Positions 1-64,000 of a DNA stretch of 64,000 nucleotides are shown piece after piece. The position numbers and the translations under genes were made by a program. This DNA is from a virus. Taxonomy: Duplodnaviria; Heunggongvirae; Uroviricota; Caudoviricetes. The stretch lies in the IMG/VR virus record IMGVR_UViG_2974794945_000001, positions 165,273 to 229,272 of that record, one strand, 5' to 3'. Within the stretch, counting starts at the first letter, position 1. Every line of letters starts with the position of its first letter. The notes below the pieces were generated by a model. It worked only from the letters and a program-made list of their open reading frames with translations. It was not told where the DNA came from and did no database searches.

Positions 1-1384
1 CCTTCTCTTCTTTAGTCATCCAGAAAGGCTTGTACTCAAAACGCAGCATGCGGATCAAGTCCATAGTAGACAAGAACTTCTTCTCGCAAAGATGTTCGTC
101 TTCTTTAAGCATCCAGTAGCCGCGAGTGCTCAGCAAGACTTCCCAATCGTAACCCATCTTTACCAGACCATCGTAAAGTTCTTGTGGGCTAGGAATATCC
201 AATTTACGTTGGAACTGAATCAGCTGCAGCATTTCAGATTGGATTTCTACAGCGCGACGGAGCTTAACATCGGAGTTAAGTTTCTGACGAACTTTAGTAC
301 GAGACAGCGCGACGTTTGGACGCAGTTCTACAAAGTAGTTCTGTACGTTACCACCAATACCAAAACCGTTTTCTTTACAGTAGTGGAATTCAGACAGAGC
401 TGGCAATACACCTTCTGACTGAGAAACAATAATCGGGAATGGTAGATCCGAGATACCGCCTTTCGAACGTAGGTTCTTAACTTCCAGAATACGAAGGTCA
501 GAGTCGCCTTGCATTGCAGTAGCATTGTCCAACGGATAAATAGGCATCTTATCGTTGTTAAGCAAAGGCTTGTTAGACGTTACATCGTACACGTTGTTTG
601 GCAGAGAATAGAAACCACCCGATACACCTTTCAACACGGTATCTTTCTTCATACCAGTCAGGTTACGTTTATCGGTAGGGTACATTTCCATGTTGATGAT
701 ATCACCAACGTGAGCTGTCAGAATGAAGTGTGTACCAGTTTTAGCTGCAACTTGTGGAAGCTGATTGAACAGTTGGTTCTTAGCTTTACCGTTAGTCATT
801 GCATCGGTGTTGTTTTTACCATCACCAATTTTGTTCTTAGCGTACATCTCATCTACAGCAGAAACAATAAACTTCGAAAACGAGTCAATGAAAGCTGTAG
901 TAGGTTGCAAGCATTCTTTTGCTTTACCGTCTTTATCAGCAAACGGTGTAGTGCGTGTATGCGGCTTAGGATCTTTTGCTTTAGCATCCAAAGCTTTACG
1001 CAGGGTAAAGAAGAACTCGTCGCCAGTGTATTGCGAGAGGTCTGTAAACATGAACTGCGGATCATCGTTGAAATCGATTGCTGCGATTTCTGGGAAGTGT
1101 TGTGCAATAGAACTGAAACGTGCTACTGGGTTCAGTGTGCCTTCTGTATCGTAAACCATCGAGTGTGAACCGGGCATAGCGCGACGCACCATCGCCAACA
1201 TGTAAACACCCAGTGCAGTCTTAAAGTTGTTAGGACGGGATACAATACCGTTCAATGCACCAAGACCACCGTTGAGGATCATTTCCCCATTTTCGCCTTC
1301 CTCATAATGACCAGACGAAATATCCATCAAACAACCGACGTTGACCGCCGGTCGAAATGATGGCTTCTTAAACTCTCCAAACAT
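1..1384 (-). CDS. uvsX: UvsX/RecA-like recombinase (phiKZ gp152-like); C-terminus runs off the window
   Basis: Hand translation from ATG 1384 (GAGG SD upstream): MFGEFKKPSFRPAVNVG...GIVSRPNNFKT (P-loop), VYDTEG, TAFIDSFS (Walker B), KNLRSKGG. Missing from the ORF track because no stop lies inside the window. Confidence 0.85.
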   Translation of the reverse strand, partial: MFGEFKKPSFRPAVNVGCLMDISSGHYEEGENGEMILNGGLGALNGIVSRPNNFKTALGVYMLAMVRRAMPGSHSMVYDTEGTLNPVARFSSIAQHFPEIAAIDFNDDPQFMFTDLSQYTGDEFFFTLRKALDAKAKDPKPHTRTTPFADKDGKAKECLQPTTAFIDSFSKFIVSAVDEMYAKNKIGDGKNNTDAMTNGKAKNQLFNQLPQVAAKTGTHFILTAHVGDIINMEMYPTDKRNLTGMKKDTVLKGVSGGFYSLPNNVYDVTSNKPLLNNDKMPIYPLDNATAMQGDSDLRILEVKNLRSKGGISDLPFPIIVSQSEGVLPALSEFHYCKENGFGIGGNVQNYFVELRPNVALSRTKVRQKLNSDVKLRRAVEIQSEMLQLIQFQRKLDIPSPQELYDGLVKMGYDWEVLLSTRGYWMLKEDEHLCEKKFLSTMDLIRMLRFEYKPFWMTKEEK

Positions 1385-1481
1385 GTTGTTTCCTCTTTGA
1401 TGTTATATAGCAATCAATTAATTGAGTTCAAGCGTAATTTTATGTCTAGACTCATCTACTCCTAAACACAAGGTAGCAACC

Positions 1482-2348
1482 ATGTCACTCTTTACTCGTT
1501 ATGGCGATAATGAAGTTGTATCCATCGAATCAGCTGGTGAAAAGACCGTTGATCCAATCCGTCAGTTTTATGCAGCCTGCGAAAGTATTTCCATGGAAGC
1601 TGCTGAAATGGGTTCTATTGCTGGTTGGTTTGTTCGTACCGGTGCTAACGTTTCCGCTTCTATTCAAAGAGGCTTTGAGAAACTCACCACTTACGAATGG
1701 GCTCCACTAACCACCCTGTATCCTTCTAACATGAATTCCGTAATGCGTACACGGGATTACATGGAGATTCAATCTAAACCAGTCAGTCAGCCTCGTGGCT
1801 TCTCTGGTAACCTTTATGAATACGTAATGGGCATGTCTCCACGAATTCAATTGGCTTGTGCTATTCGACAGAATGTAATTGAACCCGCAATCAAACGTCT
1901 TGGTTATTACTTGAGCAATCCATCCGAACGTGGTGATCGTCGTGATTTCCCAGGTGGTGCTTCTCCTGTTGCTGAGATCGGTACACTGATTGCTAATGAG
2001 GTTAAGTTCTTCAAAAGCGATAACCAAGCCACTGCAACTTTTGGACAATTGTTTTCTAACAATGCTGAATTTGTTAAAGCCGAATACCAGATGGTTGAAT
2101 ACGGTAAACTGTTAGCTCAAACCCCACCAGCTGCTGTTAAAGCTTCGGTAGAACAACTAGCGGCCATCGCTGGCGGTCTGTTTAAATCGTTGACCTCTGA
2201 GCGTGACCCGGCTTCTAAGCAACTGGTACAAGTTATCGGTAAAGAACTAGAGACTGTTGCTCGTTGGGTTGAGTGGTACGCTTTACAGATTACTCGTTTG
2301 ACCGAAACTAATGCTGTCTTTGCACAGCTTGAGAAAGATCTCCGCTAA
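1482..2348 (+). CDS. Putative virion head protein
   Basis: ATG 1482 after AAGG. N-terminal S/A-x-E motifs (SIE, SME) typical of prohead-protease substrates. Syntenic with phiKZ gp153. Confidence 0.6.
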   Translation: MSLFTRYGDNEVVSIESAGEKTVDPIRQFYAACESISMEAAEMGSIAGWFVRTGANVSASIQRGFEKLTTYEWAPLTTLYPSNMNSVMRTRDYMEIQSKPVSQPRGFSGNLYEYVMGMSPRIQLACAIRQNVIEPAIKRLGYYLSNPSERGDRRDFPGGASPVAEIGTLIANEVKFFKSDNQATATFGQLFSNNAEFVKAEYQMVEYGKLLAQTPPAAVKASVEQLAAIAGGLFKSLTSERDPASKQLVQVIGKELETVARWVEWYALQITRLTETNAVFAQLEKDLR

Positions 2349-2351
2349 TGG

Positions 2352-2383
2352 CATAAAGGCTACCCGTTGGGGTAGCCAATATG
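2352..2383. terminator. CATA-hairpin-TATG element, bidirectional
   Basis: GGCTACCC/GGGTAGCC between convergent genes. Confidence 0.7.
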
Positions 2384-2386
2384 TTG

Positions 2387-2800
2387 TTAAACAATAACAA
2401 TAGGTGAAGCACAGATAGCAAACACCCGTTGAATGTCATTGCGGAACGTATCTTCGTCGGAGTATCGTAACCAGCAAGGGATTGCCCTGCGAATACTTTT
2501 CCAACCACAGTCTGGGGAGCTTTTGGCTTCATTAAGACTAGGTATACCCTGTAAGCAATGATCCGCAATAGCCGTTGGGAACTTTAATGCATTAGCATCA
2601 CGCACCAAGCACATCTGCTCGTTAAGTGCTATGACTTTGCCGTAACGTTCTTGAACAACATCACCGCCGACCCACTTGGAGTGGATGATGGCTAACACAC
2701 ACATCCTTTTAAAGTCATTATCTAGCTTGGCACAGAAGCGCAAGCCCAGTCTTGTAAAAAACTGGGTAATGACATTTCGGAGATAGGTTAGTAGTTTCAT
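2387..2800 (-). CDS. Hypothetical protein
   Basis: ATG 2800 lies 10 nt after the RNase H stop, so it is co-operonic. Confidence 0.6.
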   Translation of the reverse strand: MKLLTYLRNVITQFFTRLGLRFCAKLDNDFKRMCVLAIIHSKWVGGDVVQERYGKVIALNEQMCLVRDANALKFPTAIADHCLQGIPSLNEAKSSPDCGWKSIRRAIPCWLRYSDEDTFRNDIQRVFAICASPIVIV

Positions 2801-2810
2801 GTAATACCCG

Positions 2811-4259
2811 CTATTTAGGTAGAATGAACTGTGTATACGGACTCTGGTAAATTGCTGAACCTTCATCTGTTTGAAACACAGTCGCGTATGTATAGGCCCG
2901 AGGCCCAACAGCAATAACCAACACTTCTACCTTCGTGTAGCCTGCACCAATTCGGTTAAGTTGATTTCGAGTTGGAATATCCAAACCCAAGCACAATTTC
3001 AATTCCACGTCTTGCCCACGGAATTGAATCTTTGGATTAACCGATTCAGTGTTTTGCGTAATCGATTTCAGAAGTTGTCGGATCTCTTTCTTTCCAGACG
3101 AAACTTGCTCGAAAAATGCGGTGGTAATATCAAACTTTTCAACCCCGCTACCTAGCTTTCCTGTCAGGTAGTCGTCCAACTGTCGCTGGAGTTGTTGGAA
3201 TGTCGCAACAGCATCATTTGCACGCCGCGGTGGGTTGAGGGTACGGCTAACCAATTTATAATCGGCAGTCGACAATACCATGATATCTGTGTGCTTTGAT
3301 AACAGATCTGAATTTGCCGTTTCGATACGGTTACGGATCTGTGCATTGAACACGTTTGACAAGTTAAGAATACCCAATTCTGGGTTAAGACTTGGAAAAC
3401 ACGCAGCGTGCATAGCAATAACTTGCTCCAGATAAGCATCTGGTTCATACGCTTTGTAGACACCAAAGGTTGCTTCGCTGATAGGTCGACCAATCAATAG
3501 ATCAGCTTTCGCTAATTTCTCTTTTGGTGTGTCTTGCGGCTTAAAGCCGTAGTTGTGCATTCGACCCAGGCTATACATGTAGTAGTATCCATCAGGATCT
3601 TCTCCAGTATTAAACCCGAACAACAAACGTGATTCCAGTACTAACGGATTCACTGGTTGTTTTTTCAGCTTGTTGACTTTCTCGCCTTCTTGAACGATTT
3701 CTACCGGTGCTGATTTGGCTTCATGCCCAGCTCCCAACAATGCGTTTGCATCCGCTTTGTCGTTACCCATGTCATTGGAATGACCTTTAACCCACTGGAG
3801 TTCCAGTTTGCGGTTAGGTTCTTCCCAAGACGTCTTAAGCTCAACCAAACGTTTCCAATAGTCTACGTTTGCAACCGGCTGGCCATCTGACTTGATCCAA
3901 TCATTTTTCGCCCACTTTGGAACAAACTGCGTTAAGCCCTTACGTACGTACTCGCTGTCCATCAGCATAGTCATCTGTAACGCAGGTGTCTTCAATGCAT
4001 ATTCAAATGCACCAATCGCAGCACCTAGTTCCGCCGTGTTATTCGTGGGGTTCTTTTCGATTGCACCGTAAGCGTCAATGTAGTCAATAACCGAAACAGT
4101 CTCAGCCGCTGGTACATCTTTATACCCTTTAGCGGTGGGTTGCTGTCGCGTTGATGCTTTAGACGACATTGGTGTGTTGCTATAAGTGTAACCGTGAATA
4201 CCCCAACCTGCTTTATTCTGCCGGAACGAGCCGTCAGTATAAAGAACAATACCATCCAT
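2811..4259 (-). CDS. rnhA: Ribonuclease HI with long C-terminal extension
   Basis: YTDGS, TNNTAEL, DSEYV, WVKGHSNDMGNDKADANA: the full RNase HI catalytic motif set. Confidence 0.92.
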   Translation of the reverse strand: MDGIVLYTDGSFRQNKAGWGIHGYTYSNTPMSSKASTRQQPTAKGYKDVPAAETVSVIDYIDAYGAIEKNPTNNTAELGAAIGAFEYALKTPALQMTMLMDSEYVRKGLTQFVPKWAKNDWIKSDGQPVANVDYWKRLVELKTSWEEPNRKLELQWVKGHSNDMGNDKADANALLGAGHEAKSAPVEIVQEGEKVNKLKKQPVNPLVLESRLLFGFNTGEDPDGYYYMYSLGRMHNYGFKPQDTPKEKLAKADLLIGRPISEATFGVYKAYEPDAYLEQVIAMHAACFPSLNPELGILNLSNVFNAQIRNRIETANSDLLSKHTDIMVLSTADYKLVSRTLNPPRRANDAVATFQQLQRQLDDYLTGKLGSGVEKFDITTAFFEQVSSGKKEIRQLLKSITQNTESVNPKIQFRGQDVELKLCLGLDIPTRNQLNRIGAGYTKVEVLVIAVGPRAYTYATVFQTDEGSAIYQSPYTQFILPK

Positions 4260-4303
4260 TATGATGCCCTCAAGATAAAAAACTGTCTAGATAATTAACT
4301 AAG

Positions 4304-4708
4304 TCAGTCTTTTTCCATACAGGACTTTTTCCATTCACGATAGGCTTCTCTTACGCGGGCTCTTTCGTCCACAGCGTATTGCCTCATCTCCTTGATATGC
4401 ATTGCAAGGATCGCGTCTTCATCTACTATCAATTTAGCATCGGGGTTAGAGAAAACCGGTGTGACTGGAGCTTTACCCACAGGTGGCAGAACAAACTCAG
4501 GACAAGTTTTTTCAGCTTTAACTGGAGCTTGTTTTGCAACAGCCTTTTTGCGAACTACAGCTTTCTTTCGTTTTGTTTCTTTAACAGGTGCCTGTGTTGC
4601 ACTTGCCGCTCTTTCGGTGTGAACTTCGCTGTAGTACACGGTGTTGATGGGTCGGTTTAATACGCACCCGCTACTCAAAATGAATAGCAATAATAGAACA
4701 TAACGCAT
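4304..4708 (-). CDS. Lipoprotein, candidate o-spanin
   Basis: MR + hydrophobic LLLLFIL + lipobox SSGC, a Pro-rich segment and a C-terminal helix with Cys. Confidence 0.55.
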   Translation of the reverse strand: MRYVLLLLFILSSGCVLNRPINTVYYSEVHTERAASATQAPVKETKRKKAVVRKKAVAKQAPVKAEKTCPEFVLPPVGKAPVTPVFSNPDAKLIVDEDAILAMHIKEMRQYAVDERARVREAYREWKKSCMEKD

Positions 4709-4728
4709 GGTTTACTCCCTAAGGTGAT

Positions 4729-5016
4729 TTATTTGAGTAGTTCATCCAATCGTCGACGCCGGGCGTCGACATCAGGTATACCGTGAGTAGCCTTGAGGTC
4801 CTCCAGTTCCCGAACGATTGCATGGTTCTCAACTTTGACAGCATCCAACTCAGAACCCACCCAGAAGATCGTAGCAAGCATAAGCATGATACAGAACAAC
4901 ATAAAGGTGATGTGCCGGTTTTCCAGCAGGACCTCTTTTATTTCGCGCTCTCCGAAGATTGCGCGTTTAAGGAACGGCCATAATGAGAGCAAGGCTTGTG
5001 TAGTTACGATGACCAT
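4729..5016 (-). CDS. Membrane protein, candidate i-spanin
   Basis: TM segment ITFMLFCIMLMLATIFWVG followed by a coiled-coil-like tail, directly upstream of the lipoprotein. Confidence 0.45.
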   Translation of the reverse strand: MVIVTTQALLSLWPFLKRAIFGEREIKEVLLENRHITFMLFCIMLMLATIFWVGSELDAVKVENHAIVRELEDLKATHGIPDVDARRRRLDELLK

Positions 5017-5214
5017 GATTACCTCTAGTCAGTATACAAAACTACGCCTACCCGTTAACGCCAATTGGCATTTCTATCGCAAGACAGCTTTTCAAACGGT
5101 AGACAAATTCCCCATGGGGATGACCCCCACTCTACCATGACGTTTATCGTTAACATAAGCGGGACTATCAATTTTATAGATGGATTACCATCGCCCGCTC
5201 ATGAGGACCGTTAA

Positions 5215-6528
5215 ATGTATAACTTGAAAGGTTTCATTGGATACCCTTCCCTGGTCAATAACGTACCTGACCAAGTCGCAAAATTCGGTGAACTGTCAAA
5301 CAACAGCGCCACCTATGCAAAAGACAAAACGATCCACACCAGCACGTCAGTACCGAATACGGTGTTCTTTTCCTTTCATAGCGTAAAGGATGAAACTCTA
5401 ACGGATGTAGACTCAGCTACCAAGGACCTGGTCCTAAAGCTCTCTAAGTATCTGCTAGATCAGGCTATTGCTGGTGCGATCACTCAAGACCCACAAGTCG
5501 TAAGACAAATGGTTCTGGCTGAATTCGGCCCACTACTGAAATCGTTTACAACTGGTAAGATGCTTACCAACAATGTTATTTGGTTGCCTGAATACGTTGT
5601 GTTGGAAATGTCGCAATATGGTGATACTAACCGCGTACAGCTTTGGTTTGCTGACGATAGTTTCTCTGGTCAGTATGACGAATATGTAATTGAAGTTGTT
5701 CATCCGCTAATTCCGTACGATGATTTCTTTAAAGATCCACTGGTAGTTATTGAAGCACTCAAAGCTTATGACCTGGATGAGAAGCTGGAGGAAGCACATT
5801 CTAAACGTGCACAATATCCTTACACTCATCTGCGTTCGTTAACTTACGATTACGTTAACCCACGTAATCCTACCATGAAACAACCGGCACGCTGGCTAGC
5901 TCTACTATACGGCATTGCTGCGGATAACCAAGACTTTATTAATGACAAGATCATTGAAGAACTGTTGGCTAACTCCACACATACTCGTGAAGAATGGGAA
6001 GCAATCTTACCCGATCTGTTTAAGAAGACTGAGTTTATCATTACTCCGTTTTGGGAAAACTATTCGGTAGCTGCAGGTATTCTGGGTTCTGGTTTTTATA
6101 GCCCTACCGTAGATCCACGTAAAGAGATTACTTTACTACAGCGTACTGCTCGTGGTCCAGCCTACACTACTGCCTGGGTTAACGCACAATACGAGATCTC
6201 TTCGCACACTTACAAGTCTCTGGCTTTTGGTGTACTGGGTAACCCACAGAACCGTGAAGGTGTTGTTCGCTTCTCAGCTAAGTTCCCTGACTATCTGTTG
6301 GTAACTAACAACACTGGTGACTTTGATCGTGTTGATCCGGAAACTACCGGTGAATGGATGATCGTGTTTGCTAACCTGTTGAAAGTAGCTGAGACAATGG
6401 ATCGTTACACATCTGTTCCACTGGGTGTATCTCGAATGATTCGTGATGGTGTTGTTTATGCTTCGGCAATGTTCCAACGTGTAAACTATTTGGTTGTTAC
6501 CAAAGCATCCGTAGAAGAGTTTACATAA
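5215..6528 (+). CDS. Putative virion structural protein
   Basis: 437-aa ORF with GAGGA SD and a terminator after it, in the conserved structural block. Confidence 0.6.
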   Translation: MYNLKGFIGYPSLVNNVPDQVAKFGELSNNSATYAKDKTIHTSTSVPNTVFFSFHSVKDETLTDVDSATKDLVLKLSKYLLDQAIAGAITQDPQVVRQMVLAEFGPLLKSFTTGKMLTNNVIWLPEYVVLEMSQYGDTNRVQLWFADDSFSGQYDEYVIEVVHPLIPYDDFFKDPLVVIEALKAYDLDEKLEEAHSKRAQYPYTHLRSLTYDYVNPRNPTMKQPARWLALLYGIAADNQDFINDKIIEELLANSTHTREEWEAILPDLFKKTEFIITPFWENYSVAAGILGSGFYSPTVDPRKEITLLQRTARGPAYTTAWVNAQYEISSHTYKSLAFGVLGNPQNREGVVRFSAKFPDYLLVTNNTGDFDRVDPETTGEWMIVFANLLKVAETMDRYTSVPLGVSRMIRDGVVYASAMFQRVNYLVVTKASVEEFT

Positions 6529-6550
6529 GGGGCCTTCGGGCTCCTTTATG
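6524..6550 (+). terminator. CATA-hairpin-TATG element
   Basis: AAGGGGCC-TTCG-GGCTCCTT. Confidence 0.7.
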
Positions 6551-6588
6551 CCCAATCTGATGACACTTCAATTAACAAAGGCAATGCC

Positions 6589-7212
6589 ATGGCTAGTGTA
6601 ATCCCGCAAATTGGAATCAAAGGACGGTGGGAAGTAAAAGATCCTTTTTCCGTTCAACCTGGTCTCCTTTATACTCTCGGTGCCATTCGTTCATTCGTTG
6701 ATATCGAGAACAACGGCGTAAATGTTTTTGATACGTATTACGGTCCGGTTGGTATTCCTCAAGCAACGTACAGTGATGATCGCCGTAAAGGTGTCATGCT
6801 GTTAACATTGCTTTCTGATACAGTTGCACCCATCTACATTCCTTCGTCGTTTGTTACAGCTTACCCATCGTTGGATTCGGTAAATTACCATCACGTTGTG
6901 TTGTCTGCTTCTTGTGGTGCTTTACCTGTTACCATGTCATTAGACTTCTTAGTTTCGCAAGTCGCTAAGATTGTCTCGGACACTATTGGTGTAACCCCAA
7001 CAATCAACATTGGCGTTGTACCTTTGTTAAGTGTGGTAACACCGGAACAACACGAAACAAACGAAGCTAAGCGTGAAGCGGCTATTGCTAACCGCACTAC
7101 CGATTACGCAAGGCTTGCCGAAGAGCAACGCAAGAATGCTTTACTCTCTCAACGCTTGGCTGTAGCCGAGACGATCATTAAGAATCTCAAAGACCAAGGT
7201 CTTATTCCATAA
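6589..7212 (+). CDS. Putative virion structural protein
   Basis: 207-aa ORF with AAGG SD and a C-terminal coiled coil. Confidence 0.55.
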   Translation: MASVIPQIGIKGRWEVKDPFSVQPGLLYTLGAIRSFVDIENNGVNVFDTYYGPVGIPQATYSDDRRKGVMLLTLLSDTVAPIYIPSSFVTAYPSLDSVNYHHVVLSASCGALPVTMSLDFLVSQVAKIVSDTIGVTPTINIGVVPLLSVVTPEQHETNEAKREAAIANRTTDYARLAEEQRKNALLSQRLAVAETIIKNLKDQGLIP

Positions 7213-7223
7213 CTGGAGTTTAT

Positions 7224-7787
7224 ATGTCTCATTCCAAATCAAAAAGTCTTTCCTCTATTCTGGCAGCTTTGGAAGACAGTGATGGCACAGCACAAGTTGT
7301 TGATGTGACTAACGCTACTGCTTCCGCAACAAAAGATCACCCAGCTGCTCCTGAAGGTGAAGCTAACTCTGATGGTGTAGCCGCTACGGCAGCTGATACC
7401 GTTAAAGTGGGCGATAGTGATATGATTTCTGCCACTGTGCAAGAAGAAATTGCTAAGGGCGAACAGATCGATCGTGATACCGAAAAGATGTGTGAAGCAC
7501 AAGCTGCTTGCGAACATCACATTGGTGAAATCCAAAAGTACATTGATCGTAATGAATCTGTACCTAGTAGCATGGCTAAAGCAATTAAAGTTAGTTTGCT
7601 CCGTCATGACAAAAACTTCTTCGCTCAAACAGTTCCATCGCTTGAAGCATTTGATGGCTACGTTGGTCGTATGACTGTTTCCCTAGAACTGCTGGATAAA
7701 TTGAAAGCTGGTTCTAAAGTAATTGGTGCAGCTATTGTTAGTGCTGCTGAAATGAAAGCTTCGTTGAAAGGTGCTAAACATGGCTAA
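7224..7787 (+). CDS. Short internal-head-protein paralog (mostly acidic propeptide)
   Basis: ALE/SLE motifs; the segment AIKVSLLRHDKNFFAQTVPSLEAFD is shared with the next paralogs. Confidence 0.65.
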   Translation: MSHSKSKSLSSILAALEDSDGTAQVVDVTNATASATKDHPAAPEGEANSDGVAATAADTVKVGDSDMISATVQEEIAKGEQIDRDTEKMCEAQAACEHHIGEIQKYIDRNESVPSSMAKAIKVSLLRHDKNFFAQTVPSLEAFDGYVGRMTVSLELLDKLKAGSKVIGAAIVSAAEMKASLKGAKHG

Positions 7788-8322
7788 GGGTAAATTCACA
7801 AAACTGTTGGCTCGGATTAGCAATGAATCTGAAGACGGTGTTGCACATCCAGTTGATGTAAAAGAAACTAGTGCTGAACTGGCTAAACCAGAACTTAAAA
7901 CTTCTGAAGACGATGGTTCGGATAAAGGTCAGATTGAAGAAGCACATCAAAATGTAGATGCCGGTGGTAAAGACTACACCGCTATTGATGAAGCATCTAA
8001 ACGTCAAGGCGAAGTTATTCACAAACAACTGGAACGTCTACAAGAGACTTCGGGTTCTTTGGAAGCTTACATTGAAATCGTAGAAGAATCTAGCAAAGCT
8101 AAAACCAGCATTGGTTCTGGTGCGGCTGCTGTCATTCAACATGATCTGGTTTCTCGTTACCCTAAGTTCTTTGATAAAGTAGTTCCTTCAGTAGAAGCTT
8201 TTGATATGGCTACCGGTCGTGACACTACTGTTGCTTTGGGTGTTACTCTAAATAAGAAGCTGACCCAAGTTAAAGCGAACATTGAAAAGAAAAAAGATCG
8301 TCTGGCTACATTAGCAAAGTAA
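7780..8322 (+). CDS. Short internal-head-protein paralog
   Basis: ATG 7780 overlaps the previous stop; SNE/SLE/SVE motifs; RYPKFFDKVVPSVEAFD. Confidence 0.65.
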   Translation: MAKGKFTKLLARISNESEDGVAHPVDVKETSAELAKPELKTSEDDGSDKGQIEEAHQNVDAGGKDYTAIDEASKRQGEVIHKQLERLQETSGSLEAYIEIVEESSKAKTSIGSGAAAVIQHDLVSRYPKFFDKVVPSVEAFDMATGRDTTVALGVTLNKKLTQVKANIEKKKDRLATLAK

Positions 8323-8372
8323 CTGCCTCCCAGGAGGCATACACCGAAGGCCCGGACAGTACGTTTACACAC

Positions 8373-8657
8373 ATGGGTAAAACCTACAGTGTTGACCGCT
8401 TATTAGAACTTACACGTAACACACCCGTTGTTCAATTTCCGGTTATGAAACTGGGTTGGATGATTGATGATGATTACGATGCTAAAAGAATGCGGGCAGC
8501 TGACACATCGGTTCCTATCTGCATCTACCAACTACCAAAATCAGGTGCTTGGGTTTCTATGGATGGATACCATCGTGTTATCAAAGCGATCTATGTTGAA
8601 AGACGTGAAACTATTCCAGCTAAGATAGTTACCGAACAAATGTTCAAACAGCTTTAA
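8373..8657 (+). CDS. ParB/Srx-like domain protein
   Basis: ADTSVPI...MDGYHRVIKA...IPAKIV signature. The true 5' end is uncertain (see findings). Confidence 0.65.
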   Translation: MGKTYSVDRLLELTRNTPVVQFPVMKLGWMIDDDYDAKRMRAADTSVPICIYQLPKSGAWVSMDGYHRVIKAIYVERRETIPAKIVTEQMFKQL

Positions 8658-8723
8658 CCAATATATTCGGTTGGTACTTCGGTACCAACCTTATGTAACT
8701 TTAATCCGCGGAGTAACAAACAC

Positions 8724-10478
8724 ATGGCTAAGCCAACCACCAAAGCAGCTGTTAAGCCTGCTACCAAGAAACGTTTTGTAGATGCAATGGGCCTGCTGGC
8801 CTCGATGGAATCCGTAGCTATCGCAGAAGACAAGAAAGTCTCTGTTGATGCACCTGTCCAAAAAGATAACAAAGATGACGTCTGCGCTCCTAATCCGAAC
8901 GAAGAAGTAGATGCATCTGCACAGAACACCCCTACCAAAGAACTGAAAGACACTACCCAAGACGGTACTGCTCACACTCAAGATGTTGGTAAAGTAAAAG
9001 TCACCGAAACTACCGACGCAGGTAATGCTGAAGAAGTTGACTCTGTTTCGAACAAAACTCCAGATGCTGTTAAAGCAGGTGAGAAAGACCTGACTACTGG
9101 TGTTGTGTCCCAAGAAGATTCTATTGAAGCTAATGAAGCTGAACACATCGCACCGAAAGAAGCTGACGATGCTGTGATGAACATTGAGCAAGCTGTAGAA
9201 GATCTTGAAGCTACCGGTATTACCGTTGGTTCTGATACCGCACTTCAGAAAGCTGAAGCCGTTGGTAACGACCTGGAAAACATTAACAAGGTTGAAGCAG
9301 CTCTTGAACAATTCCAAACCATGTTGGTCGGCATGCGCAAGCGTGGCAAGAAACCTACTCATGAAGTCGCCCAAGCAATCAAAATTGCACTGGAGTCACA
9401 TGACCGTGTTTTCTTCCGTCCAATCGTTTCCTCGCTGGAAGACTTTGCTCGCCCGGATACCCAACTGGTTGCATCCAAAGGGCTTGAAGCAGCCATCACA
9501 GACAAACTGAAAGATCTGGGTAAAGCTGCTGGTAACGCTGTAGTTAAACTGGTTCACATGCTGATCGATGCTTGGAACCATTTCACTCGCGATACACCTA
9601 AGCTGATCGAAGAACTGACCAAGATCACTAAAGAACTGCAAACCGCTAAACTAGAAGGCGGTGCTAGCCATGACATTAAAGGCGCTGGTCGTCTGATGAT
9701 CAATGGTAACTTCATTGGTGATTCGGTTGAAGTGGCTCGCAATGTTGAGAAGACTTCTCGTGAACTGCTGGTTGAATGGCCACAAGCACTTATCAAACTG
9801 GCAACTACTGTTGAAGGTAAGGGTAAGGAAGTTGTAGCTACTGAAGATGCCAACAACACCGATGCAATTGAAGAAGCTGCACAAACTGCTCTAGAAGCAA
9901 CCTTTGGTCAGTTCAAGCAAGTTGACTCAGGTGAAGCTCCATCGTCTCTGAGCAATTTCCCAATCGTCACTCGTTCGCCAATCCTGCCTGGTAACAAGGC
10001 AATGTTCATTGGTGTCCAAGATGGTACTAATGCTTCGGTCAATATCGCTAGCTCGACATTCATGAAGTTTGACTTTGCCTCTACTGGTGATGTTGATCAA
10101 GCTACTGAATCTGTCCAGGTTCCATCTGCTGAACGTGCCATTGCTACTATCAATGCTGTTAAAGAAATTGTCGGTAACCTGATTGGTAAAGACACTTCGA
10201 TGGCTGCACTGAAAAGTCTGGGTAAAACTCTGACTAGTGATGCCGGTACTAAGCAAGGTGATGTAGTGCGTGGTGCTATTCAAGCTGCACTGATGCAACA
10301 CCGCATGTACATGGGTTATCTGACTTCGCTGGTTAAAGCTTACATTGGCTTCTACCGTCAACTGCTAGACAAAGTTAGCACTGGTACAGAGGTAGCAACT
10401 AAGACCGATGGTAAAGTTGGTGCTACCGATGGCAAGTCGAAAGACCACGAAGAAGAATCTGTAGTTTCTACCCAGTAA
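8724..10478 (+). CDS. Internal head (inner-body) protein, phiKZ gp93/gp162 family-like
   Basis: Long acidic propeptide with ASME, ALE, SLE and GLE sites followed by a helical domain; synteny. Confidence 0.7.
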   Translation: MAKPTTKAAVKPATKKRFVDAMGLLASMESVAIAEDKKVSVDAPVQKDNKDDVCAPNPNEEVDASAQNTPTKELKDTTQDGTAHTQDVGKVKVTETTDAGNAEEVDSVSNKTPDAVKAGEKDLTTGVVSQEDSIEANEAEHIAPKEADDAVMNIEQAVEDLEATGITVGSDTALQKAEAVGNDLENINKVEAALEQFQTMLVGMRKRGKKPTHEVAQAIKIALESHDRVFFRPIVSSLEDFARPDTQLVASKGLEAAITDKLKDLGKAAGNAVVKLVHMLIDAWNHFTRDTPKLIEELTKITKELQTAKLEGGASHDIKGAGRLMINGNFIGDSVEVARNVEKTSRELLVEWPQALIKLATTVEGKGKEVVATEDANNTDAIEEAAQTALEATFGQFKQVDSGEAPSSLSNFPIVTRSPILPGNKAMFIGVQDGTNASVNIASSTFMKFDFASTGDVDQATESVQVPSAERAIATINAVKEIVGNLIGKDTSMAALKSLGKTLTSDAGTKQGDVVRGAIQAALMQHRMYMGYLTSLVKAYIGFYRQLLDKVSTGTEVATKTDGKVGATDGKSKDHEEESVVSTQ

Positions 10479-10487
10479 GGTATTCCC

Positions 10488-11651
10488 ATGACCGAGATCA
10501 CTTTAATGCAGGTTGACGCTGACCTGGCCCGACTGAACCAGTACAATCTGGCTCTAGAAGGTTTTCAGCGTGTGATGGAAGGTCGTGAAGTTATTACTGG
10601 TCCAACAGCGATGGCAATGCGCATCGCTTTGGAAGATGCTGAGGTTGACCAATCGGTTGACCAAGGCATTACAGGTAAAGACCTCGTGGCTGGCTTTAAG
10701 AAGGTAGCTATTACTGTTCGAAACATTATCCAATGGTTGTTGCGTACAATCGGTAAACTGGTTGAGACTATTGGTTTAGCTATGCAGAAACTAGGCGATG
10801 TTGGACGTAAACAAAAAGTAGCTCTCAAAGCAGTTCCTGAACAAGTTAAGACTGAGCTTCCTAAAGCAAAAGTAGAACCTTCTTCGTTTGATCCTAGTTT
10901 CCTAAGTATTGCTGGTGAGTTTGCTGGCCATGATGTTGAGCAGTTAAACAACATGCTTAAGATGGTTCAGTTTGCTAGCAATGATTATCCGGTTCAGTTT
11001 GACCACGTCTTAGCTGACTTGGAACAATTAGCTCGAACAGCAATTAGTTCTAAAGCGGATAGCACTGATGCATTCTTTAATGGGCTAGGACAGTCCTTGC
11101 AAAAGAACATCAAGATTCCACAGATGAAATACAGTAACACCAATCACATGCCACATATGTCATCCAATTCAGTAAGTACAGTTAATACTGTTCCTTTGCT
11201 GGGTGATCAAGGCTTGACTATGTTGGACCCGCAAGACGCCGTAGCGGTATTGTCTAAGAGCAATCCAATCAGTGCATTGCAAGGCTATCTGTTGATTAAG
11301 TTTGGTGAATACGATACATCTGTAGAAGGGGAAGTTGAAGTTAAATCTCCTGACTATCCAACCTTAGTTAAGCTGAATGAAATTTGTATTCAAGCAGCTG
11401 AAACTTGGAACGAAGCTGATAAATCAAACTTGTCTAAAATCTCTTCGCGTGTTGAAAAGATTAAAGGTCTGTTAGATGACATGGCTAAGGGTGAGCAATC
11501 CCCGGCACTTAACACTATTGCTTCGGCAATGGGTGTGGTTCTACAACGAATGACTGATCCATTGATGAACATTCAGAAATGGGTATCACGTACATTGAAA
11601 GCAGAACTGTCGTACATTCAACAGTGTGTTGATGCAGCGGAACAAGAATAA
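10488..11651 (+). CDS. Internal head protein paralog (gp163-like)
   Basis: LALE and IALE motifs and a helical core similar to the upstream paralog. Confidence 0.65.
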   Translation: MTEITLMQVDADLARLNQYNLALEGFQRVMEGREVITGPTAMAMRIALEDAEVDQSVDQGITGKDLVAGFKKVAITVRNIIQWLLRTIGKLVETIGLAMQKLGDVGRKQKVALKAVPEQVKTELPKAKVEPSSFDPSFLSIAGEFAGHDVEQLNNMLKMVQFASNDYPVQFDHVLADLEQLARTAISSKADSTDAFFNGLGQSLQKNIKIPQMKYSNTNHMPHMSSNSVSTVNTVPLLGDQGLTMLDPQDAVAVLSKSNPISALQGYLLIKFGEYDTSVEGEVEVKSPDYPTLVKLNEICIQAAETWNEADKSNLSKISSRVEKIKGLLDDMAKGEQSPALNTIASAMGVVLQRMTDPLMNIQKWVSRTLKAELSYIQQCVDAAEQE

Positions 11652-11654
11652 CAG

Positions 11655-11685
11655 CATATTGGCTTCCCCTAGGGGAAGCCTTATG
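11655..11685. terminator. CATA-hairpin-TATG element, bidirectional
   Basis: GGCTTCCCCTAGGGGAAGCCTTATG, identical to 41470-41494. Confidence 0.75.
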
Positions 11686-11690
11686 TCGTC

Positions 11691-11954
11691 TTATGCTGAA
11701 CACGTGTGTTTAGGATCACCAGAGGCTGTGTCGTTACACGAGGCACGCATTCCAGCTAACACCACGGCAATGCCATTGATTGTAAATAACACGCTACCTT
11801 GGACCATCACAGGGCCTGCGTGAGCGCCACTACCGTGCCCGGTTACACTTGCACCCACCGTAGCAATAGGTGCGCCATTAATTGTTGCGATTCTCTGGGT
11901 AGGTTGAATTACACCACCTGCCGAATCAATACCTGCTCTAGAAATACCTGGCAT
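11691..11954 (-). CDS. PAAR-repeat tail-spike tip protein
   Basis: TINGAPIATVG and TINGIAVVLAG repeats with His/Cys ligands, next to the spike gene. Confidence 0.85.
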   Translation of the reverse strand: MPGISRAGIDSAGGVIQPTQRIATINGAPIATVGASVTGHGSGAHAGPVMVQGSVLFTINGIAVVLAGMRASCNDTASGDPKHTCSA

Positions 11955-11957
11955 ACC

Positions 11958-12827
11958 TTACCCCACAATTGCAAAACCACCTGGTGCATTCATTTGTATC
12001 TTACCACCCCCAATAACCACATCAGGAGCCGTTACCTTGACCGTAGATGAATTACTGACCACATTGGTAGTCTTAGTATCAACTGTGTCTGGAGTGAGCT
12101 TATAGCGCGTCCCACCTACAATCATTTCAATGGACTCGTTTGCAGACATCTCGATCTTTTGACGTTCCAGTTTTAAATAAGTCCCGTCTGGGTTTTTGAG
12201 TTGTAACCGATTGTCACGAGATACAATTTCAAATTCATTACCAATGTCGTCAGTGATTGTAAATTCACCTTCACCTGTATTGAATTGCATTGTCCAAGCG
12301 TAAGGTTCACCATTTGCTTTAGATGTACCGATAGTGAAGTGTTTATCATGAGCGGAGATAGCTAAGTAATAACAAGTATTGAAGTCAATACCCCCACCAC
12401 CTGGATTAGGGGAAGCGTTCCAAGTGTAGACAACTGATTCTAATGAACGCAGGCCGTTCTTCATGGCCATAGAGCGCCAGTAGTACTTGTCCGAATCACC
12501 TAGTCGCCATACTTCAATCAATTCGTTACGCATGATGTCAGGAGGTGTTGCACGGTTATCTTCACCTGGATACCATTCACATGGAACCGAGCGTTCAGCT
12601 GTGGTTTTAACTTGATGGGTTGCTCCTGAAGTATCTTGCCACTCACGGGTAACTTCTTGCGGGTTGAATTTAATTTCCCCGTCAGTAGCCATTGCTTTCT
12701 CGTTCATAAGAACGTTCAGCATTGTTGATTCACGAGGCTTGTTTTCTTTTGCTGTACCTAATGAAACAAAACGGAACTTAGATCCGGCTTGTCCACTGAT
12801 AGGTTTGTCTGCAGCTTGTTGTTCCAT
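11958..12827 (-). CDS. Central tail spike / cell-puncturing protein (gp164-like)
   Basis: OB-fold-like N-terminus and beta-helix-like C-terminal repeats (TVDTKTTNVVSNSSTVKVTA), upstream of PAAR. Confidence 0.75.
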   Translation of the reverse strand: MEQQAADKPISGQAGSKFRFVSLGTAKENKPRESTMLNVLMNEKAMATDGEIKFNPQEVTREWQDTSGATHQVKTTAERSVPCEWYPGEDNRATPPDIMRNELIEVWRLGDSDKYYWRSMAMKNGLRSLESVVYTWNASPNPGGGGIDFNTCYYLAISAHDKHFTIGTSKANGEPYAWTMQFNTGEGEFTITDDIGNEFEIVSRDNRLQLKNPDGTYLKLERQKIEMSANESIEMIVGGTRYKLTPDTVDTKTTNVVSNSSTVKVTAPDVVIGGGKIQMNAPGGFAIVG

Positions 12828-12909
12828 TTTGATGTCCTTGAAGATTATACTTGGGTGCCAGATCTAATGTAGACAACGGCGCTAAGAATAAGGAAGGGGG
12901 CTTTTTACT

Positions 12910-15408
12910 GTGTATTTACAGTACGTACAATTAGTTAAGTACAAACGATTGATGTTATCGAACATCCAAAGTTTAGAATGGACACCAACAAAAAACCTGA
13001 TGGTGATCATTGGATCGAACGGTAGCGGCAAATCGTCATTGCTTGACGAATTAAGTCCATTACCTTCTCACCGTTCACAATTTGAAAAGAATGGATCTAA
13101 GACAGTACATTGCATGCACAAAGGATCACGCTATGTATTGCATTCTGACTATGAAAAAGATTCAGGTACTGGTCACCACACATTCATTAAGGATAATGTT
13201 AAACTAAACGACAACGGTACGTATCAGATTCAACTAGATTTGTGTAAGCAAGAGTTTGGCTTGCAACAAGACGTCCATGAGCTAATGACGGGACGCATTA
13301 AGTTTTCCCAACTACCCGTTAACAAACGTCGTGAATGGTTGACACGTGCATCTCCAGTAGACCTAGGCTATGCTTTCAATTTGCTGAGTCGTGTATCCGA
13401 TGAGGCACGAGCACAAAAGAACGTTATTGATCACATGACAAAACGTTTGGCTAACGAAAACGTTGATATGTTGGATGATTCTGAAATCACCCGACTTCGT
13501 CAAGAACGTCAACGTTTGACTGATCGCGTTAACACGTTGTTCCTGCATCGTAACCCTTCTACTAAACAAGGGTTTACACATAACACTGCCGCTAAAGAGA
13601 AATTGGACAACATTCTTCATACTGCTAAACATTTACTGCATCAATATCCTCGGTTGAGTGATTCGTTTCGAGTAGAAGATCGAGGTGAGTACAACCAAGT
13701 AGTAAACCAACGTCTGGCCAATGTTCAAGCTGCACAAGCGGTAATTGATCGTTTGATGGAAGAACTAGAAACAGTTCGTGCAACAACACCATCACAGATT
13801 GAAAAGATTTCTCCAGAAGAGATCCAAGAACTAAAAGAACGTTTGGCTTACCACCTTAACATTGCTGCTGAAAAGAATGCAATTGTGCAAGCTTACAAAG
13901 ATCCAATTCCCCTTTGTCGCATGGGTGTGTTTGGTGACATGCAAGCTAAGTTGGAAGATGCTTTTGATCGGGCTTATACAACGGTCATGACTATCCCTAA
14001 CAATGAAGACGGTAATTTGTCTACAGCTATTGCTCAAGGCAAAAAAGAAAAGTTAGCGGAATGCAAAACTAAACTCCGTAGCATTGAAGAATACATTTCT
14101 GAAACCTTGCGCCGTATTGCTACTTTGAAAGGGTGTGATCATGTTCAGTGCCCAAACTGCCAGCATACTTTTGCACCGGGTGTAGATCCAAAAGATCTAC
14201 CTATTCTGGAAGAACGTTTGAATAAAGCTTCGCAAGCAGAAACTCATTTTAAAACTGAGATTAAAGCTATTGAAGAATACCTAGAAAAGTTTATGGACTA
14301 CGCTGGGTTTGTTCAACAGTTCCAACAGATCACTCGTGACCATAAAGATTTTGCTTCTGTATGGGAATGGATGACCGCAGATGGACGGTTGTTTCGTTTG
14401 CCTAAAATGATAGCTACCGATGTAGTTCGTTGGCACGATGCACAACAAGCAATGATTGAAGCAGCTATCCAATTGGAAAATGCTAAGAACATCGAAACCC
14501 GTTTAAAAGTTATTGAAGCTATTGACTTTGATGCTGCTGGGTACATGCTTAAGCGTGCAACAGATCTGGAAACGGAAATCAATAACAAGTTGTTGTCTCA
14601 ACAATCAACGCGTAATGAAATTGAATCGTATGTTCACTCAGGTAATGACGTAGATGCATTCATTACTAAAGTTAACACCTGTTTGACTGAGTACGCTGAT
14701 TGGCATAAGCGAGCAGTGCAACACGCCGAGTGGCTGTTAGACCAAGCGTTTAGTGAAGAGATCGATGCAACCCACCAACAACTGGCAGTAACGGGTAATC
14801 GGTTACGTGAAGCTGAACGACGCGATACCGAGATACGTTTGTTGGAAGATACTGTAGCGGATGCAGCTGACGCACATACTGATCTACAGTTGTTAGCTAA
14901 AGCACTATCACCTAAAGGTGGATTGATTGGTCAGTACATGTTGGGTTTCTTGCAAGGGGTAACCAAACTGGTTAACTCTGTTATTGATGAAGTCTGGACT
15001 TATCCAATGGTTGTCTTGCCATCTAAGATTGATAAAGAAGATCTGGATTACAAGTTTCCATTGAACGTTGGTAATGGTGCAGTAGAACCAGCTGATATTG
15101 ATCTGGGTTCTGATTCACAAAAAGAAATCGTTAACTTTGCATTCAGTGTAGCTTTGTTAAAGTTCATGGGCTTTGATGATTTCCCATTAATGCTTGACGA
15201 ATTTGGTCGTACGTTTGATGAACAACACCGTACTAACTTGGTACCGTTCATTGGTCGGTTGATCGAGCTAGGTCAGTTTCAACAGATCTTTTATATCAGC
15301 CACTACACGTCTACGCATGGTGCATTTAACCAAGCTGAGTTTGTGGTGCTTGATCCAACCAACGTAACGGTTCCGGAGTTCTTCAATAAAAACATGGTCA
15401 TGACTTAA
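12910..15408 (+). CDS. sbcC: SbcC/Rad50-like SMC ATPase
   Basis: GSNGSGKSS Walker A, coiled coils, CPNC zinc hook, LMLDEFG Walker B, ISH H-loop. Confidence 0.9.
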   Translation: MYLQYVQLVKYKRLMLSNIQSLEWTPTKNLMVIIGSNGSGKSSLLDELSPLPSHRSQFEKNGSKTVHCMHKGSRYVLHSDYEKDSGTGHHTFIKDNVKLNDNGTYQIQLDLCKQEFGLQQDVHELMTGRIKFSQLPVNKRREWLTRASPVDLGYAFNLLSRVSDEARAQKNVIDHMTKRLANENVDMLDDSEITRLRQERQRLTDRVNTLFLHRNPSTKQGFTHNTAAKEKLDNILHTAKHLLHQYPRLSDSFRVEDRGEYNQVVNQRLANVQAAQAVIDRLMEELETVRATTPSQIEKISPEEIQELKERLAYHLNIAAEKNAIVQAYKDPIPLCRMGVFGDMQAKLEDAFDRAYTTVMTIPNNEDGNLSTAIAQGKKEKLAECKTKLRSIEEYISETLRRIATLKGCDHVQCPNCQHTFAPGVDPKDLPILEERLNKASQAETHFKTEIKAIEEYLEKFMDYAGFVQQFQQITRDHKDFASVWEWMTADGRLFRLPKMIATDVVRWHDAQQAMIEAAIQLENAKNIETRLKVIEAIDFDAAGYMLKRATDLETEINNKLLSQQSTRNEIESYVHSGNDVDAFITKVNTCLTEYADWHKRAVQHAEWLLDQAFSEEIDATHQQLAVTGNRLREAERRDTEIRLLEDTVADAADAHTDLQLLAKALSPKGGLIGQYMLGFLQGVTKLVNSVIDEVWTYPMVVLPSKIDKEDLDYKFPLNVGNGAVEPADIDLGSDSQKEIVNFAFSVALLKFMGFDDFPLMLDEFGRTFDEQHRTNLVPFIGRLIELGQFQQIFYISHYTSTHGAFNQAEFVVLDPTNVTVPEFFNKNMVMT

Positions 15409-15479
15409 TGTTTACGTTATTGGTAGTCAGTGTCATTGGTATTGCAGCTTATCGAAAGCTGCAGTCACTGATGTCTTAA
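15408..15479 (+). CDS. 23-aa single-TM microprotein
   Basis: TAATG overlap with the sbcC stop; MFTLLVVSVIGIAAYRKLQSLMS. Confidence 0.45.
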   Translation: MFTLLVVSVIGIAAYRKLQSLMS

Positions 15480-15497
15480 TGCAGGAAATCTCAGATC

Positions 15498-15505
15498 TAT
15501 ATTAC
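15498..15505 (+). promoter_or_regulatory. Early promoter core TATATTAC (TCTCAGATC class)
   Basis: Matches the known phiKZ early promoter motif; upstream of a small-gene cluster. Confidence 0.75.
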
Positions 15506-15557
15506 TATTGTGATAATAGATCTGAGATTCACCACTTTTGCGGTTTGGGGAATACAC

Positions 15558-16064
15558 ATGTCCACCGTTTACTCACTTGAAGTATTTGCTAAAAGATACG
15601 AGCTGACAATTGCACAGCTGTTTGACCGGAGCTGGATGTTATACGACATCTATTCAATGCCAATCAATTACCGTGGGCGGCCTATTACTTTTATCAATGA
15701 AGGAACACAGATTCCAAGTTGCTTTGAAGTAAGCGTTCATCGTAATGGTACCACCAAACGTTTTCCATTCTTGACTACACTCTCTGAACTGACAGTAAGT
15801 CAAGATGAATTAGATGTTTGGTTTCGTAAAGTAAGACCCAACTATTACGCCCATTTGCTATGTTCTTATGATCATGGCTTGTTGGCTTCTATTCTGGCGC
15901 ATCAGAAAGATGCTAATTCATTGTTGTGTTGGCATATCACTAACCGACTCAACATGATCCAGGATGGTGCTGTACCAGAACCTATCCCATCGGATACTGG
16001 TTTCATTCGTTCGTGTTACGACTACGTAATGTCCACATCAGTGGCTAAGAAAATCTTTAGTTGA
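15558..16064 (+). CDS. Hypothetical early protein
   Basis: ATG after GGGGA, downstream of an early promoter. Confidence 0.6.
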   Translation: MSTVYSLEVFAKRYELTIAQLFDRSWMLYDIYSMPINYRGRPITFINEGTQIPSCFEVSVHRNGTTKRFPFLTTLSELTVSQDELDVWFRKVRPNYYAHLLCSYDHGLLASILAHQKDANSLLCWHITNRLNMIQDGAVPEPIPSDTGFIRSCYDYVMSTSVAKKIFS

Positions 16065-16072
16065 AGGCTTCC

Positions 16073-16474
16073 ATGACCCGTAATTATTTTGAAGAGATTC
16101 TTCCTGAGTTTCGTACACCACGTACTCACGCTGCCATTCATGCAGTAGACGGCAAAAAAGTAAATGTGTCAATGTGGATCTGTACACTTGAAAATTCGCT
16201 GGATAAATCAACTTGGTTTTTTGCCGTAAAAGTTGATCATCTTGAAGAAGACAGTGTTACTAAATCAGAAGTACACTTTTTCATTGATGAGCGAGATGCA
16301 TGGATCTATCGTGCAGATCGACTGGGTAGTAAAGACGTTTTCTTTACTAGCTATGAAGGTACCATCCAAGGTAACAAACTAGTGATGGAAGGAATTATGG
16401 AGAAAGCCAATTTCTCCGAACGCACATTGTGGGATGGTTACACCCTACAAGAAATCCGTAATCTAAAGGCGTAA
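16073..16474 (+). CDS. Hypothetical protein
   Basis: ORF tightly packed after the previous gene. Confidence 0.6.
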   Translation: MTRNYFEEILPEFRTPRTHAAIHAVDGKKVNVSMWICTLENSLDKSTWFFAVKVDHLEEDSVTKSEVHFFIDERDAWIYRADRLGSKDVFFTSYEGTIQGNKLVMEGIMEKANFSERTLWDGYTLQEIRNLKA

Positions 16475-16480
16475 TGCTTA

Positions 16481-16696
16481 ATGTCGATGGCATCACAAAA
16501 CCTAAAACTTATTGCAGAACAAGCTCGTTCGGCATCGGCAGATAAACTTGCTCTGTTATGTATTACCGCTGAAAGTGCTATTCAAACAAGTCCCAAGATA
16601 GCTGAAAGAATTAGTTCTTTTGAATTGTCTTGGCAAAAACTTGAAGGTGTATTACTTCCTTGCGTAAAAATGACATTTGCTAATGAACCCGAATAA
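16481..16696 (+). CDS. Hypothetical protein
   Basis: 71-aa ORF in the operon. Confidence 0.4.
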   Translation: MSMASQNLKLIAEQARSASADKLALLCITAESAIQTSPKIAERISSFELSWQKLEGVLLPCVKMTFANEPE

Positions 16697-16720
16697 GTTT
16701 ATTTAAAACATTTAAAAGGC

Positions 16721-16728
16721 TATATTAC
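16721..16728 (+). promoter_or_regulatory. Early promoter core TATATTAC (TTTAAAA class)
   Basis: A 32-bp stretch here is near-identical to the one around 21317. Confidence 0.75.
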
Positions 16729-16763
16729 AATCGTGTACATAGCCCAATGAAAGGACCGGCACT

Positions 16764-16988
16764 GTGCTTGAATTCTACAACTCGCTTGACTGGGTATTCC
16801 AAACCACGATCATTTTGTTCTTGGTTTATCTACTGTGCAAATGGTTCGGTGGTGTAGTCACTGCCTTGCTTGTATTGATTCACCCGGTACATGTAATCAT
16901 CTTTGGTGTACTGATCGTACTTATCAATATCGCTACTAGCGTATTTTGCGTATGGTCGGTATTTAAACTGCTGTTCATTCTTCTATAA
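16764..16988 (+). CDS. Small multi-pass membrane protein
   Basis: GTG after AAGGA; the sequence is almost entirely hydrophobic. Confidence 0.6.
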   Translation: MLEFYNSLDWVFQTTIILFLVYLLCKWFGGVVTALLVLIHPVHVIIFGVLIVLINIATSVFCVWSVFKLLFILL

Positions 16989-17002
16989 AGGATTTCTTGA
17001 TC

Positions 17003-17170
17003 ATGACGACTTTCAAAATTGGTAAGGTTTCTGTTAACACTAAAACAGGCAAAATCAATATTGATCGTCGTACGATCAAAAAGACCGATCCGAAATGGCA
17101 CCATGTTGCTTACGTAGCAATTGGTGTGGTTGCAACTCTGATTGCTGCCGACTACATTCGTAACAAATAA
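17003..17170 (+). CDS. 55-aa protein with C-terminal TM anchor
   Basis: AAGGA SD; MTTFKIGK...VAYVAIGVVATLIAADYIRNK. Below the ORF-track length cutoff. Confidence 0.6.
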   Translation: MTTFKIGKVSVNTKTGKINIDRRTIKKTDPKWHHVAYVAIGVVATLIAADYIRNK

Positions 17171-17196
17171 CCCAATGTTGTAAATAGGAGCTACAA

Positions 17197-17364
17197 ATGA
17201 AATTGTCTACCGCTATCACTCTGATCGGCGTAAGTGCACTCGGCTACGTGGCATACCGCTACTTGTCGGATACGTCTGTCACCATTGAAGGCGAGCTGGT
17301 TCAAAAAGAAGACCAACTGTTGCTGCCAGCACCAGAGCAAAAGGGTGATGCTCCGCAAGAGTGA
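17197..17364 (+). CDS. 55-aa protein with N-terminal signal anchor
   Basis: AGGAG SD; MKLSTAITLIGVSALGYVAYRY plus an acidic tail; terminator follows. Confidence 0.65.
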   Translation: MKLSTAITLIGVSALGYVAYRYLSDTSVTIEGELVQKEDQLLLPAPEQKGDAPQE

Positions 17365-17370
17365 CATACC

Positions 17371-17393
17371 GCCCCCTCCAATTAGGAGGGGGC
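17371..17393. terminator. Bidirectional stem-loop terminator
   Basis: GCCCCCTCC-AATTA-GGAGGGGGC between convergent genes, followed by a T-tract. Confidence 0.75.
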
Positions 17394-17409
17394 AGGTTGC
17401 TTTTTCTTT

Positions 17410-17868
17410 TTATGCTGCGTCAGGGTCTTGCAGGTCACGAATAGCTTTCATACGTTCTTGGAATTGGTCAGCTGTTTCATTAACCAAACCAATGTGATCC
17501 TCACCATCCGCATGTTCAAAGTTACCTAGGTCTTCTAGTTTAACATCTGGTGCACGGCCTGCTGGAATAGTGTGAACTTCTTCAGCAGTACGTTCAAACG
17601 GGTTCTTGTTCTTGGCCAGACGAATCATCTCGGCCATAGCACCCAACAGATCGTTGTTAGACTTATTGCCTTCTTGTTCAATCTGGTTACGCTTAGCAGC
17701 AATTGCCGTTTGCGTGTGGTCTTTAGTAGCCTTGAGGATAATGTCAAAATCATCTTTATCGCATTGTGCCAATCCTTCTGCCATCTTCTGGATAACAATG
17801 GATTCACGGATTTCCTGGCCCCAAGCCAGCTGTTCGTCATAGGTCATGGTTTGAGCTGCGTGACTCAT
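17410..17868 (-). CDS. Conserved hypothetical helical protein
   Basis: 152-aa ORF with AAGGA SD. Confidence 0.65.
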
Positions 17869-17950
17869 GGGATGTTCCTTATTCTTTACGAGTAAATGAA
17901 TACTCGACAGGTTAACAATATACCGTAATCGGCATTCTGGAGTTCATAAG

Positions 17951-18502
17951 ATGTTCTCGAAGATCATCAACAAAATCAGGGCTTGGAGACTTTCCTCTAA
18001 GTTGGAACACTATGCGGAGATCCTCGAAGACATCGACGGGGCAAACTGCAAACCCGAAGAGTACCCCGTAAAACTCAAAGAATTCTGGCGGTTGTTTGAT
18101 ATGTCACTACTGGACGGCTTAGCCATTCGTGATGTGATGGGTCATGTTGGACAACTGCGACATCGTACATTTGCAGAGTTACACCGATTGTTATTGGATG
18201 CAAATGACGCTATCGCAAACGAGCAGGATTCACGGATTGATTATGTTTTGCGTACAGGTCTGCAACATCAAAAAGAAGTAGATCTAGACAATTACTTTTT
18301 CGATCCAGTGCATGGACATTTGGACATCAGGGAATGTCTGGAACAATTGCGACAACTGCTACAAGCACACTGTGGTATCCTAGATAACATCGAAGGTACC
18401 TACGGGCAACGAAAGATGCTACATGCTTACTTTGATATCTATACGTTGTCTGACATGATCATTGACGTCCTTCACGACAAGGGAGAAATCGTATTCCAAT
18501 AG
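17951..18502 (+). CDS. Hypothetical protein
   Basis: 183-aa ORF with GGAG SD. Confidence 0.65.
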   Translation: MFSKIINKIRAWRLSSKLEHYAEILEDIDGANCKPEEYPVKLKEFWRLFDMSLLDGLAIRDVMGHVGQLRHRTFAELHRLLLDANDAIANEQDSRIDYVLRTGLQHQKEVDLDNYFFDPVHGHLDIRECLEQLRQLLQAHCGILDNIEGTYGQRKMLHAYFDIYTLSDMIIDVLHDKGEIVFQ

Positions 18503-18556
18503 ACAGGTTTTAGTAATACCAAACCCTCTTAACATCCACCGTAGGTGACAAGCAAC

Positions 18557-19303
18557 ATGGAATCCGTAAAAGATCTACTGACCGACCCGCTTAAAGGTAA
18601 GAATCGTGCTCAAGGCGTATTGTGCTTTCTCTTTCGAGAAGTATTGCTTTGGCGTCGTGTAAACCAGATCGTTTGGAATAAACGACTGACGGCGTATTTT
18701 GAAAAACCACACAACCAAGAAAAGCCAGATAAAGGTAACTTGAATAAAGCCCTTTTGAATGATGACTTGCCTTGGGCTGGTTTTAAGAAAGCGATCGATT
18801 TCCTTTCACCCATGCAAGCAACATTGGTGATGGACTATACCTGGCAAAATGGCAGTAGCACTTCGTACGAAATTGTGATTGATCCAGCAGCTGATGAAAA
18901 ACATCACTACAAGGATACCTTTACGTACGCTGAATGTAACGTATTCGACAAAGCCAAAAAACCAGTGTCGACGCTGGCATACTTATTCCGACACATTGTA
19001 GCCCAAGAAGGGATCAATGAAGAACAGTGGGAAAAGTTGTTTGCGGACTATTCTGAAAATCCTGTAAATCAAGTTGGAGTTAACAAGACGGAGCTTAACT
19101 CTACAATCAGCATGATGAAGCGAGCGCTTTTGGATGGGAAGCTTTCGTGGAACGTGTTCCGTCGTGGTATTCTGTTAATGAAGCCACAAAAAGAAGTGTA
19201 CACCTTGAAGTTGAAGTGGACAGATGATCCGCACTTGATCCTCAGCATGCCCGATGTTGAGTACTCTGCCACTATCGAAGACCCGTACAGTGAGAAAGCG
19301 TAA
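18557..19303 (+). CDS. Hypothetical protein with two tandem homologous domains
   Basis: The pattern LFR..W...Y..P.N..L..W..F....W occurs twice. Confidence 0.65.
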   Translation: MESVKDLLTDPLKGKNRAQGVLCFLFREVLLWRRVNQIVWNKRLTAYFEKPHNQEKPDKGNLNKALLNDDLPWAGFKKAIDFLSPMQATLVMDYTWQNGSSTSYEIVIDPAADEKHHYKDTFTYAECNVFDKAKKPVSTLAYLFRHIVAQEGINEEQWEKLFADYSENPVNQVGVNKTELNSTISMMKRALLDGKLSWNVFRRGILLMKPQKEVYTLKLKWTDDPHLILSMPDVEYSATIEDPYSEKA

Positions 19304-19686
19304 TGCAAAAAGTTCTTAACCTGAGCACAATCACCCGAGACAATCCCTTCTCGGTGGATAACCAAACATCCAAACAAACAGCAACAGGTTTAAACTTTTA
19401 TACCTATCGTGGGTTACGCATGTATCTAATTACTGGTTCTAATGAACCGGGTTGGCTGCATGCACGTTACGCCCCCGACTTTGATAAGCTGCATCGGAAA
19501 CAAGCGGCTTATGTATACGTTCGTGATCTACAATCGATCATGCGTGGTGCTTTGGTTCGTGATATTGCTAAGCGACCTATGGTTAAGCTTATTGCAAATC
19601 GCAAAACCGAAGTAATCACCGATAGTGATTCGCCAGCAGATATTGAATGGCGAGACATTGTGCAATCTGTTGTATCGGGTCTTTAA
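19303..19686 (+). CDS. Hypothetical protein
   Basis: TAATG coupling with the previous gene. Confidence 0.55.
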   Translation: MQKVLNLSTITRDNPFSVDNQTSKQTATGLNFYTYRGLRMYLITGSNEPGWLHARYAPDFDKLHRKQAAYVYVRDLQSIMRGALVRDIAKRPMVKLIANRKTEVITDSDSPADIEWRDIVQSVVSGL

Positions 19687-19697
19687 CCTAGATAAGT

Positions 19698-19723
19698 GGC
19701 CTCCCTTCGGGGAGGCTGCTATG
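19698..19723 (+). terminator. Hairpin-TATG element
   Basis: GGCCTCCC-TTCG-GGGAGGCT. Confidence 0.7.
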
Positions 19724-19767
19724 TCTGATCTTATGAATCCCGTATTTTTTTTTTCAAGGTAAACAAA

Positions 19768-20808
19768 ATGGCAGCTTTAGCACTCCCGTCATTTCTGGGG
19801 TCACCAGAAGACAGAACAAAAGTAGTTGATGCATACTCAGAAGTCAGTTCCAAATTAAGAACATCACTATCTTCTAAAATCGATGTGTTTTCCTCAGGCC
19901 TAGATGGGGCGTTTGATAAAGCCGTTGGTATTACAAAAGGCATTGGTGAGAAACTTCGTACCAATGCAATTGATCTACCATCTGCCATTAAACGAGTTCA
20001 GGGTGCACTAGCAGGTTCTCGATCTGATATTACTAAGATTGCCAGTGCTACTGAAAAGTTAATCATGGGTGAGCTTACAGGTACTGACACAAGTACTAAC
20101 TATGTTAAGTCCGCTACCGATATTGCTCGGGGTGTTGAAATCATTGTTGGTGATGGTCGAACCGTAATTGATACGTTAAAGAACGGTGGTTATAATCAGG
20201 TCAGTTCTATTGTTAATTTTATTTCCGATCTAACGGGTAGTTCGTTAATTAAAACATTTGACTTAGGTGCAGAAGCAGCTATCTTACGTGGTGTAATTGA
20301 AGAAGTATCTGGTTGGGGTATTCCGACTCTAATTGACACAGTAATGAAAGATCAATCTGACATTACTAAATACACCGTAATTAAACGATCTGCTGAACGT
20401 ATCTCTGCATCCAGTTCGTTAGATGTGTTGTTGGCCTATGCTAATGTAAATGGTACAACAGGTCTAAACATTGGTGCCAATGCACTTAATGCAAACACCC
20501 CAGACTTTGCAACTAAAGTACTGTCCAACTTTGCTTTTGTTGAAGGCGTAACCGTAGCTGATTATCCAGCACAATTAGCTAAACTTGTAGAACTAATGAA
20601 CAAACTTAAACCTGATTGGTTTTGGACTGTCCGTGGTAATCAACAAGTATGGAATCTAGGTAGCTTAGCAAATGCATCTGAAAATGCAGTAACATTGTTT
20701 CTTTCAAGTCCGGTATACCGTGACGCTATCTTGACTGCGCCTTTCTATCAACCAGCACGTGTTGAAGAACTAGTTAACACCATGTACCCATTGACCACTA
20801 CGGACTAA
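19768..20808 (+). CDS. Putative virion structural protein
   Basis: 346-aa ORF after a hairpin+TATG element, with AAGG SD. Confidence 0.55.
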   Translation: MAALALPSFLGSPEDRTKVVDAYSEVSSKLRTSLSSKIDVFSSGLDGAFDKAVGITKGIGEKLRTNAIDLPSAIKRVQGALAGSRSDITKIASATEKLIMGELTGTDTSTNYVKSATDIARGVEIIVGDGRTVIDTLKNGGYNQVSSIVNFISDLTGSSLIKTFDLGAEAAILRGVIEEVSGWGIPTLIDTVMKDQSDITKYTVIKRSAERISASSSLDVLLAYANVNGTTGLNIGANALNANTPDFATKVLSNFAFVEGVTVADYPAQLAKLVELMNKLKPDWFWTVRGNQQVWNLGSLANASENAVTLFLSSPVYRDAILTAPFYQPARVEELVNTMYPLTTTD

Positions 20809-20810
20809 AT

Positions 20811-21266
20811 ATGAAAGCAGTATTAATTACAGGCAATCCCAAATACATTAACAATGAAGTCGCCCGTAGTTACTACCGCGAAATCACGGAGTTCCTACAA
20901 GAACACGGTGTTGATGTTGTTACTGACCCAGGTGCAGATTACACATGCCCACCACATGCTGATTTTTATATTGGTCATTCTCGGGGTGCTGGTAGATTCC
21001 GATGTGTTGAAGATACTGAACAACGTAATGACTTTTTAATGTTTGGTGATCCAGATGGATACATCCATCCAGTTGATCTTGCCTGGCAAGAAGCAAACCC
21101 ACCTAAGCCTGGGAGATTTAATCCACCACCAGTGGAACACTTTGAATTCTACCCAGAACAGCAACAGGCCATTCTGAATAAGATTCAAGAATTGAAACAT
21201 AAGACTACGCCCAGTAATGGAACACGTCAGTCTCCCGGTTTAGGTCGTCCTCGTCCTCGCGGATAA
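20811..21266 (+). CDS. Compact alpha/beta-hydrolase-like protein
   Basis: FYIGHSRGA (GxSxG elbow) with downstream Asp and His candidates. Confidence 0.5.
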   Translation: MKAVLITGNPKYINNEVARSYYREITEFLQEHGVDVVTDPGADYTCPPHADFYIGHSRGAGRFRCVEDTEQRNDFLMFGDPDGYIHPVDLAWQEANPPKPGRFNPPPVEHFEFYPEQQQAILNKIQELKHKTTPSNGTRQSPGLGRPRPRG

Positions 21267-21316
21267 TCTCCCCTACGGGAGAGGCTTTATGCCGTTATTT
21301 AAACCATTTAAAAGCC

Positions 21317-21324
21317 TATATTAC
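21317..21324 (+). promoter_or_regulatory. Early promoter core TATATTAC (TTTAAAA class)
   Basis: Motif match upstream of two small ORFs. Confidence 0.75.
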
Positions 21325-21355
21325 AAATGGGAATACACACTAAAAGGAAATAATC

Positions 21356-21736
21356 GTGGCCCTAAGTAATATGTCAAATTTTGCTTACAATGTACTGCAT
21401 TCGCAACTTGAATACATTGCACGTGCATGGGTCTGCTGGTTCACACCGGAAGAACATGAAGCAATGAAAGAACTCGATGGCATTAAGCTTTCTATTGCCA
21501 ACACGGCACTGTGCAAAGCTTATCGCTTTGATGTAAAAGTGGGTGCTGGTCAAGTAAGTTTTTATGTGAACTACCTGGCTGGTGAATACCATAGTTGTTC
21601 ATCTTCATCAAGCGGAACGTTAGGTGTATTCAGTGCTTCTCTGGAAGCATTGCAAACGTTAACGCTGGCTATGCTGAAACGTCTTGAGCAGTACGCCCGA
21701 GACAATAATTTCTCGCCAGATAACCTGGCACATTAA
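21356..21736 (+). CDS. Hypothetical early protein
   Basis: AAGGA SD, then GTG start. Confidence 0.55.
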   Translation: MALSNMSNFAYNVLHSQLEYIARAWVCWFTPEEHEAMKELDGIKLSIANTALCKAYRFDVKVGAGQVSFYVNYLAGEYHSCSSSSSGTLGVFSASLEALQTLTLAMLKRLEQYARDNNFSPDNLAH

Positions 21737-21741
21737 AACGA

Positions 21742-21772
21742 CATAAAGGCTATCTACAAAGATAGCCTTTTT
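21742..21772 (+). terminator. Intrinsic terminator
   Basis: AAAGGCTATCT/AGATAGCCTTT followed by a T-tract. Confidence 0.75.
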
Positions 21773-21796
21773 AATTAAGTAAACAAGAGGTTTTAA

Positions 21797-22063
21797 ATGG
21801 TTAACAAGTCTAACGTATTCACTGTGATTCATAACTTGGTTGCTCGCCCAGAAGCTGAGAAAGGTTTTACTTTCACTATGGGTGATACCTGCATCAATTA
21901 CGATTCGGATTCCAAGATGTTCACCGTGGTTAAGAATGGTCGTAAGATCATTAGCTACAACGTAGATACTCGTTCGGGTTCTACAGCAATGACCGGTACT
22001 AATGCCGGTAACGTTGCCGCTGCTATTGACGCAGGTGCTTTCCGCCACTTTCGAGTGGCGTGA
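21797..22063 (+). CDS. Hypothetical protein
   Basis: GAGG SD; terminator follows. Confidence 0.65.
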   Translation: MVNKSNVFTVIHNLVARPEAEKGFTFTMGDTCINYDSDSKMFTVVKNGRKIISYNVDTRSGSTAMTGTNAGNVAAAIDAGAFRHFRVA

Positions 22064-22066
22064 CAA

Positions 22067-22096
22067 CATAATAGCCACCCGCTGGGGTGGCTAATG
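22067..22096. terminator. Bidirectional terminator
   Basis: TAGCCACCC/GGGTGGCTA between convergent genes. Confidence 0.75.
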
Positions 22097-22114
22097 TTCG
22101 TTCTTTTTTTTTTG

Positions 22115-22945
22115 TTAACGCATGTACGCAGGACGACGTACTGCTGGGCGACGTTCCCAACCAAGGTTACGGATCAGATCAGTTACATCTAAAGTAGCTG
22201 CACTTTCCAAACCTAAACGTTTACGACGTTCAGCTTCATCTTGCATTCCCCACAGAGTAGTAGGGTTGATGGTCATCTCGTTAGATTCAAAGTTCTCAAG
22301 TGCAGGAGAATTGTGTTTACCTGCTACGTAGATGCCACCTTCACCAACGAAGTCCCAAGTAGAGATTTCACGGGTGTACTTAATACCACGCATTACGTCG
22401 TCTTGTGTAATCGAACGTACGGAGCAATAAGTATTGATGTGTGGATTGGTAATGGAGTCTTGGAATATTTTTGCGTAAGGACCGTAAGGTTTAACTTCAG
22501 CAATAACCAACTTACAAGGACGACCTTGTTCATCTTTACCATCAACAATAGTCAATGCACGGATGTGCGCACAAACTCGATCATCGTCGATCTTACGAAT
22601 ACGTTGAAGGTACTCGCGATCATCCATAGGTTTCCGAAACTTACGACCATCAATAAGCAAATCGGTAAACGGTTCAGGATGTTTAAACTCCATATACAGC
22701 ACGTTCTTAAGCAAACGGCGCATCAGTGGAGAGTCTGGTGCAAACATAGATACACCAGATGCAGCATCATAAAACATGCCAGCGGAATTGTGGGTGCCAT
22801 AAGCGCCAACGCAGAGAGTATAATACCCATCTGCATCAGGAGTCAGGATACCTTTCTTACCACCGGCAGTCAGAAGACTACCGCTAATACGTACTTGGTT
22901 ACCGGCTTGCTTCTGGACACCAAAGTAATCTTGAGCTGCGCTCAT
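22115..22945 (-). CDS. Prohead (head maturation) protease, phiKZ gp175-like
   Basis: EFKHP (His) and SVRS (Ser) motifs, C-terminal ALE/SNE self-cleavage sites, synteny. Confidence 0.8.
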   Translation of the reverse strand: MSAAQDYFGVQKQAGNQVRISGSLLTAGGKKGILTPDADGYYTLCVGAYGTHNSAGMFYDAASGVSMFAPDSPLMRRLLKNVLYMEFKHPEPFTDLLIDGRKFRKPMDDREYLQRIRKIDDDRVCAHIRALTIVDGKDEQGRPCKLVIAEVKPYGPYAKIFQDSITNPHINTYCSVRSITQDDVMRGIKYTREISTWDFVGEGGIYVAGKHNSPALENFESNEMTINPTTLWGMQDEAERRKRLGLESAATLDVTDLIRNLGWERRPAVRRPAYMR

Positions 22946-22956
22946 AATGGTGTTCC

Positions 22957-23670
22957 TTATGTACGAAGAATTTCTTCAATCAATTCTACGGATTCGCTAG
23001 GGTTAACTACTGCTGTGTTGATAGCATCAGAAAAGTAAGCACCGTTGAGGCGACTGGTTGTATCAGACGTGTTCCATACCACAGAACGGAATGGAATGAC
23101 TTTGGGTGGGTTAGTAACGATGTCTTGATGTGTATTCAAGATGTGTCGGTATAACCGAGTTAGATCGTCTTTATCTCGCGCAGTTGTCGAGATAATCAAT
23201 TCTAAGATGGCACGTGAACCTAGGTTAACACCAGCATGCAATGAAGCAGTGTCAAACATCTTGGCCATGTCATAGTAGTTCATATACCACGGAATGTTAC
23301 CTTTAGCCACGAGTTCATCGTAGAGGTAATAAGTCAGGGTATCATTAACCACCAAATGATTATTCACAAACACCACGTCCCCAGGTTCAAAAGAGAACTC
23401 AAAGTAATCGGTGCCTCGAATAACAACTTTCTTAGTAGAGCTTGGACGAATCTGCATCATTGCAATAGTGTTGTCTACACCGTAATACTCGTCGTTTACA
23501 ATGATTGCATAGAACCCAACAATAAAGACTTCAGAACCTAGGATTGCTAGGTCCTTATTCTGAAATCGCACAGGTACATGAATCTTGCAAGGAGCATCTG
23601 TAACAGTGCTCCCATTTTCTTGACGATGTAAGTGTTCAAACACACGAGCTGCGTTACGCACTAGCTCCAT
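22957..23670 (-). CDS. Virion RNAP-associated subunit candidate (phiKZ gp176/SPN3US gp244-like)
   Basis: Size and position adjacent to the protease in the vRNAP operon; recalled synteny only. Confidence 0.5.
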   Translation of the reverse strand: MELVRNAARVFEHLHRQENGSTVTDAPCKIHVPVRFQNKDLAILGSEVFIVGFYAIIVNDEYYGVDNTIAMMQIRPSSTKKVVIRGTDYFEFSFEPGDVVFVNNHLVVNDTLTYYLYDELVAKGNIPWYMNYYDMAKMFDTASLHAGVNLGSRAILELIISTTARDKDDLTRLYRHILNTHQDIVTNPPKVIPFRSVVWNTSDTTSRLNGAYFSDAINTAVVNPSESVELIEEILRT

Positions 23671-23686
23671 TTATTTTCCCCTTGAA

Positions 23687-23869
23687 CTACTTCTTAATAT
23701 TAGCTATATCTTTCTCAACTTTAGCAAGATCAGCTTTAAATTTCTTTAAAGCTTTAGTATCATCATCTTCATCACTGAGATACCATGATTCGCAAATAGT
23801 GTCGTAAATCTTTTCTTTAGCGCTGTCGCCATTGGTAGCCGCATTTAATATCTCCATGCGGCTAATCAT
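23687..23869 (-). CDS. Small hypothetical protein
   Basis: 60-aa ORF filling the gap; weak RBS. Confidence 0.35.
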   Translation of the reverse strand: MISRMEILNAATNGDSAKEKIYDTICESWYLSDEDDDTKALKKFKADLAKVEKDIANIKK

Positions 23870-23955
23870 TGGTTCAACTTCTTTTGGAAAAGCAATAGCT
23901 AATGTACGTACACGAGTTGACTGACAACCCGCTTTATGAATACGTTGATCAAGGG

Positions 23956-25572
23956 TTAACGCTTTCCCGAATAGGCTTCCGTACTAACGTCGTCTTCTTC
24001 ATCCAGTGCATCTACTTCCGGATCAGTCTCCTCTACAAGAGGACCTTCACCGGTAGCGGCATCACCGATTGCTTCTTCTGCTTCACCAACTGTAGGCTCT
24101 TCTAGAGCTGCTGGTGGTGCATCAACTACTTCAGGCTTGAACCGGTCGACTTGGATCTGACTGGCTGCCCAGATAGCGTACAGAGAGAACAGAGCCTGGG
24201 TAGATAGTTCACGGCGCGATGCATCAGGGTAATCTTTACCAGCCTTATCCATCAGAACCATGTAATCCCAATAAGTAGACTCAGGGAAGTAAATACGGCA
24301 GATCAATTGACCGAAGGCAACGTATTCATTTTCCAGATGTTCTGGGCGCACTGCACGAATAGCATCAACTACTTTATCACGCAGACCATCTACTTGCAGT
24401 TCAGCCAAAGTACCTTGTTCTGCTTGCGACAAGAATGCTTCAATAATGTCTTTTCGACGGGAGCGTTCAGCATTATCCATAGCTGCTTGTTGAATCAGCG
24501 GATAAACGTTTTGGAACTTCTGAATGAAATAAGCTTTACGTTCTTCCAAACGATCCAAAGTTTGTGGGCCACTTTCTTCCAGAGCAGAACCAAGTACTAC
24601 AGACAGATCACCTTTAGCAGCACGCCACTGTGGTTCAACGTCACCGTTCAACCAAACTACTAACCGACGGTTTTCGATTGCATTGGCTGCATCAGAACGC
24701 AGAATCAATACGCCTTTAGTTTGGTCTTCAGCGCGTCGTTGATAAGCACGTAGCAGGTATGCACCCAACATCTCGTGGAGCAAACGTAGTACGTGAATCC
24801 ACTCTTCATAAGTAACCGATTCACTAATAGCATCAACTGGGTTCTCACCTAGGTGACCACACAGGAAATAAGCTAACAGCAAAGCATCAATGTTGAAAGG
24901 TGTATTAGTGCCTACAACAAAATCCAGTTCACCTACAGTAACAGCTTTGTTGCGGTTGAACAAGTCAGCGTACGTACGGCTAATAACTTCTGGATCTACA
25001 CTGAGTAGCCATTCTGTAATTTGTTCACGTTCAGCATGTGGGTTGTTGATAGAGACCATTTCGATGATCTGTTCAACACCTTGACCTGGGAGAATAAAAG
25101 TACGGTAGCTAGCAGCAGGAGTTACGTTTGCATAGTTCTGCAAATGAGAAGTCAAACGTGGTTCACTGTGCAGTGGATCGTATTTAAAGATGTCCGCCCG
25201 AATATCTGCAGAGGTAGAAATCTTTTGGCGTTCGTTAAAGTCACGAACCATTGAATCAATACCTGGGACAACAACGTTAGATACGTTGAATTGAATTTTA
25301 CCCAGTGCAGCAGCTACTAGACCAACCATGTCTTTATTGTCTTCTTCGACAGTAATAGGTTGTTCTTCATTCATTTCGGTGAAGTGATCTTCAACCGATG
25401 TTACGAGTTCTTCAGATACAGGTGCGCCGGTAGGGGCTTCATCTACAGCGTAGCCGCTAGCGAACTGAGCAATAGGAAACTCAGGATTCGGCACGACCAG
25501 AACTTGACTACCTTCAGTCAGTTGCTGTGCAATCAGTTTTACCGACTGCACGGTGTTGGCGATATCAGACAT
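23956..25572 (-). CDS. Virion head protein (gp177-like)
   Basis: 538 aa with an acidic C-terminal tail containing ALE; synteny. Confidence 0.6.
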   Translation of the reverse strand: MSDIANTVQSVKLIAQQLTEGSQVLVVPNPEFPIAQFASGYAVDEAPTGAPVSEELVTSVEDHFTEMNEEQPITVEEDNKDMVGLVAAALGKIQFNVSNVVVPGIDSMVRDFNERQKISTSADIRADIFKYDPLHSEPRLTSHLQNYANVTPAASYRTFILPGQGVEQIIEMVSINNPHAEREQITEWLLSVDPEVISRTYADLFNRNKAVTVGELDFVVGTNTPFNIDALLLAYFLCGHLGENPVDAISESVTYEEWIHVLRLLHEMLGAYLLRAYQRRAEDQTKGVLILRSDAANAIENRRLVVWLNGDVEPQWRAAKGDLSVVLGSALEESGPQTLDRLEERKAYFIQKFQNVYPLIQQAAMDNAERSRRKDIIEAFLSQAEQGTLAELQVDGLRDKVVDAIRAVRPEHLENEYVAFGQLICRIYFPESTYWDYMVLMDKAGKDYPDASRRELSTQALFSLYAIWAASQIQVDRFKPEVVDAPPAALEEPTVGEAEEAIGDAATGEGPLVEETDPEVDALDEEDDVSTEAYSGKR

Positions 25573-25583
25573 GATGTTTCCTT

Positions 25584-25802
25584 TTAGATTGCAAGTTGGG
25601 TAGCGATACGACCAGCCAGAGCTTCCTGGATGTCTTGCTTGGTTAGGAATACCCCGTTCAAAGTAGAGGAGGTATGTTCGGTGCCGAGGATGCGCAGAAT
25701 TGCTTCTGCGCCCAGTTCGACAGCGGAAGACAGAATCGAAAGATTCTGCCCGTGTGCGACGTTGTTACTTAGATTTTGCATTTGCGGTTCCTCTGTAGAC
25801 AC
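25584..25802 (-). CDS. Small hypothetical virion protein
   Basis: 72-aa ORF overlapping the end of the RNAP beta gene; GAGGA SD. Confidence 0.5.
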   Translation of the reverse strand: MSTEEPQMQNLSNNVAHGQNLSILSSAVELGAEAILRILGTEHTSSTLNGVFLTKQDIQEALAGRIATQLAI

Positions 25803-28800
25803 CTACCAGGTGCTTTGACAATTCGGCAAGAAGGATAGTTGTGGTGCCGATCAGTTTGGGGCTCAGTACCATCCGCTCTTCTACGGATGTGTTACCGAAG
25901 ATCAAGTCAATATCCAATCCAGATTTAGTCTGGTTAACGCCACGCATTACACGAGAGAATACAGTCTTCATCTGGTTAGCAACTACACCTTTATCACCTA
26001 CACCGCAAGGGATGTCATGGTCGATATAAATGTTGATTACCAAAGACTGTGGCTCTAGACCATTACCACGGATGCGGTATTCATGATCTACTTCACCACT
26101 GAAGAATTCTTGACCACGTGCTTTAGCTTCTGCTTCACGAACTTTGTCGGATGCATAAGCAACTTTGCGTAGACTATCAGACATCTCATCACGATCACCG
26201 TGATAGAAACATTCGATTTTGGATACAGTACCAACGACCTTCGCACGAGGGGAATAGTTAGAGAGTTTCGCAAGTGTTTCACGCGATACTTCATCAAACA
26301 CCGAGCCACCGCCCGAGTCGGGATCTTTAATCGTACATAGAATTGAATCTAAGTCGACGTGATCACCAACTTTTACTATGTCTTCGATGTTTTGCTCAAA
26401 ACTAACACTGACCGATTTGATCTTAGTTGTTTGAGTATTCATCTTAATAGCACAGCTTTCGGAAATGACCGAGCCATCTTCTAAGGTGTCTAAGTTATCA
26501 CTAAAAGCAACAACCGTGTTGATACCAGCTTTCCAAATTACTTGCCCTGGGGACATGCGATCTGGAGTAAAGTACTTCTCGTTGTACGCTAAAGTTTGAC
26601 CACGTTTAAACGTATCACCCGCTTTCAAGTCGGAGATGATTGAATGGGGGTAATGGGTACCTGCCGCAGATCCGTGGATCTTACCCATTTGGTACGATGT
26701 AGTTTCACCATTAGCATACTCGACAGTAATCCCGTGCTCATCAACGGCAATGACCTTACCGTCGTCTTCCGCCGCAGAAGCAAAGATGCTGCTAGTCCGC
26801 TGAGCAACGATCTGCTCGTAGCCAGTCCTGAGTGGAGTAGGTTCATATCCATCCGCATAAATCCCTTGTTGCTGCTGAATACTAATGAAGTTAATACGCT
26901 TGGTGTCATCGTTAGTTGTAGCAACACCTAACAGCGCACATGTAGAGAGTTGACGAGCTGGCCCATCTGTAGTTGGATCAAATGGACGAGTTGTACCACG
27001 CATTGAATTGAAGTTAGCATCCGGAGTCAGGTAAGCAATAACACCTACATCACCCGAGTCAACCGTAGATTCAGATACGACACCTACGTCAGCTTCACCA
27101 TAGATCCGAGTACGTGCAACCATGGACGTTGTAGAACGACCACCATCACCACGATACGTCATGGACTCTTGTTCACGAATGTTAGCCAGTGGGTTAGAGT
27201 CTTCAACAACCATGATGGTTGGATCTTGGGTACACTTCTTCCAGATAACCGCAGGGTCCATTTGTACTTGAACAGCAGCAGAACCAGTAGCATTGTTAAA
27301 ACGCTTAACAGCTTTGTTCAGTTCGTTGTATACCGTACCTGCCATCCGCTCATAGCCACGATAGCGCATGTATGCACCATCGACCTCAGCAGGAGACCAA
27401 TCGATCAACAGCATGTCTACAGCTCGATACAGCAGGGCATCAAATGTAGTTGGCTCACCCATCTGTTTCAACAGACCTTCGGTGATAGGGTCCATCCACG
27501 CAGCAAACAACGCATCGATCTCTTTAGTGAATCGCGCAGTCATTCCTGTTTCCAGCAACAACCGTTGATACACGTCGGGCTTATCAAAGTCATAGATCGA
27601 GAAATGCGGCATTAGCTTAGCGTACTTACGCATGCCACCCATGATGAGTTGTGTACGGTAATCAGAACGATCAAATACCAATACGTCATCTTGGAAAGCC
27701 AACACGTAATTGTCAGATGTCAGAGGAATACGCTCACCGCGATGGTGACGGGTATATTTAGCATTCAAACGTTTTAGCGTTGCGGTTAAGCCGTACTTGT
27801 AACCAAACACAAAAGCCAGAGGCAGGTCTTTAGAACCTACGTTCATGAAAGCACCTTCCAGTGGTGCCTTAGTTTGATCCAGACCCAACAGTTCAACAAT
27901 AGAACCCAACGGTTCTAAGCTACCTTTGTCGTGTACATAGAACTGACCTTTACGATCAATCATGACTGGTAACTTACCGTTCATTACACCAACTAGGGTA
28001 TACTCTTTGGTTTCGTATTGCGTGGCATCAACTTTAAACTTAGCTTTGAAGTATTCAACGTGATCGTCAAACTTAAAGTAAAGAAAAACGTTGTCAGCAG
28101 TAAAGCCTCGGAAAGCAGAACCCAGCTGTGTATAAACACGAGGCAGCGCATAAGCCGATTGGTCTAGCTCAGCATACAACACCGCAGTAATACGGTTGTC
28201 TTCTGGATCAAGTGCTCGCTCACGAATCTGGCGAGTAATCCAAGCGTCGTAGTTATGCGCAGCCAAATGGGAACGGGTCACAAACGTCTTGTTGTAATAA
28301 GAAGTCAGTGCTACGGTATCGGGTTTAACTTTACGGATAGGCAAGTCAGCCCGTTGCATACGCATCCGGTAAGTAACACCGTTGGATACAAACCGTCCAT
28401 CCCGATCAACTACTGGTACACGGAAATAAATTGTACCAGGCTTACCACGAATCGGTTTCAAAGTAACCTTGTGAATTTCGTAGTGGTTCATTGCATTACG
28501 CACTTCTTCCACTTCGTAGTTTGTTACCGCTGTGCCTTGCTTCTGTACCGACAGTACCGCATTGATCATGTCCTTATTACGGAGATGTGTCTGATACTTA
28601 CGTTGCATTGCTTTAAGCTTAGAACCCAACATGGACTTGTCAAGGACTGTGGCCGAATCAGCAAGTTGCGTGTCAGCAGGAAGTTCGTAATCTTCCTGTG
28701 TAAATTGCATTGCTTCTTCTAGCGTCTTACCTGTACCAAAAGGATCTTTGATTCGAGTGTACGACTCAGCATCAGTAATGGCTTGTTCAAATGTACGTGG

Positions 28801-30243
28801 TTGGATAATACCCAGCTTATAAAGTTCATAAGCGGGACCAGCAACACCTGCAACTATCGGCGCGGCTTCAGCCACGTTATCAGGGATGGCATCAACACGT
28901 TGAGCTTCGACCTTAATTTCCCGTGGCCGATGAACCAATTCAGCATCACTCTCAATTTGGAGTTTGGTAGTGAATAGTTCTGCATCCGGCGGGTTATAAG
29001 TTGCTCCATTTTCGGTGAAGTCGAGACTAGGGATTGTAAAGGCTGGGATATCGAAGGCGGTTTCTTCTTCGACGTGAACTGGTTCGACTTCCTCATTCTT
29101 GTCCGGAAGTGTTCCGTTGTCTTCTTCCTCGCCCGATTCCAACTCATTAACAGGTTCCTCTTCAACATCAACCAAATTAGTGTGGTCGATTACATTAGAC
29201 AATGCTTCAGCTTGGTGATTGTATTCTGTCATTGCTGCCAGAAGAGACAACACGCGGCGTTGCATTACGGCTGGAGGAAAGAATGCCTCCATACCAAACG
29301 TGTGAACAAACGATTCAACTGCAACGTTAGTGGTCAAACCAAGTTCTTGCATGGTGCCATGAATCTTATTAAAGGCAAATTGTTCCTCTTCTTTAATATC
29401 TTCATAGCCCAAATCAAAAACTTGTGTACCAAAGATGTTAATGAATTCTTCTACTGTAACAGTAGCTTCAAGATCTTTAGTACCGTCACGCCATTCATCC
29501 AGTGCACCCATGTTTAGAACAATAAACCGATCACGTGCACGAATCAAGAACCAGATCTTAGAATACATATCTGGTTGCACAACCGACATCATCGATTGCT
29601 CGCGCATTGGCCCTAACCAACGATACAGATCCCAAATGGAAAACTGTTGTGGTGTGGCAAACGTTTCTAAGTTGGTTTGGTTCTGATTATCAGCCATCCG
29701 TTTAAAAGAAGCCAGATCAGGCATTTGTTCCGGTAGATGGATTTCAACAAACTGCTCCCAACCAAACCGGCGGTGAGAAGCAGCAACGTTTTGCCAGAAC
29801 GTACGCTGGTTGTTAGACCAACGTAAGAAACCGGCTTTAAAGTTAGGTTGATAGATCCACTGTGGGTCTAGCAGGTTATAGTTGAACACCATGACATTGA
29901 GAGGGTTGATTGCCAACGCTTCATCTTTAGTCAGTGGTTTGAAGAATGCATTCTGTTGACGGAATTCAGCTTGTAGCTTAGACGCTGTCAATGCAGACTT
30001 ACGTGGGTTACCTTCAGTTGATGCCAAGCTTGTTACGTGCTCGATATAAACTTTACCTGTCACCTTGTTGAACAGTGGGTCCGTTTGAGACGGACCTCGT
30101 ACTGCACCGTTAGGATCAGAGAAGTGTACAATCGAACGTTGTGGCAGGAACAACTTGTTTAACAGATGCAGTTTGGGTTGTTGTAGTTTGCCTTGTTCGA
30201 AAACGGTATATTGTTTCCGAAACTGTTCAATGGCTAAGCGCAT
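25765..30243 (-). CDS. rpoB: Virion RNA polymerase beta-like subunit (phiKZ gp178-like)
   Basis: RpoB motifs ESTVDSGDVG, KRINFISIQQQQ, DNLDTLEDG, GDKGVVANQMK and IDLIF. Confidence 0.9.
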   Translation of the reverse strand: MRLAIEQFRKQYTVFEQGKLQQPKLHLLNKLFLPQRSIVHFSDPNGAVRGPSQTDPLFNKVTGKVYIEHVTSLASTEGNPRKSALTASKLQAEFRQQNAFFKPLTKDEALAINPLNVMVFNYNLLDPQWIYQPNFKAGFLRWSNNQRTFWQNVAASHRRFGWEQFVEIHLPEQMPDLASFKRMADNQNQTNLETFATPQQFSIWDLYRWLGPMREQSMMSVVQPDMYSKIWFLIRARDRFIVLNMGALDEWRDGTKDLEATVTVEEFINIFGTQVFDLGYEDIKEEEQFAFNKIHGTMQELGLTTNVAVESFVHTFGMEAFFPPAVMQRRVLSLLAAMTEYNHQAEALSNVIDHTNLVDVEEEPVNELESGEEEDNGTLPDKNEEVEPVHVEEETAFDIPAFTIPSLDFTENGATYNPPDAELFTTKLQIESDAELVHRPREIKVEAQRVDAIPDNVAEAAPIVAGVAGPAYELYKLGIIQPRTFEQAITDAESYTRIKDPFGTGKTLEEAMQFTQEDYELPADTQLADSATVLDKSMLGSKLKAMQRKYQTHLRNKDMINAVLSVQKQGTAVTNYEVEEVRNAMNHYEIHKVTLKPIRGKPGTIYFRVPVVDRDGRFVSNGVTYRMRMQRADLPIRKVKPDTVALTSYYNKTFVTRSHLAAHNYDAWITRQIRERALDPEDNRITAVLYAELDQSAYALPRVYTQLGSAFRGFTADNVFLYFKFDDHVEYFKAKFKVDATQYETKEYTLVGVMNGKLPVMIDRKGQFYVHDKGSLEPLGSIVELLGLDQTKAPLEGAFMNVGSKDLPLAFVFGYKYGLTATLKRLNAKYTRHHRGERIPLTSDNYVLAFQDDVLVFDRSDYRTQLIMGGMRKYAKLMPHFSIYDFDKPDVYQRLLLETGMTARFTKEIDALFAAWMDPITEGLLKQMGEPTTFDALLYRAVDMLLIDWSPAEVDGAYMRYRGYERMAGTVYNELNKAVKRFNNATGSAAVQVQMDPAVIWKKCTQDPTIMVVEDSNPLANIREQESMTYRGDGGRSTTSMVARTRIYGEADVGVVSESTVDSGDVGVIAYLTPDANFNSMRGTTRPFDPTTDGPARQLSTCALLGVATTNDDTKRINFISIQQQQGIYADGYEPTPLRTGYEQIVAQRTSSIFASAAEDDGKVIAVDEHGITVEYANGETTSYQMGKIHGSAAGTHYPHSIISDLKAGDTFKRGQTLAYNEKYFTPDRMSPGQVIWKAGINTVVAFSDNLDTLEDGSVISESCAIKMNTQTTKIKSVSVSFEQNIEDIVKVGDHVDLDSILCTIKDPDSGGGSVFDEVSRETLAKLSNYSPRAKVVGTVSKIECFYHGDRDEMSDSLRKVAYASDKVREAEAKARGQEFFSGEVDHEYRIRGNGLEPQSLVINIYIDHDIPCGVGDKGVVANQMKTVFSRVMRGVNQTKSGLDIDLIFGNTSVEERMVLSPKLIGTTTILLAELSKHLVGVYRGTANAKSK

Positions 30244-30245
30244 GT

Positions 30246-31898
30246 TTAAGTCCTTGGTTTTGGATCGCCAGTCATGTACCGGAGTACCAGGTTAACAGTG
30301 TGAATGGTTGAACTAAAAGCTAGACCACCAGTAGCATTCAAATAAGCAATACGAGAACGGAAGAATTTATCCATCTCAGCCAAAGCTTCTTTAGAGTAAA
30401 CAATGTTTACGGATACAGTGTCACCGTCAAAGTCAGCGCCCAGTGGCGATAGGATCGAAGGAGATACAGAAGTAGAGTCGTGCCATTGTGCTACCTTACC
30501 AATCTCTAACATTGGATACTCTAACGCTACAGGAGCGTGAGGATCACGTTTAAAGTCTGGTCCTAGTGGATAACGTAATTCACCTGTTACAGTTGTCTTT
30601 ACGTAAATAGAAACCGGGATAGAACTGTTGTAGTTTTCTACGGGGTAACGTGTTACAAACCCACGCAGTGTATACCACATATTTAATCCACACAGGTAAA
30701 TCAGTTCACCGTAAGTAATAGGCCGTGCCCACTTACGATCAAAGCCTGCTGGAATCTCGTTAACATCTCGAATGATACGGTAATTCTTTTTATCATCCAA
30801 ATAAACTAACGCTAGATAGTGCCCAGCAATTTCCACGGCACGTGAACGTTTCTCAATAACTTCCAGTTCAGACATTACACGTTCTAGACCTTGCGGTGTA
30901 GACCAAGTGTCCATGTCATCGACTGATACGTTTACCCATTCGCGAACAAGAGTTTTCTTATTAACCAATTCAACCCGGTTAGTCATGGTTTCAAAGATCT
31001 CACCAATAACCGAGTTCTTCATCCCATAAATAGTTTTAGGTGCAGCAGCACGTGATGCTTGGTGCAAACCAATTACACAGTCTTTAAACTTAGGACGATT
31101 TGGTTCACCCAAGTCTGCTGCGTTAGTATCCATCGAACTAATAACGTTACGTGTGCCGTTGAACACTCGTCGAGATGCCCACTTCGATTGCACATAACCA
31201 GACTTACCAGAAATTAGTTTCTCGTAGTGATCATAGATCTCTTGTACACGGAGTTGCATTGCTACCCGTCGCTTATCATACATCGACAAATCAGCGTTAG
31301 GACCAAAGAACTCTGGAATACCGGTAGACTGTTGTAACAACACACGGTAGATGTCATTGATCTCATCGTATTCAATACGACCATCTGGGTTAGGTTCAGC
31401 TTCACGATAAGCAGCTGGGATTACCAGCATTGCATCCATTGTAGATTGATGCATGTTATCATTAACAAGCTTTACACGAACTCGACGAATATCGGAATCG
31501 GTTTGTTTGAATACAACCTTTTTCCAATTATCAAAAAAGAAGGTATACCCTGTACGACCATCTAGTTCACTGGCTTTAATAAAATCTTTTGTTTCTTCAT
31601 CAAAGACAGCATATTGGCGACCCATGATGATGTCTTCATAAAAGCCTTTAAGCTTAAGGATGTTTCGATACACCAGGGGATGGATTACAGGCAGACCCAA
31701 TTTGATGTAACCAAAGTTACTTTCACGTTCTTGACTACCCACCCGTCCAAAAATAGAAACGGAGAATAAACCTTCTTCATGGAAGTTACCTCCATTACCC
31801 ACAAAGATCTCGTGGGATGTAACACGCCCTACACGAGCGAGTAAGTTTTTGTCTGGAATAAGTAGAGAAATGTTAAAAGGTAATAAGGCCTTTTTCAT
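30246..31898 (-). CDS. rpoC: Virion RNA polymerase beta'-like subunit, catalytic part (gp180-like)
   Basis: GLFSVSIFG, RRVFNGTRNVI and the catalytic motif PLGADFDGDTV. Confidence 0.92.
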   Translation of the reverse strand: MKKALLPFNISLLIPDKNLLARVGRVTSHEIFVGNGGNFHEEGLFSVSIFGRVGSQERESNFGYIKLGLPVIHPLVYRNILKLKGFYEDIIMGRQYAVFDEETKDFIKASELDGRTGYTFFFDNWKKVVFKQTDSDIRRVRVKLVNDNMHQSTMDAMLVIPAAYREAEPNPDGRIEYDEINDIYRVLLQQSTGIPEFFGPNADLSMYDKRRVAMQLRVQEIYDHYEKLISGKSGYVQSKWASRRVFNGTRNVISSMDTNAADLGEPNRPKFKDCVIGLHQASRAAAPKTIYGMKNSVIGEIFETMTNRVELVNKKTLVREWVNVSVDDMDTWSTPQGLERVMSELEVIEKRSRAVEIAGHYLALVYLDDKKNYRIIRDVNEIPAGFDRKWARPITYGELIYLCGLNMWYTLRGFVTRYPVENYNSSIPVSIYVKTTVTGELRYPLGPDFKRDPHAPVALEYPMLEIGKVAQWHDSTSVSPSILSPLGADFDGDTVSVNIVYSKEALAEMDKFFRSRIAYLNATGGLAFSSTIHTVNLVLRYMTGDPKPRT

Positions 31899-31951
31899 CT
31901 TTAGGGTCCTTTTGGGGTTAACGATATGAAGTTCATGTCAGGAGTTTGACA

Positions 31952-34900
31952 ATGGCAAGCAATAAAACAAAATTGGCGGCTGCTAATTCTAAATCAGCAT
32001 TCGACTTTGATGACGACTTTGATAGCATGTTTGACGATGAAGCGTTAGGCGGGAGTAAGAAATCTCCAGTCCAACAATTCATGGCCGGTTTCAAAGATGG
32101 CATCATCGATCCAGGTAAAAATAAAAGTCTGTTAAAAGCATTTTTAACAAACGGTGCCCCTAAGGGTTATGACCGCTTATTTGGTGTTTATGACCAAGCT
32201 AAGAATGGTGTCAGCTCTTTAAAGGATCACTTGGAGAAAACCAATCCAGGTGACTTGCAATATCTTTTCAAACGTGCAGAATCATTCTTGCCCGCCATGA
32301 AAGGAAAAGTATCCGATTCGACGTATGATCGGATTAACTCGGCACTATCCAATAAGGCTGAACAGTACAAATATCAAATTGAAGCTAACCAAGATCAATC
32401 ACGTTTAGCGATTCGTCGTCAGAAAACTCAAGACGAAGAAACCATTAAACAAGGTTTGGGTGAAGACCTTCGTAGCGCAGTTGACCAAGGTACCGTTGTA
32501 CAACGTAACTTGTTTAACATGGGTCAGGAAGCTGACCAACGTCGCTGGGACCTCGAACGTATTGAACGTGGCCTAAGAGATCAAGTTGATAACAAACATC
32601 ACCAAACGGTAGCACGTGGGCTTGCACAAGCAGTAGACTCGTTAACCCGTATGGCGAGCTACACTGAACAAGTAGATTACGATTTTAAACGTAAAGGATT
32701 AGAACTACAATTCCGTTCTTATCAAGCTTTACGTGACATGTCTAAATTGGCAGAAGCTTCTTTAGAGATGCAGAACAAAGCTTTCCAAGCATTAGTACGT
32801 AACACCGGTTTACCAGATCACTTGAAGTCATCGATGAAAGATCTCATGTCGATGAATATGCGTCAAGGTATGGCACAAGCTGGTACGTCAATGGTTGGTC
32901 GTACACTATCCGGTTTCTTAGGGAACTACGGTGGTAACGTACAAAACCGTGTTAATGGTAAAGCATCGAGTGCATTGTCTGGTATTGTCCAAGGCATGCA
33001 GGCTGGCGAGTCCATGGGTGACATGTGGAACCAACGCTATCAATTAGCAGGTAACTTAGCTGCCGATGGTGTTCATGGTTTTGCACGTAATACACTGGCT
33101 CCTATTGCTGGTCGTATGATTCGTCCTGCAATGACCCGGATGTCTAACAAGCATGGTCGTGGTAAACATAACCAAGCGGGTTACATGGCGGATAACATTC
33201 CTGCATTCATGCAAGAATTTGTAAACAACTATCAGAACTCTCATGGTGCCAAAGGCGTCTTGCAAGATATCCTGAGACCGTTTACTCCGCAGTTTGGTTT
33301 GGACACTGCAACCAAAGCCGGTAACTATCAAACAATTGGCCAGCACACAGCCTTCAACCAATTGTCGCAACGTTCTTTGACTGAAATCTTACCAGGTTTT
33401 CAAGCTCGTATTTTACGTGAATTGCGTATGTTGCGAACAGGTCGTTCAGATGTACCAATGGAAGTGTTTGACATTACCAAAGGTGTGTTTGCTAATTCTA
33501 AAGATGCGTTAAGCAATGCTCAAGATCGAATTGTATCAAAAGGTACTACTCGGATGGTATCGGGTCAGATCAATGAGACTTTGGATAAGATCGACAAAGA
33601 TGGTAAGTTGTCTGAGAATGCACGGAAAACTTTAAGCGAACGTCTCCTAAGAGATGCTTCCTCTAACAAACGTTTTGATCCAATGAAGTACGGGACCAAA
33701 CACGGTTACAGAGAAGGTACTGATAAAGAGACCCTAAAAGAATTGGAAGATTTCTTTAAAGGACAATTTGAACGTGACAGTAAAGGTAAGTTTGCAGATA
33801 CTGCATCTAACCATGCTAAACGTAAAGAATTTTCTGATTCGTTTCTGGATATCCGCAACGTATCGCGCGACCCAGCCCAGGAAATCCATCGTCTCATTGA
33901 AGCAGGTAAAACTGATCAACTTCGTGAGATGGGTATTCTGATTACGGTTGAAGGTCAAGACCGGATTAACTATCCGAAGCTGTGGGAAATGATGTCTGCG
34001 GATGTCAGTTCTAAACATGGTGGTCCAGGCAAGAAATATCACGATGCTTCTGGCGATACCGGTGACCGTAATTTCGTAGGTCCACACTTCCCAGGCTCGG
34101 GTTCTGCTCGCGCCCAAAACGCAGTCATTAACTTTGTTGACGGTCCTGGCGGCAAACGTATTAAAGACGGTGCTAAACGTCTAGGTTCTGGTGCTAAAGA
34201 TTTGATGGATCAGTTTAAAACTGACCCAATGCAATTCATGCGTGATCAGTACGAGCAAGGCAGTACTGCTGTTAAAGGGAAAGCCCAGAACTTACGTGAT
34301 TCTGCTAGCGCTGCAGCTGATGCTGCTAAAGCTGGTGGCTTACCTGCAGTGTTGGAACATTTCTCAGCTAAAGAAAAGCTAGACTTTGCCAAAGCGCTGT
34401 TGAACAATGTAATCGATAAAGAACCCCCAGCAATGAGGGAAGCCCGGTTACAAATGGCTCAAGCCATTATCAACTCCATTGAGTCTGGTAAAGAACAAGG
34501 TGCTAAGCTATTAGGTTCTGAAGCTGGTCAAGCTGCGATTGGTGCAGGTAATAATGTTTTAGCTTTAGGACATGACAAAGTTGATCAGATTCGTAAATCT
34601 GAAGCTGCTGGTATTGTTGACCTCAAATTACAAGGTACACAAGAAACGCTTATTAAAGCTGTTGATATGGCACAAGGTAAATTGATTGATGTCAATACCA
34701 ATAAGATCATTACTAAAGCATCGGACATTACAGGTGAGGTTCGTAACTACTTAGGTCAGCAAGTTGCATCGGCTGAGGAAGTAGCACAAGGCCTGTATAG
34801 TGAGCGTGGCCAATTAATGGCTCAAGCTAAGTCTAAACTGGATGCGGTTCAAGCAGTTATTGCTAAGCATGCGGCAGCGGGTAAAGCAGCGGCTAAAGAG

Positions 34901-37900
34901 AAGCTAGATGATTTTAAAGACTGGTGTTTAGAAGGTAGTGATGAAGTCATTATTAAAGCCCGTGATTTAGCTAACGGTGCTTACATTGATGAAGAATCCG
35001 GTAAACCAGTTTATTCGTTGGATGACATTAAAGGCACAATCACTGATCATTACGGTAAAGTTGTAGCCACTGCCCAAGAACTTGCTCGTGGTCTTCGATC
35101 CACAGAGGGTACCAAGTTTGATATGGCCGGTGTCAAAGATCGGGCATCTAAATACGCACAACAGATCTGGAGAGGTAATACAACCCAGAACGTATTTGCT
35201 GGTATGAAGATGGCTGGTAAGGTAGCATGGGCATTAGCCCGTAATACTGCTGCCCGAATGATGGGTGATCGTGACGCTTACTTACCCGGTCAAGTTAAAC
35301 CTGTGCTTACAGTTGAGAAACTGAAAGAGGGTGGATACTTAGACAAAGACCAGAAACCTATTAAATCTTTCAGTGATATTGATGGTCCTGTATTTGATGC
35401 TGAAACAGGTGAACCTTTGTTGGATAAATCAGAACTGAAAGATCTGGTTGAAAGCAACGGTAAGAAACACAAGATCGCTAAGAACCGTGGGTTAATGCGT
35501 CGTGCATTCAAAGCCACAGTAGGTAAAGCTGCAGCTGGCTACTGGAACTTAACTAAGAAGTACTACGGTGCTTTAGGTCGAGAACTGGGTAACGATGCAA
35601 TGGCTGGAGCTAAGACTATCCTGGCTCCAATGGGTACCTTTACAAAACGTCAACTTGCTAACTTGTCTACTACTGACCAAGTACTAGTTCAAATCCGAGA
35701 CGCTATCCGAGAAACCGTACCGAAGAAAAATCGGAAGGGTAGCTGGATGGAACGTGAGGAAAAGAAAACTGCAGATGAACTCAAGAAAGATGCTAAAGAC
35801 GAAAAAGAACAGAAGGAATCAAAAGGTCTGTTCAGTAAAATGTCGGTAGCCTTGGGTGGTCTGTGGGATAAAATGCGCGGTAAGAAGAAAGGCGAGGAAG
35901 AAGAAGAGGAAGGTGACGGCGGTGGTATCATGGATACCGTTAGTGAAGCCGTAGGTACTGCCTCAGACGCTAAAGACCTTTTGGGTGGCGGTGGTAACGA
36001 TCGTGGCCCTAGTCGTCGTGGTGGACGTATGGCTCGCTGGGGTAAGAAACTGGCAGGAAGTCGTGCAGGTCAATTAGTAGGTAGTGTTGTTGGTCGTGTT
36101 GGTGCTACTGCTGGTGGACAGATGATTGCTCGTGGTGCCATGATGGTAGGTACAGCTTTGGCTGGTTTAGTATCGGCCCCAGTGTTAATTGGTGCTGCCG
36201 TAGTTGCAGGCGTAGCTGTAGCGGGTTACTTTACTTACAAGTATTTTGCTGGTGTCCGTGGTGAGTTCATGAGTATCCGTATGCTACAGTACGGTATTAC
36301 TTCTACTCGTCAACGTCACAAAATCTTGGAGCTTGAACAGCTACTAGAAAAGACTGCTGTCCGTGGCCCTAATCCACAGTTGAACGTAAGTGCAGCTGGT
36401 GGTAAAGCTATCTTGGATATCATGGGCTTTGATGCTACCGATGAAGCTTCTATTCACCGCTTTGCTCGTTGGATGGATCTACGTTTCAAACCAGTATTCT
36501 GCACTTGGCTAAAAGCATTAGACGCTGTGGGTAAAACCCAGATGTCTCTAACTGAGATTGAAGAGAAACTTGACGAACCGCTGAAAGGCACATTCGTTAA
36601 AGAAATCTCTGTACCTTACGGTGATGGTTCTCCTTTTGCAATGCGTGATAACCCATTTGGTGATACTGATCCATTGGATGACACGCAAGAAGAAGTTAAA
36701 GCGGCCATTGAAGAACTGAGTAAGAAGTACAAGATCGATCCAGATAAAGCCAAGGCTGCATTGCCGGGTGTTAAGGCTGCTCCTACAGAAGAAGCCAAAA
36801 ACAACATCGAACCAACTGCAGTAGTGGGTGCAACTGCTGCCGCAGCAGCTAAGAAAGCTGTTGACGATGCTAAAGCTATTGGTAAAGAAGCTAACGAAGG
36901 GAAAGAGGAAGCAGCCAAGTCTGTTCAACAGAAAGTTAATGCTATGGCGAAAGCTGCTGGTGTGGGCGCTGTTGGTGCTGCCGCTGTGAATAGTGTCATG
37001 CCAGTTGCTATCACTTCGCAAGAATTGAATGCATTGGATTCTATTCGTGCTCGTGCTTACGGTATGGAAAGTCTGAACAAGAACCAGATGGAATCGTTGA
37101 TCGCTATGGAAACTCGCTTAGACCTTCAGTCTAAGAAAGACCAAGGTGGTAACGTGAAATTCAACGGTGATGTGGAGAAATTCATTTCCGCTGCTGGTGG
37201 TTTGTTTGGTATGAATACTGCCGACCATGGTGCTGAACGTGTTAAGTTTGTTAACTGGTTTACTGAGCGTTTCATTCCAGTTGCTGAGACATTCTTAACT
37301 GTAGCTCGTCAAACGTATCAAGGGAAACCTTCTGATGCCGGTACAGCAATGAAACTAGGTGATCAAGTCCGTGTGGCTAACGCCGTAATGGGTGCTGTTT
37401 CTCCTAATGGTAATTCTGTATGGTCTAGTCCAACTATCTTTGAAGTTAAAGGTAGTCTTCCGGATCTGAAGAAACTTGCTGATGCCGACATGGCGCACCT
37501 GCAAAAACTGTCCGATGCTGTTATTGCTTCACCTACCCAGTCTGCCGGTGCTCAAGCCGCAGGTGCTGCCGCTGCTGCTAGCGGTAAGTCATTCATGGAT
37601 GGTGTTATTGATAAAGTGTCTGATGCTTTTAATAGTGCTACTGATGCAGTTAGTGGCGCGGCTAGTAAAGCTGGCGCTGCTTTAGGTAGTGCTGCCTCGT
37701 ACGTGTCTAATGCTGCTTCTAAGGTAGGGCATGAGATTGCTTCTGCTGGCGTAGTTGCTTACGGTGCTGCTTCTAAAGCCGTAACGGGTCAATCGTACGG
37801 TTACGTTTCAGACGGGAATGGTGGTTCTTGGGAACAAGTACCAATGCCTACATCGAAAGATGCTAAGGGTTCTCGTAAGACACTGGAAGTTGTTTCTCAG

Positions 37901-38962
37901 ATGACCGGTGTACCAATTGAATACCTAATGGTTTTCTGTGCGTTGGAATCTAATTTCGACTGGACAGTTAAAGCCGGTGCTGGTGGTTCTGCTACTGGCT
38001 GGTTCCAATTCATTAACTCGACTTGGGATTGGGTAATTGGTCAACACTCCGCTAAGTATGGTTTGCCTGCTGACGTAGGTCGTCGTTTGCGTTTAGATCC
38101 ACGAGTTAACGGTTTGATGGGTGGCGAGTACATCAAGTATTCGATGAACGTCATTAAGAAAGGTACAGGTAAAGATCCTACGGATATTGATTTGTATCTG
38201 GCTCACTTCTTAGGTCCTGGTACCGCTGTTAAATGGATCAAGATGCCAAAGACCACGATTGGTTCGACCGCGTTTCCTAAAGAGGCACGTGCTAACCCAT
38301 CGGTGTTTACTGACAAGCGTACAGGCGCTCAACGTACACTTGGTCAAATCGAACAGTCCTTTGATGAACGTATGGCTAAGTATCGTTCGATTGCATCGGC
38401 TGGTACTTCCACAGGTGCTCCGGTACCGTTAACCACGGAAGAGATGGAGAAGAAACAAGCTGCTGATAAAGCTAAGCAATCCGAGACAGAAGCTAAACAG
38501 GATGATAAATTCATTCCTGGTGTATCGGCAATGCCTGGTGGTCCAGCGGTTACAGGTTCAACTCCTACTAATACCGGGTCTGGTGGTCCAGCTACTTCGT
38601 TGGCCGCTTCTGCAGCCGCACAATCTCCAACAGGAGGTTCTGAAAGCGCTACCGATGTCACGGCAGAGTCAGCTGGTCAAACAGCTGCAGCGACTCCTGA
38701 CAGTTCTGCATCTAATGCAGCCTCGGGTGCACAAGCTGCTTCGGCAGCTAAAGATGCACAGCGTGCTAAAGAAGTACAGCAGTCAACGCAAAATGACAGC
38801 GCTATCATGAGTATTCAACAACAACAACTCGATACTCAGAAAGCAATGTTGGAAGCGCTTAATGCGATCCTTGCAGGACAGGCGGCTCCAGCTCAGGGCA
38901 ATAGTATGCCCAAGCAACAGTCGCGCGCAGCTAATAAAACTGCGTACCCTGTTACAGTCTAA
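31952..38962 (+). CDS. Giant tail protein with C-terminal lytic transglycosylase (gp181-like, tape-measure function)
   Basis: GGAG SD before ATG 31952; SLT motifs [14 protein letters not shown] and [10 protein letters not shown]; one TM segment; internal repeats. Confidence 0.85.
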
Positions 38963-38967
38963 ATATA

Positions 38968-38994
38968 GGGCTCACCTTCGGGTGGGCTTTATTT
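38968..38994 (+). terminator. Intrinsic terminator
   Basis: GGGCTCACC-TTCG-GGTGGGCTT-TATTTT. Confidence 0.75.
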
Positions 38995-39011
38995 TGTCTA
39001 AAGGTTCCAAT

Positions 39012-40991
39012 ATGGCAACTCCAACAGTCGATACACCAATTTGGCTGCGGCAAGCTTTCTTATTACCAACGTCTACTAATCAAGTGTCGTTTGGTTCTGA
39101 AACACGTCGTCGCTTTGCAAACTCTGCAGCCTTCAAATTTACAAATACTACACCTGGTGGTAACTTCACCATTAATAACCTGCCTCAATACACTCGACAT
39201 GCTGATATCCGGCAGCCGGGTCGTGGGCGTGACCCCAAGAACAAACGTCTTGGTATGGGTCGATATTATTCAGAAGCACATGACGACTTAGCACAAAAGC
39301 TGCATATGTCGTTTGGTGTTCCCCGGTTCTCTAGCTGGGCTAGTTTCTTTACAAACTTTTATGATCGGTCAGCAGCTACATTTGCTAACTCCGGTAAGAC
39401 AACAGACATGTGGTACCAATTGGGTAACACAGCTATGTTTGTGGTATCTTTACCAGTACAGCCGTTCATCATTGGCATTACCGCTGTCTCTCGGGTATTG
39501 AACTTTCTATCGAAGTCGTCGCCTTCTAAGTGGTTCTACTTTAAACCCACAATGCATGCCTATTGGTCAGCTGTAAATACACTGGCTAACGAATTTGCTA
39601 TTAACATGGGTCTACAACCACGGCTGTACACCGATCCAGATACTCAGTCACAAATGGCCGATCCTGGGCAAACTGTTACCGTTAAAGACATGGAAGACTT
39701 TTCCCGTATTATGCCAGGTTTGTTTTCACCTAAAGGTGGTGTGGACGTAATGGCCTTGGCGGGACGTGCTCAACGTAAAGCGGACGAAGCTAAGAAAGCT
39801 TGGGAAGCTATGGCTGAGAAAGCTCGAAACATTGATGATCTCCGCAAAGGCGTTAATGCCGAAATTGGTAAGTACTACGGCGATACCAACGCAAACGTTT
39901 CTACTCGTGAATATTTCCTAGAGTATCTAAAGGCCGACCCTGTAGGAGATTCGGCTGTTATTGACTCTGAGAAATTTACCGAGTGGGGCGATCTGTCTAA
40001 AGTGATGAACTTTATTACAGGTGCTCAACGAGATGGCATGCAATTTGTAACGTTGCGTGCTGACTATAACGGTGAACAATCAGAATCGTTTACATCCAGT
40101 ACTACCTCGGTAGGTGTTGCGCAAACACTGAACACAAAAGTAACTGAAGGACGGGCTGCACAATTTAACTTCATGCAAGGTAACGTGTCTGAATTAATTG
40201 GTGGTGCTTTCCAAGCAATCAGTAGTTTTGTCGGTGGTGCTTTGGATATGGTTAACATGTCTGGCTTGGCTACGTTGGCAGGTTCTGCATTTGTTGACGT
40301 ACCTGAATATTGGGAATCGTCGGTAGCTTCTTTACCAACGGCTTCATACACCATTCCTTTGGTGTGTGCTCACGGTAATAAGATGTCACGTTTCCTAAAC
40401 ATCTATCTACCGCTGGCTATGATCTTACCAATGGCATTGCCGCGTTCTGCAGGTCGTTCGGCTTATACGTCGCCATTTATCTGTCAGCTATTCCACCAAG
40501 GTCGTAACCAAAAACAATTGGCCATTGTTGATTCATTAACAATTCGTCGTGGTACTGGTCACGTAGGTTGGAACGCTGATAATGAAATGCTTAACTGTGA
40601 AGTAACTATCTCGGTTAAAGACTTGTCGAAGATCATGCACATTCCACTTAAGGCTGGTTTTGCTTCTGCTAGTTGGTTGGGTACAGCTGCTCGTGGTGCT
40701 GCTTCAGCTGCAGCTGAGATGGTGGGTGAAACTACGCTTAACACAGTTACTGCATTAACTAACGGTGCGGTATGGGATGAGCAATCGTTGTTTAACGATT
40801 ACACGGCTACATTGACTTCTCAGTCTTGGGCTGACTTCTATTATGCTGGGAAACGTTTGAATCTAAACATTGCTAAGCAAGTACAAGCATTCCAATCTTG
40901 GCGTAGTCCTTCGAACTTCATGTCGTGGGTATTGGATGGTGACGTGGCCCGTACAGTTGCAGCGTTTGCTGCATCTACAGATCGATTCTAG
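39012..40991 (+). CDS. Tail/baseplate structural protein (gp182-like)
   Basis: ATG after AAGG; synteny with the gp181 homologue. Confidence 0.65.
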
Positions 40992-41066
40992 GAAAGAAAT
41001 ACTAGTCTTCGTGATTTAATGTAGACATCGTACGTGTCATTTCTAAAATCCAATTGGAGTTACCCC

Positions 41067-41462
41067 ATGTCCATCCTGCAAACTATCGGCCTCAAACTTC
41101 TCGGTACTGAAGCCCTTGCTACAATCAAGAAAGAAGTAGTTGAAATCACTCGCAAATCCGTGCTAGCTGAAGAAGCTGGTAAATCGATTGGCGAGCGTGT
41201 TGGCTATACCAAACTGAACGATTACGTTCGCGCAGTAAATGCTCAGCCTGCTTACCGCGATGTTATTCTGCGTGCTGCTCTGGGGCACCTGGTCGGCCCA
41301 GATAACGTTAAAGCTCTGGTATCGTCTGCTGTAGAAGCTGAGAAATCTGGCGAAGGTTTCATGAAGAAGAAATCGGCTGTTCTGAAAGATGCTAAACTGT
41401 ACACCACTTCCAAGTCCGAAGCACAAGCTGCTGTCGAACTGGCTGTTCAGTTGACCAAGTAA
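41067..41462 (+). CDS. Hypothetical protein
   Basis: GGAG SD; highly expressed-type codon usage. Confidence 0.65.
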   Translation: MSILQTIGLKLLGTEALATIKKEVVEITRKSVLAEEAGKSIGERVGYTKLNDYVRAVNAQPAYRDVILRAALGHLVGPDNVKALVSSAVEAEKSGEGFMKKKSAVLKDAKLYTTSKSEAQAAVELAVQLTK

Positions 41463-41463
41463 A

Positions 41464-41494
41464 CATAGTGGCTTCCCCTAGGGGAAGCCTTATG
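41464..41494 (+). terminator. CATA-hairpin-TATG element
   Basis: Identical core to 11661-11685. Confidence 0.75.
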
Positions 41495-41514
41495 ATGTGA
41501 TATGGAGATATTAC

Positions 41515-41790
41515 ATGAACAAAGAACTGAATCGCTGGCTAGTGTCAAATGAACAAGTTTATTATACTGAACAAGAAATCAATCAGCTAGTAAACAAACC
41601 CTTAGATCCACAAGGGGCTAACATTGAAGAAGATAATGCTCCACAGGCTCAGGGTGGATTAAAAGCTTTAATCTCCACTGCAGACTTACCTAAAAATCCG
41701 AAAGAGGGTGAGTCATATCAAGTTGGACCAAACCATTGGGTTTGGGCAAATGGACGATGGATGACGACTGAAGGATTGTATGGTCATTAA
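41515..41790 (+). CDS. Small hypothetical protein
   Basis: GGAG SD; flanked by two hairpins. Confidence 0.55.
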   Translation: MNKELNRWLVSNEQVYYTEQEINQLVNKPLDPQGANIEEDNAPQAQGGLKALISTADLPKNPKEGESYQVGPNHWVWANGRWMTTEGLYGH

Positions 41791-41842
41791 TAGCTTCCCC
41801 TAGTGGGAAGCTTTATGTCGTCACTCCAAAAAATCTCAGATC

Positions 41843-41850
41843 TATATTAC
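41843..41850 (+). promoter_or_regulatory. Early promoter core TATATTAC (TCTCAGATC class)
   Basis: Motif match. Confidence 0.75.
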
Positions 41851-41885
41851 TATTCTGACATTAAACACATCAACAAGGTTAGCAA

Positions 41886-42953
41886 ATGAACATTGAAGCA
41901 TCTACTAAATTTACTACCGCATTGGTTGCTTTTCTTTTTGCAAAAGTAGAACTAAACGCCGGTATCAACAGTACCGAATATTGCTTTCCACACGCTATTC
42001 TTTTTACCTCATTAGGCGATAGACTAACATGTCTTACATGTACTAACCTTGAAGGGCAAATACTTTGGAAAGCTTGGAAGATGGATTCTCCTCGGTGCTG
42101 GATAGAAGATGATATTAATTTGATTGTTGAAAAAGAAACGTTTTCTATTAATCAATTAAGCAGTAATCGCAACATCATGTTTTATGATCCCGCTGGCATG
42201 ATTGAAGATTCGAATCTACATAGTCCAGAAAGGCTAATGATCCCTAGTCTGAATGATCAAGTTCGTTATGGTGGACAAATTGGTTGCAAGGGGCAGCACC
42301 CATCTAAAGGTAACTATACTTTTCCAGCTGGTCCTGGAGACTTTCCATTTAATCCAGGTCCAGGTTTGCCCGACATGACGCCAATTTGGCCATTGTCCCA
42401 ACCACCAAAAGAAAACGTCAGGTATGCAACTGACACTACTTCAATCAGAACCAAAGGTGAACCAATGCCACGACAATACCGTCATCCTGATCCTTTACCA
42501 CATCAAGAATACAATTTGGAAGTTCAAGCCAAAATTGATGTAAATATTGGTAATCAACGGGATCGTTTGGATCGCGCTATTTGGCTACTAAAGACAGTTA
42601 CAAATATCTGTAACAGCCGCTTCGGTAATAAAACCACACTGCTTAATACAGCCATTACTAAAGCGTTGCCAGGTGTGGTTGCCAAAGTAACTCGACATGG
42701 TTTCTTCAGTACCAAACAAGTATGGCTTGCTGTTGAACTGGATGAGTTTGTGTTGGCTATTCCAGATGGCTGGAATCCTACCATAGATGAACTCTCCACC
42801 ATTTATGGCATGCATGGTGCTCGTTTGGGTATTGAAGTTATTAGTACCGACCACGGTATTGTTTACCAAAACTCAAATCAACTTACCAACGAATCGTATT
42901 GGGCCGAGCTTCAAAAAATCTGTCCAGCGTATCAATTGTTGCACGTTGACTAA
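41886..42953 (+). CDS. Hypothetical early protein with Pro-rich linker
   Basis: 355-aa ORF with AAGG SD. Confidence 0.6.
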   Translation: MNIEASTKFTTALVAFLFAKVELNAGINSTEYCFPHAILFTSLGDRLTCLTCTNLEGQILWKAWKMDSPRCWIEDDINLIVEKETFSINQLSSNRNIMFYDPAGMIEDSNLHSPERLMIPSLNDQVRYGGQIGCKGQHPSKGNYTFPAGPGDFPFNPGPGLPDMTPIWPLSQPPKENVRYATDTTSIRTKGEPMPRQYRHPDPLPHQEYNLEVQAKIDVNIGNQRDRLDRAIWLLKTVTNICNSRFGNKTTLLNTAITKALPGVVAKVTRHGFFSTKQVWLAVELDEFVLAIPDGWNPTIDELSTIYGMHGARLGIEVISTDHGIVYQNSNQLTNESYWAELQKICPAYQLLHVD

Positions 42954-42972
42954 GTAGAAAGAAACTCAGATC

Positions 42973-42980
42973 TATATTAC
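42973..42980 (+). promoter_or_regulatory. Early promoter core TATATTAC (CTCAGATC class)
   Basis: Motif match. Confidence 0.75.
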
Positions 42981-43014
42981 TACACTGTAATCAACCAAAA
43001 GGGAAACACCTGCA

Positions 43015-43437
43015 ATGACCGATGTATCTAAAATCAATGCTGCTTCGTACTCCGAGAAAAATGGTCTGGCTGACAAGATCACTCTGGCGGATACTGGTAT
43101 CTACACTATCCCCGCTGATCTGGCACAAACGCTGGTTCTTGATCCACTGAATGTATCTGCGGAAACATTCAAAAAGATTGAAAAGGGTTTCACCGAGCTG
43201 GCCGGTGGTGTTGTCTATACCGCTGGTAATCTGGCTGTAGAGCATTTCAAAGCCAACCCAGAAGCTGTCGAGATTGGCTTTAACTATCAGCAAGGTTCTA
43301 TGACTACCGTAAGTGGTCTGTTCAACCGTGATGCCAAAGACCATACTGTACTAGCATTTGAAACCAAGTACAAAACCGCTGACATGAAGCGTGTGTTGTC
43401 GTACTTGGGTGATGAAATCGCAAACATCAACTCGTAA
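43015..43437 (+). CDS. Hypothetical early protein
   Basis: AAGGGA SD; biased codon usage. Confidence 0.7.
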   Translation: MTDVSKINAASYSEKNGLADKITLADTGIYTIPADLAQTLVLDPLNVSAETFKKIEKGFTELAGGVVYTAGNLAVEHFKANPEAVEIGFNYQQGSMTTVSGLFNRDAKDHTVLAFETKYKTADMKRVLSYLGDEIANINS

Positions 43438-43446
43438 GGGTACACA

Positions 43447-43875
43447 GTGAAAAAACCAGATATCGTGGGCATGGAACGTGATAAAGCTTCCATGTATATT
43501 CAACGCATCTTGAAGCAGGAACAAAACGAACTCCCTTCTGGCTACGGTATCTGGTTCAACTGGTATAGTTATCCAGAACTTCGCCGAGGGTATTTGTCTC
43601 ACCCAGTGATGTACAAACTAAACCCCTGGGGACCACCACCGCCAAAGCAAGAAACAATACGGCATGTCAAGATTGTTGGCCGCTTGCGTAAACGTGGAAT
43701 TCTGGGTGTACGTGTTACTGGGCCGATCGAACTCAGTCCTTCAGCGATCAGGGTTCGTGAATATGAACGTACACGTAAAATCGAAGATGAACAACGCTTG
43801 ATCGAAGAGTGGAAAAAACATCACATGCCCCAACACATTCAACGTTACGGGCTACCAGATAATCTGGACTTCTAA
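43447..43875 (+). CDS. Hypothetical basic protein
   Basis: AAGGG SD, then GTG start. Confidence 0.6.
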   Translation: MKKPDIVGMERDKASMYIQRILKQEQNELPSGYGIWFNWYSYPELRRGYLSHPVMYKLNPWGPPPPKQETIRHVKIVGRLRKRGILGVRVTGPIELSPSAIRVREYERTRKIEDEQRLIEEWKKHHMPQHIQRYGLPDNLDF

Positions 43876-43895
43876 TGGTTCGGCAGGCAGTTGTC

Positions 43896-44045
43896 ATGTT
43901 TGAAGCAACAAAAGATTTAATGAACGTTGATTGTCCCTATATCAGTCCCGAATATGAAGTAGCTATGAGTCTTTGGTATCGTGTGCGTAAGTCCACTACC
44001 CTTGTAGCTATCCGTGTTTCTAAAAAGGAAAACAAAGATGTCTGA
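43896..44045 (+). CDS. 49-aa hypothetical protein
   Basis: Hand-translated; fills the gap and overlaps the next start codon. Confidence 0.35.
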   Translation: MFEATKDLMNVDCPYISPEYEVAMSLWYRVRKSTTLVAIRVSKKENKDV

Positions 44046-44283
44046 GTTCAAGAAAATGTTTGTACTGGTTGATGCCCATGGCGTTATCTTCAGCAACGGT
44101 GCAGAACTGTCGCAGCAATTTGCCGCTGAGCGTCTGTCCGTACGTGTAGAAAAAGGCAATCTGAAAAGCATCGTAGTTACTCACCGCAGCAAGCCCGCTG
44201 GCCGTGGTGACATTACTGGTTTTACCATCACCGAAGAAACTGGCTATGCCAATGCTTTCGCCCCAGCAACTCAAGCGGCGTAA
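44038..44283 (+). CDS. Hypothetical protein
   Basis: AAGGA SD; biased codon usage. Confidence 0.65.
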   Translation: MSEFKKMFVLVDAHGVIFSNGAELSQQFAAERLSVRVEKGNLKSIVVTHRSKPAGRGDITGFTITEETGYANAFAPATQAA

Positions 44284-44647
44284 TCAACTGCTTGATATTC
44301 CGGATGTGTCTAAAAAGTATTTGCTAGGTGACTTACATAAAAAACAACGCATGCTGGATCGTCGTTCTCCTGGCATTGTAAAGATTTTTGTAAAGCACGT
44401 TGCACAGAAACTGTATGCTTGGGATGTTGTTATTAATGATAACAAATCCGAGTTTGATCCGATTGTATTAGAGGGACGTTTTCCTTTGACGCGGATCTAC
44501 GGTAATGTGTACCACGCGTACTTTGATGTACCACGGGGTGATCAAGTAGAATTGATTGTTCATTGGAATGGTGGCCATGTAATGTTAGCATGCCCTGGTC
44601 GTCCATGGAATGTCTATTGTCAAGTAGGTAATGATGGCCCAGCGTAA
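44204..44647 (+). CDS. Hypothetical protein (true start probably after 44283)
   Basis: ORF track; fills the operon gap. Confidence 0.45.
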   Translation: MVTLLVLPSPKKLAMPMLSPQQLKRRNQLLDIPDVSKKYLLGDLHKKQRMLDRRSPGIVKIFVKHVAQKLYAWDVVINDNKSEFDPIVLEGRFPLTRIYGNVYHAYFDVPRGDQVELIVHWNGGHVMLACPGRPWNVYCQVGNDGPA

Positions 44648-45080
44648 ATGGAAAAAATTGGTTGAACGAACCAGTGAAGAAAAAGCAATGGCACGTGCTT
44701 TGGTTAAGCTGCGTGAGTATTTGCGCTCTCAGTCAAAAAGCACTACGGGTGTAGTTACCCGTAAGATCTCCGGTAATGGTCGTGAATTGCTGGTCGGGAT
44801 TGCCAAAAGTGGTTCAATGACAGTAACTCTACAAATGGGTAAAAGCCATTACTACACTTCCATGAACACAGAACAAGAAGTTCATCTACAATACACTGTA
44901 CCAATCCCAAAATGGGACCCGGACCAGGATCAAATTGTGAACATCCTGAAATCTGCTTTCAAACGGTTCTACCCAGAGTACAATGTCAAAGCCAAAACAA
45001 CTTCGGCAGCGACTATTGCAAAACGATTGATTCCTGAAGGCTATGCTTCTTCAATCAATACCGATTACTCAGGGCGTTAA
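44631..45080 (+). CDS. Hypothetical basic protein
   Basis: 149-aa ORF with AGG SD. Confidence 0.6.
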   Translation: MMAQRKWKKLVERTSEEKAMARALVKLREYLRSQSKSTTGVVTRKISGNGRELLVGIAKSGSMTVTLQMGKSHYYTSMNTEQEVHLQYTVPIPKWDPDQDQIVNILKSAFKRFYPEYNVKAKTTSAATIAKRLIPEGYASSINTDYSGR

Positions 45081-45183
45081 TAAAGAAATACCTATTCTGT
45101 CAATAGAATAGGAACACTGCTGTAAAGTGAGGGTCCTTCGGGACCCAACACTCAATTCTTTTTTATACAAGAGGCTGTACTTA

Positions 45184-46260
45184 ATGACTCAAGATGTTCA
45201 ATTCGTTGCTCCGTTTATTGTTCTGGAAGGTGACGAAGGTACCGGTAAAGGGACTGTTGCTCTGGAAGTAGTTGCAAAGCTGACTGCTAAAGGTATTCCA
45301 TTTGTTCACACACGTGAACCAGGTGGTACCGAAATGGGTGAAGTGCTGCGTCAACAACTGTTGATGAAACGTGAAGCCAAATTGGAACACGTTACACAGA
45401 TCTTGCTGCATCAAGCTTATCGTAAAGAACACGTTGAGAAAGTAATCAGTCCTGCTTTGCAAGCTGGTGTAGTTGTCCTGAGTGAGCGATTCTTCATGTC
45501 GACTCTGGCACTAAACATCATGCCTTACTTGGACCCTACAGATCCACAGAGCGAAGGCAATCAGCTGTATCAACTTTTCATGGACACCATGCCTCACGTT
45601 GCATCGGGTGTTATTGAACCTATTACTTTCCTGCTAAACATTGACGACGAAGAAGTTCGTAAACAACGTTTGGTGGGTCGTGAACTTGATGCTTATGAAT
45701 CCCGTTCCCCAGAAGAACTGGAAGGTACTACTCAAGCGTACAAGATGTTCCAAAAGCATCCGACCACTATTACTCTGGACGCCACTCAGTCACCAAGTGA
45801 TTTGGCTGACCGTATTGTTTCCCAGATTGAAGAACAAATCAAACTGGCTAAAGATCAAGCTCTGGAGTTTGCTGAGCAAGAAAGCAAACGTGAACAAGCG
45901 GTGCAAGTTGAAGAACAAGGGGTTAAACTCCCAGAAGAACTTACGGCACTGGATGATGGTGTTAAAGCACCAGTAGTTGAAGAGAAGCCATTTGATCTGC
46001 AAGGTTCTGTAGAAGAATTCCTGGCTGAAAACCTGGTACCTGCTCTGTTCAACCACGATGCTGAACAAGTAGAAAAGTATCTGCCAACTGCACGATCTTA
46101 TGTATTGTCTGTTTACAACCAGATTCAAGATCCAGGTTTGTTCTTGGGTCAGAACCGTGCTCAGCTGCGTACTAACATGCACAGCATTTTCCACTACGGT
46201 CACCAAATGGATCTGTTGCGTGAACGCATTGCAACCACTCCCGCTGCTGAAACAGTATAA
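45184..46260 (+). CDS. tmk: Thymidylate kinase with C-terminal extension
   Basis: FIVLEGDEGTGKGT, TREPGGT, HVEKVISPAL and VLSERF motifs. Confidence 0.9.
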   Translation: MTQDVQFVAPFIVLEGDEGTGKGTVALEVVAKLTAKGIPFVHTREPGGTEMGEVLRQQLLMKREAKLEHVTQILLHQAYRKEHVEKVISPALQAGVVVLSERFFMSTLALNIMPYLDPTDPQSEGNQLYQLFMDTMPHVASGVIEPITFLLNIDDEEVRKQRLVGRELDAYESRSPEELEGTTQAYKMFQKHPTTITLDATQSPSDLADRIVSQIEEQIKLAKDQALEFAEQESKREQAVQVEEQGVKLPEELTALDDGVKAPVVEEKPFDLQGSVEEFLAENLVPALFNHDAEQVEKYLPTARSYVLSVYNQIQDPGLFLGQNRAQLRTNMHSIFHYGHQMDLLRERIATTPAAETV

Positions 46261-46272
46261 CAAGGAACACAA

Positions 46273-46506
46273 ATGCAAGTGAGTAATAAACCTTCATCTA
46301 CCCCAGTCAGTGAATTGGGTGAACTAGACGATTACATTGGTCGAAGTTTCTTGATCAAACGAAATAATCAAGTCACGTGTGTTAAACTTGAAAAGGTTAA
46401 ACGCCGTGTTGTGTACTTAACTCATCCAGGTCGTGATGATGGGTTTACTGTACCAATTGAAAAGTTTCGGGAATATTACCACTTGCTTCCTAGCAGTAAG
46501 GTTTAA
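46273..46506 (+). CDS. Hypothetical protein
   Basis: AAGGA SD; terminator follows. Confidence 0.55.
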   Translation: MQVSNKPSSTPVSELGELDDYIGRSFLIKRNNQVTCVKLEKVKRRVVYLTHPGRDDGFTVPIEKFREYYHLLPSSKV

Positions 46507-46510
46507 TAAG

Positions 46511-46536
46511 AGCCTCCCTTTTGGGGAGGCTTTATT
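46511..46536 (+). terminator. Intrinsic terminator
   Basis: AGCCTCCC/GGGAGGCT-TTATT; near-identical copy at 48995. Confidence 0.7.
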
Positions 46537-46552
46537 CCGTAAGGATTAGAAA

Positions 46553-46792
46553 ATGGCAACGCGTGAATTTAAGAAAGATGAATGGTTAGTTGAAAAACAG
46601 CATACTTACCAAGTTCTTGTAGTGACTAAAGACTTCGTAACTATTCAATCTTGTTACGCTATGGCGGCTGCATGGTTACAATGGTTTCAAGATAATGGCT
46701 GGGAATTGGCAGCCCCTTCAATTGAAGTGCCACCAGCTTACCGTGACTGGGACCGCATGTATATCACTACCTTCAGAAGAATTCCATTCTAG
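46553..46792 (+). CDS. Hypothetical protein
   Basis: AAGGA SD. Confidence 0.6.
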   Translation: MATREFKKDEWLVEKQHTYQVLVVTKDFVTIQSCYAMAAAWLQWFQDNGWELAAPSIEVPPAYRDWDRMYITTFRRIPF

Positions 46793-46801
46793 GAAATAAT
46801 A

Positions 46802-47245
46802 ATGCCTCTTACACGAAATAGTAACGAGCAGAAAATTGCAGACATTCTATTCAGTATTGAACAGTATCTGGCAGATAAAGAAGATATAGTCTACAGTACC
46901 ACATCTGAAGGGTTTTTGTTTCAATCACCAAATGGCCATAATCGTTGTGTTTTGGCACGAGAAAAAACAGTACATGGTTGCTGGAGATTGGAATGTGACA
47001 ATGTCACTGAAGACTGGACTCGTACTGTATTAGCAATTCTTCCCGACAATGAAGCCATTCATGTTTTACCTGAAATGATTCGTCGTTGGTGTCACGGCAC
47101 AGGGGCACTGTTTAACGTAAGACCAAATGGTAACATTCCTGCTTATCAAGCATGTCGTACCAACGGCAAAAATCATCGTCTTCCTTTAGGTGTAGACTAC
47201 AACGAATACACCACTATAAAAACTGACCGGCCTAAGGAAAATTAA
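46802..47245 (+). CDS. Hypothetical protein
   Basis: AGGA SD. Confidence 0.6.
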   Translation: MPLTRNSNEQKIADILFSIEQYLADKEDIVYSTTSEGFLFQSPNGHNRCVLAREKTVHGCWRLECDNVTEDWTRTVLAILPDNEAIHVLPEMIRRWCHGTGALFNVRPNGNIPAYQACRTNGKNHRLPLGVDYNEYTTIKTDRPKEN

Positions 47246-47919
47246 TGAAGTACCTAACACTGTTTTTCATTATGTTATTTGCTTCAATTACCCAGGCAGC
47301 AGAACCTTTGCGTTGGGTAGGGGTACCTGTTTTCTATTCCAAATTTATTCCTAAAGTAGCTCAATGTGAATATACCACAGAAGCCCGATATGGTTTTTGT
47401 GGTTGGGCATTGTATCCTGAGGAAGGAGAACTTGGAGTAACGTCATTTGATGGTCAAATAAAAGAAGCATTCCTAGTTCGGTTTTATGATGAAATCACAT
47501 GCGTAAAGGGCACATGTAAATCTAATTACGGTGAACCCCGTGGCCAGTCTAGTAACCTAACAACGTCGTATTGGTATATCCCAAAAGGATTCTATCTTAC
47601 TGAACTAAATGGAATTGCCACTGCTGTTAAATATGGCAATGGTCCCCAAGCCAGTAAGTACCCTATTCGGGCGGTTAAGATCTTGCCTGAGTACAATGAT
47701 TATCCAGATGGTCAGTATGTGCCAGAAGAATCAGAACGTCTCTTATATGACGTCTGGTGCAATGACGGAAACATGTGTAGTTACATGGGTCGTGAACTAA
47801 CCTTTAACGACTTGCGTAAGTACATACCAGCACGTTTAACTACACGTTGCAATAATCAGTTTTGTTATAATGAACAAAATCGAGTAGCTGGAATCAATCC
47901 AAAGTCATTAATCCCTTAA
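47245..47919 (+). CDS. Secreted Cys-rich protein
   Basis: Sec signal MKYLTLFFIMLFASITQA|AE and four Cys pairs. Confidence 0.65.
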   Translation: MKYLTLFFIMLFASITQAAEPLRWVGVPVFYSKFIPKVAQCEYTTEARYGFCGWALYPEEGELGVTSFDGQIKEAFLVRFYDEITCVKGTCKSNYGEPRGQSSNLTTSYWYIPKGFYLTELNGIATAVKYGNGPQASKYPIRAVKILPEYNDYPDGQYVPEESERLLYDVWCNDGNMCSYMGRELTFNDLRKYIPARLTTRCNNQFCYNEQNRVAGINPKSLIP

Positions 47920-47925
47920 GACAAA

Positions 47926-47956
47926 CATAACGGCTCTCCCAAAGGAGAGCCTTGTG
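47926..47956 (+). terminator. CATA-hairpin element
   Basis: GGCTCTCC-CAAA-GGAGAGCC. Confidence 0.7.
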
Positions 47957-47990
47957 CCATATTTTCTTTTATTTAAAAGTTTTATAACAC

Positions 47991-47998
47991 TATATTAC
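47991..47998 (+). promoter_or_regulatory. Early promoter core TATATTAC
   Basis: Motif match with TTTAAAA upstream. Confidence 0.7.
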
Positions 47999-48033
47999 TT
48001 TTTTGACAATGCAGTCAAAATTAGGAGCTTTAT

Positions 48034-48417
48034 ATGTCTTTTGTTAAAATTAGTTTGGCGTTGGTTGTAGGCGTTATTGGTGGTGTTGCTGGCGGCATTG
48101 CAATAAAAAGTATTCATGATCTTGAAAAAGACCAAGTGGCTAAAAGCCATGCTAGATATCAAGAACAAGAAATTATTAACCTGTTGAACGCACGCTACCG
48201 TTCAATGGTGGAGTATTCTTTGGCAGAGCTTACCGCAGATTGGGCACGTGCAACCGAGGATAAAGAAAGATTGTGGGAGCATGGTATTTCCGCCGTAGTT
48301 TACGGTAAATGTTTTGCCGAGCTGCAAGATTCACATTACTCTTTTCATGTTAAAGGGGTGGTTTCAAGAGAACTGGACAAATTGTTTGAAGAGTACAAAG
48401 TTTGCAAATTGGTGTAA
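48034..48417 (+). CDS. Membrane-anchored hypothetical protein
   Basis: AGGAG SD; N-terminal Gly-rich TM segment. Confidence 0.65.
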   Translation: MSFVKISLALVVGVIGGVAGGIAIKSIHDLEKDQVAKSHARYQEQEIINLLNARYRSMVEYSLAELTADWARATEDKERLWEHGISAVVYGKCFAELQDSHYSFHVKGVVSRELDKLFEEYKVCKLV

Positions 48418-48426
48418 TGTAATAAT

Positions 48427-48448
48427 GGCCTACCCTTTGGGGTAGGCT
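48427..48448 (+). terminator. Intrinsic terminator
   Basis: GGCCTACCC/GGGTAGGCT with a T-tract downstream. Confidence 0.7.
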
Positions 48449-48508
48449 AAACATTATTTTTTTTTTGTTCAATCCCATGTGTTATAAAAAGCCCCATTAG
48501 GAGGGGAC

Positions 48509-48991
48509 ATGGTAATCACGCATAATACCATCACAGAGATCAATGAGCAAACACTCAGGGGTCTTCCTATCGGGTATTACGGAAAAGAAGATGATCTATC
48601 TGACGTTCCGAGGATGCTGGGCGATTGGAACATTCGCACAATCAGTGACAGTAGGTGCCCTGGTACCGGTTACATCGTTGCTGTACCATCAAACGCTAGG
48701 ACTCGTTTAGTCTACATGGAAGGCCGACTTACTTGGTTGAAGGCTCTTGGGTTCTCTCAAGAACAAGCTCTTAAGTATTATCGTGCTGGTATGACGGTGA
48801 GTCGTAAGTGGGATCACGAGGTGGCATTGTTTGTTTTAAACAATATCAAAATGGATGAATTTGTTTTAGATGTAATGTTAGCTAGCCACAACCCTAAAAA
48901 GGTTGGGGAAAAGTACGACATCTATACACGAAGTACTCGTGGGAAAGTGTTAGCAGGATGTCAAATACTAAAGAACATGCTAACCTATTAA
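48509..48991 (+). CDS. Hypothetical protein
   Basis: GGAGG SD; flanked by terminators. Confidence 0.65.
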   Translation: MVITHNTITEINEQTLRGLPIGYYGKEDDLSDVPRMLGDWNIRTISDSRCPGTGYIVAVPSNARTRLVYMEGRLTWLKALGFSQEQALKYYRAGMTVSRKWDHEVALFVLNNIKMDEFVLDVMLASHNPKKVGEKYDIYTRSTRGKVLAGCQILKNMLTY

Positions 48992-48994
48992 AAT

Positions 48995-49020
48995 AGCCTC
49001 CCTTTGGGGAGGCTTTATTT
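48995..49020 (+). terminator. Intrinsic terminator
   Basis: AGCCTCCC-TTTG-GGGAGGCT-TTATTT. Confidence 0.7.
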
Positions 49021-49064
49021 TGCCTTTATTACTATGTTTAATTATCCAAGCGAGTATTTCACCC

Positions 49065-49499
49065 ATGGCTCTGTTTTTTATTGATTGCGAATTTGAAGAC
49101 TCAACCCGTACACTCATCTCACTGGGTATTGTGAGTGAAGATGGGCAACGCGAGTTCTATGAAGTCCTACCATTTTCCAATGTACGCGAACAATGGGTGC
49201 TCGACAATGTTGTACCTATTCTAAAGAAAGCTCCCATCACATTTGAAGCATTCCAAGCTAAGCTTACTGCATTTGTAAGTCAGTTCCCTGGTATGACTAT
49301 CATAGCAGATCACATTAACGACATAGCTTACTTTAGTCGTGCCTTAGATAAAGGTATGGGTAAATGGGTTATGATTCAACCGTTGACCATGATTGTAGAT
49401 GATGAGCTCTCCGCTAAGAAATCTGTAGTTTTACACAACGCCCTTTCCGACGCTCGTGCAATTCGCGATAGTTTTCTTAAGAAAGAAGGGTTGACCTAA
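49065..49499 (+). CDS. DEDDh 3'-5' exonuclease
   Basis: FIDCEF (ExoI), DHINDI (ExoII) and HNALSDA (ExoIII). Confidence 0.8.
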   Translation: MALFFIDCEFEDSTRTLISLGIVSEDGQREFYEVLPFSNVREQWVLDNVVPILKKAPITFEAFQAKLTAFVSQFPGMTIIADHINDIAYFSRALDKGMGKWVMIQPLTMIVDDELSAKKSVVLHNALSDARAIRDSFLKKEGLT

Positions 49500-49519
49500 T
49501 ACCTATATGGAACCTCCTC

Positions 49520-50173
49520 ATGTCAAAGAATTATAATCGGATGACGTCACGCCCTAACCGAAAGAATCGTCCAGAAACGCTTCTGCGGTTGCTCATGTCT
49601 ACGTCTTATCCCCATTCGTCACTTGCTGATCTGATGTTTGCATTCTCTGATCATTCTGGGCCTAAGGACCAAGAAGAACTTGATGCAATTGCTGATGAGA
49701 TGACTGCAGTTGAACGTCAATTTGGGATGACTGATTTTATTCGTACGATCGAAGTACTGCGTAATAAAGATCAGGTGACAATTGTTATCCGCACTTTGGA
49801 TTTTGATCCTAGTGTCCGTGAGATTGTAGACAACAATCAAACCCACGTTGAACTTGCACGGATTGCATTTCATTTACCTGCAGAAAATACACAACTTACT
49901 GACCTTGATAATTTAGCCGCAATGCTTGTTAACATGTTCCGTAAAGCACAGCAAGATAATATTCGAGCTGATCGTGTATGGCGACTACGCCAACGTCCTA
50001 CCACTAAAGGCAATGCAAAGTTAGGTAACGCTGATGTTCCTGCTGTCGAGGAACTGATTGATACCAATACTGTTATTGCTTTACTAACTGCTTCGTTAAG
50101 TAAACAAAGATTCCATGTTGTGCTAACCCATAACACCATTCTTTTGTTTGATCAACAACGCAGCTTGAAATGA
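49520..50173 (+). CDS. Hypothetical protein
   Basis: 217-aa ORF with a terminator after it. Confidence 0.6.
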   Translation: MSKNYNRMTSRPNRKNRPETLLRLLMSTSYPHSSLADLMFAFSDHSGPKDQEELDAIADEMTAVERQFGMTDFIRTIEVLRNKDQVTIVIRTLDFDPSVREIVDNNQTHVELARIAFHLPAENTQLTDLDNLAAMLVNMFRKAQQDNIRADRVWRLRQRPTTKGNAKLGNADVPAVEELIDTNTVIALLTASLSKQRFHVVLTHNTILLFDQQRSLK

Positions 50174-50207
50174 CATAAACGCCTCTCCCTTAGGGAGAGG
50201 CAATATG
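50174..50207. terminator. CATA-hairpin-TATG element, bidirectional
   Basis: GCCTCTCCC/GGGAGAGGC between convergent genes. Confidence 0.75.
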
Positions 50208-50212
50208 CCGTA

Positions 50213-50647
50213 TTAACCCACCAATGTTAAACCTGTAGTCATTAATCGGTGGAAGTCACCATACTTATCAACTATCCAAACTCTTCCGCCCCAGGGGCTG
50301 TAATATGTCCTGAGTCGTTTAACATAGACCGGATATAATTCCGGATGAGATGTCCAGGTATCATTAGCGACACTGTAACTTTCTGCAGTTTGTAATAATA
50401 CATTAATCAACAATGTCCCAGCACCAACAGGATTTGCTTTTATAGCCGCCTTAGCTTGAGAAACTTCGTTGGGTGTAGTTGCAATCTGCCAAATAGGAAT
50501 AGCCAATTCAGGTGTAAAAGAAAACACACCGTCTGAATTGTCGTATACCAAAACCTGATCTTTGTTACCAGATGTTTTAGCAAACAGCGCAATGATCTTA
50601 TCTAAGTATCGTTTAATGTTAGTAAGCATTGAAGCTTGAGTAGCCAT
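50213..50647 (-). CDS. Putative tail-associated protein, paralog 1
   Basis: Aligns by eye with 50658-51056. Confidence 0.5.
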   Translation of the reverse strand: MATQASMLTNIKRYLDKIIALFAKTSGNKDQVLVYDNSDGVFSFTPELAIPIWQIATTPNEVSQAKAAIKANPVGAGTLLINVLLQTAESYSVANDTWTSHPELYPVYVKRLRTYYSPWGGRVWIVDKYGDFHRLMTTGLTLVG

Positions 50648-50657
50648 GTTACGTACC

Positions 50658-51056
50658 TCATGTAGTAGGGGTAGTTGTATCGACTAAATAGAACTTTCCC
50701 GACTCAGCAAAGTAATAAACTTTGCCATTGTTTCGACCCAGTACTAAACAATTATTACGTAAGAAAGAACGATTACCTGTGTATGGGCTAGACACCCATG
50801 ACCCTGAACTTTTTGTCCAGTTGGTGCTGTCTCTTACATCAAGGTAATCAACTGGTGCACCTGCCTGCAAAGCTGTTGCTTCTGCCGCACTTGTGGCCAG
50901 GTTAAAAATAGCCATAGGCATACCTGGATAAAACGTCATCCCTTTAGAATTGTTAGTTGAAATAAAGGCAGATGAATTTTTAGGTACGCCTGTAATTAAA
51001 TCAGTAATCCTTTTTAATGTGGTAAAAATACTGGCAGTGAATTCATCAAATGTCAT
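50658..51056 (-). CDS. Putative tail-associated protein, paralog 2
   Basis: Aligns with both neighbours. Confidence 0.5.
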   Translation of the reverse strand: MTFDEFTASIFTTLKRITDLITGVPKNSSAFISTNNSKGMTFYPGMPMAIFNLATSAAEATALQAGAPVDYLDVRDSTNWTKSSGSWVSSPYTGNRSFLRNNCLVLGRNNGKVYYFAESGKFYLVDTTTPTT

Positions 51057-51058
51057 AA

Positions 51059-52117
51059 CTACAACCTGTATAAACGTAGGGCGGAATCCATGTAATAGTA
51101 TTTACCCGTAGTAACATTGAAATGGAGCCATTCTTTTGCTAACCAACCTTCAGCAACTATTTCTGCTTTAGTACTGGTTACCTTAGTCCATGTTCCAGAG
51201 GCGTCTACCCATTTACTCCAATCACGAATATCAATAATGGGTTCACGTCGTTCGGGCCTTTGAAATACTTTCCAGGTTGCTAATCCCTGTGACATTGCGG
51301 TATAGCCAAAAGACTGAGGTCCACGGAATACGGCTAAGTTAGGATCGGTACTAAGATCAATAATGGTTTTAGCCGGTTCAAAGTAAACGGTACTACCCAT
51401 CTGGGTTGTTTCAATTGTAAGGATATCCCCTTTACGGGTAACTTTTACACGACACCCATTTGGTTGCAATGACCAACCTCCATGTCCACCATTCAAACCA
51501 GCCCCAGTTGCAACTGTACCGTCCATCCAAGTAAGTCCATTTAGAACCGTAGCAACACGATAACGACTGTCGGCAAAATTAAAATAATCTACATCTATAG
51601 TCATAGGTGCAGCACCGTTACCGCCACGCATTACAGATAACGTGTGCGTTAAACCAGTTGCTTTATCTAACGCGTAAGCTACAATAACACCCGCAAAATC
51701 GTCATCTCCATCTGTAGATGAAATTTGTACTTCAAATACGTAGTCATCAAATTTTTCAGGAGAAACAAAACCCATTACAGAAACTGAGTTTATTGTAGAT
51801 TTGATAGAATCAGATGGTTGGTCGTATGTCCATGCATTTAATTCATCGGTATTAAAAGAATCGGTAGTGGGGTCATCCCCACGACTTATTCTTTTCCACC
51901 ACTTAAATACATTCTGAAAGTTTTCTGCTACACCTTTTTGTGTTTCCAGTTCATCTGTAGTTTCAACAATAGATGCTGGTTTGGTACTGGCTCGCCCTGT
52001 AAACTTACCTTCCGGTGTAGTAACAAGAATTGTGTTCTGTAAATTCTCTGGAACAACAAAACTGGCGGCCACATCATCGGTGAATTCATCAACGCCTGAA
52101 ATAAGGGTATCAATCAT
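51059..52117 (-). CDS. Putative tail fibre / lectin-like beta-sandwich protein
   Basis: DGDDDFAGVIVAY and W/G/T-rich beta strands; C-terminus shared with paralog 2. Confidence 0.5.
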   Translation of the reverse strand: MIDTLISGVDEFTDDVAASFVVPENLQNTILVTTPEGKFTGRASTKPASIVETTDELETQKGVAENFQNVFKWWKRISRGDDPTTDSFNTDELNAWTYDQPSDSIKSTINSVSVMGFVSPEKFDDYVFEVQISSTDGDDDFAGVIVAYALDKATGLTHTLSVMRGGNGAAPMTIDVDYFNFADSRYRVATVLNGLTWMDGTVATGAGLNGGHGGWSLQPNGCRVKVTRKGDILTIETTQMGSTVYFEPAKTIIDLSTDPNLAVFRGPQSFGYTAMSQGLATWKVFQRPERREPIIDIRDWSKWVDASGTWTKVTSTKAEIVAEGWLAKEWLHFNVTTGKYYYMDSALRLYRL

Positions 52118-52120
52118 AAT

Positions 52121-52483
52121 TTAAACCCTTTTATTAGGATGTTCAATACGCACCAGTAGTTTTAATGGTCCAGTGTGAAAGTTGTGTAATGTAACAACCC
52201 CAGCAGCGGTAATGCCAATAACTACGTATGCCTCTGAGTTAATCCATGAATTTAAAGTAACCGAGCCAGCAACCGTGTCTTGGATTAATGCAGTAATGCG
52301 GGTAGAACGATAATCGTAATTAACCCCTGCAGCGCCTAACAGTGTTGCCAAGTTGTATGTCTTTGTACTATTTTCAGCTACTGTAATTTCTTCATATACC
52401 ACTGGTCGAGTAACTGCTTCAACACGAGTAAAATAACTAGTGATGTAAGAAAGCATTGCTGTAAGTGTCATGTGTAACTCCAA
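52121..52483 (-). CDS. Putative tail-associated protein
   Basis: Beta-rich ORF in the same operon. Confidence 0.5.
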   Translation of the reverse strand: MELHMTLTAMLSYITSYFTRVEAVTRPVVYEEITVAENSTKTYNLATLLGAAGVNYDYRSTRITALIQDTVAGSVTLNSWINSEAYVVIGITAAGVVTLHNFHTGPLKLLVRIEHPNKRV

Positions 52484-52489
52484 TTGGAT

Positions 52490-54007
52490 TTAGTGGGCCA
52501 TGTATTGTTTAATAACTGACATGATCTTACCCAGATTAACATTTTTGACTTTGCTACTTGGAGGTAGGTAATCATAAATAGCAGTAAACAATTTAGCCAC
52601 CCTCTGATTGGCTGGAATGGTTGGCGTATTAATCAAACTAACCAATTCGCCGTAACCTAAAGGACCTTCCAGATTAGGCTGGAACCGAGTAATGTCAACG
52701 GTGGTTGTATATTCAAAAGGTTCTCTAAGTTTACCAATGACTTTATCGCCATTATTAATCTTAAACGGGGTGCCATTTCCACCAAACCAAACATCTACTG
52801 AACCTACGCCTTGGGTATACTTTAGACTGCCTACAACTTCATCATTAAGATAAAGATCGCCAATGATAGTACCTAGACCGTCAACGCCAACAATGTGGCT
52901 ACGCAAAGCTACCGTGTCTGCATACCCAGTGTCCACAGCACTAACAATTACATTAGCGGTATTGGTGAACTGAACAATGGGACTGCCACCCGTGGTATAA
53001 AGGAAGACAAATGTTTCAACGGAACCATCTTCCAATTCCAACAGAAAGTTAATTTGGTTTAAACCTAACTTAGTCAGTGTAACCGTAGGCATATCCTCGG
53101 GGTCAATCAAAGTTGCTGAGTTTACAATCAGTTTACTTTCAGACCCACCTGCCCAAATATCTTCACTGTCTAACAAACCGTTGTACAATGGGTGGTCACC
53201 GTACGTGCTACGTAAAAAGCCTACGTTAACAGGTGTCCGGTTATAGTCACCAGAGAAATAAGCCCCAAAGTTAACAGCTAGTTTATTAGCCATTGCAAAC
53301 CATGCTTGGTTAGCTACGGGATAAGCTTGTTGAATATTAGGGATTACCGAACCATGGTCAGTCATGATTACTAAACCACCGCCTTGCCGTCGGTACGTAA
53401 TTAGATCACGCACGGCGTTATCGGTAAGCTCTGTAGTGGACGTAGTGTATGTCGAACTCATTATGAACACACCAGCGTATTGTTCCAACTCATCTAAAGT
53501 TGGATTCAGATTACCAGCGGGATAACTTGTTCGGATTTTATACGTTGGTGTAATACCAGCAATTGCACAAATTCCATTCAGTGTAGTAAGAAAACTAAAA
53601 CTGTCGGAATCAATAAGGCAATAGCTTGCACCGTAAGGAGCATTACCCAAGAACAGAAACTTATTATTACCAGCTGCAACTTTCTTAGGGTCGGCTACCC
53701 ACTTCAATGCGTTGTGTACGTATTTGTGAGCACCTGATAAACCAGCAAACGTGGTAGCTCCGTTCCATGATCCGTTTTGCATCTTAGGGAAACCACCATC
53801 ATACACAATTCGGCCACGACCGTCTTGTGTTACACCGATGAATGGATTGGGTGGAGTCAGTTGATCATAGGCAATGTATTCAGATAGCACTGGGGGTAGA
53901 TCATTTAATGTCCATGCTACTCTTTTTACATCAGAACTAAATGACCAATCCAGGTCAATACTGCCAACATAATTGCCGGGAATTTTACTAGGGGTTACGG
54001 TGGCCAT
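52490..54007 (-). CDS. Putative tail fibre protein with GATase1/DUF4350-like domain
   Basis: ATG 54007 after AAGG; YRRQGGGLVIMTDH and GRGRIVYDGGF motifs. Confidence 0.5.
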   Translation of the reverse strand: MATVTPSKIPGNYVGSIDLDWSFSSDVKRVAWTLNDLPPVLSEYIAYDQLTPPNPFIGVTQDGRGRIVYDGGFPKMQNGSWNGATTFAGLSGAHKYVHNALKWVADPKKVAAGNNKFLFLGNAPYGASYCLIDSDSFSFLTTLNGICAIAGITPTYKIRTSYPAGNLNPTLDELEQYAGVFIMSSTYTTSTTELTDNAVRDLITYRRQGGGLVIMTDHGSVIPNIQQAYPVANQAWFAMANKLAVNFGAYFSGDYNRTPVNVGFLRSTYGDHPLYNGLLDSEDIWAGGSESKLIVNSATLIDPEDMPTVTLTKLGLNQINFLLELEDGSVETFVFLYTTGGSPIVQFTNTANVIVSAVDTGYADTVALRSHIVGVDGLGTIIGDLYLNDEVVGSLKYTQGVGSVDVWFGGNGTPFKINNGDKVIGKLREPFEYTTTVDITRFQPNLEGPLGYGELVSLINTPTIPANQRVAKLFTAIYDYLPPSSKVKNVNLGKIMSVIKQYMAH

Positions 54008-54018
54008 TACAGTTACCT

Positions 54019-56169
54019 TTACCGCATCCAACCAGGAATACGGTTAACAGTTTTAGGGATTTCAAATTGCTTACTATCAATGACAATATCGAATTGTTCA
54101 AAAGCTTTCTGGAGAGTACCGTGCATTAGACGATGTTCATCAAGCTCTTCAGGTTGTTCTTTGATGAACGATTCAAATGCTTCCTTTTGTTCAAAGGGAG
54201 ATTTAACACCTGTGATTTCTTCAACCATTGATTGACTCCAAGCAAGGATGTCGGCTGAACGGGTAGAGATGTTAGGTTCCTCACCTGTATCCAAAGTAGC
54301 AGTAAAAACAATTGTCTGTGAATCCTGACCAATCCGATAGATACGAGCAATAGCTTGTTCTAGAATATAGCTACGGAAAGGGGAATTCAAAATCAACATG
54401 GTGTCGGCCATGGTAAGGCGTACAGCTGTTGCTAAAGAAGCGTATGTAGCCAACAATGGGTTTAGCTTAGGGTCTTTATCAAAACGAGTAACAATAGAAG
54501 CTAGCTCGTTAGATGTTTTACCATAAACTGCAATTGGAGACATGCCCAATTTACGTACATGCACTTCAGAAGCTTCTAGCGCTTCAACAAATGAAGTGAA
54601 CATGATGGTTTTCTTTTGGGTAGATTCGACAATACCAACCCAGTCTACATACGGAACCATTGCAACGTGACATTCAATACGTTTACCACCCAAGATACGC
54701 CCAAGGGTTTCTCCTTGGATCTTAAGCATAACGTATTTAATAGCTGACTTAACATCACGGAACTCATGAATCATTGATTGCGGTAGCGATGGACCAAACA
54801 CCAGTTTCTCATAACGGTTAGTTGCTTTGATTTCTTCCCCTGTAAATCTAGGGTCAGGGTTAGCAATAACAATCTTGAGCACTCTACGGTATTCGTTGTA
54901 CGCAGCAATCTGTTCTTTAGTCTTTAACTTAGATTCATGAATAGCAAGACACTGTGCCCAATACTTATCATCTTGGGGTTTGCGATCTTTATAGAACTTC
55001 ACCCGTTCTCGAATGAACTGTTCCATTACTACTTTAATAGCAGCCAATGTAAAGTCTTTACCATTAGGAATCTGAATCTTGTAAGGTTTCATAATGGGTG
55101 GCTTTAGACCAGTTGATTCTTCCGTCTTAGCAATAAAGAAAGACATGAATCCCATTCGATGTCGGATGATATCTAAACCTTTACCGCCCTCTTTACCAAA
55201 GATCAGTTTAAAGCGTGCCTCAACCTCAGGAGTAAACAATGGATCAGATACGGCCATCAGTGTGATGAGTTCTGTACCAAGTGCCTTCACGGGCGTACCA
55301 GAGGCTAGGATGTTATCTTTAGAACCTAACGCTTTAACACATGCAATGTACAATTGTGTTTGTAGCGACTTAGGATCGTTCATGTTGTGGCATTCATCTA
55401 GGGCTGTAAAGATTTTCAGTCCTTTGAATACACCTGAATGAATAATGTCTAAGAAATTAGCCAGCCATTGGTAGTGTACAACAATTACTTTTTCATTGTT
55501 GTATGGACGACCCATATCCGATGCCCAAACAGATGGTCCTTCCTTATACATCTCTTCTAGAGAAACAGTATCGGAATAATCATTCGATTCCATAGAAGGA
55601 ACCCAAACTGTGTTGACTGCTCTTTTCTCAACAAAGAAGATCATTCGATCGGCATGAAGCATCTCACCAATCATTGTGGTCATGGCTGTTTTGCCAGTAC
55701 CAGGTTCAGCGTGTAACAGATCACCCGTTAAGTTCCACTGATCAAGTCGATGGTTATAAGACTTGAAATAATCCATCTGTTCTTGTTTAGGGGTAAACTT
55801 AAATTTCTCTAACTGCTTGAAGTCTAATCGGCCCGGCTTATTAGGATCTGGTTTAGCATAAGCTTGACCAATCCATGTGGACTCTATCATTGCTGCCCGA
55901 ATAGCAGCGGCTTGCTTGACAGAAATGTACCGAGAACGATAGTTCATTACGCTATCAAGAATGTACATGAAGTCAGGAGCAAAGAACTTATAAAAACGTA
56001 GTTCCGTACTTGATGCATGGTTAAAAATGTTAGATGCAATACGTGAGGTTTTCCAGTGCTTGGAAATGTCTCGGACGAGGTGGCTCCCGTTTACGCCAGA
56101 AAGGATGATTTCGTTGCCTTGTTCTTTGGCAACTACGACGCCCATCACACGTCTGAAATAGCTCTGCAT
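54019..56169 (-). CDS. SF2 (SNF2-like) DNA helicase, phiKZ gp203-like
   Basis: HAEPGTGKT, LDECHN, ASGTP and QAIARIYRIGQ motifs. Confidence 0.88.
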   Translation of the reverse strand: MQSYFRRVMGVVVAKEQGNEIILSGVNGSHLVRDISKHWKTSRIASNIFNHASSTELRFYKFFAPDFMYILDSVMNYRSRYISVKQAAAIRAAMIESTWIGQAYAKPDPNKPGRLDFKQLEKFKFTPKQEQMDYFKSYNHRLDQWNLTGDLLHAEPGTGKTAMTTMIGEMLHADRMIFFVEKRAVNTVWVPSMESNDYSDTVSLEEMYKEGPSVWASDMGRPYNNEKVIVVHYQWLANFLDIIHSGVFKGLKIFTALDECHNMNDPKSLQTQLYIACVKALGSKDNILASGTPVKALGTELITLMAVSDPLFTPEVEARFKLIFGKEGGKGLDIIRHRMGFMSFFIAKTEESTGLKPPIMKPYKIQIPNGKDFTLAAIKVVMEQFIRERVKFYKDRKPQDDKYWAQCLAIHESKLKTKEQIAAYNEYRRVLKIVIANPDPRFTGEEIKATNRYEKLVFGPSLPQSMIHEFRDVKSAIKYVMLKIQGETLGRILGGKRIECHVAMVPYVDWVGIVESTQKKTIMFTSFVEALEASEVHVRKLGMSPIAVYGKTSNELASIVTRFDKDPKLNPLLATYASLATAVRLTMADTMLILNSPFRSYILEQAIARIYRIGQDSQTIVFTATLDTGEEPNISTRSADILAWSQSMVEEITGVKSPFEQKEAFESFIKEQPEELDEHRLMHGTLQKAFEQFDIVIDSKQFEIPKTVNRIPGWMR

Positions 56170-56249
56170 GGTTAAACCCTTGTTCTTTATTAGAAGTCAT
56201 AAGATTAGCCTCAGTGTAGTTTAAGTAATAAAGTACGCAAGAATGCCAA

Positions 56250-56419
56250 TACTATAGACAAGGGTACGCGCGAATGCGCAGACCGCGAGGAGGTGATCCA
56301 GTCGTTAATCCCAAACCAGGTGCTTTACCAAGCCATAGCTGAGAAGCTACGAAAGCCTGACTACGAACCTTGTCTATTAGAGTCTGACCTCTGTTGGTTA
56401 CCTTCGGGTAACCATTATG
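56250..56419 (+). ncRNA. Candidate structured small RNA with 16S 3'-end complement
   Basis: 10-bp closing stem 56254-63/56368-77, internal hairpins, and an orphan UUCG terminator with no upstream + gene. Confidence 0.55.
56396..56419 (+). terminator. Intrinsic terminator (orphan)
   Basis: GGTTACC-TTCG-GGTAACC-ATTATG. Confidence 0.7.
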
Positions 56420-56443
56420 TCCTAACACAAAAAATCTCACGTC

Positions 56444-56451
56444 TATATTAC
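56444..56451 (+). promoter_or_regulatory. Early promoter core TATATTAC (TCTCACGTC variant)
   Basis: Motif match. Confidence 0.75.
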
Positions 56452-56479
56452 ATATTCACACTATCAAAAGGAATTTACC

Positions 56480-56983
56480 ATGTCCCATAATCCAATGTCT
56501 GAATTGCACCAACAACAGATCACCGGTGGTACTAACCCACTCACTAACATCTCTGTGTCCAGTGTAGCGGGTAAAGTGAGCTTTGGTACCGAAGCTGATC
56601 CTACCGAAGTATATCAAGATTGGCCTGCGCGTTTTCATGTGCTGGACTCAGTTGACTTCTTGACTTACGAACAAGTGTTAAAAGCGTTTACTGACGAAGA
56701 TACTTGGTTTAAACTTGATGCAGTTCATGACGCTATTAATGAAGCAGGTCAACGCTTGGTTAATATAGGCTATGATGACGATATTGGTACTGCTGTTAAA
56801 CGCATGACTGTGTCGCTGCCTGGTATTATGCCACCCGATGTATTGAAAGCACTGTACGAAAAAGTGCGTGATGCTGGCCATCTACTTTATCCGGTACGCC
56901 GTATGGGTATTGACAGTACTACGTTTACCGTCTTCACTATTGTCCCAGGATATGCAGCTCTTGCACAGCACTCCAACAGTTGA
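56480..56983 (+). CDS. Hypothetical early protein
   Basis: AAGGA SD. Confidence 0.7.
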   Translation: MSHNPMSELHQQQITGGTNPLTNISVSSVAGKVSFGTEADPTEVYQDWPARFHVLDSVDFLTYEQVLKAFTDEDTWFKLDAVHDAINEAGQRLVNIGYDDDIGTAVKRMTVSLPGIMPPDVLKALYEKVRDAGHLLYPVRRMGIDSTTFTVFTIVPGYAALAQHSNS

Positions 56984-57398
56984 TACAATCCCACTAGAGA
57001 CTCGTGTAAAGATCATTGCTGAAGCTGCGGCCTATGCAAATGAAAGATACATGGAACGGTGCTGGATTGAAAACGATGCAGAAGGCTTTACCGGTTGGCG
57101 GTGGGACAAGCACAATGTGATACCTTACATTGTCTGCGCCGCTAATCGTTACAAAGATTTTATTGTCACAGGTAGTCGTCATCTATCTGCACCTATGTGG
57201 ATGACAATTGAATTGGTGGGTATGGATGCACTACATGCCTACGCTGGTGGGCGCGATAACGAAGAACAAGGTTTCATTGACCAGTTCGGTACTTATTGGA
57301 ATCGACGTGATGCGTATGCCCACTGTGTTAAACATGGTCGTCTTTTGTTAGAAGACGGGGCGTCTAAAACACAGTTGTTTTCTGAACATCTCTTTTAA
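56952..57398 (+). CDS. Conserved phage hypothetical protein (CAA..G.RH..QGF.D..LFSE family)
   Basis: Recognisable motif pattern; start codon uncertain. Confidence 0.6.
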   Translation: MQLLHSTPTVDTIPLETRVKIIAEAAAYANERYMERCWIENDAEGFTGWRWDKHNVIPYIVCAANRYKDFIVTGSRHLSAPMWMTIELVGMDALHAYAGGRDNEEQGFIDQFGTYWNRRDAYAHCVKHGRLLLEDGASKTQLFSEHLF

Positions 57399-57406
57399 GG
57401 ATTAAC

Positions 57407-57862
57407 ATGGCTAAGAAAAAACCAGCTACTACAGTTCGTATTGAATTTGTAGGTACTGGGATTGTAATTGAAAACGTTATCTTTAAGTCTATTCCTTTAA
57501 TGCCCGGAATGACACAGTATGCGCACATTGAACAAAAAGGTAATTCCTGGTTGTTCTTGCATACAGAAGGAATGCTGTTTGATGAATTGTGTGGTGAAAA
57601 TGAAACGCGTGTTTTGCGTTCTTTTACTAAGGAACCAACACCTCGTTCAAAAACACTCACTCTACCAATTGTTTGTTTGATGACTGCAGATGACAGACCT
57701 TTGGCTGTAACGCGCTACACGGTGTTGACTGCAATGAATGCAAACAAGTTTTATTTCCTAGATGAGTTACCTGATCACACGTTCCGTATCTGTCATGAGA
57801 CCAAATGGTTTCCAGGTACGTTACATGAACAAGTAACCGCTATTAAAATTACAAAGGAATAA
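57407..57862 (+). CDS. Hypothetical protein
   Basis: AAGGA SD. Confidence 0.65.
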   Translation: MAKKKPATTVRIEFVGTGIVIENVIFKSIPLMPGMTQYAHIEQKGNSWLFLHTEGMLFDELCGENETRVLRSFTKEPTPRSKTLTLPIVCLMTADDRPLAVTRYTVLTAMNANKFYFLDELPDHTFRICHETKWFPGTLHEQVTAIKITKE

Positions 57863-57864
57863 AA

Positions 57865-58245
57865 ATGCCTGATCGTAACTTTGTATGTGACTGGTTTGGG
57901 GGCATCCATTTGATAGTTGCTAATAATCTTAGTGACGTTGAATGCCTGCAAAAACAGTTTCGTGCTTACTTGCCACAAACCAAAATTGTGGCCATGGACG
58001 ATTTTGTTAAAGCTCCTGAATCATATCCAAGCAGTAGTATAGTTTGGCAGGTACGGGGTGACGGAGCGGGATTAGCTAGTCTTCTGGATAAAGAAGAGTG
58101 GGATGGTTCTATTCTTTTTATTCCCACTAGCGTAATTATTGTTAATGACGACGGTAGCTATGTTGATCTCCGTGATCAATTTGGTAGTAAATGGGGTGTA
58201 CACCCTTATCACGTTAAACGAGATTCCAATGAAGCCAGCCAGTAA
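57865..58245 (+). CDS. Hypothetical protein
   Basis: AAGGA SD. Confidence 0.6.
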   Translation: MPDRNFVCDWFGGIHLIVANNLSDVECLQKQFRAYLPQTKIVAMDDFVKAPESYPSSSIVWQVRGDGAGLASLLDKEEWDGSILFIPTSVIIVNDDGSYVDLRDQFGSKWGVHPYHVKRDSNEASQ

Positions 58246-58573
58246 CGAAGACCGAGAGTTGTTTATTGCCCATACCGCGGGTTGGATAAAAGATTTTCAG
58301 AAACAAGTTACAGAAGGTAAATTAACGGAACGTGAATTAGCCTGTTTTAATCAAGGCTTGGACATGGGGGTAGGTATACTGTTATCTCTTACAGATTCGC
58401 GGGAAGATAATAAAGCACTTTATCGCATTACCAATACTGAAGGTGAATTCATTCCATTCTATGCTGATAATCATCCTAGTGGGTTCATTAAAGAAGCTGA
58501 TGGTAATTTTAAATCTGAAGAAGGTTTAATTGTTGCTATTCAAAATTGGGATATCAACAAGATTAATTCTTAA
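58229..58573 (+). CDS. Hypothetical protein
   Basis: ATG overlaps the end of the previous gene. Confidence 0.55.
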   Translation: MKPASNEDRELFIAHTAGWIKDFQKQVTEGKLTERELACFNQGLDMGVGILLSLTDSREDNKALYRITNTEGEFIPFYADNHPSGFIKEADGNFKSEEGLIVAIQNWDINKINS

Positions 58574-58642
58574 GGATACATAATGCCTGTATATGAACAA
58601 GTGAGGATACGATTTTAAACTGTTAACCCAAAGGGGTCTCTC

Positions 58643-58810
58643 ATGTCAAAGTCGTATCGTACCTGCTATTACTCCCGCAAAGAACTCTGGTCCCCTCGCC
58701 CAATGCGTTTCTGGACTGCTAATAAATGGTCCAAGGTTAAATGCCATCGGATCGAACGAGTTCAAGCAAAACACCAAATCTTCAACGAACTACATGCACT
58801 GTGCTGCTAA
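58643..58810 (+). CDS. 55-aa basic protein
   Basis: AAGGGG SD; MSKSYRTCYYSRK...; terminator immediately after. Confidence 0.55.
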   Translation: MSKSYRTCYYSRKELWSPRPMRFWTANKWSKVKCHRIERVQAKHQIFNELHALCC

Positions 58811-58833
58811 CCCTTCGGGGTTAGCTTTATTTT
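58806..58833 (+). terminator. Intrinsic terminator
   Basis: GCTAACCC-TTCG-GGGTTAGC-TTTATTTT. Confidence 0.75.
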
Positions 58834-58848
58834 CTTTAGAGGTTTTAC

Positions 58849-60234
58849 ATGCAAGTATCAATGGGTGAAACAATCCTGCACACCGTTACATTGGCCTATG
58901 GTCCTGTTAACGGTGTATCTATTCTTCGTACTACACCCGAAGAAGCAGAAGTTGTAGCGGGTTGGTTACGAGATGGCTCTATTGTTTGCGATATTAAACA
59001 ATCCGGTTTTTGTATTAACGATACTTTATTTACCAAAGTTATTTCTGGTGAATCGATAGAAAACATTTTTGTAGCATACATCACGTGGTATGATGAATGT
59101 CCATTTCCTTTCTTTACACCAAAAGACTATTGTGAGTCTGCTTTCTTTGATACCAGTAAAAGCCATATTGGTTTGCGTCAATACTGTTTTCAGAATGATC
59201 AACTCCATATGTTCGATGCAGATTTTTTAGAGCTGATGCACGCTCACCGTCGAAATATTACAAAACGTGCCGATGCTGATCCATCTATTCCAGATGAACT
59301 GGATGTAGAAATGGATGAACAATGGCGAGTAGCTAATAGTTCTATCAAACCCGATCAATGGCCTAGTTTTATGCCAGGTGGGGTTTACAACAAAGAACTA
59401 CACCGTCAAAATTGTGAAGAACTCGCGCAGCTGTATCCTAACGTTGAGATTCTGCGTCTTCCGGATCTTTTCAAAAGAAACGGTGAAATAGATGAAGTTA
59501 GTTTGCAGAAAAAACGGGCTAATCTACACCAAGCTTTACAACGGAATGTAAACGATACAACTTGGCTGGCTGGGTTGTTTGCTTCTTTTCGCGGAGCAAT
59601 CAGTAGTGTCGCTAAAATGAAAGATGTTGCAAATGCCATTGATGTAAAGATGCGTGAAGCTCACGAAATGGCATTAACTCCAACTGAACGATGCCGCCAA
59701 TTGGATGTACGCACGAGCCGCATTAAACTAATTGATTGTTATGCTACTCAGATTTTTGCAGCAAAGCCAAGAATGAGTCCTTACACAAACACCGATATTA
59801 ATGCTTTACTTTGGTTACTTTCTGAGATTCGCCATAATGATGAATTCTTTAAAGGTATTCCAATTACTAAGACGGTATTGCCTTACATTGGTAAGGTGTT
59901 ACATGACCTGGAAATATATGTACAAAAAGATATATTTGATGTAGCCCCCGAACTATCTCCAAAAGAAACACTAGATACGTTGGTCTTGCGTTACATTGCC
60001 ATGATCAATGTTAACACTGATAAAGGTTTTGATTGGACTGTCGATTATTATGGGGAATACACCAACCTTAATCACTTGTTGTGGATGTTGAAAGAAGTAC
60101 AAGAAAACCCAGAGCAATCCCATACTAAGAAACATCGTTGGATTGGTTTTGTACAGAGTCAACTGGTTGCATATAAGTTCACCACTGTTAACTATGAACG
60201 CAATGCTACTCGTTGGATTCTGGACGGCCAATAA
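58849..60234 (+). CDS. Multi-domain hypothetical protein
   Basis: GAGG SD; 461 aa. Confidence 0.7.
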   Translation: MQVSMGETILHTVTLAYGPVNGVSILRTTPEEAEVVAGWLRDGSIVCDIKQSGFCINDTLFTKVISGESIENIFVAYITWYDECPFPFFTPKDYCESAFFDTSKSHIGLRQYCFQNDQLHMFDADFLELMHAHRRNITKRADADPSIPDELDVEMDEQWRVANSSIKPDQWPSFMPGGVYNKELHRQNCEELAQLYPNVEILRLPDLFKRNGEIDEVSLQKKRANLHQALQRNVNDTTWLAGLFASFRGAISSVAKMKDVANAIDVKMREAHEMALTPTERCRQLDVRTSRIKLIDCYATQIFAAKPRMSPYTNTDINALLWLLSEIRHNDEFFKGIPITKTVLPYIGKVLHDLEIYVQKDIFDVAPELSPKETLDTLVLRYIAMINVNTDKGFDWTVDYYGEYTNLNHLLWMLKEVQENPEQSHTKKHRWIGFVQSQLVAYKFTTVNYERNATRWILDGQ

Positions 60235-60275
60235 TGTGTAGGGTACATTGGGTACCCTTAACAAAGGAAATAATA

Positions 60276-60617
60276 ATGCCTCTTACAGAATGCACTGGTC
60301 CCACTGGTTTTGATACTGAGCCGCATGGCGCTGGTAATCAAGAACTTCCTGATGTGGTAACCCCAGAAATCTACATGGATATGTTTACTCACAATACCGC
60401 TACCAAAACAATCTTGTTGATTGAAGCAGCATTGATTGGTACAGCACCAATTCCGAGTGGGGAAGGTAGCTATCTTCGTGTAGAAGTACCTATTGTTGTA
60501 AACGGTCGAGTGGGTAGCATTGTTACACAGCGTTATACTGATGTGGGTTGGAAAAACGTAACGTTGGTACGTATGACCGATACAAGCAAATCTTTGTTCA
60601 CTGCATATTTTCCGTAA
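60276..60617 (+). CDS. Hypothetical protein
   Basis: AAGGA SD before ATG 60276. Confidence 0.6.
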   Translation: MPLTECTGPTGFDTEPHGAGNQELPDVVTPEIYMDMFTHNTATKTILLIEAALIGTAPIPSGEGSYLRVEVPIVVNGRVGSIVTQRYTDVGWKNVTLVRMTDTSKSLFTAYFP

Positions 60618-60619
60618 GT

Positions 60620-61267
60620 ATGCATCTGGGTGTAGTAGCGGGAGTCGGTTCTCGTACTGTTCCTGAATGGGCATTAGAGCTCATGATCCGTCTGGGTCGT
60701 ACCTATACGGATCTAGGTTATCAAATGTCATCAGGGGACGCATGGGACTCGGACCGTGCGTTCCTTTATGGCGCAGCACAGTCGAAACGATACCAAGAAA
60801 TTGGCGCTAAAGTTTATTTGCATAAAGATGGAACCAACGGTAGGTGGATTAAAGATAATCCATTTTACTACGATGCATCACTGTTTGATACAACTGTAGC
60901 AACCACCGCAAGATCAATGGCTATATTAGCCAGAGGTTCAACGTGGGGGTTAAATGAAACAGGGTTAGCACTGCATACCCGTAATGTTTATCAGATTCAT
61001 GGTATCAATTTAGATGAGCTAGTTAAAGCCATTTACTTTTATGCCGAGCCTTTAGGCAAGACTAAAGTGTCAGGTGGTACTAACACGGCGTTACAGTTAG
61101 CTGTCAAAGCTGGTGTACCCATTGTTAAGAATCTGTATTACCAAGAAACAGTTGATGAAATAACCAAATGGCTAGAAGAGAACGAACTGGATTATCCATA
61201 CATCGATATTGACTGGCATCAAATACACAAACCAAATGATCCGCGTTTACAGGAATTTGAAGAATGA
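60620..61267 (+). CDS. SLOG/DprA(Smf)-like Rossmann-fold protein
   Basis: VAGVGSR.VP, SSGDA.DSD.AF..GA and SGGT.TAL.LA motifs. Confidence 0.7.
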   Translation: MHLGVVAGVGSRTVPEWALELMIRLGRTYTDLGYQMSSGDAWDSDRAFLYGAAQSKRYQEIGAKVYLHKDGTNGRWIKDNPFYYDASLFDTTVATTARSMAILARGSTWGLNETGLALHTRNVYQIHGINLDELVKAIYFYAEPLGKTKVSGGTNTALQLAVKAGVPIVKNLYYQETVDEITKWLEENELDYPYIDIDWHQIHKPNDPRLQEFEE

Positions 61268-61818
61268 AGTTGTGGCAATGGTTGAAAAGTCTGTTTACCC
61301 GCAAAAAGAAAGTTACTCCCATTCGATCTACACCAACTCGTTCTCATGGTGAATCCGAAAGCCGCCATTGGCCTGCCCTGACCGCATCGGCACATGGGCG
61401 ACATGTAGCACAACAGAGTGTTGGCCGGTCACTCCATAACAACTATGCACCGGTGAAGCGAACATATACCGCAGCCACTCCTGTGCACCAAGTAGACACT
61501 GGTCTGGATACACTTTCTACCGTTTTGTTGATTGATGCATTAACAGACGTGTTTGATCATAACGACACACCTCTTCGCAATATTGATGATGAAGTTCGAG
61601 AACGCATTGCAACCACACGTAATGAACCCGTATACGAATCGACACCGTCAGTAGAACCTACCCGCTCTACTTATACGCCATCACCTGAACCAACGACTCG
61701 TTTTGACGATGATCGCAGTTCTAGTTTTGAGCCATCACCCACCAGCAGTTGGGGTGGAGATAACGGCGGTGGAAGTAGTAGTTCTTGGGGTGATTCTTTT
61801 TCATCGGCTTTTGATTGA
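61264..61818 (+). CDS. Largely disordered Ser/Pro/Thr-rich protein with amphipathic N-terminus
   Basis: MKLWQWLKSLFTRKKK start and a Ser/Gly-rich tail. Confidence 0.65.
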   Translation: MKLWQWLKSLFTRKKKVTPIRSTPTRSHGESESRHWPALTASAHGRHVAQQSVGRSLHNNYAPVKRTYTAATPVHQVDTGLDTLSTVLLIDALTDVFDHNDTPLRNIDDEVRERIATTRNEPVYESTPSVEPTRSTYTPSPEPTTRFDDDRSSSFEPSPTSSWGGDNGGGSSSSWGDSFSSAFD

Positions 61819-61826
61819 GTTCAAAC

Positions 61827-62009
61827 ATGAAGAAAGGTTTTCGTCGGCTGTATACCAGTTTGCATCGAACTGATCGTAAACGGTCAGCACGGCATAGAGA
61901 GCTAGCCGATAGCCAGCTCATGCCTGAAATAATTGGATGGCGGAAGTGTACAACCATCCAACCACTTGAACGAGAATTTACACATGTCGCTACGGCACAG
62001 GTTGCATAG
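61827..62009 (+). CDS. Small basic hypothetical protein
   Basis: Fills the operon gap. Confidence 0.35.
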   Translation: MKKGFRRLYTSLHRTDRKRSARHRELADSQLMPEIIGWRKCTTIQPLEREFTHVATAQVA

Positions 62010-62499
62010 TTTTCCACACCCCAGGGTTATCACGCTAGAAGAAAGAGAAGATGCTGTAGCTTTTACTAATTACATAGGTGAGCTTAGTAAAGTATCTTTG
62101 GCTGATCTTAATTCCCCTATTCGTCGTTTTTCATTCAACTGGCGAAGGCGTATGACCAAGTGGGAACTGGCCAAAATGTCAGGTCGTGTAATGTGGATGG
62201 GTCTTACCGATATCGGTGCTACTGAAGTAGTACTACGTCGGGAAATTCGTAAAACGTTTGAACAACCCGTAAAGAGACTTGCATGGGGTAATTCAAAGAA
62301 AGTTGAACCATTTGGTAACATATGCTTGGAAAAGCCGCATCCAGGTCTACCAGTCACCTATACTTACTCTACCCCACTGAGTAAAACAGAAACACGTATT
62401 TGGAAATGGTTAGAGGAAGTTAATGCACAGTTTAGATTATCCGCACACAAACACTACGCCCAGCTTCCAATCGACCCAAGATATCACCGAACTCTATAA
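61984..62499 (+). CDS. Hypothetical protein
   Basis: ATG 61984 after GAGA. Confidence 0.55.
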   Translation: MSLRHRLHSFPHPRVITLEEREDAVAFTNYIGELSKVSLADLNSPIRRFSFNWRRRMTKWELAKMSGRVMWMGLTDIGATEVVLRREIRKTFEQPVKRLAWGNSKKVEPFGNICLEKPHPGLPVTYTYSTPLSKTETRIWKWLEEVNAQFRLSAHKHYAQLPIDPRYHRTL

Positions 62500-62606
62500 A
62501 CGAATTCGGAGATTTACACAAAATAAAAAGATCGTTTGGATTACAGCTAAAGCCCTTGTGCAAAGTACTGACAATCCCAATCTAATGAATAAACAGGAGC
62601 AATTCA

Positions 62607-63233
62607 ATGTCAGTTCTTTCGGACAAAACAATCAAGCGGTTGGCTACCGACCCCATCAAGCCGATGATCAAACCTTTTTTTGGTCAATCAATAAAAAAGA
62701 AGAACAACCAAAAAGTAGCCAGTTACGGATTGTCCACGGGCGGATACGACATCCGGGCTGCGCAGGAATTCATGGTATTCAAGCCTATCAAATACACCCT
62801 TTGGGAACGTTTGAAATTCCTGTTCACCGGGAAACCAAAACCGATTAATCCGCTTAGTTACAAAGAAATTACCGAAGACATGTTTGACGTAGTTAAAGGT
62901 CAGCAAGTCGTAGTTCCAGCTGGAGGCTTTCTATTAGCCCGTAGCATGGAATATGTTGATATGCCTCGCAATGTATTAGCTTTGTGTATTGGTAAGTCCA
63001 CAATCGCTCGTGCGGGCTGGAATTGCTTGTGTACTCCAATCGAACCAGGTTGGGATGGCTACATTACACTAGAATTCCAAAACACCACAGATCGACCAAA
63101 TATCTTCTATGCAGAAGAAGGTTGTCTACAATTGGTATTTATGCATCTCGATGAAGATCCAGATGTGTCGTATTCTGACCGTGGTGGTAAATACAACAAC
63201 CAAGATCCACGCATCGTTCTACCACGCGTATAA
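62607..63233 (+). CDS. dcd: dCTP deaminase
   Basis: SYGLSTGGYDIR, IGKSTIARAG, TPIEPGWDGYITLEF and GKYNNQ motifs. Confidence 0.93.
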   Translation: MSVLSDKTIKRLATDPIKPMIKPFFGQSIKKKNNQKVASYGLSTGGYDIRAAQEFMVFKPIKYTLWERLKFLFTGKPKPINPLSYKEITEDMFDVVKGQQVVVPAGGFLLARSMEYVDMPRNVLALCIGKSTIARAGWNCLCTPIEPGWDGYITLEFQNTTDRPNIFYAEEGCLQLVFMHLDEDPDVSYSDRGGKYNNQDPRIVLPRV

Positions 63234-63234
63234 A

Positions 63235-63264
63235 AGTGAGCCTTCGGGCTCACTACTTATTTTC
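63235..63264 (+). terminator. Intrinsic terminator
   Basis: AGTGAGCC-TTCG-GGCTCACT followed by a T-rich tail. Confidence 0.7.
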
Positions 63265-63279
63265 TTTTGGAGGTTTTAT

Positions 63280-63777
63280 ATGTCGGTAGTTATTGTAACA
63301 CCAGATGCGATACACGAAGTGGCTAATGCTCTTACGCCCCACGATCGTAAGTGGGTAGCTGTTGCTATTGAAGATGATGCGACCTACGGGGCTGTCATCA
63401 TCAAATGTCCTTTTACACATGGGATGTTTTATAAAGAACTATTGACCACCATTCGTCAAACTGCGGGTGAAGGGTTTTGTCATTCGGTTGTTCACTATTT
63501 GGCTAGTATTAATGCCGAAGTAGTTTATGTTGCACAGAACGATGAAGGCACACCGGAAATTGTTTTTATCAACAATAGTGAATTCCAAAAGCTAAATACC
63601 GATGGAATTATTGTTCGTGTTGATGATTCGATTGATGCTGAAGTTGTTCAGCGGGCTATGGATAAAGACAAATGGAATTGTGAACAGAACGAGCAACCTT
63701 ACTACATCAAAAGTACTATTGACACACTCTTAGCCAATGGGTTGTTGAGTGGGACTTACACAATTACTAACTTCTGA
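63280..63777 (+). CDS. Hypothetical protein
   Basis: GGAGG SD before ATG 63280. Confidence 0.65.
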   Translation: MSVVIVTPDAIHEVANALTPHDRKWVAVAIEDDATYGAVIIKCPFTHGMFYKELLTTIRQTAGEGFCHSVVHYLASINAEVVYVAQNDEGTPEIVFINNSEFQKLNTDGIIVRVDDSIDAEVVQRAMDKDKWNCEQNEQPYYIKSTIDTLLANGLLSGTYTITNF

Positions 63778-63785
63778 GGAAGATT

Positions 63786-64000
63786 GTGAATAAGACTGAT
63801 GCAACTAGCATGTACGTTAAACTGATAGGTGAAATCCGTGATCTCGACTATCATTACCACGTACTGGGAACTCCACGGGTATCTGATGATATCTACGATG
63901 GCTTAAGAAAACAACTGAATGAAATCGAAACCACCTATCCCGACCTACCTCAGATCCTCAATGTCACATCCCCTAATGACTTGGTGGGTTATACACCTAC
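63786..64000 (+). CDS. ligA: NAD-dependent DNA ligase, N-terminal fragment
   Basis: GAGGA SD and GTG start; YHYHVLGTPRVSDDIYDGL...YPDL...SPNDLVG matches LigA domain Ia. Confidence 0.85.
   Translation, partial: MNKTDATSMYVKLIGEIRDLDYHYHVLGTPRVSDDIYDGLRKQLNEIETTYPDLPQILNVTSPNDLVGYTP

Follow-up and report, generated by a model that had tools for sequence, protein, structure and literature searches.

The gap between a divergent helicase gene and the next plus-strand operon of a phiKZ-like phage houses a structured non-coding RNA of about 170 nt (window positions 56254-56419, plus strand) that is conserved in phiKZ-like Pseudomonas jumbo phages. Its most conserved part is a single-stranded stretch, here called the seed, that is complementary to the 3' end of the host 16S rRNA, and the RNA appears to be a new seed-type small RNA with the rRNA itself as its target. 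The window is the whole 64,000-nt stretch of DNA analyzed here (positions 165,273 to 229,272 of IMG/VR virus record IMGVR_UViG_2974794945_000001, which is 305,260 bp long). Because the helicase at 54019-56169 is homologous to PHIKZ203, we assign the phage to the phiKZ-like jumbo phages. The gap from this gene to the ATG of the operon at 56480 is 310 bp, and the features of the locus are these:

54019-56169, minus strand: divergent virion SNF2 helicase, PHIKZ203 homologue (52% identity over 99% of the length)
56220-56235, plus strand: AT-rich block, candidate middle-type promoter element of the phage non-virion RNA polymerase
56248-56257, plus strand: conserved AAUAnUAUAG, likely transcript start region, conserved in the phiKZ, PhiPA3, 201phi2-1 and Psa21 groups
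56254-56263, plus strand: 5' strand of helix P1, ATAGACAAGG, paired with 56368-56377
56268-56279, plus strand: hairpin P2, GCGC-GAAU-GCGC
56287-56303, plus strand: seed, R-AGGRGGUGAUCCAGYC, in the single-stranded junction J2/3, complementary to 16S U1541-G1525
56304-56316, plus strand: unpaired linker between seed and P3, 11-14 nt in all members and variable in sequence
56317-56321, plus strand: 5' strand of helix P3, CAGGU, paired with GCCUG at 56355-56359
56322-56333, plus strand: clade-specific small hairpin within P3, GCUU-UACC-AAGC in the fold of the window, with a GGUG..CACC equivalent in relatives L122 and L123
56336-56349, plus strand: hairpin P4, TAGCT-GAGA-AGCTA, with a GNRA tetraloop
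56355-56359, plus strand: 3' strand of P3, GCCUG, paired with 56317-56321
56360-56367, plus strand: conserved unpaired junction reading (A)CUACG(G), able to pair with 16S C1510-G1514 in the 5' strand of helix 45
56368-56377, plus strand: 3' strand of P1, CCTTGTCTAT, whose CCUUGU is also complementary to 16S A1500-G1505
56379-56392, plus strand: weak, variable hairpin P5, AGAG..CUCU, containing ACCUCU
56396-56419, plus strand: terminal hairpin P6 with a UNCG loop (GGTTACC-TTCG-GGTAACC, 56396-56413) and the tail AUUAUG, presumed terminator
56442-56451, plus strand: early-promoter-like TCTATATTAC of the next operon, 3' of the terminal hairpin
56480-56983, plus strand: first gene of the next operon, 167-aa hypothetical protein

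The RNA folds into a three-way junction that is closed by P1, with P2 as a simple hairpin and P3 carrying the GNRA-capped P4; the UNCG-capped terminal hairpin follows P1. The first-pass annotation had described the long-range stem, the two small hairpins, the UUCG hairpin and a 16S-complementary segment at 56288-56305 from the window alone, and all of them are present as described. Comparison with relatives, which it had proposed as a check, supports the fold. Among 23 sequences, 95.8% of cells pair (67% in column shuffles, 36-43% with partners slid), both partners change in 33 of 37 pairs and 0 of 500 shuffles reach any of the observed measures; this alignment was fitted to a covariance model and hence favors structure, but compensatory changes in 10 pairs had already appeared when the close set was aligned with MAFFT. 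All 10 pairs of P1 show double changes in the 23 sequences, and covariation covers seven of seven stem pairs of P4, the loop of which is GAGA, GUGA, GCGA or GGGA in relatives, and eight of eight of P6, with UUCG or UGCG loops. P2 changes from GCGC/GCGC to GUGC/GCAC and GCAC/GUGC. P3, which is not part of the covariance model, was tabulated sequence by sequence, as both MAFFT and model-fitted alignments mis-register it across subgroups; it occupies the same place in all members with unrelated sequences (CAGGU/GCCUG, AUGAGCGU/AUGCUCAU, GAUAC/GUAUC, GGGGU/ACCCC and GAAUCC/GGAUUC). The junction 3' of P3 is near-invariant as AACUACG in the phiKZ group and reads ACGG in distant groups. P5 behaves differently, being deleted in L122 and L124 and replaced by unrelated hairpins in other groups. 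A proposed switch in which ACCUCU would pair alternatively with GGAGGU is not supported: ACCUCU is the 3' strand of P5 and is missing in 201phi2-1, PhiPA3 and uncultured subgroups. The RNA lies on the plus strand, since the GNRA and UNCG loops and the frequent helix G-U pairs, which would be A-C on the minus strand, exist on the plus strand only.

The family reaches well beyond the window. We built a covariance model, R1, from seven close sequences (alignment A3), and all model searches used it; R1 has no P3, and distant members may be missed. Every phiKZ-like locus tested carries a single copy per genome. Among helicase-linked loci, R1 matches five IMG/VR relatives at E < 1e-48, a further relative (L127) at E = 2e-17, and L128-L130, Viktualia, PhiPA3, HPP-Temi and phiKZ at E values of 1e-8 to 6e-11; the phiKZ copy lies at NC_004629.1 212850-213041. 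Scanning viral contigs for the exact seed and then applying R1 adds 201phi2-1, PA7 and about 15 uncultured contigs of 70-250 kb, with R1 copies in about 20 IMG/VR jumbo contigs in total, whereas a scan of viral contigs with GAGGAGGTGATCCAG returned at least 118 loci and was too unspecific for use. The phiKZ-like Pseudomonas phages that carry the RNA include phiKZ, PhiPA3, 201phi2-1, HPP-Temi, Viktualia, D6 and RVTF4, and blastn matches come from 47 phiKZ-type records, 13 other records and phage DT01, with hosts that are all Pseudomonas; blastn of the L179 and L189 versions against named phages gave no match. The suggestion that the locus encodes an orphan structured small RNA on the plus strand is thus borne out by covarying stems and by single copies in relatives as far as phiKZ itself.

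None of the annotations checked accounts for it. The annotation beneath the blastn matches is either 'none' or a stray short ORF, and none of the GenBank records checked annotates the RNA. An Rfam 15 cmscan of 55900-56800 at E <= 10, a check also proposed by the first-pass annotation, matched the RNA to no described family; the match to SpR20 (17.6 bits against a gathering score of 45) lies outside the element and is a chance match. ARAGORN found no tRNA or tmRNA within the window. Seed and R1 searches found the RNA in none of ten jumbo phages of non-Pseudomonas hosts (Erwinia RAY and Joad, Salmonella SA002, Vibrio XC32 and pTD1, Ralstonia RP12, Xanthomonas LucasX, Serratia Moabite, Aeromonas PS2 and Klebsiella Eowyn), nor in Pseudomonas phage EL. 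Because the family was not found in these other chimalliviruses, its function is not shared by all nucleus-forming phages. The near-matches that SA002 and EL contain sit in coding-looking sequence and were rejected; a weak R1 match in phiKZ at 29.3 kb comprises a terminator hairpin only and was rejected too.

A coding role is excluded. Two short ORFs cross the element, one of 65 aa on the plus strand (GTG 56293) and one of 62 aa on the minus strand, and neither has a match in PHROG; 1- and 2-nt indels between close relatives break both frames, and there is no ATG, GTG or TTG 4-12 nt past the Shine-Dalgarno (SD) core in the window or in 24 relatives. An earlier remark that no start codon sits at SD spacing therefore extends to the family, in which no frame is conserved.

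What is conserved instead is the seed. In a 22-sequence alignment with a mean column identity of 51%, the sole invariant run is AGG-R-GGUGAUCCAG-Y-C, so that the 16S-complementary segment singled out from the window alone is the most conserved part of the RNA. In the window, 56288-56305 reads AGGAGGTGATCCAGTCGT. The complementarity, first put at 18 nt, comes to 19 contiguous pairs with three G-U at 56287-56305, the pairing in this phage extending beyond the seed to 56305, and the predicted energy against the Pseudomonas 16S 3' end is -36.9 kcal/mol; plain AGGAGG on the same 16S end gives -9.2 kcal/mol. The 16S 3' end used here (L295) was confirmed by a genome scan and is exact in P. avellanae, P. 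viridiflava, P. putida and others. Across the family the predicted seed-16S duplexes are 17-20 bp long, with energies of -33 to -38.6 kcal/mol in 22 core members and -31 in two marine look-alikes. Nowhere else in the window does an exact complement of the 16S tail reach the length of this 14-mer; two 10-mers that lack the SD core come next. As a single match the 14-mer is only modestly unlikely (about 5e-4 at uniform composition); what points beyond chance is its invariance in relatives.

The way in which the seed varies also bears on its partner. The base preceding the 16-nt seed is a purine in all 22 members, and this purine and the 16 seed positions can all pair with 16S U1541-G1525 (17/17) in 22/22 members. 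Three seed sites vary, with A or G opposite U, or C or U opposite G, and every variant keeps pairing; the eight sites at which any change breaks pairing are invariant. Directly outside the seed, the potential to pair falls to 11/22 opposite A1542 and 7/22 opposite C1524, and the start of the conserved block and the physical 3' end of the rRNA lie no more than one base apart. The chance of three variable sites all falling in the nine tolerant positions is about 0.12, or a few per cent when the direction of change is included, and we regard the pattern as suggestive of 16S pairing rather than as proof. Because the seed is invariant and the known hosts are all Pseudomonas, the pairing is not of a kind that covariation with a varying partner can prove. 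Across three Pseudomonas genomes, the complement of the seed has zero-mismatch matches in the 16S copies only, the phage genome has no site complementary to the seed besides the locus itself, and no conserved internal partner of the seed was found across members. Thermodynamic folding gives the seed a moderate accessibility (mean unpaired probability of 0.46, against 0.38 for the rest).

Why would a phage RNA present so long an SD sequence with nothing to translate behind it? The reading that we favor, and to which we give about an even chance, is that the RNA acts in trans, using its seed to bind the 3' end of 16S and holding the 30S subunit without productive initiation. The seed would pair in trans with nt 1525-1541 of host 16S, a target that comprises the anti-SD tail, the GAUCA linker and, in helix 45, the lower part of the 3' strand; the predicted stability of the resulting duplex is about fourfold that of an ordinary Shine-Dalgarno contact. 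Lacking a start codon behind it, the seed would sit where mRNA docks on free or immature 30S, with the 11-14 nt linker and the P3/P4 block lying where mRNA would enter, so that the RNA would serve as a 30S trap or decoy. Within the mature 30S, 16S nt 1525-1529 are paired in helix 45, and full pairing of the seed would thus require partial unwinding. The moderate accessibility of the seed, the wobble that most members have at seed position 4 and the failure to find the family in ten jumbo phages of other hosts and in Pseudomonas phage EL also count against this reading. We infer both the 30S binding and the effect on translation from the sequence of the RNA and its relatives.

The RNA has a second complementarity to 16S, which the first-pass annotation did not contain. 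We scored the part of the RNA downstream of the seed, in 17 representatives, against every 30-nt window of a complete Pseudomonas 16S in reverse complement. Of about 1500 such windows, each of the ten top-scoring ones includes CTACGGCTACCTTGT (16S nt ~1500-1514), with z = 4.7; as the members are related, the test amounts to about one observation, for which the rank p is ~37/1500, or ~0.025. This match adjoins the target of the seed, in the right order for antiparallel pairing, and falls on the junction (A)CUACGG and the 3' strand of P1. Individual members with p <= 0.012 are L127, HPP-Temi, D6 and phiKZ, and in distant subgroups the match is weaker, with only ACGG..CCUGU left. The 5' part of the RNA served as the control, and its best scores (z = 2.7) fall at unrelated places on either strand; on this control, we rejected the idea of a 5' half that mimics the sense strand of helix 45. 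In sequence, then, the RNA looks antisense to both flanks of helix 45, and we see two possible sources of this likeness: the gene may derive from an antisense copy of the rRNA 3' end, or the RNA may pair with both flanks.

The first of these sources feeds the explanation that we rate next, an unlikely one, in which the seed is kept as a protein site or for a tertiary contact and its likeness to 16S is a relic of captured antisense rDNA or a coincidence. An invariant sequence yields no covariation evidence for any partner, and a captured fragment would leave such a likeness to reverse-complemented 16S, in two parts. Seed position 4 favors G over A (17/22), a wobble opposite U1537 although a perfect match is possible, and in L179 and L202 the 3' end of the seed, CAGCC, can pair with GGCUG in the downstream junction. 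A relic would decay, however, yet the seed alone is invariant while the rest of the RNA is at about 50% identity. The coincidence of the conserved block with the physical 3' end of 16S to within one nucleotide, the restriction of seed variation to changes that preserve pairing, and the lack of an intragenomic RNA partner likewise speak against it.

Somewhat less probable again is the second source, in which the RNA pairs with 16S to guide or remodel it, at the two flanks of helix 45 and in pre-16S or free 30S. In its fullest form, which we hold just as tentatively, the RNA would be a natural antisense RNA against rRNA whose 17-nt seed serves as a toehold that invades helix 45, while the ACUACGG junction and CCUUGU capture nt ~1500-1514, so that the 3' minor domain of the host 30S or pre-30S would be unfolded, silenced, marked for cleavage or held for repair. 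Late 30S maturation might be blocked, or the 3' end marked for a double-strand nuclease or held for repair by an RNA ligase. The strength and antiparallel order of the second match, set beside its 5' control, fit such a role, as does the end of the seed at G1525, inside helix 45. Yet part of the second segment is tied up within the RNA's P1 stem, the match fades in distant subgroups and counts as about one observation among related members, the similarity could itself be a relic of an antisense rDNA fragment, and the locus has no linked nuclease or ligase.

How the RNA is made bears on whether it acts in trans, as the 30S trap supposes, or in cis. An AT-rich block resembling ...AAATAC lies ~24 nt before the 5' edge of the RNA, at the same distance in all phiKZ-group relatives, and phiKZ middle promoters have an AT-rich motif that is weak and has its center at -24 (PMC7598289). 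In other subgroups UAUG sits exactly at the base of P1, which is the T-3ATG+1 motif of late promoters (PMC7598289). The RNA may thus be transcribed from a middle- or late-type phage promoter. Termination is presumed to occur at the terminal UNCG hairpin. The UUCG terminator proposed earlier survives as a covarying hairpin, but it has no U-tract, a standard terminator scan makes no call there, and its tail is a conserved UUAUG: UUAUG(Y)C follows the hairpin in nearly all members, and the UAUG of the window (56416-19) agrees with the motif of phiKZ late promoters. The order in the Psa21, phiKZ and L150 groups is hairpin, UUAUG(Y)C and then the early-promoter-like TCTATATTAC, which is kept at the same place in D6, RVTF4, L122-125 and phiKZ; TATATTAC occurs seven times in the window, all on the plus strand, against 1.9 expected. 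The RNA thus looks like a middle or late unit of its own, separate from the early operon that comes next. Phage genes themselves use SD sequences (56480, for instance, is preceded by AAGGA), and a global block would hit the phage too, a counterpoint to a 30S trap.

These signals weigh on an improbable alternative in which the element is a cis-acting leader, a super-SD on read-through transcripts that loads or parks 30S and boosts translation or stability of the downstream operon, in the manner of a standby site or STAB-SD. SD-like elements that bind 30S without a start codon do exist, and in the relatives the RNA is always directly 5' of some gene. Many phiKZ 5' UTRs, moreover, hold terminators and have short and read-through forms (PMC10914365). 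Against this, the downstream gene is not conserved across the family. The 167-aa protein is 24-40% identical among three close phages (that of the window, D6 and RVTF4), and no homologue was detected at the equivalent position in phiKZ, Viktualia, HPP-Temi or PhiPA3; the gap that holds the RNA is 81% identical to that of D6 and 72% to that of RVTF4, with the adjacent downstream protein at 40% (D6). Additional genes intervene at the locus in L123 and the Viktualia group, and the PhiPA3 copy has the opposite orientation with respect to the helicase, so that the element faces it. The early-promoter motif of the operon sits 3' of the hairpin, and the seed lies ~190 nt and several stable helices 5' of the next start codon. 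Least of all can we credit a ribosome-binding site of a small unannotated ORF or, as the first-pass annotation had offered as a variant, a minus-strand RNA that mimics the anti-SD: AGGAGG is a perfect SD and the 65-aa and 62-aa ORFs cross the region, but no member has a start codon at the right spacing, indels break both frames, neither ORF has a PHROG family, the stem substitutions are compensatory, and only the plus strand has the GNRA and UNCG loops and the frequent G-U pairs, which on the other strand would read A-C.

How does this RNA compare with known systems? It shares with ordinary SD/anti-SD pairing, including the extended SD of S. aureus (PMC13009471), the 16S-tail partner, the polarity and a core of GGAGG or GGGGG plus UGAUC. 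The phage RNA, by contrast, has no start codon or ORF, and its seed stands in a junction of a stand-alone fold and is invariant across phages that are otherwise ~50% identical; an SD forms 4-9 pairs, ~12 at most, whereas the phage RNA could form 17-20 contiguous pairs that reach helix 45. STAB-SD elements of Bacillus are likewise SD-like, lack a start codon and are thought to bind 30S. They are ~9 nt long and act in cis within the 5' UTR of the mRNA that they protect, in hosts with a 5' exonuclease, whereas the phage element is at least 17 nt, lies inside a fold with its own end hairpin in a Pseudomonas phage, and has four helices, a hairpin and a promoter motif between itself and the next start codon. 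Small RNAs that mimic the anti-SD, with C/U-rich loops that mask mRNA sites, also interfere with SD/anti-SD recognition, but they pair with mRNAs; the phage RNA has the opposite polarity, that of the SD side, and can pair only with rRNA. To our knowledge, no ribosome-associated non-coding RNA (rancRNA) uses a long antisense match to the anti-SD tail. The concept of a non-coding RNA that tunes translation globally from the small subunit is nonetheless shared with rancRNAs (PMC8938821) and with tRNA fragments that bind the small subunit; rancRNAs are mostly processed mRNA or tRNA fragments from cells, whereas the phage RNA is a dedicated gene whose ribosome association is predicted.

Non-coding RNAs have been reported in the same phages. 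Grad-seq found 3'UTR-PHIKZ298 and 5'UTR-p40 in phiKZ, and the p40 species partly co-sediments with 30S (PMC8545117); ONT-cappable-seq yielded 17 5'UTR-derived candidates in phiKZ and 11 candidates in 201phi2-1 (PMC10914365, PMC11512511), as well as sRNA005 and sRNAgp182 (PMC11512511). These are short transcripts with a phage promoter and a hairpin terminator, as predicted for the RNA described here, but the named loci (298/297, p40, 221, 302 and gp182/gp277) differ from the 203/204 gap. The texts of PMC8545117, PMC10914365 and PMC11512511 mention neither this gap nor complementarity to 16S; the comparison covers the loci named in these texts, and the transcript may be among the unnamed candidates. 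The early-promoter motif 3' of the hairpin and a downstream gene that differs between lineages count against membership in the 5'UTR-derived class, in which a read-through mRNA of the downstream gene would have the same start site, although reads would be needed to see such read-through. A late-2025 review on nucleus-forming phages does not mention non-coding RNAs.

In our literature search, no phage RNA with complementarity to the end of 16S came up. For jumbo phages, the factors so far known to us to have been shown on host ribosomes are proteins only, for example phiKZ gp014, and if the pairing is real, this would be the first natural phage RNA that we know of to target rRNA by antisense pairing. 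The model phage phiKZ, for which Grad-seq, dRNA-seq and long-read RNA data in PAO1 exist, carries the RNA. Under the same condition, the RNA would give a direct handle on ribosome capture during infection and a natural template for oligonucleotides against the same rRNA site; on the less probable reading in which it captures both flanks of helix 45, these phages would reprogram ribosomes directly through an RNA, rather than by way of mRNAs or proteins.

Around the RNA, a structured small RNA of phiKZ-like Pseudomonas phages, the window carries seven copies of the motif TATATTAC, against an expected 1.9, and every copy lies on the + strand; these are probably early promoters for the virion RNA polymerase of the window's phage. 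On the helicase side, a block shared by Psa21, D6, RVTF4, phiKZ, PhiPA3 and two related loci (L127 and L150) stands 5' of the start of the divergent virion SNF2 helicase gene, the PHIKZ203 homologue. The block includes TATG, known as the late-promoter motif of phiKZ, and this is consistent with the helicase being a late virion protein.

Window 15498, 16721, 21317, 41843, 42973, 47991 and 56444, + strand: copies of TATATTAC
Window 56188-56211, read on the - strand: conserved block GGCTAATCTTATGACTTC, upstream of the helicase start

The spacing between the RNA and the helicase gene is about 730 bp greater in one relative (L123:3202-4000) than in L122 and L124-L126. The gene itself also varies: in PhiPA3 (L135, 3989-7159), and likewise in PA1C, BRkr, PS119XW and SL2, the homologue aligns as two pieces across about 3.1 kb, compared with 2.1 kb, and this two-piece match suggests an intervening element, whether an intron, an intein or an inserted domain.

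Within the RNA, the stem P3 has two possible partners for its 3' strand (GUAUCUA or GUACCUA) in Viktualia (L134), 201phi2-1 (L144) and the related locus L130. These partners are direct repeats that follow the seed, the invariant block complementary to the 16S 3' end: the first (UAGAUA or UAGGUG) immediately adjoins it, and the second (GAUAC or GGUAC) lies 10 nt farther on. Both registers vary in concert between these phages, and the two-register P3 could be a switch tied to seed occupancy.

In the P. avellanae genome, a single non-rRNA site for the seed is an exact complement of AGGGGGUGAUCCAGCC, the commoner seed form, and is probably a chance match.

P. avellanae G003:C260:15824-15840, - strand: GGCTGGATCACCCCCTG, one mismatch to the seed-complement pattern

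What of phages outside this family? Two contigs akin to the marine T4-like phages HTVC008M (a pelagiphage) and S-PM2 (a cyanophage) hold an analogous element, in which UAGGGGGUGAUCCAGUC sits inside a long covarying stem and, 3' of that stem, stands a UUCG-type hairpin that has a genuine U-tract.

L189:10941-11079, + strand: analogous element with 16S-tail complement
L177:5419-5554, - strand: analogous element with 16S-tail complement

Both loci were selected through the seed itself and match the covariance model weakly (E about 0.003); they may represent an independent instance of a phage RNA that presents a complement to the 16S tail.
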